Assembly (NCBI RefSeq): GCF_036588685.1 | Contig: NC_086378.1 | Coordinates: 16,244,001 to 16,308,000, forward strand | Reading direction: 5' to 3' | DNA from: Mytilus trossulus | Lineage: Eukaryota | DNA length: 64,000 bases | Shown: positions 1 through 64,000 of the stretch, in pieces | Layout of the letters: each line of letters begins with the position of its first letter | Position numbering within the stretch: position 1 is the first letter of the stretch | Notes under the pieces: generated by a model | Told to the model about the DNA's origin: nothing | The model's input: the letters and a program-made list of their open reading frames with translations, nothing else | Database searches by the model: none | Translations under genes and position numbers: made by a program

Positions 1-1510
1 AATCTATATAATAACTATTGATTGAATAATATACAACTTATGACAGAATATAAATTAAATTGGGAAAATAAGTTTGAAAAAGCCAAAAAACTCAAGAAAT
101 CTTGGAAAAAAGACATCTTCCGATCATCGGTAAATTCTTATTATCAAATCACTTATCATTCCACAATTTACATACTTAGCAAGTATGAAATTCATAAATA
201 AAATGTATAGCGACAATCTAGAAAGAGAAATTTTTAATTTTATTTGAAACGGTAAACAAGATAAATTAAAAAGGTCAACTCTCATATCAGATTACAGTAC
301 GGGAGGACTTAATATGATAGATATCGACAGCTACTTCAATACACTTAAAATTAAATGGGTATCAAGACTATTGGAGTCAAAACATGAAAATTGGTCAATT
401 ATTCCGAGATTCCTTTTTGATAAATACGGGAAAAATTTCCTTATCTTCAAAATGAATTTAGAACTTAAAAATTTAAAACCACTTAAAATTAAAACTGAAC
501 TACCAGAATTTTATCTGGATATTGTAAAATGCTGGATACGGAAAGGTGGAGGTCAACTAAATCACCCACTAACTTTAGAGAAATACGTAAAGAAATTATA
601 TGGGGTAATAAAAACATAAAAAAAAAAAAACCATTATTAATACTCAATTGGATTGGAAGCAATACAATCTATATTAATGAAATTATTGACGAAAACGGTC
701 AAATCAACGAAAAGACAATACTGCGTAAGTTAGCAATTAAACACAACTGGATAGCCGAACTATCAATATTAAAAAAAAGCTATTCCAAAATGTTGGATAG
801 ATATCCTGAAAACAAATAAATCTGTTAAAACCCGCGTTAATATTAACGAAAAAATAATCAGAATGAATGAAACAGAAATAAATTAAGCAGATCTAGATAA
901 CAAAACCATATATCAATATTTAAAAAAAAAAAAAAAATAACTCCAAACATTCAAATTGGATTAATAAAATGGCAAAAAATATTAGGCGTAAAAACATTAC
1001 AAATTAAACACTCCTTATCATTTACAAACAAAGAAATATACACAAACAAACTTAAAGTTTACAAATAGAAAATATTTAGCTATATATTGGCGAATACAGA
1101 AAATCTTTTCAAATGGAAAATATATAATACGTCAGAGTGTGCTTTATGCAAATGCACAGAAAATTATCAACATTTTTTTATCAATTGTAAATTTTTAAAA
1201 GATTTGTGGAATAAAATAACAGAAAAAATTAATATCATAAACTTCTGTAAGAAAATAAACTTAATAGATATAGTCTTTGGATATAAAATAGGAGACCGAC
1301 ATTATAATGACATAAATCTTATTATAACGTTGATAGGTTTCTCAATCTACAAATCATTTTACACGTCGGAGCAAAGAACAAAATCCGCCGACATATACAA
1401 TATCTTTAAAAAAGAATTTGAATTATATTTTGAAGTTAACAGATGTGTAAAAAAAAAGTAACAGTAATTTAATTCGCAAATTTCAAAAAATTCTTGAAAC
1501 TGTTAGATTA
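1..1510 (+). pseudogene. 3' part of a decayed Tx1/L1-clade LINE ORF2 (post-RT region and C-terminal zinc-binding motif)
   Basis: Fragmented frames give FI*NGKQDKLKRSTLISDYSTGGLNMIDIDSYFNTLKIKWVSRLL, then EIIWGN, then CALCKCTENYQHFFINC (CxxC...H...C), the typical L1/Tx1 C-terminus. Stops and frameshifts occur in poly-A runs. The element runs off the window start. Confidence 0.85.
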
Positions 1511-1782
1511 TAAAATATAAAAATCGACACCTCAGCGGCCGTAAAGAAAACCCCTTAAATTACACCTATTCTAAAACTTAAATCAAAACACAATAAGGTA
1601 CAGATTATGTATAAAGACAATAAATTTATATTTCTATAAAAATAAACATAAAATATCTCACCTTTTGATAATAATCCAAAAGTGAAAAGATTAACACGTG
1701 AAGTATATTATCCCTCAATCACGTCAAGTTACGATTATCTGATCACACTAAGACATCTGCATGATTTTTATAAACGAGCATT

Positions 1783-4700
1783 CCCAGCAGGCACTCAACG
1801 TTTAATAAACGTTGAAATGAGGTTGAAATGTGATCAACGTATATTCAACGTTGAAACAACGTAACATTTTCAACGTTGAGGAATAAACCCCTATTCAACG
1901 TTGAATTAACGTTGATCATTTCAACGTTGTAATTGGAATGTTGATTCAACATTGAATCAACGTTAACTTATTTACTCATAGTATAGGCCTATATAAAAAA
2001 AATCATTATAAGAAGGCAATATATGCTGCATAACTGTAGAAGTATATATTTATAAGGAAAAGAATGAAAAAGAGTTTTGGGTTTCACAAAACAGTATAGT
2101 ATTAACTATTGGTCACTATTTCAACTTGAGTTTTGCGTCACCATGACGGTATGAGAAAAGGGGGGAGGTAAGTCGTTTGATACTAAATTTCTAGGGAATA
2201 AGAAATATAATTTATAATTTTATTTCACATAACTTTAATTTGAACATAAAGATAACATGTAAAGAAATTTAAAATAGTTGATTATCAACGATGATCGCGA
2301 TTTCTTTCTTTCATATTTTCGCGGGATTTGAACAGGAAGTTAGATTGCCCATGCGCATTATTCAAACACGCACCTTTCCTGTATTTGAAAAAAGAACAAC
2401 AAAGGACGAAGTCGAAAGAGAAACTTCCCGTTTATCACGTATATTTATGGTATGTAGATGTTTGCATGTGGCTATCACGGTTTGTTATATTTATGAATTG
2501 TGTTTAGAAACTCTGAATTGGTATCATATTGCACAATTAGAGAAAATTATAATGTCAACATTGTATTCCAGAAAACAGATATAATTTCCTCCAATAATAC
2601 TATTTCTTAGAGCATTTAGTGTGGAAAGCATATTTAGATTCATTTTAAAGTTTAGGTAAAGATTGTTACAATTATTATGATTAAAGATTCACATAAGAAA
2701 AAGGGGGGGATAAGCAAGTGTTTACATTATTTTTCTCAGGTAAATATTCCCCAACATATTTACTTTATACTATATATATGCAGTTCTTTTAGTTTAACTT
2801 AAAGGCTTGGTAAACCACATACTTTTTGACGATCATATTAAACAATGAAATATAACTGGACAACAAAGTATTGAATTTGAATGATCATGGAATAGTGATA
2901 CTTTTATTGTTTTATTTTTACAAAAACAAGTCAGTCTGAGCCTTTACTGATCTACAGGTGATCTCTAACTCTGTGTAATATGAGAAATGCATGTTTACAT
3001 TAATGTGTACGTAACCTGGTTTTGAATGTTATAGCAGTCCATTATCTGATATCATTAACATGTATTATTTATTTTACAGAAGCTTGTCAAACAGATCAAT
3101 GACTAAAAGGCATCAAGTGGAGCAAAATTAAAATTCAGTATTGGGAATTCCAGTCTTTAAAATCATCAAAGGTAGGTTTTTTGTCTGTATAGCTATATAC
3201 CATTTGTGTTCAAAGATTAATCTTTTATTTATTCTAATTTTGTTTACCTTACATACCATATTATGTTTGTCTTTATATCTAAGTTATTCTAGTAAAGTTC
3301 TTTATTTTATGTTAATGGAATTGTGTGCAGTCATCAATAAAAAAAAAACGTCTTACTTAGGTAAAGTGTTTTCATCGTTAACAATAACATAGTGAAACCC
3401 TCAGTCTTACTAAACTCAGGTTGAAGCTTCTTCATTAACAAAAAAATACAACATTAATGTATATATTTTTTTTTAATGATTATCTTATTACAATATATGC
3501 TTCGTCATTATGGTTTTATTTATTTTCAATGCTCGAGATTTAGAAACAAATTGAAAGTGGCTCAAATTTAAAATATCTTTTCAGGACATACAATTTATAT
3601 TTATTATATATATATAATCTGATTTTTTCCAGAGTTTAGATATACTGCAAGAGTAAAAAGATGTCACTTGGAAATACATATCTGAAGACCTCTCCTGCTT
3701 AAAATTTACCGCTGAAAGATCCTGAGGTGGTGGAAGAATGATGACGTGCAATCAGGACAAAAAGAGACAAATATAACAAATGAATTTATAAAATAAATCT
3801 TGTATCAAAAGAAATATCATTGCATTACTATTTTTGATATTATTGTTCCTGAGTAAATAAGTATTAATGTAGTGGTTTATGAGGGTAATATAGACATTTA
3901 TATAACATATATATATGTATATATAATCAAGGACCTTTGTTTTTTGTGGACAGTTGTCTGGTTAGCAGTCATGCAGCATGTTCTTATTTTCGTAAATATT
4001 GTGATAATCCTGAATACTCATTGGATCTAATAATGTCTTCACTCTTCCTAGATATATATATATACTACTTTCAAGAAGGGTTTAACATAGGTTGGTCGTT
4101 TAATAAAAACTACTTTGAACTTGTGAGAATTGTTTAGAACTATTCAACATCTTCTTTCCTTTCTGTGGTGTCAGGGAATAAAGTGCATGTCTTAGTTTTT
4201 ATGCAAACTGTGCAAATTCATTGAATGATTTGTCTTTCTATAGCTATTCACAACAAGAAAAACTACAACTTGTCAAGTAAGAATATATCAAAAATTATAG
4301 GTGTCCACTTGTATATTAAATAGATAATTAGGTCTATAGTTATCGTTAAATACAAGTGGACACACACAATCATTTTAGCTATTCCTTCTGCCAACAGGAT
4401 TTTAAGATATGATATTTATGGTCTAGATTTTTGACTTTGTACAAGCACCAAATGTTGTTTAAAGTAACAGTTGATGTATTTATTTAGATGTCTTCCATTT
4501 AACTTATCTATTTTGTTCATATGTGTATTGGTGAGAGGGAAAAACATTAAAAAAAACCAACATGTACACCAACACTGTCTGTTTACTATCTAACAACAGC
4601 AAAAATTTGGAAAGCAGGTAAAAAAATGTGGTGTTTGTAGCTTTATAATAAATTTCATTACTATACATTCAACTACTATTCAACCTTGAATCAACGTTGA

Positions 4701-4834
4701 ATGGATGTTGAAACTTCAACGTTGAAATGACAACGTTAATTCCAATTTTCAAAATCAAACATAAATTTGACATTGTTTCAACGTTGAGAAACAACCTTGT
4801 TTCAACGTTGAATCAACGTTGAGTGCCTGCTGGG
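1783..4834. mobile_element. Non-autonomous CACTA/EnSpm-like DNA transposon (~3.05 kb)
   Basis: TIR CCCAGCAGGCACTCAACGTT at 1783 and its exact reverse complement ending at 4834. TT flanks both ends (2-bp TSD). Palindromic TCAACGTTGA subterminal arrays lie at 1795-1970 and 4675-4825. 5'-CCC termini with a 2-bp TSD fit animal EnSpm/CACTA-type elements. Confidence 0.85.
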
Positions 4835-5164
4835 TTAGGTGTCAGGTAGATTGTATTCAATAATGAGGATGTTAAAGTAAGGGTCAAATACGGTGAAAAA
4901 TTACGTAACTATACATGAATGATTTGCAATAATATATTATGCTTATATTGTATTTTTTTCTATTTGTAATTAACAATCAGTTAGATTATATTATAATTTA
5001 TGAATGTATGTTTCAAACACAAATTAAGCTAACAAGTACTAACAAAATTTATTATATACTACTAACGGTTAACGAGGCCGGGATAAGGTACCGATATTTG
5101 ATGTATCAACTAACAAATGTAAAAAACTATCAATAAAACATGAGTAAATTAAAAAAAAAAAAAA

Positions 5165-5878
5165 ATGTATAAATTATTGAAGTATCTACGTGAACCTATT
5201 GTACCACCTCCTGGTCAACGCGTATTAACTCCATTTGTTCTTACTGACAGTAAGGGATACTGGGTCAGCAAACACTGTACTATCCCCACTGAAAACACAA
5301 TCAAATGGTGGTTCAAGTCCGGACGCACTTCAACTCAAGGACTTGAGTGGCTACGAAGCAACCTAGACTCAAAGATTGGTCAGCTTGATAACATATCTCT
5401 TTATATATGGTTTATAGGAACCTGTAATTTAATAACATATGACGGAAAATACAGCTTTAAGGTCTGAAGAACAAGACACAATCAAAACACTGACCGATAA
5501 CTATCAACATATAATTGAGCTATTTAGGAACTATCCGGGTTGTAAACTCACCTTCTTGCAGCTTCCTCCATATTCTATATATGCGTGGAATAAATTATAA
5601 ACAACATCCTGAATTAAAACAATTTATAGAACAAGACATCAAACTTCTGAAACAATATACAGAAATTAACGAGCATATAAGCAAACTCAACGTACAGGAC
5701 ACTTGGATTAATTTCACCAAATTTTGCCTCAGATATCTATCATAAAGTAAACAAGAAAAAATCTGACAACAAACGTAAAGCATCTGATCAATATAACTTT
5801 AACTTGTACCGTGACGGAATATACCCAGATACGACCCTGCGTAAAATAACAAAACTAGTGATATTTGACTGCTGGTAA
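5165..5878 (+). pseudogene. SGNH/GDSL esterase-like ORF of a LINE, frameshifted
   Basis: VLTDSKG (block I, GDS-like), IWFIGTCNL (block III, GxND-like) and LYRDGIYP near 5805-5826 (block V, DGxHP-like), split over several frames. Confidence 0.7.
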
Positions 5879-5967
5879 ATTGCTCTATAGGTACTAGCGA
5901 TCAGATCTTCACAGGTATCGCTGGTCTTACAGACAATTTTATAACGTGGCAATTTTATAATACAAGA

Positions 5968-7800
5968 TGGCTTTAGTTAAAAAAACAAAACAATTTAAAG
6001 CATTCAATGAGTGACAGCAAGCTCTATACTGGAAAAACTTATGAGAATAGTTATGTGTTAAATATTGATATTAATTTACAGGCGGGGATATAACTTCTAA
6101 ACTAGATACAGTTTCGTTTGAGTTATTCATATTCGCATGTGAAACAACTGCCAAGGCTAAAACTGGCAACAAGGTACAATATACCTACCAAATCACTGAC
6201 TCGACAAACTTGAGCTTCACAATCAATGCCTACTTAACAAAATGTACATTACTGATAAATTGGAAAGACGCTCATCAATTCATACATCAACATGCTCAAG
6301 AAATTCACAAAATTATGAGTAACACACAGATAAAAGTAGCAAAAATAAATATAGAAATGTTAAATCAAAATTTGGCAATAAAACTTAAAGTAGCACTAAA
6401 CTCTTTACAACAGAATAAAGTCATTGGGAAAAATCTAGATAAAGACCAAGAGAAGCAAAATGAGCTCCAACAAGATGAAAAATGTAATAAAAGTAGACGT
6501 CATTGTCGAACAAGATCTGTCATGTTTAAAAACAATTACTGGGTCCATTATAATTGTGACAAACTAGATGAAAAAGAAATTGAAGTAATAGAACAAAGTG
6601 AACATAATTATGTGTGTAAAACTTGCACAAATGAAGCGTTTGACTCAAGAAACAACTTTTAACAATTAGCAATCTTAGATAATAACTGTGCTATTAAAAA
6701 GTCAGAATTGTCAATAGCTGACATTATGTTACATCAATGTTATGCCTGCAATAATTTTGAACAAAGTGTTGAAAACAGATGTTTAATATGTGATATGCCA
6801 TTTCATGACAATTGTCTAGATAACGACACTCAAAAATACTATTCATGCATAGGGTTATCATAGCAGAGAGATCTCAGTGACAAAACCCAATAACAAACAC
6901 ATCAAACAATCCCAAAATCTATAGAAATAGAAACTGAGACAACTAGTTTAAGTGACTCAGAACAGATAAACATATCTTTTGAAACAAATCCAAAAAATAT
7001 ATAACCTGAATCTAGACCTACTGTTGGTATTGTTCAAAGAGCTGAAACACGCCAAACAACAGAAACTGAATCTCCAAAAAAACAAACATCTTAGATAGAC
7101 ATACATAAATCAGAATTTCGAAATCTAGAACTGGAAAATACAATTAAAACTCCGTACACAAAAATTGAGTCTCTTCAGAACAAGCATAATCAACATCTTC
7201 CTGAACACAAAAGCTCTGCTAGCAAGACTACTGATGACCTTGTTACTGGTATACGAGAAAAAGTAACAAAATATGTACTTAGTAAAGTTGATGATGAAAA
7301 AAATAAACTTCAAAATAAAAATAAAACTACTAACAATCATTCTTTCAACAAAAACAAATCAAACATATGATTACCAGCAAACGTATCCTTCAAATCAACA
7401 ACATTACAGACAAAGCAGCTATACTCAAAACTATGGTGAACCATCAGCAACTAGTCAGTATAGTATGTACGGAGCAAGGTATAGTGAACCCAATCAATAC
7501 TGTTACCGCTCAGATAATGAGGACATAAATTATCAAAATTATGATCAAAGAATACTAAGTCAATTCTCATATTCAGCAGAACTAGAAACTCGAAACATCT
7601 GCAAGGATAACCTAATAGAAGTTGTTACAAATTGAACGAACCATGATTATGGCCAAAACCACATTTCTGTTCAAAACAAAACAACACAACATTCAAGAAT
7701 AAATGATCAAGGTATATATCAATTGAAGCATAACAATCAGCCAACATTAGACAATCTGTATAGGCACATACATGCAGGACAAGCATTGCACTACCAACCT
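5968..7800 (+). pseudogene. LINE ORF1-like remnant with PHD-type zinc fingers
   Basis: WVHYNCDKL...YVCKTC (PHD C-terminal half) in ORF 6210-6662. A second Cys/His cluster CYAC...CLICDMPFHDNC lies near 6738-6815. Q/Y/N-rich low complexity follows. Multiple stops. Confidence 0.65.
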
Positions 7801-7934
7801 ACATGACACACAGATAATTTTTTATACCACCCAAGACTCAACCAGATACCGCACTAGATGCCAATTTGCTCACAAATGTAAATAGTAACTGTAAAAATAA
7901 TGTTTTAGATTTTAATGATTGTGAGCAGAAAAAT

Positions 7935-9775
7935 ATGAACATTCTGAGTTTTAATTGTAAAAATATTTTAAATTGTGGACCATTCTTCATGGAGATGATG
8001 GAAGATGTCGATATTAATTTACTACAGGAACATTGGTTGTTTGACTGTGAACTCAACATGTTGAATGAAATTCGCTCTAAATATATAAGAATAGGAAAAT
8101 CGGTGGACACTGATGACCCTCTGCCGCCAATACAAATGCCGAGAGGATATGACGGAGTGGCAAAATTGTGGCGAAAAGAACTAGACCACCTTATATCGAC
8201 TGTGAAAGCAGGAAATAGTAGAATCCAATGCATTGAAATAGAAGGTGATCCCAACATCATCATTATTTCTCTGTATCTACCATGCAAATGACCCACTTAT
8301 AGTACACAAGAGTTACTAGAATGTATAGACCAACTGAATGAAATTGTATGTACATACTCAAATACTCATCAGATAATTATAGGAGGAGATTTTAATGAAG
8401 ACATAATTAATGGTGCTTCCTCTCAAAGAAAAAAATGTATCAATGACTTTATGCAAGATCAGGAGCTATCTTCAAAAGAAACTGGTCTTACCTTTATACA
8501 TTCAAATGGAAAAGATTCTACGGCCATTGACTTGATTATTTATCAAAACAAATATTCAGAGAACATAATAGATATAAAGAAACTAAACGTAACTTCAAAT
8601 GTCTCGGACCATTACCCTATAGTATTGTCTGTTCTACATCATCAGAAAAAGCTCAATACTTCGGGAAAATCGCAAATTTCAACAAAACCATTTAACAAAA
8701 GAATTAAATGGGACGTAATTGATACAGGAAAATATGCAAGTCTCATCTCGACAGAAATTAGCTCAACAAGATGCCAAATACAAAATCGTGAAGACATTGC
8801 GAGTGGTTTTAGCACTTCAAATAACATCATAATTAAAGCTTCAAAACTTTTTGCTCCTAAATCAAATAAAGGAAAAAAAAGCCAAAATTACAAGTGATGA
8901 ATGAGGAAATTCGCAAAGCTATCATTAACAAGAAAATTGCATTCTATAACTGGAAAAATAACGGAAGCAATAATGATCAGCACAACTACTATCTGAAGCA
9001 AAAGAAACTAACAACTTACGAATGTCGTTTAGAAATAGAACTTAGAAGAATAAACGAGAGGCAAAAACTAATTGAATCTAAAGTTTCCGATATCAATTTT
9101 TTTTTAGAATGATCAGAATTCACAGAGGAAAAATGTCCAAACATATAGATGAGCTCAATGTTGATGATCAAATTTATAACAGTGACAATCAAATAATTAA
9201 CGGCTGGCATACACATTTTGGAGAACTAGCTAAAAAGTCTGTCAATACAAAGTTTGATCATAAACACTCTTCAATATATGAACTGTCAATATACTATCGG
9301 GAAAATACACCCACTGATTACTACAAAAACAGCAAATAATAGAGACATTGTAAGGATTCCTTCAAGAACTAAAATTGCTTCAGGAACTTATATATTTCAA
9401 TCAAATCGAGCATCATTCAATAAAAACAAAGTCAATCCAACATGTTAACTTTGTAATAAGAGTTCTGAAACCTTGCTACATGTTCTATTGACATGTGAGT
9501 CATTTGAAATGGCCAGGAAAAGATCGGTGGATAAAATAATTGATATGGGAAGTGAACTTTTAGCAAAATCTTACTTTGTAGAGGAAGTAGACTTAATTCA
9601 ACTTATAGTTAATCCCTTCTACTATACTGTGAAATATAACAATGAAATTGTTCAAAATATTGCTGGACAACTAGAAAGAGTGTTATTTATACAGCTTATT
9701 TATAATCTGCATATGAAGCGATATGATCTGCTAATTAAACAACAAAAATGCGAAAAGAAAAACAATCTTTCGTGA
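7935..9775 (+). pseudogene. RTEX/CR1-like LINE ORF2: APE endonuclease plus C-terminal zinc knuckle, RT domain deleted
   Basis: APE motifs ILSFNCKN, LLQEHWL, GYDGVA, IIIGGDFNE, TFIH, IDLII and SDHYPI are present. After ~9270 the sequence jumps to the C-terminus (IASGTYIFQSNRASFN...PTC*LC...ETLLHVLLTC), with no RT motifs in between. Confidence 0.85.
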
Positions 9776-10359
9776 GGAGTGTATATTAGATAACATGTGA
9801 CATTATGCTGATGATCAGGGTGGGAATCTCCACAGGTATCATTCAGTTGCAATCAAATCAAATAGACAGTTAGATAAACCTTAATAAATTTTGGTTATTA
9901 GATATGGGTGCATACAGATCAAAATTAAAGATAATTTTTTATCTTTTTATTGTCAAATTATATATTAAATGTACATAACGGTGGCATTACAGAAAAGTCA
10001 CTTTTTGCCGATATTTTACTGTGTATTCATAATTGGAATTGACATTCATTGTGACTGTGTATTATAACATTGTGTTGTGGAGGATTACATATTCAACTCC
10101 TTTAGAGGTGTGCCTACATTGGCAGAATTTATATTGATACAGATACATAGTATGTCAAGATCAATAGGTAAAGGTAATATTAATAAATGTAATAATTGTG
10201 TCGTTCAAAGTATAATGTTTCAAATAACAACAGAGTCACTTCAAAAGAATATCTCAAAGAACTGACTTAACAGTACAAGTACTATTAATGAAGACAAATA
10301 AAAGAATACTATAACACGTTATTAAGATGATAGCCAACGTCAGTACGCAAAATCTATAC

Positions 10360-11045
10360 CCCTGAATAGGAGCTCATCAACTTATCTGAAAGTGAAATTA
10401 AATAACCTGGCTTCTTTGATCTTCTTGTTTTTGACAAGTGTCTGAAGGAACTCCGATTCATATGAAAATAAGAAGAGGTCGACAAAGAGAGGCACACAGT
10501 TCGTTTCCATACGAATGCCGACAATTTGTTGATAAAGTCTACCTCCAAATTCAACAAATATGTTGTCAATAAGAAACTCCTGCATACTGATCACTTGTTC
10601 CTCTGTGTAGTACGTTTTACCCTTTTGTTCCTTATTAACAAAATATGCCTTATGGTATCCCAAAGTGATAAATTTATAGTGTATGCTACCATTTTTATGA
10701 TGAAAAGCAGTGTGTAATACTTCTTGTAGACGGTTTTTCAATTTCACATGGAAAATGGTTGTATACAAGGTTTAAAAATCAAAAGTTCAAATAGAATTAA
10801 CTTCAGAAAAAGATTAAGATTTAAAATTATCTTCTTTAGAGTATTTAAGAATCCACATATGGTTAATACCACTACGTGAGTGAACAGTTTCACAGTATAT
10901 CTGAAGACCCTCTTCAACTGCGGACATAATTTTAGTCAATATAATCGACATTTTTTTAGTAGAACAAGCAGATGAGCCGGCAATGTAACGTTGCTTGTAC
11001 GGAATTCTGTGAAGTTGAGGTATCCAATACAAACAAGGTAAGTCC
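10360..11045 (-). pseudogene. Penelope-like element reverse transcriptase fragment
   Basis: YWIPQLHRIPYKQRYIAGSSACSTK, then LYTTI, then IDNIFVEFGGRLYQQIVGIRMETNCVPLFVDLFLFSYE...NFTFR. These are PLE RT motifs up to just before the YxDD box. Confidence 0.9.
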
Positions 11046-12017
11046 TTTTGAATTTTATTTCTGATTTATTTACTGGTAACTAATGTAGATGACAAATTGG
11101 TGTCATTCATGACAATTAAACAGAATCCACATGATATTTGCGACCATTATTGGATTAATATGACTTTTATATTATTCTGTTTGTAACCGTTTTTATCACT
11201 TTTCAAATTCCCTTGTCTTAATTGTTCATAGTTTTTTCCGTATATTTTAGCCAATCGTCTTGAGTCTATACCCATTTGAACCGATAACACCCCATATAGC
11301 AATTAAATTATACGTGTGTTGACATTTATAACCCTTTTACAGACCAATTAACAGGCCGGGTTTTATACACCCGACCCATCAACAGACCAGGTTTAAAATT
11401 AAGATTGATTTATAGAACCAAAATACAGATTTGTGTGTAGATTTTTTAACAATGATATCAATATGGTTAACAAACATAATGCCTATCTTTTTTCGTTGTT
11501 CAAAATATTGCATGCACATACATTCGTTGTCTTTTTGTGTGTGTAAAATATGTATACATTTATTGATATGTAACCCGCATTTTCAATTTATAGATCGTAC
11601 ATCTAAGGTAGAAAAATAATAACTACACCACTGGATTCGGTACATTTAACTGTTTTGTTCGACATGAATAATTTTTATGATGAATATATATTTAAAAAGA
11701 AATACAATGAAACATGCTGAACTTTCAACGATTATTTCTCGATAACACCTGATTAACAGACTTTAGCCAACCCGATTAACAGACCAACCGCCGATATAGC
11801 CGCATACTCAATATAGATTAACCAACCAATATCTCGGTTAGCAGAGTGTCGGCCGTGTAAAATATATTATCACTTAATTCAAGTATTGAGACAATCCTCA
11901 TTTCCAACTTTACATTTTTCTAGTTCCAAATCAATTTCGATTCTAAGTAAAAGTATCTTATTTTCCAGTTAATATAGCTTAAAATAAAACTTACAAAATG
12001 CATTGCTCGGATATTCA

Positions 12018-12284
12018 CCAGCTTTGAATTTAGAAATGTCACGTTAGAACTGTCAAATTTCTTGTTTGAGAGAGAAATAGGAATCACATAAATTCCTCAT
12101 TCCTTATTAAAAAAATATTAAGTCGAAATTCCAAAATCAGCATTTTTTTGTTGTTTTTGTTTGTTGATATGCGGATGATATAATTAAATCTAGACAACGT
12201 GATGGCTCCACCACCTCTATATAGATCTGGAGTAACTGTTTATAACAAAGTCAATGGGAGACTTTGTTGCAGATGTTATTGTGT
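12018..12284 (-). pseudogene. Possible decayed or terminal sixth Ig-like exon of the Ig gene
   Basis: Acceptor-like tttttgtctatcag|AC at 12284. Phase-1 reading YTITSATKSPIDFVINSYSRSI* (TAG 12217-12219) is followed by RWW and frame-broken Ig-like strands (LNIFLIRNEEF, SNVTFL) and a donor-like CTG|GTGAAT. The acceptor overlaps the end of a HINE repeat. Confidence 0.3.
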
Positions 12285-12812
12285 CTGATAGACAAAAATG
12301 ATGCCCCTGCAGAGGCTTAGTTTTATTTATAAATTATACAAATCTACGGGGGCACATAGGTTTATGGTTCATTGGAGGACTACCTCTTAAAGAAATAAAT
12401 AATCCAAAGGTGAACAACGTTCAACTTTCTCCCAAAAGAGAACTTATGTATTGCGATAAAACCCCTGGCTATATGCACACCTTCAATATATGTACAAAAA
12501 GCTAGCAAAGTTAACACGTCCTAGTGTTCTAACAGTAGGAAAAGTTATCTAGAAATGCTATGCACGTCTAATACAAGTACACACTCCAAAAATGATTAAG
12601 TTCAACTACCTGACAAATATTAATAAAATTTACAACATACACACATATGTACAAACAGCAAAGTGACATTTTTCTAGGATTCAAACTGCAGAAGAAACTA
12701 TGCAAAATAACTATTTACCCATAAATGGACGGACGGACAAAAAGACAGAAGGACGGAAGGACGAAACGAAGGACCACCAGGGATAAAGCAATTTTCAGTT
12801 GCGGGGGCATTA
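12275..12812. mobile_element. HINE/DINE-1-like non-autonomous Helentron-type repeat
   Basis: Sub-terminal inverted motifs ATGCCCCTGCA / TGCGGGGGCAT, with a GGAC microsatellite near 12727-12775. Confidence 0.6.
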
Positions 12813-12829
12813 CATCAAAGAATCAAATA

Positions 12830-13130
12830 GTTATAAATAAGGAGATGAAGTATGATTGTCGACGAGATCAGAGACATACTATAAGTGAATGTAAGCAACA
12901 ACAGGCACACGTACAACCTTCAACAAAAGATCCAACATATACCGTATAGTCGGCTATAAAAGGCCCGTACAAGTGTCGCAGGACAAACAAAACAAATAAC
13001 AGATTTATTTGTAACAAACATTTTTCAAAAACAAAAACAACAGATCTGAACCACCAATAACAACTGGACCTTCATGTTCCTGACTACGGACAAACACTTA
13101 CTAGTACTTAATATATCAACACTGTACTTG
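12830..13130 (-). repeat. Dispersed SINE-like repeat carrying a degenerate twister-like core
   Basis: The reverse complement contains TGTTTGTCCGTAGTCAGGAAC and CCTTTTATAGCCGACTATACGGT...TTGAAGG, homologous to 58005-58300. Confidence 0.55.
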
Positions 13131-13169
13131 CATATGAGAGCGCTAATCCCTAACAGTTTTTTGACCTGT

Positions 13170-13389
13170 GATAACCTAGATCCCTCAATGATAATTGTGG
13201 CCAAGTATGGCTTAGTTTGGCCCAATAGTTTTAGAGAAGAAGATTTTTGTAAAAGTTAACGACGACGACGGACGACGACAGACGACGGTCGACGGACGAC
13301 GGACGACGACGACAGACGATGGACATAAAATGATGAGAAAAGCTCAATTGGCCCTTCAGGCCAGCTGCAGGTAATCATGAGCTAAAAAA
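13170..13389. mobile_element. HINE terminal fragment, same family as 58893-59997
   Basis: GATTGTGGCCAAG...AGAGAAGAAGATTTTTGTAAAAGTTAACGACGAC (GAC microsatellite)...GATGAGAAAAGCTCA..GGCCC, near-identical to 59860-59997. Confidence 0.8.
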
Positions 13390-13495
13390 CAATATTATGC
13401 AAAACCAAATGTAGGAGATTGAAACTAACTATAACATATATAACAAAATCAAAAAAAGAAATTACACTGATTTCAATATAATATTTCATACTCAC

Positions 13496-13759
13496 ACTCA
13501 ACAATAACACTGACAGTTGAAGATGTCTTACTCCCGTAGGTATTTATCGCCGTACACATATAACTCCCTGCTTGATTACGATCAATGTTCTGTAGATGAA
13601 GTACTGATAAAGCTCCGCTACGAATATTTGGTCCTGTCCATGACATTGAACAGTTAGGATTACATTCAGCTGTGCATGTGATAGGACCAATATCTCCTGT
13701 TGTTTCTATTACCATGTATATCAGTGTGTTTGGTTCTATGTTAACCTGTTCTGGTCCGT
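13496..13759 (-). CDS. Ig gene exon 6 (Ig domain 5, CEACAM/hemicentin-like C2/I-set)
   Basis: ttattgcag|AC...GAG T|gtgagt, 264 nt, phase 1-1. YGPEQVNI...CTAECNPNCSMSW...DRNQAGSYMCTA. Confidence 0.92.
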
Positions 13760-14743
13760 CTGCAATAACAACAGTACATTGATATAGAACTTTCATTATT
13801 TAGTCACCATGCTTTTTCAAATTTTGTGATGTTCTATTTTATTGTGTGGGTAATGTTAAGCTTTGTTTGATCTTAATTCACTACATTGTAGTACCCATGT
13901 CTACTGTCACTGTGTTAGTTGCTTAACTGTATAACGATGTAGTTTTGAAGCAGCTGATATTACAACATAAACTATTATTTATTTTATCGGTTTAAAACAG
14001 ACTACAAAATTCCATACCATCGTATAATAATGTGATCAAAGATGACCAAAGTCTTTATACAACTTACATGTGTACATGTCAAAAGAACACAGAAAACAAT
14101 ATTAAAAAGATGTTTATGATAATCTCAATAAACTAACGTCAGTATATTAGTGGGGTGGCCAGAGGTTACCATCTTCAAAAGGTGACAACGTTTTTGGTAG
14201 GGAACCAGATGTAATCAATATCAAAATATGATTTACTTACAAATGTTGTGATACATGTATGCAGTACGTTTAAATAAATAACACGTTCAATTGGTATGAC
14301 CTACCTATATGTTAATTACTAGTATGCCTATATATTTCCCACTATTCTGTTGTACTAGACGGAATATTACTGTTATCAAAATTAACGTCTGTTTAACATA
14401 TCTGATAATTGTGTAATTGCAAATAATATACGTGGTCAATAATATTACGTATTGTTACTTAATAATATATGTTTTCTCATTATGAATCACTATGTCAATT
14501 TCCCACAAATCCGCGTTAGCGTGCTTTGTCAGTTTAAAAAAAATCGTATCATATGTGTACTTTTCCTTTCATACAAAAATGTTCATGTCATACAAAACAA
14601 GAATGCATGGTAATACATAGAGACCAGCTGACATATTAATCTGTAAAAATAAATTCAACAACAATGTTTATAAAAACAGGATATTAATCACGATCATGTT
14701 GTGCTTTGACATGTATTATGGCATGTATTAATATTAAACTTAC

Positions 14744-15007
14744 ACATAACCTTTATTTTCACTATAAAAGACATCTCACTGCCAATAACATTTGTAGCCG
14801 TACACCGGTAGTCTCCAGCTTGGTTTCTATCGATGTTCTGTAAATTTAATACAGATGTGGTACCATCAGGAATATTAGGTCCATTCCATGTCATTGTACA
14901 TTCAGGTGTACAATCGGCTGTACAACTAATTGGTCCAACGCTGTCTGTGGTCTCTTGAACAGTGTAAACCTGACTTGATGGGGTTATGGTGACCTTGGTT
15001 GGACGAT
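14744..15007 (-). CDS. Ig gene exon 5 (Ig domain 4)
   Basis: gcttatag|AT...ATG T|gtaagt, 264 nt, phase 1-1. YRPTKVTI...CTADCTPECTMTW...DRNQAGDYRCTA. Confidence 0.92.
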
Positions 15008-15640
15008 CTATAAGCACGAAAGACAGTATTTATACTTTTTCATTATTTATGTGCTATTTCGTAACTTTGTTGTCCATTCATTCTAGCCTTGCTTTTTTGT
15101 GTATTCATTTCCCAAATTCCCCCTTCTATCCCACCATTAGTTTAAAATGAAAGGCGAAAGATAATAAAGGGATATTCATTCTCATTCATGGAAAACAAAC
15201 GAACACAAACATTCTAATAAACGGAAAAGACCGAAAGACACGCAACAATTTACAAAACACAAAAAAGATAGAAAAAACTGAGCAACACAAACCCCATTAA
15301 ACTACGGTGGTGATTTTATACACCGCAGGAGGTTTATTTACAATTACGTAACTAATATTTAAACACGAATATTTTAAACAGTACTAAGGGAATTTCCCAT
15401 GTTGACGCTTAGTTGTCTTGTGCATTTTGGTACTAGTTCCCCTTCATATTAGATGATTATATGTATCAGATGCTAAATAATACGTTATTTTTCTTCTAAT
15501 GTTTATATGTTTGGCCGTTTATAACAAATTCCTGCATAAATATAACATGTTTACACTATATGTCAAGTTATTTAAAGTCTGTATGTACTCAGCTTAATAG
15601 AAAAAAATACACAGAAATCGTATGGGGATAATGTGCTTAC

Positions 15641-15916
15641 AATTGACAATAACACTAATGTAAATAGATGTCTTATTCCAGGCCTGATTTGATGCACTGC
15701 AAAAAAAGTTTCCTGTCTGGTTCCTGAACAAATTTCGTAGGTATAATACAGATGAGGTCATGGAGGTATCACCAGTGTATTTTGGTCCAATCCATCTGAC
15801 TTCACATTCAGGTTTGCAGTCATGGGCTTTACAAGTAACTGGTCCAACACTACCTGTTGACTCATTAACTGTGTATTTCAGTGTTTGTGAGGATATGGTA
15901 ACATTGCTAGGCCCAT
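15641..15916 (-). CDS. Ig gene exon 4 (Ig domain 3), absent from the supplied ORF track
   Basis: ttattatttcag|AT...AAT T|gtaagc, 276 nt, open, phase 1-1. YGPSNVTISSQTLKYTVNESTGSVGPVTCKAHDCKPECEVRWIGPKYTGDTSMTSSVLYLRNLFRNQTGNFFCSASNQAWNKTSIYISVIVN. Confidence 0.9.
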
Positions 15917-16651
15917 CTGAAATAATAAAGTAATATCGTATCGTGTTTATTATGTTTTCATTTCATTGGATGGCAATCATGAAAACTTAAGTGTCACTTG
16001 AACCTCATGAAGCCTGTATATTTTGAAATGTTGTTTGATACATATTTGTCATATTATATCTGGAAGTGTGCAAAACATGTTTAGAAAATGTTGAAGAGAA
16101 AATTCATTTAAATGATGTTAGTCGGAAAATGTTGTGTATCTAAACTTAAACATGTATAAACTGGCCAGTATAGCTAAGTTAGAACAAAATAACACCCAAA
16201 AAATCAATGAACTGATTATATGTATTACATATCTCAAATACTATAACGTTAGCTTGACCCGGTTCAAACAATATCATATCAATAGTCAATGTACACGAAC
16301 TTCCAAAACTCATCTGGAGTAATGATCAATCTTATGTTAAGTTACATTATAAAGTTTTACATAAACCAATTTCATTTGAGGGAACCGTCACCAAGTTTAA
16401 TTTGAATAATTTCCTCTTTTAACTTCAATTTGGAAATTAAGAAATTAAATTGTATCTCAATCCACTGAAGATAAATATGTTTAAACTTAATACATGATAT
16501 AAATTCCCCCGCTATAATTTGAATTATATTCAAGTTAATGAGGTTCCATAAGGACAATCCTCAAATATTTAATATTGATAGGTGCGCCATATACATCCTC
16601 AATGCTCTTCAACTTTGTACTTGTTTAGGTTTATAAATATTTTTGATTTGA

Positions 16652-16695
16652 GCGTCACTGATGAGTGTTATGTAGAAGAAACGCGCGTCTAGCGT
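16652..16695 (+). ncRNA. Minimal type-I hammerhead ribozyme motif (degenerate) in a Penelope-associated repeat
   Basis: GCGTCA-CTGATGA-GTGTTATGTAGAA-GAAA-CGCGCG-TC-TAGCGT. The CUGAUGA, GAAA and GUC cores are present and helix III is the palindrome ACGCGCGT. The helix II closing pair is broken. Confidence 0.8.
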
Positions 16696-18189
16696 ACTTA
16701 ATTATAATCCTGGTACCTATGGTAACTATATTTAGCACATTTTGTTACTTGAACAATTAAATTCAAAATCATGTCTCAGATTTTCAAAACATCAATAGAA
16801 AACAAACTATATCTAAACAGAATTAGAGATTTCTTATGAATAATCTTGAAAAAATATCTTGGAGGTTTACCAGTCAGGGGCGTTACTTATATATTAAGTA
16901 GTTTTTGTTTTTAAGAATAATGAAATCACTTAATAGAGTTATTTTAAATTTCAATAGAAGCTTAGACTAAATGTAGTTTTCATGAATTTTTATATCATTT
17001 TATATCTTAAATTAAGGAATTAATTAGATTTGAGAGGACTATATAGATAAAGGTATATTAAAAAAAAATGACATCAATATTACTTAATAAGTTATTTTAT
17101 ACATTTCAACAAAAATAGTAATAACACTTATTGAAGGAACATATGTTATTGATCATGTTGATGTTGGTTACAAGTTATAAATAACTTCAAGTCTTAATTA
17201 ATTCACAAGTATTTATCTATTTATATCAGTCTACCTTCAAGATTTTGGAGGAAAATGATAATTTAATATATATAGTCCCATGAGATCATAAGCGTCAGTA
17301 TGAAGGATAAGTGCGTCAGAAAGATAATCAGTGTTTCAGAAAGATTATATTTTATATTTTATGGGGAAAATAACCAAATGACTGTGAAAATTTGTTAAAG
17401 CTAGTAAAATCTGTATAATTGGACACCTATAAATAAAAATAATATTCAGAAAAGCTACTTAGATAAATAATATTTAAAATAGCCTCGTTTTTAACATAAC
17501 TTATATAGGTAATATTAATTGTTACTTATTTAAGTAATACCTCTGTCTGTTTTCGAGAGACTGGAATATAACAGAAAAATCTCAGACATAGGTTTGGAGG
17601 TCGAACTGAATGTTGATAACAAAAATTCATCAGAAATTTTGTAATGATATGAATCACAGGGTAGCAAATTTCAATCAATTGTAAAATAACATTATAAATT
17701 AGTAGATAGTTATTGTGTACTTCTAACTTCTCACTAAATCTGTAAAAATTCTGTCAGGAGAACTGTTCTAGATAAGTACGTATAACTCTGAGCCAAACAT
17801 CTTTTAGTCAGTTCTAGATAGAACAGTTGTAACCTAGAACTGATTTAGTTAGTTCTTCCTAGAACTGATTTGGACAGTTCTAACTAGAACTGATCGTGAC
17901 AGGTCTACCCTAAAACAGTTTTAGACATTTCTAGCTAGAACTGTCCAAATATTTGGTCCGTTCTACTTCTAGAACAGTTCTACGGTTATAATGAATTTCA
18001 AATTATACAGCTAGAATTGATTTATAAAATCTACGACTAAATTTGATTTATAAATTCTACGGCTAGAATTCATTTTTAATTTGTAAGAACTCTTTGTCAA
18101 AATATAAAGGCTTCGGCAAAATAGCAATTAATATTATATAGAGTTTTGCTATTTTTGCCGGTTTTATTTCAGATTAATAATCGGCAAGA

Positions 18190-18260
18190 GAACATGTTTA
18201 ACCCCGCCATATTCTGCATGTTTGTGCCTGTTCCAAGTCGACAAGAGCCTGTAATTCAGA
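18190..18260 (+). ncRNA. Partial twister-like ribozyme core in a dispersed repeat
   Basis: AACATGTTTAACCCCGCC...TGCCTGTTCCAAGTC resembles the twister UAA-P2-T2 and P4/L4 (UCCCAAG) segments. The 5' GAGGG half is missing. Confidence 0.5.
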
Positions 18261-18479
18261 CATTTTCTCTTGTTGGTGTTTACATAAGTTATTTGTTATT
18301 TTTCATTTATAGGTCGTTGGTATTAGGGGGAGGGGTATTATTGTTTGAATTGCTTTACACTTGTCATTCCGGGAGTCAGGATTGCTCGTTATCAAATGAC
18401 AAACTATCTTATCTCATTAACCAAATGTTAATTTGTTTCCCAATTCACAAATGAGATATCTGTTTACGAGTTGTTTATA

Positions 18480-20010
18480 TACCTCGGACGAAACTGTTAC
18501 ACAAAAATCTTTTGACCGCATCAATCTAAACTGACAGTACTTGCTCTTTCTTTCTGTAAATCAATATAGCAGCACAGTACTTCGAATCAGTTATAATTTT
18601 AGATCATGAGGGACGGTAATATACAAGTTACAGCAAAATTGGAAATTGTGTCCGCATTAATATATACTGGACGGACCCAGCCATTTTAAAAGGGGGGAGT
18701 TCCAACTTTACGCTCCCATTCAAATGCAATGATATTTTAAAAAGGGGGGTTCTAACCCCTGGAACTCCCCTCCCCCTGGATCTGTCAATGAGCAAGTCCT
18801 CTTTTCATTCAAAATATTGAATCATAAACAATTTACAAATTTCAGTTCTTTTCATATTTCAGACTGAGTCGTGTAATAAAATCTTTTAAACGCATTAACC
18901 AAAACTTACCATATTTGCTTTTTTTTTATGTAAATCTTTATAGCTGCATAGTAATTCAGTTATAATTTTAGGTCAAGAGTGACTGTAATATATAAAAACT
19001 GCAATATTGTAAATTTCGCATCACTTGAGAGTGCCAGCATTTCCTATTTCTATTTAAAATATTATATTGCATTATCAAAACATATCAGTAGTTTTCATAC
19101 CTCAGACGTACTCATGTAACAAAAATATCATCAATCAAAACTGACCATATTTGACAGCATCAACCAAAACTTACCATATTTGATGAATCAAACAAAAAAG
19201 ACCATATTTGCGCTTTTTTTGTAACTCTTAAACATTGTAGGCGCATAGTAAATCTGGAATAATTTTATGTAAGGATGAATTGTATAATCAGGATAATTAT
19301 ACAAATGATAGAAATATTGGAACACAATGCTACCTAATTTCGTGTGCATCAACTTAGAGTGCCAGGATATCCTCTTTGTATCCCAAATAATGCTTTTTAA
19401 ACAAAAATCAGTAGTTTTCATACCTCAGACTGACTGGTATAACAAAATTACTTGTCCGCATCAACCAAAACTGACCATATTTGCACTTTACTATATTCAT
19501 GATGTAAATCTTAATAATTGCCAAGTAAATTACTTATATTTTCATATCAGGATGAATTGTTTAATATAAATGAAAGCAATATTGGAAAACACAATTATAC
19601 TCGCATCAGTTTATAGTGCCAACTGTCCTCTTTTTAATAAAAATTTTGAATCGTAAACTACTTTCAGTAGTTTTGATATCTCAGACGGACTCATATAACA
19701 AAATTATTTGTCCGCATCAACCCAAACTGACTATATTTACACTTTATTATGTAAATCTTAATATATATATAGCTCACAGTAAATCACTTATAGTTACATA
19801 TCACGAGGGGTTGTATAATTCAAATGACAGCAATATTGGAACACATTGTCTACAAAAATATTTCCACATCAATTTCGAGTACCAGCAAGTCTTCTTTTTA
19901 TTCAAAATATTGAATTGTAAACAAATTTCATAAGTTTCGATATATCAGACTGAGTCGTTTTTACAAAATTATTTGACCGCATCAACCAAAACTAAACATA
20001 TTTACACTGT
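18480..20010. repeat. ~245-260 bp tandem array (about 6 diverged units)
   Basis: A (T)CAGAC...ACAAAA...CCGCATCAACCAAAACTGACCATATTTG-like motif recurs at about 18481, 18858, 19099, 19421, 19677 and 19941. Confidence 0.8.
18664..18790. mobile_element. Small GC-rich MITE inserted in the first array unit
   Basis: Degenerate inverted ends GGACGGACCCAG / CTGGATCTGTC and G/C-run interior. It accounts for the extra ~125 bp in unit 1. Confidence 0.5.
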
Positions 20011-22777
20011 ATACCTTTTTGTATGGCCTATTTGTAAACCAATAATATTTCTATGTCACGATAGATCCTATGATAAAAAAAACTCTCAGCTATCATTTAT
20101 AATCGTTCTGGATAAATCAGTCTGGCTAAATTGACGAGATGGTGCAAATGTACAAATATTTTTACGTTATACAACACTTTTTTCATTAATATCCTATAAT
20201 TCATCCATTGTACAATTTTCGTTGGAATATTTGTCAAAACAGAATCTTCAATCATGATATTGTAAATCCAAGGCAAAAAATGTAATTACGATTAAAATTC
20301 CATGAAATAAATGCAGAGTCATATTTTGGAAGAGACTGTTAAAAAGGGGAACGAAGAAACGTACACAATGATGTTTCATAATAAATTATTATGCAATCTT
20401 ATAAAAAAAAAATTTCCGGTGAGTTGGATAACCTCTCTATCCGCTGCGATATTAGTACATGTAACGTTTGATCAGTAAAAAATGTAATCAAATCTGCTAT
20501 TATATAGATCATATAGCAAAGTAATTGAAGAGATTTTTATCATAATTATAAAGCGCCATTACTGCAGAGGCGTCATTTAGAACTGTTATACAGTCTTGAT
20601 TGCTTTAGTCAGTTCTGCTGACAGTTATACTGTTAGAACTCATGTGGACAGTTCTGCCTAGAACAGTTTTAGACAGTTCTACCCTAGAACTGATCCTGAC
20701 AGTTCTATCTAGAACTGATCCTGACAGTTCTATCTAGAACTGATTTAGTCAGTTCTTCCTAGAATTGATTTTGACAGTTCTACTTAGAACAGTTCTAGGG
20801 TAGAACTGTAGAATAGTTCTAAGTTAGAACTGTAGAACAGTTCTAAGGTAGAACTTTTCAAGGTAGAACTGTTCTAGGTAGAACAGTTCTAGGACAGGTT
20901 AGAACAGTTATATGACAGATTATTCTGACAGTTCTAATGAGAGGTTAGAAGTGATCTTCACTGTATACATGAAATCATCATCAAATGAAAGATTACCCGG
21001 CCACGTACGCTTGTATATTTGTTCATTTGATGAGTTAATGTAGATGGAGGTGTTATTTTTTATCCATAAATTTTTTTATATTTATGAAGGAAAACTTATT
21101 GGTAATACATTCTTTGAAATTATCAAATAAAACAGTCTGGTCGGGTCACAAGAGTCAAAATTTTTATTTGAAATTTAAGGCAAAATGGACATTTTGACGC
21201 AAATTTCTCGTATGAAGGACAAAACGTTATTTGATACATTATTTGAATCAAACGTTGCATTTCTAATCCATATAATTTTCTTATTTTGTGTTTTTGAATT
21301 CTCCAAACAATAATTTAAAAGTGTACATACAAAACATGGTAGGTCACCGTCCATAAAAAAAGATAAAAGTTAATGTTGACAAGAAAATACTATGAAAAAA
21401 GGAAGTTAACTTTAAATTCACGAATTGAATAAATTTGAAATTTTTATTTTTTCTTGTTCAGAATTTAATTGGTTTCTTTAGTTACATCAATGGTATTTGG
21501 TATTTGAGTGTTTAATATTAAGAGGATGAGTTGTGTACAACCAAGCACGCATTTTTCACATGACCTTCGAACTGAATGATAAATTATTGAAACCTATCTA
21601 GGTGTTATATTATTAGCTTGTAATTTTTTGTCCGAGTCGTAATATTTTGGTCTTTTGAGATGAATCGATGATGTATTGTATATTTTTGAAAAAATTGGGA
21701 CAGACCTTTCGCTGCAAGGTTAAATAATTTACATTTCATGTATGCATGATTGATTGGATGTCCCAAATTTTGTTTTCATTGTTATACAGATAAATGTGAA
21801 GTTTTTTAAGTGCGTGTAAAATCAAAGTAGTGTAGGTCATGTGTTATAAAGTCTGCAATGTGACTTGACCTCTGTACCCAAGGTCAATAATTGATCTTTT
21901 TTACATGTGAAGCTAGAACTTGTATTTTATTTTTACGGGGAAAAGTGGACGCCTTGTCAAAACCGAAGACAACTTTCTTACTCCAGATTTTGTAATGACA
22001 TTTACATGTGCAATTTGTGGGTAATTCTAAATTTTACACCTATTGAAACCCCTTTAAGCAATAACCCTTAAACGCATTCACATCCTTCGTTTTGTAGTAT
22101 GGAACCATGTAATACAATAACAGAGAGATCCATACACTTAAACCCAAGTTATTGTGTTGGAAACTAGAAACATGCTTCTATTTGGTCCTTTTTTGGCCCC
22201 TAATTCCTACATATTTTGGGCAATTAATCCAAAGCTTAATCCAGCCTCTCTTTTGTGATGGAACATTGTTGTCAAATTTAGAGATTTTTTTGTTTATCAA
22301 TGATGTTCTTTGCAAAATATAACAAGATAATGTAATATTTAAGAGATTTATCAATTATTCGGACCTTTAAAACGTACTCAAATATGGTGATGTATTTGCA
22401 TTACTGTTTTAATAATTTACAAATATGCAAATAAGGCTGTTAAATGGATAATAGTGTGAATTGACAAAAGAACATTTTCTTTATCTTAACTCCTAAATAC
22501 CTAAAGATTTTGGAAATATATATAATGTTGCCAAGTTGTGACTACCAATTTGGACGAAATATGAGATTTTGCATGGTTTTATGGCAGATTGCCTCTTTAG
22601 TTGTTTCAAACAACTGTTTTCGTAACAGTATCATTTAATAAGCATTTGCGTGAATAACTCTCTGGATTAATTAATCATGATTTACTGAAGGTACAATATA
22701 CATGTAGTCTGTAAACCAAAGTGATACGATGTACAAGGCGTACATGTAATGTATAGAATACTAGTAGTAGTACTTAC

Positions 22778-23098
22778 ACCAGATGACAATGGATTTATTC
22801 TGAGATCTGACAGTTTGTCCTTTACCATTTACAGCTGTACAGTATATTACTTTCCCGTCGTCTGATTTGAATCCAGTGTATGTCAGTTCACTTGAGGATC
22901 TACATTTACCATTATTACAACTAGTATCGGGTTGAAGAATAGCTAAACCAGTTATGTTGTCTGTAGATTTATACCATTGTATCATTGATGATGGTCTACC
23001 TGCATTTGTTGTACAAGTGAAGGTTTTACTCCTGTTCACTACAATGCCTAGATTATCATTCGTTGGCTTGGTTGCAATGTATACTTGTGTAATTGGCA
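22778..23098 (-). CDS. Ig gene exon 3 (Ig domain 2, C2-set, CD80/nephrin-like)
   Basis: tttatgttccag|TG...TGG T|gtaagt, 321 nt, phase 1-1. VPITQV...FTCTTNAGRPSSMIQWY...DDGKVIYCTAVN. Confidence 0.92.
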
Positions 23099-23689
23099 CT
23101 GGAACATAAAGTATTCAAACATTTATATTCAAATGCATAACAGGCATCAATGACAAACTGTACTGCAATATATTTTATAACCTTTAACGTTGTTGGATAA
23201 CTTTACGAATTTTCATGGCGGTAATTTTCTTTATATAATTGATGCTTAAAAACGTACCCGGACAGCAATGTACGTGTCGCCAGTATGCTCAGTGTGCGAA
23301 CGTCAAATCACCAATTAAATATAATCAAAGCAGGCATATAACAGTGATTACACATTGAATCAATACTTATGTTTAATGTTGAATTATTATTATATTTTGA
23401 AATTTGCATCAACGCTGAGAATCCTATGTTAAATCAGCGTTGGTGTTTAACTTTGAATCGATATCGGATTATAATTCACTTTAACATTGTTTCAACCAAT
23501 AGCTTAATTTGAATACAGATTGAGAAGCTGAAATAATCTCGTTTGTCGTAAGGATTTGTTTTCAACCAACCCTCAATATCAGGATATGAGACAGACTTAA
23601 AAAAAATGTCAGTATTCACATTAAAAGCTTACAAAACCTTTCAACAGATTTATCAAGAAGGGATACAATCACGATACTGTTATCAGGTC

Positions 23690-24395
23690 ATTAAAGATTG
23701 CATATTTTGGCTTTAATATTGATTCACTTATAGGGTCTTTGCATCGGAACTAAACACATTTTATTCAAAAAAACTGTTATTTGCATGACACGGGTTATGT
23801 TCTTCTCATATATTTTATGATAGTACGATACTAAACCCATAACGGCAGGGATTGTGCCTGATATTCATATGATGCATACATAATCTTTCAATCAGTTTAA
23901 TTTAGGTATAGAGCTGGCATGTCAGTTAACTGCTAGATGTCTGTTGTTATTTTTGTATAATTGTCATTTTATTTCTTTTCTTTTGTTACATCTTCTGACA
24001 GCGAACTCGAACTTCTATTGAACTGATTTTAATGTGCGTAGAGAGTTATGCGTTTAATTTTCTACATTGGCTAGATGTATAGGGAGAGGGTTGAGACCTC
24101 AAAAACATGTTTAACCCCGATGCAATTTTGATCCTGACTTAAGTCAGGAGCATCTGGCCTTTGTTACTCTTGTATGATTTTTATTTTTAGTTTCTTGTGT
24201 ATAATTTTGAGTTATGACGACCAATATCACTGTACAAGTATACCTATTTTTAAAGAGATCAACCGAAGGACGCCTACAGGTGCGTGAGTTTCTTGCTGCA
24301 TAGAAGTCACATTGGTTGCCTTCGGCTGTTGTCTGCTCTTTGGTCGGGTTGTTGTCGCTTTTACACATTCCTCATTTCCTTTCTCAATTTTATAA
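23690..24395 (+). repeat. Dispersed repeat carrying a twister-like motif and a second structured motif
   Basis: GC-richer block with the twister-like core at 24069-24159 and a CAACCGAAGG/CCTTCGGCTG-closed structure at about 24260-24328. Boundaries approximate. Confidence 0.55.
24069..24159 (+). ncRNA. Twister-like ribozyme motif, P5-type permutation, L4 mutated
   Basis: A 9-bp closing stem GGCTAGATG/CATCTGGCC encloses GGGAGAGGG ... TTTAACCCCG ... CCTG-ACTTAAGT-CAGG. Confidence 0.6.
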
Positions 24396-24507
24396 ACTGT
24401 AAATGTTGTATCATTTATCTCTAGTTCGATGGGATAAATGCGTTCATTATAGTCACCAACTGTTAGTGCCTTTGTACTTGTTAGGCTTTATAAATATTTT
24501 GATACGA

Positions 24508-24533
24508 GCGTCACTGATGAGTCTAATGTAGAC
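24508..24533 (+). ncRNA. Truncated minimal hammerhead motif
   Basis: GCGTCA-CTGATGA-GTCTA-ATG-TAGAC with intact helix II. It stops before GAAA and is joined directly to an inverted Penelope RT fragment. Confidence 0.7.
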
Positions 24534-25100
24534 TTGTATCTTTGTTGGTCTTTCTTTTTTATGAAACAAAGCAATACCAACTTTTTGAATATGTCTTTTA
24601 GTTTGGAACAGGGAATACTTGTGTAAAGTGTAAAAAAGTCCCGTTTTGTAATACTATTGCAAGATTTGAAGAGTCTTAGATTATATGTACTCTAAAAGAT
24701 CTTTTAAACACGTTAGTATTCACATCTGATTCACGCCACTTTCAATAGGCAATTTCACAATAACGCTGAAGCCATGCTTAGATTGCTGATAAAATAGATG
24801 TTATTGATTTAAAAAGAGGTTTTTTGGAGCACTTCTAAGAACCAGTAATATACAGTTGTGTGAGGACACTTGTGCAGTTAAGGTATCCAATACAGTGATG
24901 GAAAATCCAGTTCATCATCTTTGGTTGAAATTCCGACGGAACATAGAACAGAACTATGATTATCCAGAATTTCCTCTTTGGTAAGTGTTGTGAGGGTATA
25001 CGTTTTGTGTTTAAGTGAATAGAAAGAGGTTTCGTGGAGCACATGGAAGAACCACCAATATACTGTTGTTTGTAAGGACAAATTCTTAGGTATCAAACTT
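24534..25100 (-). pseudogene. Penelope-like RT fragment with internal duplication
   Basis: EEILDNHSSVLCS..DELDFPSLYWIP*LHKCP and CSTKPLS. The YWIP-LHK segment is duplicated at about 24835-24895 and 25030-25095. Confidence 0.8.
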
Positions 25101-25699
25101 TTTAAATTGAAACTAGTTACATGCTAAACATCCTCCTTTTCAATGAAACATGATGTGCTCACATTACAAAAATACTATACTGTATTAAGTGTAATCACAA
25201 CGGAAATTATATATACTTTCGATACAAATGAAAAAAAGGTGTATAGGAAAGATATTGATATTAATAAAGAAAAAAATTCATCACATAAAATGATCAGTAA
25301 GACAAATTTTACAAAAAGCAACAGAAAAATAATTCATGTACTAACTTTTTTTATAGAAAAAAGGCTAACGTTATAGGCATACAGATATTGACATATATAA
25401 TACCGACTCTTGTTTAAATGAACACAGAACTCGAGCATAACATACAATAATTATTTCCTTAATTTTATACCTTTAACAGTATGTTAATTATTGTAGACTC
25501 AGTAAGTTAACTTTTGTAGACCAATCAATTGAAAGTTAAACTAAACTTTGCTTTTCATATTTTGACAATTTACCAACAATATCAGACGTGATTGTTTACA
25601 TCTTAAAACGAGTTACCAGCACGCCATGTTTTTTTTCTCTTCTAAAAATCAACTATTTTCCAAATGATAGCTTACCGTTTGAGCCGATAATTTCGCAGA

Positions 25700-26200
25700 A
25701 GCAGATCGGTATCATATGATGTAGACATTAATCATTCAAATCATTATAATGTTCATTGACCATATAATGATGATTCGGCATCATATCATGACGTTAACTG
25801 CACCAAATCATACAAGATTTAACGCACATAATATAATGCCACAACTACATCATATAAAGATGTGTGCACCTGATATAAGGGAAAATGGACATCATATCAG
25901 AACATTTGCACATCATATAAGTATGATTTCACATCATATAAGTATATTTGCAAATCACACAAGTATATTTGAAAATCATATACCTTAAATGATCTTTGCA
26001 CATCATTTAAGTACATTTTGCACATCATATGAGTTATTTGGACATCAAATAAGGATGTTTGAACAATATATAAGGGTTCTTGTACATAATATAAAGGATA
26101 TTTGCACATCATATATAGAAAAGTGCACATCAGATAATGACAAGTGCACAATATATAAAGGTAAATGCACATTATATAATGACAATGGTCATAACAAGAC
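25700..26200. repeat. Degenerate ~21-bp minisatellite (TGCACATCATATAAG-n6)
   Basis: About 20 imperfect units at ~21-bp period, for example GCACATCATATAAGTATGATT-TCACATCATATAAGTATATT. Confidence 0.8.
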
Positions 26201-26489
26201 AGAGTTGTCGTTCCATATGATTGGTGATGTCCCACTGCAACCTCATAAGTATGTGTTATGGTATACTTACGTGTTATTGTTTTTTCCGACATTACTTAAA
26301 TTTCTTTGATAACCATTTTGAGGCTCGGTTTATATAAAAGACTGATTGATATCATATACTATGTATACAGCCTTTAGCTTCGCATTAGTTTCATTTTATC
26401 ATATGCTATTTTTATGTTTATGTGTTGTTTATTTCAATTTTGTCTCATTGTAAATAAATATTTTTTACAAGAAGATACTTGTGACTTAC

Positions 26490-26810
26490 CGTAAACATAT
26501 AGTTCAACAACTGGTGAGTTTGTGGGTATTGATGGTACGCTACACCGCCAGTTACTTCCATGTAAAGTGTCAATGTCATATGAACTAGGTATTGTCAGGT
26601 TGTACACACCCACCTTATCATTACAGCGATATTGATAATTCTCGTTGCTACTGCCAAAAAATCGACAAGTGCCATCAGAATTGTCACCTGTTATTGTACA
26701 TACTACATTACCATCTCTAATGAAAACAATACTGAGTACATTCGATATACAGGATAATGTGAAGTCAACACCAACAGAAGCAATACTAGATGATGAGGTC
26801 AGATTTATTG
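26490..26810 (-). CDS. Ig gene exon 2 (N-terminal V-like Ig domain)
   Basis: tttctttgctttcag|CA...TAC G|gtaagt, 321 nt, phase 1-1. AINLTS...FTLSC...YNLTIP...HGSNWRC, with three additional cysteines. Confidence 0.88.
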
Positions 26811-27615
26811 CTGAAAGCAAAGAAATAAAATATTTTGAGAAAATATATAGAAATAAGCGTTAAATTAAAATAATACATAGAATTAAAGATATTTTTTTAG
26901 TTATTTCTTTTTAAGAACTGTTTCATTTCTCATTACAATATATCAATGATTCGCACCTACCACAAAGGCCCTGGTAAACTATTATCATAACTTGTTGGCT
27001 GTCATGTTTTTTCATCTTTATTATATAGTACAGTGACCAGACCCAATAGTTTTTAGATTTAATCGTCAAACATACTATAATGCTGTATTATATATCATTG
27101 GATTCGGTAAAATGAGTATTATTGAAATATCGATGTCGTCAAAAAGAAATGTGGTAACAGTTTTGCATAAAATGAGGTCAAAGATCAAATTCTGTTTTTA
27201 TTTTTTTCTTCCATACTTTCAAAATTGGAAGAAATATAAAACAAGTTAGGTTTAATTCTAGATACAGACATTTTCTTATATCTATTATCAATGAATTATC
27301 CTCAAAATGTTAAAAAAATGAATAGGAAATCGATTTTTTCCTGGAAATTGGCGTTTTTCAAATACTTGTTCTATAACACAAGATCAACACATATTCTGTT
27401 AAAATTACAATAGTTACCTTGCCGGCTGACATTCAACCTTAATCAATAAATTGTAAATATTATATTTACCTGCATCCTAGTGTCATGAAGGCATATTTTA
27501 CATAAGATCATTAAAATTCATGAATTCATTAAAAAAAAGCACTCAATACTTCGCAAATTGTTACAACTCAACATTCAAATCAAAGAGATCCACACAAAAG
27601 AATTATATCTTCTGG

Positions 27616-29640
27616 TTAATTGTCTTGGAACAAGACTTGAAATTTTCTACATAATTCTGACCCTTTACATGACCAAAGCCCAGGACATGTAAGGTTTGTA
27701 GTGAACAAACATATGACTTTTTCAAATGCAGATTTTCCTTTCAATGAAGACACAAGATCCTGCAAGAATTCTGCTGAAATATGCCCTTTAAAATACACGG
27801 GATGTAATGCATCATTTTACTCTCGCCAACCGTATTCTAAAGATGACCGGATAGGGGTTTAGCAATGTGTAATGCGGTCAAATTTTTTTGTTTGAAACAA
27901 AGTACGTAAAACATACTGTTTCAGTGCCGTCTCGGAGGACGGTAACCTGGCTAAACGTACATTTTTACTAGTGGCAAACTTGAATAATTATTATAATTGA
28001 GTAGTTTTAAAGAGATAGTTTTTATCATAAACCTGTGAAATTATCTTTCATGCCAAAACAAGGGCTTCATCATTGTCAATATTACCGAAACTCTAAAAAC
28101 AACTGAAATAGTCGTGCGTGGCCTTCGATTTCTTGTAGACAGTTTGTATACCTACTCCAAACAGAGATGAAGTTGCGTCGCATCCGGTAGGTACATGTGC
28201 AGAAGGCAATACTATACAAATTGTTGTGGAAAGACAGACACATAGTTATTGAATGGATGAAAATCTCCGCCCATCATTTACACTGCTAATGTTCCACAAA
28301 TCGCTTGAATGGAACTATTTTATTTATAGTATCGAACTAACAGAAAAATTTAAATTGTATAAGAGGTCTGTTTGATTGTTCTTCCACTCTTTCATATTTC
28401 CCTAAACTCCGTGTCAACGTTTAAGGCATGGGGTATAAGCCTTCTCTTGAGTGCTGAACAAGGTACGACAGCCATGAACAGTGTTGGTATAAATAACTTT
28501 GACAATTTCGGAATTAACAAACGTTCTGACTATGTAAAGCTAACATCAGGTAGAATCTCATGGGGTGTGTCAATGTTTTCCAGTCAGGAATACTTCTCCG
28601 CTCTATAATATGATACACTGTGATGGAAGCTGCATGAAGTCTCTGTGCGGCGTTCCCTTTCGGCAGACTTTATTGAGTTGTTCGTGTCGAAGCGGTCAAA
28701 AACATGTGCTACTATGAGCGCTATAGAAATTCATTGGGACATGTTTTTTTAATAGTAAGCTGCAAGGTCGCCGTATGTTTTACCTTTTTTAGCACTAATA
28801 AATTGAACCAATGCCATATCATCTCTTATGTAAGTTGTGAGTGATGGTACAATGGAAGGTAGGGAAAGTGCACAAGAGACTTAACATTTCGAATTGCTTC
28901 ACAAATCCGACCTGCATGATTTTCTCATGGTGCCGTCATTTTGAAAAGGGGATAATGGAGAATGGGTGCGACAACACATGTTCTATGAACACATCCATCA
29001 TCTCTACATTTTGCCGAAATCAGTGCACGTCTAATCACAAGAAATGGATTTATGCAATATGAAAGTATTTCCCCCGATTTATTTGTAAGGTTTGTGTTTG
29101 ACTTTGATATTGGACTATACAAACTTCTTGTGATCTTAAGAAAGATCCCTAGTGATAACATGTTACGACATGTTCAAACCTTCATCGACAACTGTGAGCG
29201 AAGAACATCGAATATGTCTTAAAGCATGCATTTAAGTAGATATATTGATAATACATTGAGGGTGGGATTCCACATCAAAGGGATCAGTCATGGATCATTT
29301 AAATGGTTCACAATTGCAATAACATAACATGTTCTTCATCTGTTTTCATTGCTGTTGGCTTTGTTTCTTCTTGTGATTTGCATAATTTGCAGCAATTTCA
29401 TTCCTTTTCAGCATTACACGACTTATGGATTATATGAAATGTTTAGTAAGGGTCTAACAAGCGCAGACTTTTGATTTGTTATGCCTACAGTGCCACCAAA
29501 TCCCCTTGAGGCTTTTATAACGATCATTTCTGTTGCCATGTCATAGTTCTGTTAAAATGTCCAGGAATCTGTCTAAAAAGCAAAGTAGCCATCTATAAAA
29601 GGTGATCGAATGTTCTCAGAACATTGAAGCATATCAAGTA
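27616..29640 (-). pseudogene. Decayed AcademX-like transposase (XPG/FEN1-like nuclease plus Cys-rich C-terminus)
   Basis: Hand translation across frameshifts gives DMATEMIVIKASRGFGGTVGIT; MTDPFDVESHPQCIINIST; YIRDDMALVQ...GKTYGDLA...HVFDRFDTNNSIKSAERERR; STQEKAYT (EEADT-like); AHVPTGCDATSSLFGVG (H3TH GCD motif); LPSSETALKQYVLR; EYGW; and a Cys-rich tail NLTCPGLWSCKGSELC. Confidence 0.75.
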
Positions 29641-32269
29641 TCCACCTTAGTGCGGTACGGTTGGTTACAAAAATATAATGTTACATTTGAGATGACGATC
29701 TCAAGGAAGAAACCAATTTCCCTCACGTTCTGCTCTAAAATTTGACAGCTAAATGTCTACTACTTCAAGGAACGTATCTCAGGATATATGTAAATGAAAG
29801 TAATACAAAACATCCCAATTGCGTATATGTATATATAAGAGACTGTATATGAGCTTCGAATAGCTCCGTCATATGAGCGTTATGAATTTTGTCTTGCTTG
29901 AATTGCTGAAATAGTGCTTCTGAGACAAATGAGTTTTATATTATTGATTAATAAAGGTACACATGTATGAAATATCATATACATGTTAATTATTTTACAT
30001 TTTGCGTTAGAAAATTATTAAATTAAATTGGAACGTACTGTATTATATGCAAAGAATTCGTAGTGTTAAACTTTTACCAAAACTCTTTCATAACGAATTA
30101 GTTTTGCTAATCTTTATTTGAAATCATTAAAATAGCATGAATAAGGTGTAACAACAATGTATATAATAACAGAAATCATATCACGGATGTTATATTACAA
30201 TGTTGACCTCAAAACTTTTCTTAGTCCTTTTTTTCGTTCAAGTAAACTAACGTACTTCAACGTTCATTTAACGAAAATTGCACCGTGCGATTTTTTGACA
30301 AGCCAAAATGTTAAGTTTAACCTTTGAACTACCAATACTGTGATTTATAGCCGTATAGTTCGAATGACAATTAAACTCCTTAAATAAGCGACTTTTTCTT
30401 ACTCGGTCACCGTACTAGTAATCACACTAGTATATTATACATATTACAGGTTTGTACAAGTAGATATATATAAATAATTGATTTTAATTACTGTCACTTT
30501 TCCTAAAAAGAAAATCATATGAATACTCATTTACTCGAACTTATCACAATGTCATATAATTACACGTTAAGTTCTTTTTTTTTACATTTTAAATTAAGTA
30601 TACCAAAAAAACAACATTATTACTATTACCAGAAAGAAAGAAAAACACAAAATTTAAGCATACTCACATGTTCTATACAATAATTGTATTTAATCTTAAC
30701 AAAAAAACGGTTGGTTTCCAAACCCCAATTTTAATATATCATAAAAACTATAATTATATAAAGAATGTATGCAACATAAATTGTTTTCCCTACCACGTAT
30801 CTTTATTTCTATGCTTTTAGATAATCTTACAAAATTTGTTCATTTTAGTTAAAATATACTTATGTATGTAGAGTTTAAATGTGTGGTTTTTTTTTTAACA
30901 ATTTGTAACATAAATTTACCTTCCAAAATTAGTGTTTTGAAATTGAGCCCTTTTGATATCAAATGTGTACTTTTTATAATACTGTGTTGTTCCCGTGGGT
31001 TGCATACACTTCCGGACCTAATGTTGGCAAGGGCATATAAAATTGCTCCATTGGAGGTAATGACGTTGCTACAAATGTACATGTAACATTATACAACTAC
31101 TGATTTTTAATGAGGTCGATACAATGATTTATAAACCCCAGAGATTCACCGAGGCAAACGACTGAGTATGAACGTCATAAATGTATCTCTGAAGTTGATA
31201 ATTCAACTGAAAGCCAAATTTAACAATTGATTTATTATATGACATTTCATCTCTTTGCAATTTCTAGAATTGTCTCAAGATACTTTTAAAACTGCTTACT
31301 GTGTTTATATTGAATAACACATTTTTAGCTTTTGGCATTTGCTAAGTTTAAATTTTCAATAGTCTAAGAGTTAAAGTAAAGTAATATATTAATATAACAA
31401 TCAATTTTGAGGTATTAAAAGTACCGATATATTAATATATATTTTTTAGATCATATTGATATAACTATAGACTTAAAGAAAATATGATAGAGCTTTCAAT
31501 CTATATAAAACTGTTCATCCTTAAGTTTCAAAATATCAGATTATCAGAAATAAAATTGTATAATATTAAAAAAAAAAAGGTAAATTTTCAGCACTGCTTT
31601 TAATGCAACATCAAATATTGCGAGTTTAAAGTAACATGACTTGTGTTCACATTTATATCTTACAATCCATCCTGATTTATGCAAAAGTACTCACATATGA
31701 GTCTGGGACAAGAATATTATTGAATAGAAAATAAATATAGACACTTTTGATTGTTATCTATGGAAGCTGGTTAGTGTCAGGGTTGATTTTTATATTTAAG
31801 TCGTTATAACGACTAAGCTAAGTTGTTATAACGACTTGTTATCAATATAAATTGAGGTACCATAGACTTGAAGAGATCGATCTTACTTTGTGTAAAATCA
31901 TTCATCCTTGAGACTAACGAGTTCTTTGTATGTACTAGTCCGAAGTCATGAATCTCTTGTTCGGTTGTTGTTTTTTTTCTGAAGCTAATGAGTGTTTCTT
32001 GTTTTTTCGGTTTCTGTACAGATTAGAACGTTGTTGAACCTGTTGAAATTATTTGACATTAGTCATTAGGGGCCCGTTAAAGCTTAGTGCTGAATATGAC
32101 TCAGACGGGGAGTTTTCTCATTAGCACTCATACCAGATCTTCCTAATATTATTAGGATCTTATTTACTTTTCCGTTGAATTTAACTTTTTTTCTAGAACT
32201 GATCGTTGCTGTAAAAACTAAGATTGAAATACACAATGAGATAGCATAAATAGTTAATTGCTTTCTTAC

Positions 32270-32333
32270 CATCTGATAATCCACAAGTGATAACATGGAT
32301 TATGAACATACACATTAAAATATTTGCGTCCAT
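32270..32333 (-). CDS. Ig gene exon 1 (signal peptide)
   Basis: gcaaaATGG context. MDANILMCMFIIHVITCGLSD + G|gtaaga, 64 nt, phase 1. It splices in frame to exon 2 to give ...GLSDA/INLT, a plausible signal-peptidase site. Confidence 0.8.
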
Positions 32334-34423
32334 TTTGCAACTCACTTCCTTGTCGATCACATCTATTTTGACAGGTATTTTTTTCAATACACATATCCAT
32401 TTACGAACAAGCCGTTTGATCTTAAAATAATTGAAATTTTGTAAGAATCGTTTATATTTTATTTCTTGAAATGAAATTCGAATCATACGAAACTTTTAAT
32501 GAATTAAGATTTATCGGGTATGGAAAGTGAAATAGTATATAAATAAAGATAGCAAACGAATATATATTAAATAGAAATACATTTAATCAGTCATGTACAT
32601 TTATAAAACCTGTGCATATATAATCGTGTATAAAACATACACTATATTGCATTTAAAGCATCATATATGAACTGTAATGATTTCTGTACATTTCTGTTAG
32701 AATTACAAATACATAAGAGGATTATTTCGTTTATTAAAGTTTTAGCCATATTATCAATGATTTAAAAGAGTTGCACTTTAGACAAGTACGCTTATTAGAA
32801 GTAGGACATTTAAAAGACGTATCGTATTTTACACTATCTGACACGTTGACGTAGAAATGAAGAAGTTTTTGTTTTATTGACTCTTTGCGCGCATTTTAGA
32901 AGATGTTTACCTATTCAAGATGTCTGTTTGTCATGAATTCATTCTTTTTATTACATGATATATGGAACTACTTTAAAATGCAACACTCATTTTGTTGATT
33001 TTTTTACCAAGTCTTGTTTGATTCTTTTACAACTAGTTTTCATGCATATCATACTTCATTCTCTTTTAAAAAAAAATCAATATCTGACTTGACTATAGTT
33101 ATTTTACATACTGAATTTTTCATATCGCACGAATTTCTTAAAGCGTTTGGGACCCATAAAAGATTGTTTAAGGGTGTTTTTTTTGCACTTTGTGGAACAG
33201 TTCGTTCAATTCTTGGCCACACTTAAATCAGTTTGAAAATGTTGCATCTCCATATTGCCAAGGCTGGTGAATAAAAACAAAATGAATTACATAAGAATAC
33301 TGCAAACAGAAAAACATAAACGTGCTGCAATCATACTGTATGACATCGAAATCTCAGGATTAGGTGCTGACCGTCAATGACCAGATTAACGTGTAGTGAA
33401 AATGCAACGTGAATAAAATTAAATTACGCACCGTCATTTGTCCGACATGTTTACGGTCGCAACGCCAAATGCGTCCTGCGGAATTTCTCGTACTTGATCC
33501 GCTTGATAATTTCTAATAAGGGTGTTGGAAGGGATTTGAACAAGTAGTTAAAAAAGGATATAAATCCATGGTAACAGGAGGGCCAAATATATAACAGGAT
33601 AGACATACTTTGAAGAAAAGAAAAAATGTTACAGATATTTATTACCGTATGGTATATTAATTAATAAAATGTACATTTGTATTGGAGTATTTCTAGAACA
33701 AGTCAAGTGCTACTTTTACTGGTAACAGGATGGACAAAATTATTAATTGTGCAACTCTGATTTAGAATTTAGTTGCCGATATTACTGTACAGCTATTATT
33801 CGAACGTGTGACATATGATACGCATAGTTTCTTGTCAATACTCTTTGAATGCTTTACCCTTTGCAATTTGTACCTAAATGTTTTCTTGTATTTGAGGACA
33901 ATGATTTTCAAGGACCGGAGAAGATGTATGATATATTTAACCCATTTCTCTGACGTCAGTCTATTGTTCTAACGGTGTATTATTTTTTAAGAATCCACTG
34001 ATAACTATGTTAACTTAAGATAACTTATATCATAACTTTTAACTTACGATATTTTGTCTTCTCAAAAACGAGTGACTCTTATAGGTTCGAGCTAGCTCGT
34101 ATTTTCGACAGTTAAGTCTATAGTCTATGCATGATACCACTAGACCACGAGTACTGATATCAATTGACATTCAAAAATCACTATTAGAGCGTATATCTGT
34201 CAATGCATGTCAATAAACTGTAGTTCTGACGTACATAATTTTTCTGACGTCAGACACTCAAATCAATCTATGTGTTCGTAGAGAGTAGATGTTTTTGTGT
34301 CCTATTAAATTGTTCCTTTTAAAATTTTTATACGATGATGACTGATGTACCCATATTTTGACTATTTTATTTATTGTGACTGTTTATTTAACGCATCATG
34401 TAAATGTAGCGGAATTTGATGAG

Positions 34424-34521
34424 ACTGTTATTACAGTGAGAGGGTTAGCGCTATAGAACCAGGTTTAAGCCACCATTTTCTACATTTCAAAATGACTGTA
34501 CCAAGTCAGGAATATGACAGT
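34424..34521 (+). ncRNA. Twister-like ribozyme motif, P5-type permutation, second repeat family (host repeat about 34230-34640)
   Basis: Closing stem ACTGTTAT/ATGACAGT encloses GAGAGGG ... TTTAAGCCACC, a CATTTT/AAAATG hairpin (P3) and CTG-TACCAAGT-CAG (P4/L4). Confidence 0.6.
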
Positions 34522-36472
34522 TCTTGTCCATTCGTTTTTGATGCGTTTTGTTTTTTGATTTTGCCATGTGATTATGGACTTTCCAAATTGATTTTCCTCT
34601 GAGTTCAGTATTTTTGTGATTTTACTTTTTGTTATCTAATGAAATATGTAAACACTATAAAATCAAGGAACTGTAAATATTACCTACTAGTACAATTCCT
34701 TGATAAAAAAAAAACATCCATCTACACATTACACTTATCCTTATTAAGGTACAAGGCCTTTTCTTTTTCATCATCTTTTGGTTTTATGATTATAATGATA
34801 TCATACTATGATCACTTAATATTTGTTTGATTATAAATGGTCAAAATATACATCAACATTTAGCTGACTCTTATGTGAATAAAGTGTGATTAAATACGAC
34901 TGTAATTACTGTGCAACCAGAAACAAAATCGTCAACTTTAGAGTAAAAATGAAATATATATACCTCTAAGATTTAAAACAATATTTTGGTAGAGAAAAAC
35001 ATTACAAAAAAAAAATCATTCCGGGTACTGAACTTGAACTTGGCACTGTAATATCACAGTCGTTTGTTTCGGAGCTAACGAGTAGACGATTAAGGCTATG
35101 AACAGCTTATATGACATAATGCAAAATTGACATAATTATATATTGTACATTTGAAACAAAAGCAATTCTGCTTGAGTTTTAGGATGCGAACCACAAATAA
35201 TACTAGTTCATCAACTGATTGACGATGGATGACAAATGCAATAACGTTAAAAAAAATCAAAACAAAATAAAAAAATGAAACCAGTTTAAACAAAACGTAT
35301 ATTTAATATTTCAATTATGACCAACCATAGTATCTATTGTATCAACAACTGCTGAAGTGGTGTAGCAATTTTACCTGACCATATCGGGAAATAGGTATTT
35401 AGTCGGATCTCACGTACTTGTGATTTGGTTAAAACCGGTTTTGTTATAAATATACGAAGAAATGTCGGAATGTTCAGGACTTAATTAAATCCGTATTTCT
35501 GTAGGAAGATGCTAGCATACGATTTTTATTGCGTCCTACACTTTGAGAAGCGAATAATCTTTAACTACTTTATTCAAATATTGTGTAAAAACGTTAATTT
35601 TGAGCATTGAAAGTCAAGTGGCTCGAGCATTTTTCTGAGGAAGTTTAAAAAACTGCAAAAAAATATTTTTACAGTGGGTTAGCTTTCATTAGTCATCACT
35701 TTCTATAGATTAACAACTGTTGGTTATATTTATAATTTAGAATCATCATTGAAGGTTGCGGACGATTGCGCAGTTAAAATATTCTATTGATGTGCCATTC
35801 GTATGCAAGAGTGACATTTCGTTGTATTATGCGTCAAATCGAAAAAGTTATGCGAGTATTCTCTCCCCTTAACAGGTTCATTTTTTTATAATTAAGTTTA
35901 CGTTTCTGATATAATTTTGAATAATTACAAAGTGTATCAATTCAATATATTTCAGTTTTTGTTATTGGTGTATCAAAAACATTTATGTACGAATATAATT
36001 TCATAAATTTGAAACGTTTAAAATGATTACCTACCAATATAAAGAATCGTTCATCATTTTTGAAAAAGACTAAGAATGTAAATCGAATTAATTATCTTCT
36101 CTTGATGATAGATTGATTGGGAAATGAACCAGCGTTATCTAATGGTAATCATAGAGAGGGACCGGCAAGAAAATTTTAATTGCAGCTGAATCAACGTTAA
36201 AACTATGCCCCACTATAAACGAATGTTACTTCATACAAATATAAGAACTTAGTTAGCTAAATCTACATTTTTTTTTTTAGATATTATGATTTTTTATTGC
36301 AATAGATTAATATGCTAAGTGATGTTAATGTCAATATTACACTTTATTTAGTTTTAAAATGTGTATAGATTGTGTGTTAGGTTTTGTTAAGCTTTATTAT
36401 TGAATGTGTGTACTAAATTCAATCAAACGGGCCCTTGGTTTCAACTTAAGATTGCGAAAAACTATATATATA

Positions 36473-37090
36473 CTAGAACACACCCGTGATATTACGGGTC
36501 CGTGACTGGTTAAAGTATATAACTATGCGCAAACCTTATTTAAGTATTAGTATTGTCATCTGATAAAGTCATGCCGATTATAAGATACACAGTTTTTCTC
36601 TGCTTTCAAATCTTTCTGTTTGAACCCGTCGAACTGGAAGTTATCAATCATTGGTAATATTAATTATTTGGAAAACAAAAGGTCCTGGAATGGAGTATTT
36701 TTTAATCAACAGCATTGTCCTATATTAGTTATAAAGAAAGTTAAATTCTTTGATTCGCTGTTTTACGTCATGCCCTCTAACAAATTGAAGTGCATATTGT
36801 CTATTAATCCTGAATACACCGTTTGGTGGTGCGCCTGTCAGATGCGGAACGTACAGATAAGGAAATAGGTAACAGGTGAATATACTATTGGTATCGGTAT
36901 CGGACTCGACACGGAACTTCTTAATTATTGGCAATATTAATTACGTGGAAAACAAAGGGGCCTGGAGTGGTGTATTTTTTAATCTACACCTTTGTACTAT
37001 ATTAGTTATATATAAAGTTGAATTCTGTGATTCGTCGTTTTTACGTGATGACGGCTGACAAATTGGACCTCATAATTTTAGTATTATAGA
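36473..37090 (-). mobile_element. Canonical non-autonomous Helitron (618 bp)
   Basis: The minus strand starts TCTATAATACT and ends with hairpin ACCCGT-AATATC-ACGGGT followed by GTGTT-CTAG. It is inserted between A and T with no TSD and has an internal ~280-bp-period duplication. Confidence 0.9.
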
Positions 37091-37959
37091 TATGTAAATA
37101 TTAAAGGTTTTAAAATGTTGGTAATTAAAAAGTTTTAACTTTCCATAAAAGATTTAAAAAAATCCATATTTTAGTTATATGTCTATTTAAATGAATTATA
37201 AATAATAAAATCTAATCAATATAAATTATTTGTAAAAATTCAACATTGAATTAATTAATCATTTACAAATACAATATCTGGTAACAAAAAGGGAAGATAA
37301 CTACACATTTAAGTTAAATTGAACTTATATTAAGTTTAATATAAATGTGAACCGTGTGGATCTAGTCAGTTCTAGCTATTATACAATAAAAAAGACAAAA
37401 TACGGAATTATTTTCATGAAATTCAGCTGATTCATTGTTAGATCATGAACAGATAGTCGTTTTACTAGGATTGGGTTAAGCTAGAGAATTGATAGGAAGT
37501 AGTGGATTCAAAAACGATAATCAAATCGCGACTAAAGTTCTCTAATTCATAATATCAGCAGGACCAAAACAGGGTACTTTTAATGCAATGGTAAGTATAC
37601 GAAAACCAGCCGAAAATATAGTTCAGCGGATTTTCTTCAAACTGTTTGATTTGAAATAGTAATGTTGGTGTCGGTTTTGTTATGGACGATTACAACTTTG
37701 TATCCGCTGTTGCTTTGCCGACTTAAATGGATTGTAATATTTTTAACATTTTTTTCTCGCCTGATACACGTCTTTAATATCCAATTGAATACATGTGCGT
37801 GTAAACTTTGTGTTGAAATAACCAAAGTCGCAGTGAGAGATTACGGGCCGTTCCTGTGTTGGAACACCGCTTTTCCTGCTGATCAATTAATGCTTTTAAT
37901 GGGGGCATATGGTACCCCCTTTAAATTTCTTTATCTTGGGTTAGAATCCCAGTTGGAAA

Positions 37960-38525
37960 ATGTCTGGATGAAACCATGCGTCGTCAGTGCACTTACAATT
38001 TCATGAAAAAAGTACTAGCCTCGAAACATGGATTAAGCTAACGTTTCGAGCATACTTGTTCACGGGGGGAAAATATCGACTCCTCCCAAAAAAAATCCCG
38101 GCCATACTAAATGATTTCCAAGATCTCTATTATAATTATTGCATAAAAGAAAATCACTATTTTAATAGTTGTGAATTGTTTTTCTATTGGAACCAAAAAC
38201 ATAGACAAAAGTGTCCTAGTCAGGAAAATAAAAGATTTCAAAATTATATCGAGCAGCAAGGAAAATTTTGTGAAGAATAAATAGCTCAAAAACACCCGTC
38301 TGCTGAATCAAACCATGCGTAGTCAGTGCACGTACAATTTCATAAAAAATCTACCAGTCTCGGAACATGGACTAAGCTAACGTTTCGAGCATACTTGTTC
38401 ACGGGGGATAACTATCGACCCCCCCCCCAAAAAAAAAAATCCCGGTCATATTTCCAAGATCTCTATTATAATTATTGTATAAAAGAAAAACATTATTCTA
38501 ATAGTTGTGAACCCGTCTGCTGTAT
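37960..38525. repeat. Tandem duplication, ~340-bp period
   Basis: AAACCATGCGT.GTCAGTGCAC...AAGCTAACGTTTCGAGCATACTTGTTCACGGGGGA...TTTCCAAGATCTCTATTATAATTATTG at about 37971 and 38310. Confidence 0.85.
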
Positions 38526-38824
38526 TTTCTCATTCTATTTAAACTAACATAAAAGAGAGCAAGTATGTCTTAGCATAAACATGCTAACGTGCACCAGGGT
38601 TGATTGCATCTTTCCTAACACGTTTATTAGCAATTGTCCCAAACTAGCCACTGCAATGACAATTGCAATACCTGGTGTGTCTCATGTTAAATTTATTTTT
38701 TATAATATTGTTCCTTGCAGATCATTCCATCCTACTTCATATAATTACAGCATTTTCAACCTGGATAACACTTTATACAATAATTAACATGATTAATGTC
38801 AACATATTGCTGCTAATATATTAG

Positions 38825-39125
38825 AAACAAGGATGTGTCAAAAGTACACAGATGCCCCACTGGCACTATCATTTTCCATGTTCCACGGACCGTGAAATTG
38901 GGTCAAAATCTAATTTGGTTTTAAAATTATAAAGATCATATCATAAGCAACAAGTGTATTAAGTTTCAAGTTGATTGAACTTCAGTTTCATCAAAAACTA
39001 CCTTGACCAAACACTTTAACCTGCGGACGTACGACCGAATGGACGGACGGACGGACGGACGAACAAACGGATTCAAAATCCAGAAAACATAATGCCCCTC
39101 TACTATCGTAGGTGGGGAATAAAAA
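38825..39125 (-). mobile_element. Short HINE/DINE-1-like element
   Basis: AAACAAG..TGTGT/ACACA hairpin, sub-TIR ATGCCCCAC...GTGGGGAAT, one core unit and a (GGAC)n microsatellite at 39040-39062. Confidence 0.8.
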
Positions 39126-42100
39126 TCGTTGTTCAACTATAGAAAAACTATTTTTTTTATTGCTGTACATGTGGATCGATGTTTTTTTTACACTTTGAGA
39201 AAATTCAAAATTAAAATGCTACCTGTAAGTGGTAAATTTAATCCAAATCGTAGGTGTATGACAGTTTCCGCAAAAGTCTAAAAGGAAATAAAAAGATTAG
39301 AACACAAATTGTGGTTTACAGTAGGTGCACATCATGTACATATGGCCCATTAACTTTTAAAAGAATGTCGCCCCATTGATATATTGCCATTTGAAGTTTG
39401 CAGGTCATTGATATATTTGCCATTATTTGCCATTCCAAATGTAAATACCCACACGAGCGTCAAATTTGTGTGTATTATTCATTTTTTATAATAACAGACA
39501 TTCCCCATTAGACGCCTCCGTGCTATTATTTGCCAAAATCATTGAAAATCAGAAGCAGCTACAACTTCCAGAATATTGGCTATCATTTCGAATCAAAACA
39601 AAATCAGAAGCTCTTCATGCACTTATAGAGTTGATCCAAAAATCCAAGAATGAGACACCTTCAGTGTTAAAATTTGTCAGAAACTACATAAATGTATATC
39701 AGAATCACAGACAATAAAGAAAATGTTGTTATTGAATTTTCGTTCAGTTGTATAGTTGTGTTTTTTAACATATCCTCATGTTTTTATACATATGAAATAA
39801 GTATTGCTTTTAACGCCTATATCTTCAACCTTCTCTAAGACGGTACGATGATGTTGTTATATGGTTAGTCTCCAGTGGACACTTAAAGGTTTATCCAGGT
39901 AAGAGTATGATGAATAAATAACAACCAACATGCTGAATTTGATCTTAAAAGCGGTAGTTCATAGAAAGGCATGTCATTTTATGTAATCTAATTTTCACGA
40001 CTTGCGACAACCACATCTTACTTCATTCTTAGTGAAAAAGACAGCAATATCAATTTTTCATATGTTGTTTCTTTTATTCTGTTTGTTTGGCCCGGACCGG
40101 GTCGATTCACGTATACATGGTTCGTGTATAATGTTTAAATACTTATTTCTCTCGTTTGTATCACTTGGAAATTCAAAATCGAGCTTTTTTTGTTATTAAT
40201 TTTTGTGACCCAAAATTACTGTAACCATCTTGTCCTCCCTGTTAACAAAGCAGTATGGTATTGGTGTTTAAATTTAATTTTCATTTATTCTAACTCCAAA
40301 AAAGTCCACATTCCGAATTTGTAGTTTATTTTGAAATGACTGATTTATGTGAAAAAGTATTTGTAGAGATTTTTCTAATTAAATAAATGTTTGTATAGGT
40401 AGTTCTGTATAAATACAGCTGTTTCTTTAACCACGCCTCTTTTGTGGAGATTTAAAATATTCGTAGAAAATTAAGTTTGTTTACATACTTGTTCCCAATT
40501 CTGATTTGTCGATTGTATCTAGTACAGACATAAATTGGAAAAATTACCAGAAATAAACACGTGAATATTGTTAATATTGATAGTATGGTAACCCTACAGT
40601 CGAGGTACGGATATTTAAGAAAAATATGTGTTAGTTTAAACTCTTATAAGTTTACACAAACATTTGATAACTTGACTTGAATTTCTTCAAAAGTTATCTG
40701 TTTTTCAAGTTCTGGAATAGATGATTTATCACTGTTTGCAAAATATGTTTGAACTGTTGACGAAATTTCATGGACAAGTTTAATTTAAACAGCTAGTTGG
40801 TTGCTCAGAGTATAAATATTCAGACCCATAATTCACATAAAATACTATCGTTTACATCTTTAATATCACTGTATGACAACTTTGTACTTGATGGACCGCT
40901 TTTTTGCAAACGATGTACACGTTGATAAAATTCAACATTATCCATTTCAGCAGCTTTTTTTATATCATCTCACTTTCCATCCGGTCATAGTTTGTGAATG
41001 AATCGTTTTTGCTAACGAACTATTCCTTTTTTATTTTCATATTCAATATAGCTGAAATCGTGTTTTTTTTTCTCTAGTTACATTGATGTTTATCCATTTA
41101 CGTTCATAATTTCTTGCTCGACATGCCCGTTTAGTTTTTTTTTTTTCCAATAAGGTTTTCAGTTGGCGTTTTTTTTTATGTTGTATGCGTTTGACGTCCT
41201 ACTTAGTAGATCAATAATCAATTGTACAAAGACTGGGTAAGATGATCAGAAACTTCAAATGGACAGTTTGATTTATTTTTTAAGGTAAAACATATCAATA
41301 TACAAATATTCAGGTACACAAATATAATCTAAGTATGATCTTTTGGTAAAATCTTAACTTCTAAAAGTATATGTAGGACCAACTCTGCATTATAGTTATG
41401 GTGCAGGACATACATTTCTATCATTAAAAAAATGTGTAAAGCAAGTTAATTTACTACTTGCAGCATTACTAGTTAATTCAATGCAACAGTCACCTCCTAC
41501 ATTAGTACTACTATATCAATCTTCAGAATGCATATCATGACATGTACATAACTCATCAATATAACTCATATAACCCTCCAAATAAACAATGGAGAGTAAA
41601 AGTACACATATAAAGCACATGTCATTATATTTCTTCGAAAAAAATACTCTACACACTTTATCATGTGTAATATTTAGATTTTGTATTTTAAAATCTAATG
41701 ATTTGCATACTAAAATGGCCGTTCCTCCGGAACCTACAAAATTAATGTATTATTACAGTTTATACCAATACTGTATATTAAAAGGAAAATATTTACAAAA
41801 GTTCTCTAAAATAAAATATTGTTTTCGTTTAACCAATATTATGTTAACAGAAAAATATCTGATTCATTTAACACAAAAAAGTATGAGGTACCAAACATTA
41901 TCATATTCCATGTATAAACCGGCAGCACATGAAGATGAGCAATCACAAAAAGTATAAAGATTTTTTTATTTTATTATCAAGACTTGAAATACATTTTTTG
42001 AAAATCAACTGAATATAATTTACCTTTTGTAACCCAGGAAAGTTTACACAAGGGGCCCTGTGTTTACAATGATCCAACGTTCAGGGATAAACGGTGGACT

Positions 42101-42544
42101 CTATTATAAAATATATATATATATTTAATTTATATTTTTTTCCATACATAAGTTATACATTCATATTAATTACACAGATTGAGTTTGCGTATTAAAATAT
42201 TCATAATATTCTACAGTAAATAAAATAAATCAAAAGTCCCCAAAACCACACTTCAATCTACACAATAATTTACCTTTACTTATAATTGATATTTATTTAT
42301 TTGTACTTTTATCACCTGGTTTTCATTGTTATGTGTCGGTCAGTGAATTTATAGGTGACATGCTCAACCTTGTAAATGCGTGTATTTTAATTACATTTCT
42401 ATCGTTGGATTTGGCTAATGTGTTCCAGTTATCGGTTTTTGATCTTAAAATCTTTTGCATACTTTTGATTTGTTTGGACGAACAAGTCTGTATTGATCAT
42501 ACCAATGATCCCCCTTCCTCTACCGGCAAGCAACACACGTCCCT

Positions 42545-43345
42545 TTTAATTACCATTATAAGGGGTAATGGAGGACCTAAATGCCAAAATACGTGTGAAA
42601 ATAAAGAAATAGTCAATTTTGAATAATGGAATAGAAAATTTGAATAATAGAATGGACTGCAGCGACCCTTAACCCGTAATTATAAACATACATTTTACCT
42701 CTTTCGAAAGCTTATTAAGAGAGGAACAAAGGGTTTATAGTACATATGATCAGCAACGCATATTAGAGGTGTAAAAAGGATCCTACACAACGAAATACGC
42801 TTGAACACTAAGAAAAAGCTTATTTTGAATAATGGAATGGACTGCTGTAAGCCGTTAGCCCATAATCAAGGCAACATTTATAAACCAAATTAAAGATCAA
42901 TGATAAAGTAATACAATGTGTCTAAACAATATGTGCCGCAATGACCATTAGAAGGGTCACGGAGGACCTAAATGCCGAAACACGTGTGTAAAAAGAAAAA
43001 GCCAATTTTGATAATGTTATGGATATTGTGAATAATGGAATGGACTGCTCATTCCAAAGCTCATTAAGAGAGGAGCAAAAGGTATGTAATTGATATGTTC
43101 CGAAACGCATATTAGAAGAGAAACGAAGGACCTAAATGTCGAAACATTCTTGAACATTAAGAAATAGCTTACTTTGAATAATGGAATGGACTGCTTAATA
43201 AAGCCGTTAGCCCCATATCAAGGCAACATGTATGCGCTAAATTAAAGCTTATTGATAAAGTAGTAAAACTGAGTATAAAAAATATGTGCAGCAAATACCA
43301 GTAGAGGGGTAAAGGAGGACCTAAATGCCAAAACACGTGTGAGTC
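42545..43345. repeat. Diverged satellite, ~165-210 bp units with alternating pattern
   Basis: GGA(G)GACCTAAATGCC...TTTGAATAATGGAATGGACTGC recurs at about 42570, 42778, 42960, 43127 and 43315. Confidence 0.8.
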
Positions 43346-44074
43346 AATTGTAAGGGCAAACAATTGTATCCACTGTGCAAGATAGATATATATGAGGACA
43401 TGACGTCTGATTATCAACGAGGCTTATGTCGACTATAGTTTAAGCGAAATGGATAAAAGTTATCATGATTACACATGCAAAAAATATAAATGAGCAGAAA
43501 AAAGAATGTAAACCAAATCAGGGTTGTTATTAATATTATGTTTTAGTGTCATTAACTTTTCATTAAACAGTATAGTTTTCATTTGACATCTGCATCATTT
43601 TTAAAATACTAATGATTGGAACCAACGTTAGCTAAATGCATGTTCACCACAGCTCTATTTACGAATGCAAAGAGTATCGTCCAATGCCTAGAGAATCCCA
43701 ATCATTTATGATACAGCAAATGTATAGTATGTCCAAGTATCATAATCATAGCTTAGAGTTAAATTGTTTTTTTGTAAATTACAATGATATCTTTATAAAC
43801 ATTGCAGTATCTCATACACAGATTGAAAAACTATTCAATGTGGTGTTTTTCAGAATAAACATTACCACATGTTAGTTTTGTTGTTATGCAAATACTGAAA
43901 GTAAATCCAAACCTTTGCAAAAATCAAGAAGCATGCTCAATATTGAAAGCAAATAATTTAGTGTTATTAACCTACATGTGCAAACCAGAGATACCAATTG
44001 TTGTGATTGTGACTTTGTATGCATGTCCTTAATGTCGCAAAACAGTGTTAACGTTGTTTTCCCGTATTGTTGAC

Positions 44075-44395
44075 GTTGTGTGATAGTGACGTGAGAAGGT
44101 GAGAAGTATTGCCGGATGAACAAAATGTCCGAGTGTCTGTACTGTCGCAACTTCCGAAGCAAGGTTGTCGGCTCTCCGGACATTCCAGAAGTCCTGCGTT
44201 TGATTACCGAGTTTATGAGCTTTGGTCCTTGCTTGTAAATTGGTACTGTCGGAGTGTATACTGTGTCCTTTGAATTTATGTAACGTCTGTTTGATACAAG
44301 TAGTGAGAATAAGACTGTTATTTTTTACAAAGATGGTGTTAACTTATGCATTATGAACGCACGGAATTCTACATTTACACCATTGGTGGAGGCGA
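44075..44395 (+). mobile_element. Possible LTR followed by a tRNA primer-binding site
   Basis: GC-richer block ending ...TTTACACCA, then T and TGGTGGAGGCG (PBS-like, complementary to a tRNA-Ala-type ...CUCCACCA end). AATAAG near 44308. The 5' boundary is uncertain. Confidence 0.35.
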
Positions 44396-44660
44396 ACAGA
44401 AACGGATCTACGCAAACAGATGACCAAATGTATAACAGAAGGAAAATACGGCATTGGAATACTTAAATACGGTTTACCTTTTGGAATTGATATTAGAATT
44501 GTAACAGATTCGACAAGATAATTAACAGAGAAGTATTAAATCGGAAAATTTGGATGGAAACTGATTAAACATTTTTGTCGGTGTTAACATCAAATATAAA
44601 ATGACAATCTAAGGTGCAAATTTGAAACAAATGAACATTATCACGTTGTATGGTTGACTA

Positions 44661-44705
44661 AAAAATTCTTAAGGGTTCCGCGGAACCCAGTGTCTCGCGT
44701 ACTTT
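44661..44705 (-). mobile_element. Helentron/HINE-type 3' terminus (sub-TIR, perfect palindrome, T-run)
   Basis: Minus strand reads AAGTACGCGAGACAC-T-GGGTTCCGCGGAACCC-TTAAGAATTTTT. The 16-bp perfect palindrome is at 44673-44688, in the same orientation as the RepHel ORF. Confidence 0.6.
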
Positions 44706-45607
44706 GGCTGTTAATTGCCATGATTGCAGGCTCAACGAAAAAGAGGAAAAAAATCAATGAAAATATTCCTCTTGATACTATCTTTTGAAGAAACTTCCAT
44801 CCAAGTTTGGTAAAGTCCAGGATAGTTTATGAATCTAATAAATTAAAATGTTTTGAAAACTTTAACTGCAGATTGTATGTAATGTTAACTGGGAAAAACT
44901 AAGTCTATTTATAAGTAAAATACAGATACACAGGTACAAAGTTTTAACAAAATTTCCTTCTAGGTACTAGCTTTTTATCATAAACAAGCTTCTGTCTAAG
45001 TTTGGTACAAATCCAAAATAGAATTAAAAACCAATTGTTCAGAGAACAATTGAAAGTCTTTCCACATCAAAGAAATTATAAAATGAAGCAATTTTTTCGT
45101 ATAAGGTGATAATGTGCTACTTCCGGTGAAGTTTCTTCCAGTCTCATATGAAAGCTTCTTTAAGATTGATTCCAAAAATATAAAGTTTCTATATACTTTT
45201 ATCTTCTATAATAATAATATATATGACTTACCATTACTAAAAGCCATGGATTCAACAACCATGCTAAAAGTCACACCATCCTTCTTTGATGATTAGTCTT
45301 TATCAACTATTTCACCTCATGGCAGTTGTAATTTTATATATTAAACAATGCACAAGAGCTAAAACAATTGAAATTTCTGTAGAATGTTAATTTTCATTCT
45401 GTAAAATATAAATTGATGATCAGTTAATTATAAAGAATTCATGGACAATGTCTAAGTTGTATGTTGATTCTACTGCATATTTTTGGTAAACTAATTTTCA
45501 AATGTAAGTCATTAATGGTCACTGTAAGAATACAACATAACATTATGAAATAAACATTCACATATGTGTAAAAAACTTTATGAAATTTTCTATTCTAGTA
45601 ATTTATC

Positions 45608-45685
45608 TTGATTAATTGATTGGATCTTTTTTTGCTTTACATCCAGTGGCAAATGTTTCATGCATATTCAGGATGACCAAACACC
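45608..45685 (-). repeat. SINE/LINE-type 3' tail with degenerate (TCAA)n end
   Basis: Minus strand: CATCCTGAATATGCATGAAACATTTGCCACTGGATGTAAAGCAAAAAAGATCCAATCAATTAATCAA. Confidence 0.5.
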
Positions 45686-45720
45686 TAAATAACTACAATG
45701 GTCATATACAGTATATGTTG

Positions 45721-45811
45721 CCAGAGCCCTGTTTGTTGTCAGCACTAAGTCATGTTTCAGTGCTGACATCCGCCTCCTACGACGGGGACGAAGGGTTGGA
45801 CTTCAGGAGGC
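45721..45811 (-). ncRNA. HDV-like (nested double pseudoknot) self-cleaving ribozyme candidate
   Basis: P1 GCCTCCT/AGGAGGC pairs 7/7. P3-L3 is (T)CG-TCCCCGT-CG(T), P1.1 is CC/GG, P4 is TGTCAGCACT/AGTGCTGACA (10/10), J4/2 is ACAAA and P2 is CCCT/AGGG, extendable by CCA/TGG. Confidence 0.75.
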
Positions 45812-45926
45812 ATAATTTTTTTAAGTTATGTCATTCTTAAAATCAAAATTAAAGCTGACATTCGTTTAATACTGAAGATATTGTTGTTGTTTTTTTGGTT
45901 CTACATGTTGTTTCTTTGTACCCTCA

Positions 45927-46622
45927 TTAGTCATATGGAACAACTATTTTCAGTGCCTCATGATAGCTGTAATATGTTGGAATAATTGTAACCTGTGTAT
46001 CATGACATCCTTTTACATACACATGATCAATAAGAGTTCCACCTTCTGTTGTTGGACTACTAACAAGTTGTCTGAAACCTTTTGATAACATGAAACTTAA
46101 TACTGTACAGCCACCTTTCAAAATATCTTGATTGAAATCGCCAATTACAACAACTCTTTCTGATAAGTCTTCCAATTTACAGATTAATGTTTCCATGTTC
46201 TCCATAAATTTTCCTAGATTATACCTCTGGGTTCTGTAAACAGTAGCAACAAAAACATTTCTACTTGGAATCTTGAAAACTATACATTCTAAGTTTGATG
46301 TCAAGTTGCACAATTCTGTTTCTGAAGAAAGCTTGTGAAAAACACACACACCACCATGCTGCATTTCCTTTAAAGAAGAATAATAAGAATCATCTTCTTG
46401 AAAAGCTAGAGATCTGGGCAAATGAAAACCATCATATCCAACCATTTCAAAGCAAGTGAATTCTTGATTAGCCCAGGTTTCAGTAAGACAAATGTAATCC
46501 GCACTTCTAAAGTCTGGATTTTGTTTAATATCTTCTGCATGAGTCTGTAAACCTTGAATATTGTGATACATTATCTGGAAAGATTGTGTATGTTCCTCTG
46601 CTGTATTCTCCATTTCAGGCAA
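45927..46622 (-). CDS. APE/EEP endonuclease domain of the Helentron (-1 frame relative to RepHel)
   Basis: YHNIQGL, ICLTETW, HGGVCVF, VYR, IGDFN, TLIDHVY and YSYHEAL motifs. Open for 231 codons. Confidence 0.93.
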   Translation of the reverse strand: MPEMENTAEEHTQSFQIMYHNIQGLQTHAEDIKQNPDFRSADYICLTETWANQEFTCFEMVGYDGFHLPRSLAFQEDDSYYSSLKEMQHGGVCVFHKLSSETELCNLTSNLECIVFKIPSRNVFVATVYRTQRYNLGKFMENMETLICKLEDLSERVVVIGDFNQDILKGGCTVLSFMLSKGFRQLVSSPTTEGGTLIDHVYVKGCHDTQVTIIPTYYSYHEALKIVVPYD

Positions 46623-49600
46623 AAATTTGTCATTTCTGAAACACCCTTTACAATATCAGGATCGCAGAAGATTTTCTTGTCAATTTTTTCAGCTTCTATG
46701 CTTTCAATGTGTAAACCAGATTTTGATGTAACTCTGCTAAGGGCTACATATGCCTGACCATATGTGAAACATTTATTCAGATCAACAACACATTCTTCAA
46801 CTGTTAATCCTTGAACTTTGTGAATTGTGCAAGCCCAGGCTAACTTCAATGGAAACTGTTTTCTTACACAATTGCTTAAAGGAATGTCTTCACTTGAAGG
46901 TTTCAATCCAACACAGTGTTTTCCACTGATGAGTTTTTGTACCTTTGCATTTCTTCCTACTCTTTCATTGTCAAAGTGAACATATATTATACTTGGGAGG
47001 GAATTTGGTGAGAAGTCTTTGATAGATATAACAGTTCCCATTACACCATTTACTAAACCATCTGCTGTGTCCTCATTCTTGATTAGCATTACTCTTGCTC
47101 CCTCAGCTAAAAGAATAGATATTGGGAGACAGACATCTGACTTTAAACAATGTACTTTTTTCAGAGTCAATTTCCCCGAAGTTTTGTCTTTTTGGAAATC
47201 TTGTGCCTCAATCAGTTTTGATTCTGTACATTGCTTCATTATCATCTCCTTGTTAAAGGTGTCAACCTCTGCATTTGTAGAATATATGTGCAAGGCTTCA
47301 TCGGGGCTATCACCAAAGCAGTGTTGTAATGTTTTTTTATCAGATGATGACAAACTTTCATTTTTCTGCTTAACACGCAATCTATTTAGTAGTTCAGCAA
47401 ACATTCCATCCTCACGTTGACGCATTATTTCATCCAACTCGGCAATTTCAAACAAGCCATTCCATAGCTGATTTGAGGGATTAGAAGGGTCATCTACATA
47501 CAATTTGTCTACCCTTTTTGTTCGAACAGGTGGTAACTGATAAAAATCGCCAACAGCAATTATTGAAACACCTCCAAATAAACAATTGTCTGGTCTTTTT
47601 TTAACCTGTCTGAGTCGCTCATGAACGAAAAACAACAATTTCTTATTGACCATTGAAATTTCATCAATTATCAAGATTTGCAAATGTTCTAACTTTGATC
47701 TGAGCGAATTAATTTTGTCTTCACTAAGAGTTGCATGATCAGGTGAGAGTGATTTGAAAATTCCAAGAGCACTATGAATTGTCAATCCATGGATATTAAA
47801 TGCAGCCGTTCCAGTTGGAGCTGTTAATAGAACTGTGAGATCATCTGGATTATTTGTTGTTTGTGCTAATATTCGAGTTGCTTCATATTGAATACATTTG
47901 ATCAAGTGACTTTTACCCGTTCCAGCTCCTCCAGTGATAAATAAATGTAAAGGCTCTGGTGTTTTTCCGTTTGCTTTTTGAATGCACCAATCTCTTACTT
48001 TATAGAGAATTCTTCTCTGTTTCACATTCAAACTTCTTAGCCTTGGAATAACTTCATTTTTTGTGAGAGAAACAGACAGCAAATTAGTTCCAACAGATGA
48101 TGAGCTCTTTTCATTCAAATCTGGTATTGATAAATCCTCCTCAATCACACTAGATACTTTGCCTTCATCTATACATTCTCTTCTATTCACTTCTGCTTCT
48201 GGGCATAACTCACACCAAGCATCTTCTTTAGGATCTTTTTCATGAAATTGCTTTTCTGCTTCCTCTAAATCATGACCATTTTTCACAAAGTCTGACATGT
48301 TTTTGATAACAATTTCTTTCACAGAACTTAATGTGTTATCCCCTTGAAACTTAACTCTTCCACATGTGAAGAAATTCTCATATGTTTGAAATAAGAGTGG
48401 TTTTAACTGTTCATCATATCTGTATGGCAAATACAGTTGCAAAATGCTTTGATAATATTTTTCTGGGGAATTTTCCGGAGAGAAACGAGGATATTTTATA
48501 ACTGCAGGTGAAGTTCTTGTGCGTTTTCTAATATACCCAAGTGAGCCATCAAGTTTGAAGGTTGTGTCTTTATTAATTTTCTGTGGTAATTGTGATTCTA
48601 GAATAACACTGTATTCAGAAGTGAATCTTGCAAGACACAATTTGATAAAGATATCAATATGTGGTCTTCCTTTATATCTATCAACAATGTTGTTCATCCA
48701 AGTACTATTTTCATCTTCATCTTCATCTTCACTGTCACTATTATGTCTTTTTCTTTTAGAAGACTTACAATTTTGTTGTTTCTCTAGGTCTTTCAAAGGA
48801 ACGCTCATTCTACATGGATTTTCACCAACAGGTATAAATTCTACTTTCCTTGAACACTCTCGTAATCTCAATCCAGTAACTCTAAACACTGCTTCTTGTG
48901 CGCTTATCTCTCTATGGTGTAAATATGAAGTTCCAACTTTTTTCATAGTCTGTTGAGCATTTAGATTTCCTTCTTCTGCTTCATTTTTAGTCTGTTGCAG
49001 GAGTAATCCTAGCTCTCTCTCAGCTTTACTTATATAACTTATAATGTATACAACACAGGAAAATGCATCCAAAATATATTGTATGTCCATATTTGCATCC
49101 CAAGCCCTCAAAAGATGTGGGTTATACTGATTGGTGTATATTTCATTTGGCTGACGTTTGAGAACTACTGTATTGCGATTGGTGATAAAACGATAATATG
49201 TTTCGAAGCTTTCTTGAGCAAGTCCTATCTTCTTGAAAATTTCAGAAACATCTAAGTTTTCATCTTCATGCTTTTTTATAACTTCCCATAAGTCGGACAA
49301 TATTTCCTTTGCTAATTCTTCATCGTCCTTTGAATCTTCATCTGGATCACTTGGTTCTGAGATAAATGTTCTAGTTGAGGGAGGTCTTGGGAAATTAAAA
49401 CGACATACTGTTCCCTTTTTCTTACATGATTTTGAATGTTTTTTACTGTGTTGGTGTACTGCCATAACAATGTCATGCAATTCTTTGTCTTCCTTTTCAT
49501 CTGGTATCTCACATGTTATGTACTTGTCAATAAAGGTAATAATGTCATCAATATCATCTTCGCCAAATTTTGGAGCATTTTCTACCCAAAACAAACAATG

Positions 49601-52600
49601 TGTGTGGGGAGAACCTCTTTGTTGAAATTCAACTCGGTAAAAATAGTCGATTACTTTCCCTATTGGTTGAGCTTCTGACATGATAACATCCTTCAGAAAC
49701 ATATGAAATCTATGATCAAACATTCTTACTGCTGTAACAGGATTGCTACACAGAACTTTACATTTTTCATCCCATGTCATATTTTCACTATTTCTCGTGT
49801 CACCTTGCTGTTTTAAAATTATGTTTATAATTTCTGACCATCTGAAGTCTGCAGAAGAAAAAGAACAGAAGAATGTGGGAACTCCTAACTGTCTTATCAT
49901 TGCAAATATATCTTTTTGTGAGCTTTGCCAATAGGGAGGAGTTCCACGAATGGGTTTTAAATATTTTATAGCTTCATCTTTCTTAAATAATTCTTTTAAG
50001 GTTTCCTTGTTGCAAAGCATTTCTCTTGTAACTTTCTTTCCTTCTTTCGAAAAAGGACATTGTTTTCTAAGAGATATCTGAACGTTTGAAATCACGCTAC
50101 TGAGCTCTGTTAAATATTGACTGAAAAATATGTAGTTGGTATCTCTAGCAAATCTATTTTCAACACTCATTAATCGAAGATTAAAGTATCTTCCAATTGT
50201 TAGTTTTTCATCACGGTCTTCATCCGAAGTATTTTTACCTGATGGAAAGTGCACAGGAAAGGTTTTAGCTTCAATACCTGGTTCTTTTAGAACACTAAGT
50301 GGATTGTTATTTTCTGCTGGAGCTAAATTAAATACTTGATCAAAGCATAAATCTAAAGCCTCTTGACCTATGTCAGCAGGTTGTAAACAAGTATCTAACT
50401 GAACACCACGTAACCTATCATCAATATAGCTATACTGTTCGCTTTCTTCTTCTCTTTCATTGCTTTCTTTTGAAGACTTTGACATGTTTGACGCATCTTT
50501 CTGTATTTTATTATTCCTGACCGACTCAGTAGAATCAGATTCAGTTTCATCATTCACTACTTCATCATCATTTATCTCAGGAATAGGGTTTATCCATTCG
50601 TCATTGATAGCGACATCTTTATACCATACGTTTGTATCCTTTAAATACACAAGTGCTTGCTCCAAATGGTTTGGTCTTACAAATTGATATTTTTCATAGC
50701 CTTTGTAGTTGAGCTTTCTCTTCAGTTTAACCTTAAGTAAAAGACTTTCATCTTCTGATCGTGGTAGTATTGTTGTAACTTTTGTCAAATCAGACGGCAC
50801 ACAAACTACAGGTCCATGAACCCCTTTTTGTCCTCCTTTTGGTAGAGCCATTATCTTCATGAATGGAATGTTCAGGGCTATAAGTTGTTGCTCTATTGCA
50901 TTTAGCTGTTTTAATTCTAAAGGAACATCTTCAAGCATTAAACCATTTGAAAACGACTCTGCAGGTGTTTTACCTTTTATCATTTTACGATGACAAGTAT
51001 AACATATCCATAGACTTGTTCTGCATGTTCCTTCAAAAGCACAATGAGTATTGCAGTCATCTGAACATTTGTGTTTATATTTCTCTGTTGTGCATGAATC
51101 ATATATAGATTGATCATAGGATCCCTTTTTACAGATTAGAACCTGTTTTTCAAAGAACAGCCTCAAGCAACAGGAACAAACACATTCTGGACCTTTCTGA
51201 ACTGCATCTTTAAATTTTCCGATAACTTCAGTTATTTGTTTGTTTTCCTGTTTTAAATTTTCACGACGTGTTTTGGTTTGTTGTTTAACCTTACATCTAT
51301 GTGAATCATCATCTGCATACTTCTGTATACTTGCTTGTTTAACATGTTCTTTGTGCTTTTCGTCTTCCTTATACTTTTGTACACTGACTTGTTTCACATG
51401 TTCTCTGTGCTTCTCATCTTCCTTATACTTTTGTACACTTACTTGTTTCACATGTTCTTTATGTTTTTCATCTTCCTTATACTTTTGTACACTTACTTGT
51501 TTCACATGTTCTTTATGCTTTTCATCTTCCTTATACTTTTGTACACTAGCTAATTTCACATGTTCTTTGTGGTTTTCATCTTCCTTATACTTTTGTACAC
51601 TAGCTTGTTTCACATGTTCTTTGTGGTTTTCATCTTCCTTATACTTTTGTACACTAGCTTGTTTCACTAGTTTCTTGTGATTTTCATCTTCCTTATACTT
51701 TTGTACACTTGCTTGTTTGACATGTTTCTTGTGTTTTTCATCTTCTTCATATTTATTTATACTAGCTCGTTTCAATTTTTCTCTGTACTCGTCATTTTCT
51801 TGATATTTTTGAATACCAGATTGTATTAAGTTATCTCTGTAATCTTTGTCTTCATGATACTTTTCTTTTCCAGCTCGAATTAAGGAATCTCTGTAATCCT
51901 CATCTGTTTTATATTTCTGAGTTCCAGATTCTATTAACGCATCTCTGTATTCCTTGTCCTCTCGATATTTCTTAATACCTGCTTGCTTTAAATTATCTCT
52001 AAATGTCTGATCTTCTTCATACTTCTTAATTTTTTTTAAACGTGTTCCTTCATTTTCCCAATATTTTCTTTTCAGTGTGGAAGTCTTTCTTGCCTTAAAT
52101 TCCTCATCTTTCCTGTATCTCATCCTTTCTTTTTCAGCTTTTGATAAGACTTTCAATTCATCATTCCAAAAGTTATCAGAATCATTTGTTTTTGAAGTTG
52201 GCACCTCATATTTTCTTTCAAATTCATACTTTTCCCTTCTAACTAGACTAGATAGCATTCTGTTTTGAAACCTTGACTTTTGAGTTACAGCTGTGACAAC
52301 TTCGTAATGATTGATGGCAGTCAGATGTTGAAGATAAATAGCCTGATCATTAATTTTGTTTTTGCTACATAATTGAGATGAAGAATATTTAATCCATGAA
52401 TCATTGAAATAAGTGTAAATGTCAGTTTTAAGCAGGTCTGCACATGCTATAATCTCCAACTCAGTTCCCCATACATTATTTTCGTTCATCTGGAGAGTCT
52501 GTATGTGCTCTTTGACAGTTTTAAATCTTGGCTGTAAAAAAGATTTAAATATTTCTGCATTTCTTATCAAATGATCAACTATAGCTTTTCTTATATTTCC

Positions 52601-54919
52601 AAAAAACTCTTGTCTATTTGAAAGTGCATATGAAATAGCTCGAAACAAACAATTTCCATCACCTGTGGTAGATTTTGTAGCAGAAGGGGGGCCCATATCA
52701 AATATATTATTGGTGATTGTCTTGTGTATATGCTTTGTTGGTATCTTCACAATGAGACAAAGCCTTTTCTTTGCAACAGTGTTTATTGGTTTAAAATCAT
52801 AAGACAAGTCAGTTGCAGACACAATTTCGACATCAGATTCATCCTTGTTCATATCATCAATAAAAGGCACATCTGCATTACTTTCAGAGCTACAGATGTC
52901 AAACATTGGATTTATTTTTTTTGGAAGTTCTGGACTTTTCTCGTTTTTTACGACGACAATTTCAGGTAGCTCATAGTCACTGGTGTCAATTGGTGCATGA
53001 TTTTCAATATCGTTATAGTCAGTGTTGTTCATTTGTTCATGGTTTTCAGGAACTTCATTGTTGTACATAACAGGTTCTCCAACTATAGAGATGCTTACTC
53101 CTGTAACTTCAAACCACTGATTTTGACTGGGTCCTAATACCATGTTGCAACAGTATTGATACAGATGATCTAGGCTGCTCAATTTCAAAAGTAAACTTTT
53201 GCCATTACTGTGCTTTAAACCAAACTCGTTTCTTGCATGTGAATCAAACAAAAAAAAGTCTTGACCATGTTTCAAAGCTAAAAATGAAGTATCATATGCA
53301 CATATAAAGCAAGCATCATAATCTACAAGTGATTCCTGTAAAGCTTGGTCTAATGGCAAAGAATTACCAAATTCACTAAAATCAATGGTTTCAGATGTAT
53401 CTATTACAGCTGATATTGACTCTTTTAGTGTCATTTCCATCAATTTTCCTGAAATATCTAATATTGTTGGTAGGTCGGATATTAATAAGTGATGATTATT
53501 ACCACTAACACGGCTATATAAATCATTTCCATAAATCAGAACCTTATCTAAATATTTTTGATCCCAGTAGGTTAAATCTTTCAATTTACTAAAAGCAAGA
53601 GCTGAACAACAGTTTGCCACACATTGCTTACCACTGTTTAAACCAAACCTTATATCTCCTTGGTGAAAACTACCTTGTACAATTGTATTTCTAATATCTG
53701 ATCTAATAACCTTTACGTAATTCTTAACCACAGCTGTGGTTTTTTTTTTGTTACATTGCGATTTGGATGTAGGTTTGTTCTTTATTTTGTTCTGATATTG
53801 TTCAAATTGAACTATTTCACTATCTGTTTCTGTATATGGACAAATAAGTGAGTTGTGGTTTAGATCTAGTTGTTCAATCAAATGTTTATACTTCTTTTTA
53901 ATAATCCTATTTTCATCCCTTTTTTCAATCTGATTTTGATCCGGTTTTTTTATCTGATTTTCATCCAGTTTTTTAAACAGCTTTTTATCCAGTTTTCCAA
54001 TCCGATTTTTATCCAGTTTTCCAATCCGATTTTTATCCAGTTTTTCAATGCTATTTTTATGAAGTTTTTCAACATGATTCTGGTCTAGTTTTTCAGTCTG
54101 ATTTTGTATATCACTTGTATTTTGATATAGATTATCATCATCTTTATTTCTCACATATTGTTTGTTTGTAGAGCTGAGACTCTGATCTAGTTTTTCATTT
54201 TCATTCTCATATAAATGTTCAATTCTATTCTCTAATATACTTTCTATTTCATTTTCTAATATATTTTCTATTTCATTTTCTAATATATTTTCTATTTCAT
54301 TTTCTAATATATTTTCTATTTCATTTTCTAATATAATCTCGTCTTTTTCTACAGTATATTGACATTCTATAGAGATAATGCTCTCGTCTTCATCTAAATC
54401 ATGACAGTTTTGAGAGATGATGCTCTGATCTAAATCATGACAGTTTTGAGAGATGACGCTCTGATCTAAATCATTACAGTTTTGAGAGATGACGCTCTGA
54501 TCTAAATCATGACAGTTTTGAGAGATGACGCTCTGATCTAAATCATGGCAGTTTTGAGAGATGATGCTTTGATCTAAATCATGACAGTTTTGAGAGATGA
54601 TGCTCTGATCTAAATCATGACAGTTTTGAAAGATGATGCTCTGATCTAAATCATGACAGTTTTGAGAGATGACACTCTGATCTAAATCATGACAGTTTTG
54701 AGAGATGACGCTCTGATCTAAATCATGACAGTTTTGAGAGATGACGCTCTGATCTAAATCATGACAGTTTTGAGAGATGTTGCTCTGTTCTTTAATATTT
54801 GATTGGTTGTTGCACTGACCATCTCTAAAATTATTATTTTTTTCCTGTGTCCTCTTTCTCATTCTTTCTTTATTTTCTTTCAACTTGGTACTTCTTGCCT
54901 TTTTACTTTTCTTAGGCAT
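46571..54919 (-). CDS. Helitron Rep/Helicase polyprotein (~2782 aa): repeats, herpes-tegument-type DUB, OTU, Cys-rich region, HUH Rep, PIF1 helicase
   Basis: DUB motifs QGSFHQG..GKQCVANC..FDSH; OTU GDGNCLFRA..WG..HY; Rep TFFCSFSSAD, RVEFQQRGSPHTHC and YIISYISK; helicase GGAGTGKS, IIDEISMV, GDFYQLPPV, TIHKVQG and YVALSRV. The first ATG (MPKKSKK, 54919) lies 3 nt after a strong acceptor ttttcttttttcag. Confidence 0.97.
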   Translation of the reverse strand: MPKKSKKARSTKLKENKERMRKRTQEKNNNFRDGQCNNQSNIKEQSNISQNCHDLDQSVISQNCHDLDQSVISQNCHDLDQSVISQNCHDLDQSIIFQNCHDLDQSIISQNCHDLDQSIISQNCHDLDQSVISQNCHDLDQSVISQNCNDLDQSVISQNCHDLDQSIISQNCHDLDEDESIISIECQYTVEKDEIILENEIENILENEIENILENEIENILENEIESILENRIEHLYENENEKLDQSLSSTNKQYVRNKDDDNLYQNTSDIQNQTEKLDQNHVEKLHKNSIEKLDKNRIGKLDKNRIGKLDKKLFKKLDENQIKKPDQNQIEKRDENRIIKKKYKHLIEQLDLNHNSLICPYTETDSEIVQFEQYQNKIKNKPTSKSQCNKKKTTAVVKNYVKVIRSDIRNTIVQGSFHQGDIRFGLNSGKQCVANCCSALAFSKLKDLTYWDQKYLDKVLIYGNDLYSRVSGNNHHLLISDLPTILDISGKLMEMTLKESISAVIDTSETIDFSEFGNSLPLDQALQESLVDYDACFICAYDTSFLALKHGQDFFLFDSHARNEFGLKHSNGKSLLLKLSSLDHLYQYCCNMVLGPSQNQWFEVTGVSISIVGEPVMYNNEVPENHEQMNNTDYNDIENHAPIDTSDYELPEIVVVKNEKSPELPKKINPMFDICSSESNADVPFIDDMNKDESDVEIVSATDLSYDFKPINTVAKKRLCLIVKIPTKHIHKTITNNIFDMGPPSATKSTTGDGNCLFRAISYALSNRQEFFGNIRKAIVDHLIRNAEIFKSFLQPRFKTVKEHIQTLQMNENNVWGTELEIIACADLLKTDIYTYFNDSWIKYSSSQLCSKNKINDQAIYLQHLTAINHYEVVTAVTQKSRFQNRMLSSLVRREKYEFERKYEVPTSKTNDSDNFWNDELKVLSKAEKERMRYRKDEEFKARKTSTLKRKYWENEGTRLKKIKKYEEDQTFRDNLKQAGIKKYREDKEYRDALIESGTQKYKTDEDYRDSLIRAGKEKYHEDKDYRDNLIQSGIQKYQENDEYREKLKRASINKYEEDEKHKKHVKQASVQKYKEDENHKKLVKQASVQKYKEDENHKEHVKQASVQKYKEDENHKEHVKLASVQKYKEDEKHKEHVKQVSVQKYKEDEKHKEHVKQVSVQKYKEDEKHREHVKQVSVQKYKEDEKHKEHVKQASIQKYADDDSHRCKVKQQTKTRRENLKQENKQITEVIGKFKDAVQKGPECVCSCCLRLFFEKQVLICKKGSYDQSIYDSCTTEKYKHKCSDDCNTHCAFEGTCRTSLWICYTCHRKMIKGKTPAESFSNGLMLEDVPLELKQLNAIEQQLIALNIPFMKIMALPKGGQKGVHGPVVCVPSDLTKVTTILPRSEDESLLLKVKLKRKLNYKGYEKYQFVRPNHLEQALVYLKDTNVWYKDVAINDEWINPIPEINDDEVVNDETESDSTESVRNNKIQKDASNMSKSSKESNEREEESEQYSYIDDRLRGVQLDTCLQPADIGQEALDLCFDQVFNLAPAENNNPLSVLKEPGIEAKTFPVHFPSGKNTSDEDRDEKLTIGRYFNLRLMSVENRFARDTNYIFFSQYLTELSSVISNVQISLRKQCPFSKEGKKVTREMLCNKETLKELFKKDEAIKYLKPIRGTPPYWQSSQKDIFAMIRQLGVPTFFCSFSSADFRWSEIINIILKQQGDTRNSENMTWDEKCKVLCSNPVTAVRMFDHRFHMFLKDVIMSEAQPIGKVIDYFYRVEFQQRGSPHTHCLFWVENAPKFGEDDIDDIITFIDKYITCEIPDEKEDKELHDIVMAVHQHSKKHSKSCKKKGTVCRFNFPRPPSTRTFISEPSDPDEDSKDDEELAKEILSDLWEVIKKHEDENLDVSEIFKKIGLAQESFETYYRFITNRNTVVLKRQPNEIYTNQYNPHLLRAWDANMDIQYILDAFSCVVYIISYISKAERELGLLLQQTKNEAEEGNLNAQQTMKKVGTSYLHHREISAQEAVFRVTGLRLRECSRKVEFIPVGENPCRMSVPLKDLEKQQNCKSSKRKRHNSDSEDEDEDENSTWMNNIVDRYKGRPHIDIFIKLCLARFTSEYSVILESQLPQKINKDTTFKLDGSLGYIRKRTRTSPAVIKYPRFSPENSPEKYYQSILQLYLPYRYDEQLKPLLFQTYENFFTCGRVKFQGDNTLSSVKEIVIKNMSDFVKNGHDLEEAEKQFHEKDPKEDAWCELCPEAEVNRRECIDEGKVSSVIEEDLSIPDLNEKSSSSVGTNLLSVSLTKNEVIPRLRSLNVKQRRILYKVRDWCIQKANGKTPEPLHLFITGGAGTGKSHLIKCIQYEATRILAQTTNNPDDLTVLLTAPTGTAAFNIHGLTIHSALGIFKSLSPDHATLSEDKINSLRSKLEHLQILIIDEISMVNKKLLFFVHERLRQVKKRPDNCLFGGVSIIAVGDFYQLPPVRTKRVDKLYVDDPSNPSNQLWNGLFEIAELDEIMRQREDGMFAELLNRLRVKQKNESLSSSDKKTLQHCFGDSPDEALHIYSTNAEVDTFNKEMIMKQCTESKLIEAQDFQKDKTSGKLTLKKVHCLKSDVCLPISILLAEGARVMLIKNEDTADGLVNGVMGTVISIKDFSPNSLPSIIYVHFDNERVGRNAKVQKLISGKHCVGLKPSSEDIPLSNCVRKQFPLKLAWACTIHKVQGLTVEECVVDLNKCFTYGQAYVALSRVTSKSGLHIESIEAEKIDKKIFCDPDIVKGVSEMTNFCLKWRIQQRNIHNLSR
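51300..52030 (-). repeat. Coding 54-nt (18-aa) tandem repeat KYKEDEKHKEHVKQASVQ
   Basis: About 8-9 near-identical units plus several diverged ones (KYxEDxxYRDxLIxxG), all in frame. Confidence 0.95.
53890..54340 (-). repeat. Coding 24-nt (8-aa) repeats ILENEIEN and EKLDKNRI-like
   Basis: Visible in the translation and in the DNA, for example repeated ATTTTCTAATATATTTTCTATTTC. Confidence 0.9.
54385..54785 (-). repeat. Coding 36-nt (12-aa) tandem repeat SVISQNCHDLDQ, 11 copies
   Basis: CTCTGATCTAAATCATGACAGTTTTGAGAGATGACG units arranged head to tail. Confidence 0.95.
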
Positions 54920-55284
54920 TATCTGAAAAAAGAAAATATGTATTATATTATTCCATATCTTACATTTTAGTTTCTCAAAAAATAGAAACAGATTCATGAT
55001 TGTACTGTGTTCCACAATCAGCCTACTGTATAGTATGCTTAGAAAATACAAATTGCCCTGTGATAACAAATACCTTCAATGCAATGGTTCTATATATATA
55101 TAAAATAGAAACGACTTATAATCGATGACCCAAGAAAAGATCACATTATTAAAAACCCTATACCAGTACTTTTTTACCCAGTCATAACCAAGAAATATGC
55201 CACAGATAAATTTCCAATCATTAGGCATCTGTGTATAGGATATTTATAGATTATTCAATTTTTTTTCTTTATAAAAATTGGGAT

Positions 55285-57022
55285 TGTATCCATGGCACGT
55301 AAATGATGCCCCCAATTGCATATCTTATAAAGTTACAAATGGACATACCTGAAGAAAGGTAAAAGTGACACTACACAAAGGTTTTGGCCCAAGAAAATAA
55401 AATGCTTGACAAATTTTTCAAATTGTCATATAATGTTTAGAAATGCATAGGGTCAAGAAATATAAATGAAAAAAAGATTTTTGTCTGATGCGGTCACAAT
55501 TATTGTCATAATATGTACTGTTATCATAAAAACGATGAAAAATTCAGAATTTATGCAGTTTTATAACTGAATTTTGGTTGTGGAAACATCTTGCACAGCT
55601 AAGAAACAACAAAATAATTTAACAGAAGCTTTATTATAACTGTTGCCATCATCTTACCAAATATAAAGTTATTTCTTGTGTTCGCACATACTTTTTCAAA
55701 CCAAAATATACTTATAATTTTATGAAAAATAAGAAAAATCACAAATTTTGACAAAATACGCAAATTAAATCATGATTTGTTGCCATGGTAAATTGTTCAA
55801 TGTCAAATTTGTTAAGTTTTTCTAATATATTGTACCTTAGTCAAGTTTTCATTGATTTAAGGGTATGTATGATTACTTTAAAATTTGTAGTATTTTTTGG
55901 GCCTTATTGCCCTAGTCCTTTGTACTTCAAACTTGATCTGAGTTTTGTTGTAATAAGCATAGTGTATACGTTTAGTGACGTTTGGTTGAGGCAAATTCAA
56001 ATTAGGGAACGGAAATCAAAATGTCGGCAATATTTCTATTTGTAAAGGGGCATTACTCTAGAACAAGGAAAATGACACCACCAAAATTCTAATTTAATCA
56101 GTGTTTTGTTATCATATGCATTGTGTATAAGTCCCATCACATTTGGTTCAGACAAACTAAAGTAAGAAGGGAAATAAAATTTGACATTTTTTTCATTTGT
56201 AAAGGAGCAAAACTCTAGAATAGTTTAAGTGACACCACCGAAATTCGAGCTTGATCTGTATTTTGTGTTTTTAAGCAAGGTGTAAAAGTTCCATAACTTT
56301 TTATTTATGCAAACTGAAGTAAGAGAACCGAAAGGAACAATTGAGCAATTTTTCCATTTGTAAAGGGACATAACTCTAGAATGATTTAATTGACACCACA
56401 AAAATTTGAACTTGATATGTATTTTGTGTATATATTTTTAAAGCATTGTGTTTAAGTTTCATAACATTCATGACATTTGGTTTAGGAAAACTGAAGTTAG
56501 AGAACAGAAACATAAAATTCAGCATTTTTTCCATTTGTAAAGGGCACAACTCTAGAACGGTTAAAGTGACAACATCAAAATTTGAATTTGATCTCAGTTC
56601 GGTAAAAATTAGCATTGTGTATTTTAAAATCAATCAGATCCAGGACCTATCCAGTATATCTTATCAAAATCCTTTGTTTTTAATTCAATTTTCTATTTGC
56701 ATACATTTAGAATAATTAAAAGCTGATAAACTCAGTGTATGATAAATTAATATTTCCGGTTATAGAATACATTCTTCAGCATTTATTTCCATATTTTTCT
56801 AGAAATTTACAATTGAATGTTTGTAGTATAATTATTGTGTCTGTATTAAAAAAGGAGTTTCGGTTATGGTCATGTAGACCTAGGCTTATCCTCATCAGTG
56901 TATAAGTTTCATAACATTTATTTGAGGCAAACTTGAGTTAGAGAAAAGAAACCAACTTTGGGACGTACGGATGGACAAGGGTAAAACTTAATGCCCTTCC
57001 ATTTAGGCAGGAGCATTAAAAT
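55285..57022. mobile_element. HINE-like element with ~160-bp tandem core repeats and nested insertions
   Basis: Cores TTGATCTG..TTTTG...CCATTTGTAAAGGG..AACTCTAGAA..GACACCAC repeat across 55920-56625. The right end has GGAC repeats and ATGCCC...GGAGCAT-TAAAA. Confidence 0.7.
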
Positions 57023-57279
57023 AATGATTAAGCGATGAAGTTGTCAAAAAAAAAGCACTCATTGTCAAATGCATGGACAAAACAATTTTAACATTCAACT
57101 GTCACTAGAGAAGTGTGGAGCAGTAAGTCTGCTTAAATAATAATGACAATACCATTCATTAATCATGTTAACTATACTTTTCACTAAAAGCCAGATAATA
57201 TTGAGATATTGAATAGGTCAATCCTGACTTTTGATTTGGGGTGAAGTTAATCTATCTCATCACAGAAGATCTTATAATA

Positions 57280-57402
57280 AACTCATCATAGATACCAGGA
57301 TTGAAATTATATGTGTGTGCCAGAATTATTTCATCGGTGACCCTTGATAAAAAAAAAAAGAAGATAAAAAGGCCAAATAAAGTACAAAGTTGAAGAGTTC
57401 AT
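57280..57402 (-). repeat. Penelope/hammerhead-associated repeat with the ribozyme core deleted
   Basis: The reverse complement matches the flanks of 16600-16730 (CTCTTCAACTTTGTACTT...GTCAC.GATGA...CTGGCA...AATCCTGGTA). Confidence 0.6.
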
Positions 57403-58004
57403 TTTTTTCAATGTAACAATGTTGTGTCTCAATACTGAAATGGCTCTTTATCAAATAGTTGCATAATAGAAGGAATCAAAACACACACAGTTTTTCTCAC
57501 ATACAGATGTATCATTTCCCCAAAAGTCCATTTGCTCTGGGACAAGCGTTCATACATGTATGCCTTTGCTTCTTCCAATGTTTATTTACAACCACAAACA
57601 AAATAATATTATTAAGAATAAAATATTTAATTCATCTACAATATATTCTTCTTGATTTTCAAATGATTCCTACCAAGTCTAATCTGTATATGTATCCAGG
57701 AAGATAACCAAAATTAATTCAAGGACTTCACTGTGACCTATGAATGAAAAAGTATTAAAATATATAGCAAATAAATTAGCAAAATCAATCATGACAATCT
57801 AATTTTTTTTGGATTGTTTTATCTTCTGTGTGTTTGTTAATAAAAAAAAACCCTCTAAAATGAATGTTTGTTTGCCTTGCTTTATAAAGATGTCAAAAAA
57901 TGATTACTCTTATATCTGGTATACCTATTTAATCTTGTTCAGTTAGTTGAAAACAATTAGTTAAATCAATACTGAATTTTAAGAAATGTTGATTTATCAA
58001 TATT

Positions 58005-58300
58005 ATGTATGTGCCTGTGCCAAGTTTATATGAGGCTGTAAATCAGGGGTTGTTATTTGTTGCTGTGTAACACATTTGTTTTTGTACATTATTTGTACAT
58101 AAAACAGAGTGTTTGTCTTTTTTTGTTGGAGTTGTTTAACATTTGTCCTTTGGTGGCTTTTATAGCTGACTATGTGGTATAGGCTATGTTGATTTTTGAA
58201 GACCATACAGTCACCTACAGTTGTTAATTTTTGTGTCATATCGACTCTTATGGAGAGTTGTCTTAATGGTAATCATACCACATCTAATGAGTTTTATATT
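58005..58300 (+). repeat. Dispersed SINE-like repeat with a twister 3' half and a structured motif
   Basis: TGTGCCTGTGCCAAGT..., then TGACTATGTGGT...TTTGAAG-ACCATACAGTCA stem, then a GAGAGTTGTCT...CATACCACATCT tail also seen at about 32110-32142. Confidence 0.6.
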
Positions 58301-58892
58301 AACTAATGTTTTGTCAAAATGAGCCTTTCATTTGTTTTATAAATTTCTATTTTAACCATGTTTGAAGACTGATGGGGTGGGGTTTTCAAGCTCAATTTTA
58401 AGAGATGATCATAAGTTATACTCAAAACCAAGTTTGGTTGTATGGTTGTCACATATGTTAGTGATAATTTTCCCGTATTTAAATTTCCCTTCTACCTTCT
58501 GCCATAAAGCAAATTTGTTGAAACCATACAGATTCATGAAATATATAAATAAAAAAAAGATCATTAAAAGACTCATTAAAACAAATAGCGAAAGAACCCT
58601 TTATCTCTGGCTTGAGAAGACTGCTGCAAGCGTAAATATGCAATGTCAAATACCAAAAAGAAGAAAAAAATACTCAATATAATGATATATACAATATATA
58701 AAAACAAAAAAATACTTGAATGTGTTCTTTAGCTGCTATTTGTTGTTCATGGAAAGCCTATGTCAAAGTTTTGTAAAATTTGTTGAAAATCCCTAGATCA
58801 GTAAAATGCAAGGAAATGAAAAAAGTATTTTGAAAACTTTGATTCAGATATTGTCTCTTATAAACCTAAACAAGTTTCTGTCAAAACTTCAT

Positions 58893-59997
58893 AAACTAGA
58901 TGCTCTAAAGAGCCTGTGTTGCTCACCTTGGTCTATGTGAATATTCAACAAAGGACACAGATGGATTCATGACCAAATTGTGTTTTGGTGATTGTGATGT
59001 GTTTGTAGATCTTACTTTACTGAACATTCTTGCTGCATACAATTATCCCTATCTTTAATGATTGGCCCAGTAGTTTCAGTGGAAAATGTTGGTAAAAATT
59101 TTCAAATTTTATGAAAATTGTTTAAAATTGACTATAAAGGGCAATAACTCCTTAGGGGGTCTTGATTGTGGCTAAGTATGATTTTATTTGGCTCAGTAGT
59201 TTCAAAGGAGAAGATTTTTGTAAAAAATAACTAAGATTTACGTACTAGAGGCTCTAAAGAGCCTGTGTCGCTCACCTCGCTCTATGTGCATATTAAACAA
59301 AGGACACAAATGGATTCATGACAAAATTGTAGGTGATGGTGATGTGTTTGAAGTTCTTACTTTACTGAACGTTCTTGCTTCTTACAATTATATCTATAAT
59401 GAACCTTGCCCAATAGTAACAGAGAAAAATATTTGGTAAAAATTTACATAAATTTACCGAATTAATGAAAATTGTTAAAAATTGACTATAAAGGGCAATA
59501 ACTCCTAAAGGGGTCAACTGACCATTTTGGTCCTGTTGACTTATTTGTAGATCTTACTTTGCTGAACATTTTTGCTGTTTACAGTTTATCTCTATTTATA
59601 ATAATATTCAAGATAATAACAAAAAACAGCAAAATTTCCAATTCAGGAGCAGCAACCCAACAACCAGTTGTCCAATTCATCTGCAAATTTCAGAGTAAAT
59701 AGATCTTGACCTGATTAACAATTTTATCCCATGTCAGATTAGTTCTAAATGCTTTGGTTTTTGAGTTACAATCCAAAAACTGCATTTTTTTTTAGCCATG
59801 GCAGCCATCTTGGTTGGTTGGCCATGTCACCTGACACAATTTTTAAACTAGATAGCCTAATGATGATTGTGGCCAAGTTTTATTTTATTTGGCCGAGGAG
59901 TTTCAGAGAAGAAGATTTTTGTAAAAGTTAACGACGACAACGGACGCCAAGTGATGAGAAAAGCTCACTTGGCCCTTTGGGCCAGGTGAGCTAAAAA
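58893..59997 (-). mobile_element. HINE/DINE-1-like element with a duplicated 3' end
   Basis: The ACTAGA(G)GCTCTAAAGAGCC hairpin and GCTCACCT sub-TIR occur at 58895 and again at 59244. The other end is AGCTCACTTGGCCCTTTGGGCCAGGTGAGCTAAAAA, next to a GAC microsatellite. Confidence 0.85.
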
Positions 59998-60521
59998 GAA
60001 TACCTCTAAAATGTGTTTGATGAAGACTAACAAGCTAACTTTACATTTGTCTGATTTTTGTTAACTTTTGGAGTTTGACGACATGAATGAGTTATATTAA
60101 GGTACCATTATTTCTGTTTTCATTATTTAAAACATGATGGTCTCAAATGAGTTCGTCATGTGCATATTGCAAGCAGAACAGGATTTTTTTGTTATCACAA
60201 ATCTGTTTTATTCTGACTGAATTATCCTTACCCAGATATAAATTATGCAGTCAACTGCGACCTTTAGCTGATTTCACTTCAATTCTCCAGTATAATTATT
60301 TGTGATCTGAAAATCAAAAAAGAAAGTTTAAATTATAGAACTGACAAATTTGTATCCCTAATACGGGTATTTTCAGTATCAATATAAAATAGCAGTAACT
60401 GTAATTAGAAAGAAAATTCATAAAGCTTTGACATATTGTAATATATTTGAAAGTAAAGATTGGACAATGCTACACTGAATATTTGGATTGTCAATTGATC
60501 TATAATTAACCCAAGATAATA

Positions 60522-60800
60522 CAGCTATTTCCACTGAGTGTGTAGCCAAAGGTAATATCTTTGGTTAGCTTGCTTGTTAGCTGAACCGTGAAGTCATTGT
60601 TAGGTTAGGTAAACTACCCTACATGCACTTTAAACTTAGACTAGTGCGACGGAAAACTTATTTTAATCTGTCTGTTGGACTATGCTACTTTGAAAGGAGG
60701 GTATATAGTATACCTGACCCTATAATGACTTTATGGTTCAGCTAACAAGCAAGCTAACCAAAGATATTACCTTTTGCTACAAACTCAATGGAATCAGCTG
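60522..60800. mobile_element. 279-bp MITE with ~90-bp TIRs and TA TSD (Tc1/mariner-like)
   Basis: TA|CAGCT.TTTCCA...AAAGGTAATATCTTTGGTTAGCTTGCTTGTTAGCTGAACC matches the reverse complement ending GGAATCAGCTG|TA. Confidence 0.9.
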
Positions 60801-61846
60801 TAAGACAGATACTAATAAAAAGCACATTTGTCAATGTGGGCAAGGATTTCTATGTGTTTGAGGAAGAATACTTTAAAATGTGTTCCCTTTCTAAACTTTT
60901 GATCTTAAAATGTATATACATTGTATTAGCTCATTGAATATTTTTTCCTGATTTAAAACTAAATGTTTGGTCTCAAATGTGTTTGATGATGCAAATTTAT
61001 TTGTTTGCTTACTGAAAATGTTCTCAAATATGCTTGATCTCTACTTAAGTTACCCTCCAAAACTTTTGGTCTTAAACGTGTTTGTTGAAATTAACTTTAT
61101 ATCTGCTTGCTTTCTAAAATTTTTGGTCTCAAATGTTTAATAATCCTTACTGAAATGTACCAGATGCAACCAACTGTGACTGTAAGAGGAGTCTAGTGCT
61201 AATTCTCCAAACAATGTTAAATGCTATAAATTATCTGAAAATAAAAAAAAAGATAATGAATCTACACTGGAATATCAATAGTATAATCATACAACAAATA
61301 TTGACTGAAACTAGTACTATTATAGTCATGAACATGATGAAGCTACATCATATTGTCATGAGATAAAAGGAACTAATGATAGGCAAACTTCTTAATGTTG
61401 CAATTGTTGACCTTTGTTTTTGATGAGGGTAGTTTTTCTTGTAAACTTTTTTAGATGAAGGTAACTTTTACATTTGTTCATCTAGTCTCATAAGTAAAAA
61501 ATGTAAAACTACTACCTTTGAGACTAAATAAATAATAATTGTTAGGTTGATGTTTAGACGAGTTGTATATATATACATATGAAGTCTCCGAATGATTGTA
61601 TAATAAAAACTATATATATATATATATATACCTTAACATGCTTATAAATACAGGTACAGAGTCCTTTCACTCCCAGAACATGTTTGAACCCTTAATGTTT
61701 ATTTTTATTCAAATACATTTAGTACTGGTTGAAAAATTAGAAGATTTTAAGATGTACATGATGTATACATCCAAATATTTATATTTTCATTAATAATTAA
61801 TAGGATAGCCTTTGAAAAAGCATTTGCTATATATACATGATATATA

Positions 61847-62389
61847 TGTTCCGGACCATCATGACCATATGAGTATTTGGACCATATGCATATGGTCATG
61901 ACTATATGGTTATATACTCATATGGTCAGGGTAATTAACACTCTAATACAGTTTACTTATAATACTTCTAAACTCTTCATATGGTATGACCGTTCATTAA
62001 AAAGACGCTATCATACAGTTAATTTTATTATTTATTATAATCATGATAATAAAACAATTTGCTTAAATAAAAATTAAAAGTTTCACACTGAGTTAATTTT
62101 TCTTTCTTGTCAAAACTATAATAAACACATTTTATACCAATGGTCATTACCGATGGTCGTTACTAATTTGTTATTACAATTGAATGGCGATATGTCGACT
62201 TCAAAAAAAAATCAAAAAATTTCTTAAAGAACTGCTACACAAGAAGTCACTGCAAAGTAACATAGTTTATTTAAAAACGAGTATTATACTCATATGGTCC
62301 AACCATACACATACAGTCAGACCATATAAGTATACGCATTTGGTCATGACCATACGCATATGGTCCAAATACTCATATGGTCCGGAACA
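61847..62389. mobile_element. Ginger-like MITE (TGT termini, 4-bp TSD TATA), short form
   Basis: TATA|TGTTCCGGACCAT...ATGGTCCGGAACA|TATA with palindromic ACCATAYGCRTATGGT subterminal repeats. Confidence 0.85.
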
Positions 62390-62616
62390 TATACTGTGTA
62401 TCTCGCACAAAAATGTCAAAATCTAGGTTGTTTATTTAAAACTGTTTACATACAAAACACTGGGCATCATAAATCAATCTAGTTATATGCTATATCTTAA
62501 TGCAATACATAAATTACCATGTAAAAATAAACAAGACTAGTTGCAGATTTGCAAACACAGCAATTTAAGGTTGAATTAACGACAATATTTTGTTTTTGAC
62601 ATGTTTGATATGTAAA

Positions 62617-63617
62617 TGTTCCAGACCATATGAGTATTTGGACCATACGTGTATGGTCATGACCATATGGGTATATACTCATATGGTCGGGGTAATTAAC
62701 AGGTTTACTTCTAGTTGTCACGTCATTAAAAAGACACTATCAAAGGTAATTTTATTATAGATCTATACAAAAATTAAAAATAACAAGATGAACAAAATGA
62801 AAATAAGCAGTTTCACACAGTAAATTTCATCACTAGTCAAAACTACAGTAAAAACATTTTTTTTCTTCATTTATCGATGTGTTATTACGAGTGAATGGCA
62901 AAATGTCGACTTGAGAAGATAACTTCCAAAAATATCTTAATATACTGTTACACAAGAAATCAATTGTTTTACTACATGTACTATAAACTGACGTAAATTC
63001 AACATGATAAAGACTCTAATAATTTGCTTACTTTTGAAACTTTATATAATAAGCATTTATTTAGCAGTGCAATATTCAGACTTTTTATGCTAATACGTGT
63101 TTTTGTTGTCAAAAAATGAATGACGTAACCGGCAAGGACCCTAGTTTAATTTTCTAAGTTGACTGGTGATATGATGCTCTTCAGTCTTGTTACGATAATG
63201 GAGATCTAGAGCTTTTTAAAAACATCGTAGACACATCAGAATGACCAAGGACCCAAGAAAAGCTATGTTACTGTATGGAAATAAATGTCACCCTACGCAT
63301 ACAAGCAATAATACCATTAGCGATGAAAAGTAGCTTTGGCATAATTATTTATTGCTATTTGAATTGTAAATAATGCAATAGCATGTACAAATCATTGTTT
63401 TTTATAAAGTTTTCTAATGCATATTATTGAAAAACAAATACCTCTATGGTCCAAATATTCATATGGTCCGGCCCGTTAATAACCAAACGAGTATCATACT
63501 CATATGTCCGACCCATCGTGTACGGTCGGACCATACGCGTATGGTCGGACCATATGAGTATACGCATATGGTCATGACCATACGCGTATGGTCCAAATAC
63601 TCATATGGTCCAGAACA
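62617..63617. mobile_element. Ginger-like MITE (TGT termini, 4-bp TSD TAAA), long form
   Basis: TAAA|TGTTCCAGACCATATGAGTATTTGGACC...GGTCCAAATACTCATATGGTCCAGAACA|TAAA. The interior is homologous to 61847-62389 with about 460 bp extra. Confidence 0.85.
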
Positions 63618-64000
63618 TAAACATGGTAAACAAGCAAGTTTAAGTAAGCACTATTTATCATTTTATTACACAGCAAAACTTACTTCGTAAAAAATTTAAT
63701 TAAAGTTCTGTGTTTATGGTGCTTTATATAACTGGTAAAATGTAATAAGACTAATCGAGATCATGTTGAACATCTGAAATCACTTTATTTGAATAATTAT
63801 GTCTTTTACAGAACTTTTTGAAGGACTGGTTATTCAAATTAACTTAATTTTCAATACAAAAATTTAGTAGACATGGTAATTATAAACAAATACTCAAATA
63901 TATTTATATTTATATTAGTTACAGGGATTTGCTTTCAAATAACAAAGAACATCGACCAATAAGAATAGTGAGAAGAAAATGCCGAGAACTATAAGTATTT

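Follow-up and report, generated by a model that had tools for sequence, protein, structure and literature searches.

A candidate HDV-like self-cleaving ribozyme conserved behind the transposase ORF of a Mytilus Helentron lineage

In a 64-kb stretch of the Mytilus trossulus genome (the whole 64,000 nucleotides that we analysed, here called the window), a minus-strand Helentron with RepHel and endonuclease ORFs is followed, behind its endonuclease stop codon, by a strongly conserved block of 93 nt. What is this block, and why would a rolling-circle DNA transposon keep it? The original prediction, made from the letters of the sequence, had proposed an HDV-like self-cleaving ribozyme that trims the transposase message. 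After comparing the copies of the block across the genome, we hold that the best explanation, with a probability of roughly 0.6, is that it is an HDV-like double-pseudoknot self-cleaving ribozyme, acquired by the ancestor of one Mytilus Helentron lineage and kept under strong purifying selection in the 3' UTR of the RepHel-endonuclease gene. The HDV assignment rests on an invariant single-stranded core that matches the family consensus, on a conservation boundary at the cut site, and on P4-only variability. Cleavage between 45812 and 45811 and its biological role are inferred.

The host element has the domain set and architecture that define the HLE2/Helentron subgroup of Helitron-like elements (PMC11417382), with Rep, PIF1 helicase, and DUF6570 domains, a C-terminal Exo_endo_phos domain, and a 3' stem-loop near its terminus (Table 1). 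Intact copies elsewhere encode RepHel and endonuclease in a single ORF of 2927 aa, and one intact sister copy matches a RefSeq protein of M. trossulus at 100% identity. The window copy differs from an otherwise identical sister copy, located 21,612 bp (21.6 kb) away on the same strand, by a 1-bp deletion (C) at 46626 that splits the ORFs into different frames; the junction affected lies on the minus strand at 46565-46630. Because the sister retains the C and the intact copies have one ORF, the frame change looks like a recent deletion and not like programmed frameshifting. A protein search gave relatives in Mytilus edulis (80-86%) and oyster (53-55%). The genome itself holds at least five Helentron families, with endonuclease identities of 100-73%, 51-58%, 43%, 35-40%, and 25-29%, and open frames of 2,800-3,200 aa in many Helentron copies suggest recent activity.

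Table 1. Features of the Helentron and of the conserved block behind its endonuclease ORF, in window positions; the pairings listed are predicted.
Feature	Coordinates	Strand	Remarks
Helentron RepHel ORF, 2832 aa	46574..55069	minus	Herpes_teg_N, OTU, DUF6570, Helitron_like_N (Rep), and PIF1 helicase domains
C-terminal AP-type endonuclease ORF, Exo_endo_phos, 231 aa (46622-45930)	45927..46622	minus	stop at 45929-45927
Spacer, A/U-rich, 115 nt, stop codon to predicted cleavage site	45812..45926	minus	65% identity, except invariant A-2 and U-1
Conserved HDV-like ribozyme block (putative), 93 nt	45719..45811	minus	predicted scissile bond between 45812 (U-1) and 45811 (G1)
P1 5' strand G1-U7, GCCUCCU	45805..45811	minus	7/7 pairs; G1 partner is C or U
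P3 UCG/CGU enclosing L3 UCCCCGU	45779..45791	minus	U21-U33 at P3 base; L3 C25 and C26 pair with G42 and G41 (P1.1)
P1 3' strand AGGAGGC	45772..45778	minus	C40 is U in three copies, giving G1-U
P1.1 3' strand, GG	45770..45771	minus	descriptor element RN
P4 hairpin, 10-12 bp, variable L4 loop	45737..45768	minus	compensatory pairs
J4/2 A-CAAAC	45731..45736	minus	putative catalytic C77 at 45735; CNRA* match; invariant in 24 copies
P2 3' strand	45719..45730	minus	AGGG pairs with C17-U20 (CCCU, 45795-45792); 4 contiguous bp
Helentron 3' terminus: hairpin CAATTGTTC-tct-GAACAATTG then GTTTTTAATT	45022..45052	minus	homology among copies stops at 45022

Reading the minus strand bore out the layout on which the original prediction was built. 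Its quoted sequence is exact base for base, with G1 at 45811, and the distance that it had put at about 115 nt after the Helentron endonuclease stop is 115 nt from that stop to G1. The pairings that it listed can all be read from the strand: seven perfect pairs in P1, UCCCCGU as L3, CC/GG as P1.1, a 10-bp P4, CAAA in J4/2, and CCCU/AGGG as P2. The P4 stem (UGUCAGCACU/AGUGCUGACA) has 10 perfect pairs, or 12 if it is extended. Of the limits given to the block, 45721-45811, the start stood but the end did not, as conservation runs two bases further, to 45719. A possible extension of P2 across a 1x3 internal loop (A15-U89, C14-G90, and C13-G91, for a total of 4+3 pairs) would explain why conservation reaches position 93, and the only variable bases at the 3' end of P2 (86-88) fall within this internal loop. 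The strands follow one another in the order P1-J1/2-P2-P3-L3-P3'-P1'-P1.1'-P4-J4/2-P2', which threads as a nested double pseudoknot. Threaded in this way, the 11 sequence variants had about 96% of their cells paired, compared with 35-54% when the partners were slid by one to three columns.

We used a home-made descriptor, a published descriptor, and Rfam models to evaluate how closely this fold agrees with HDV-like ribozymes. The home-made descriptor (7-bp P1; 3-bp P3 with at most one mispair; L3 T-Y-C-N-C-G-Y; two-pair P1.1; P4 hairpin; C in J4/2; P2 of at least 4 bp) matched only once, at this site, when both strands of the 64-kb window were scanned. In 300 dinucleotide-shuffled versions of the window, the rate was 0.053 descriptor matches per window, which amounts to roughly a thousand chance matches in 1.3 Gb, so a descriptor match alone is insufficient. 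When the block itself was shuffled, with the P4 hairpin kept or not, 0 of 300,000 sequences satisfied the descriptor; a conserved element of such composition would thus not resemble an HDV ribozyme by accident. The search that had been proposed as a check on the original prediction succeeded for the descriptor but not for the covariance models: scans of 3.5 kb and of 131 nt gave no Rfam ribozyme family, and the HDV-type families of Rfam (HDV, CPEB3, and other curated HDV-like ribozymes) had no match in the 131 nt even at E ≤ 10. We treat this miss as a caveat and not as a refutation, since the Rfam HDV-type models are narrow and unable to encode pseudoknots.

The published RNArobo/Luptak descriptor (supplement of PMC4870747) consists of a G1-pyrimidine pair in a 6-7-bp P1, a 6-7-bp P2, a strict 3-bp P3, L3 TYYHCG*Y, RN after P1', a P4 stem, and J4/2 CNRA*. 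The block agrees with P1, L3 (UCCCCGU), RN (GG), and J4/2 (CAAAC). The P1 helix, which should have 6-7 bp from G1 and a pyrimidine partner, begins with G1-C in most copies and G1-U in three; L3 fits U-Y-Y-H-C-G-(N)-Y, including the reverse-wobble G, and is invariant in 24 copies, as are the two P1.1 pairs (C25-G42 and C26-G41) and J4/2, where one extra A precedes the C-N-R-A that begins with the putative catalytic cytosine. The two flaws that the original prediction had conceded are also real. Where P3 should have three Watson-Crick pairs, its base is U21-U33 (T-T in the DNA) in 10 of 11 variants and U-A in one copy, and P2 has four contiguous pairs where at least 5-6 are called for. These two deviations, together with one extra A on each side of P4, mean that the published strict descriptor would reject the block. 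Among R2 ribozymes, the active wasp ribozyme carries a P3 mismatch, P2 mismatches occur in about a third of elements, and only the catalytic C and four other bases are rigidly conserved (PMC3774820). At the cut site, U is the preferred -1 base of the HDV ribozyme (PMC1874588), and U-1 is invariant among the copies of the block.

The shuffles bear directly on whether the resemblance arose by chance in a region whose conservation has another cause, such as an 18-codon micro-ORF. An ATG at -2 to +1 (A-2, U-1, G1) does open such a frame, and the lack of an Rfam match would fit this explanation, but we find it hardly credible: the shuffles never reproduced the motif, third codon positions of the frame are as invariant as the others, and conservation continues 38 nt past its stop. 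The block was rejected as a micro-ORF on this conservation pattern. The frame itself (minus strand, 45758-45813) has a stop, TGA or TAA, in most subfamilies that is shifted in one, and its pattern of conservation is not coding-like. No tRNA or tmRNA was found.

The block occurs 26 times in the 1.3-Gb genome; 24 of these copies are intact, one is truncated at its 5' end, and one has decayed. All of these lie just after the endonuclease stop, in Helentrons with an endonuclease at least 73% identical to that of the window, and the exact core pattern CGTCCCCGTCG-N8-GG has 24 matches in the genome, all within copies of this Helentron lineage. Absence from sister copies, which the original prediction had named beforehand as grounds for abandoning it, was thus not observed; every sister copy of the lineage carries the motif, at a fixed place after the stop. 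Among eight subfamily representatives, identity was 94% in the 93-nt block, 86% in endonuclease coding DNA overall (92% at second and 78% at third codon positions), 65% in the 115 nt upstream of G1, and 70-71% downstream of the block. The borders of this conserved island lie no more than two bases from the predicted cleavage site on the 5' side and at position 93 on the 3' side.

Variation within the block, counted over 24 copies with the decayed copy L052 excluded, affects 17 of the 93 positions. Only one of these is among the 42 positions of the catalytic core (P1 except the G1 partner, P2, P3, L3, P1.1, and J4/2), compared with 16 of the 51 positions in the periphery (Fisher p = 2.6e-4). 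The sole core change, U33A in a single copy, repairs P3, and the peripheral sites are in the P4 tip, L4, J1/2, and the G1 partner. Variation of this kind agrees with what HDV-like ribozymes tolerate. Two P4 pairs have changed on both sides (45-74, G-C/A-U; 54-65, A-U/U-A). The one-sided stem changes (C40U, C50U, C52U, C70U, and those at positions 54 and 55) all give G-U on the sense strand. Only P4 covaries; P1, P2, P3, and P1.1 are paired without covariation because these pseudoknot helices never vary. The decayed copy carries six substitutions that break pairs of P1, P2, P3, and P4, so the block is not mutation-proof and mutates once selection on the element is gone.

We also considered a conserved structured RNA that has an HDV-like fold, or descends from a ribozyme, and no longer cleaves, serving instead as a 3'-UTR structure for stability, localization, or exonuclease blocking. 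A nested minimum-free-energy alternative fold of -35.6 kcal/mol competes with P1, and the variation fits both folds equally (97.7% of cells paired across variants in the nested alternative and 96.5% in the HDV fold); in addition, the short P2 and the U-U at the base of P3 might be enough to disable catalysis. However, the single-stranded catalytic positions (U24, C28, and G29 in L3 and C77-A80 in J4/2) are invariant across subfamilies, although a scaffold need not keep them, and an R2 ribozyme with a mismatch in P3 is still active (PMC3774820). A non-cleaving structure is thus unlikely in our estimation, and an active ribozyme remains our preferred reading of the block.

The direction of the one-sided stem changes speaks against selection at the DNA level, under which the block would be a cis element of the Helentron (an ssDNA hairpin or a protein-binding site for rolling-circle transposition or transcription control) with a fortuitous resemblance to HDV. 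Changes that give G-U on the sense strand would give C-A on the other. Helitron-type elements do use ssDNA hairpins (PMC11417382, PMC4778049), and the P4 palindrome reads identically on both strands; conservation nevertheless spans 93 nt, beyond the palindrome, a sequence of this composition would agree with the HDV core by chance less than once in 300,000, other Helentron families do without the block, and the true terminal hairpin lies about 700 nt further 3'. A DNA-level element is therefore quite improbable. As the Helentron 3' terminal hairpin in particular, the block was rejected, the true terminus and its hairpin being at 45052-45022, 790 nt downstream of G1.

The block belongs to one Helentron lineage. 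Aligning other copies, as had been suggested with the original prediction, gave a mixed outcome: the motif is constitutive in this lineage, compensatory changes are limited to P4, and the block does not extend to Helentrons generally, being absent from families with 35-58% identity. In the same genome, the block model R1 and the strict and relaxed descriptors found neither a homologue of the block nor another ribozyme in Helentron families with 51-58%, 43%, and 35-40% endonuclease identity, nor was any Rfam ribozyme family found in these. The block is thus not needed for Helentron function in general. One relaxed-descriptor match downstream of the endonuclease in the 43%-identity family (L070-L072, ~1061-1198) is A/U-rich, starts with U and not G, has a UUUU P2, and is probably spurious. 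A pattern scan and a protein-anchored scan of metagenomes gave no matches.

Because other Helentron families in the same genome lack the block, it would have been acquired once by this lineage, plausibly by capture of a LINE head, and it has persisted while third codon positions diverged by about 22%. Gene capture is a noted trait of Helitron-type elements, and HDV-like ribozymes normally head non-LTR retroelements, which makes capture a likely origin. The same background would suit a passenger, with the block as the ribozyme head of a small SINE or LINE fragment that had inserted into the Helentron, yet all model matches and all 24 exact-core matches lie inside this Helentron lineage at a constant place, without a free-standing copy. 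The sequence past position 93 is poorly conserved and indel-prone, with no retro-tail common to the subfamilies, and the block was co-inherited with the element throughout the divergence given above. We consider a passenger very unlikely, and a ribozyme-headed SINE was rejected on the lack of free copies.

For the preferred reading, a self-cleaving ribozyme, we propose the following mechanism. RNA polymerase II would transcribe the ORF and the 115-nt A/U-rich spacer, and the 93-nt ribozyme would fold co-transcriptionally, with P1-P1.1-P4 stacked beside P2-P3. C77 (45735) in J4/2, with a Mg2+ ion that the U24/G29 region of L3 holds, would catalyse attack of the U-1 2'-OH on the 45812/45811 bond. 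Cleavage would leave the coding RNA ending in the encoded A-rich tract and UAU, with a 2',3'-cyclic phosphate. The severed part would comprise the remaining ~790 nt of the element, including the transposition hairpin, plus any read-through into flanking DNA or a tandem copy. No conserved poly(A) signal was found on either side of the ribozyme; ATTAAA occurs ~55 nt upstream in only five of eight subfamilies. On this ground we favor, as the probable outcome, an insulated transposase message whose 3' end forms independently of poly(A), with dosage control as the main alternative.

A more speculative role is that of a working RNA-processing module that cuts read-through or multimeric transcripts, from head-to-tail arrays or circular transposition intermediates, into unit lengths. 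We regard this role as doubtful at best; the window copy has, 21.6 kb away on the same strand, an identical sister. If the role is true, a DNA rolling-circle element would have taken over the device that serves HDV and viroids in their RNA rolling circles.

The block can be compared with several known systems. Like the HDV-like ribozymes that head mobile elements, it has a mobile host, a double pseudoknot, a G1-initiated 7-bp P1, L3 U-Y-Y-H-C-G-Y, J4/2 C-N-R-A, a variable P4, and unconstrained sequence upstream of the cut, and its P1.1 has two G-C pairs as in viral HDV. Unlike them, it resides in a class II rolling-circle DNA transposon, stands 3' of the ORF and not at the 5' end of the element, and has the P3 U-U and a P2 of only 4 contiguous bp. 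Because it is placed 3' of the ORF, the Helentron block would trim the tail of a message and not create a head. With the viral HDV genomic and antigenomic ribozymes and the mammalian CPEB3 ribozyme, the block shares the fold and the putative general-acid cytosine, as well as the viral CC/GG of P1.1 and the preferred U-1, but it shows no sequence-model similarity to them (Rfam), takes no part in rolling-circle RNA replication, and is not intronic.

In position, the block resembles the hammerheads of Penelope-like elements, which are also small nucleolytic ribozymes downstream of an ORF and cut the normal 3' end off the message. The 3'-UTR hammerheads of rodent Clec2 genes are likewise small nucleolytic ribozymes downstream of an ORF. 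Both belong to another ribozyme class, however, and their hosts are retroelements or cellular genes and not a DNA transposon. The 3' terminal hairpin of Helitrons and Helentrons shares with the block a perfectly palindromic stem located in the element's 3' part. It is a separate sequence, a stem-loop at 45052-45032 and 10 nt from the Helentron end, whereas the P4 stem is ~700 nt inside, within the 93-nt conserved block.

The great majority of known genomic self-cleaving ribozymes belong to retroelements, viruses, viroids, and a few host genes. The original prediction had stated that no HDV-like ribozyme was known to be described in a Helitron 3' UTR, and our full-text searches likewise turned up no report that connects self-cleaving ribozymes, HDV-like or other, to Helitrons, Helentrons, or DNA transposons. 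While the class of ribozyme is familiar, the host element, the 3' position, and the P3 and P2 deviations are new. If true, a catalytic RNA under selection in the 3' UTR of a class II rolling-circle transposase would extend the use of ribozymes to DNA transposons, and the block would provide a testable case of a transposon shaping its own message, through poly(A)-independent 3' ends, read-through insulation, or dosage control of a nuclease-bearing transposase. Natural variants in which P3 has a U-U and P2 is interrupted also appear to escape strict HDV descriptors and Rfam models.

Several further features of the locus concern the Helentron and its surroundings. The whole Helentron and at least 9 kb upstream of the ORF (window 45022-64000) are repeated at ~100% identity 21,612 bp away in the same orientation, and the repeat stops exactly at the Helentron 3' terminus; a (TAA)n run follows the terminus of the sister. 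Either the element is very large or this 21.6-kb-spaced repeat arose by a recent tandem duplication. A ~1-kb element at ~62609-63623, nested upstream of the Helentron ORF, has ~110-nt terminal inverted repeats and a high copy number, with dozens of loci at 84-92% identity. The Helentron 3' end is followed directly, at ~44659-45030, by a repeat that has internal tandem units of ~190 bp and recurs at many loci with 95-97% identity. It may belong to the satellite-carrying, non-autonomous elements that are described for bivalve Helentrons.
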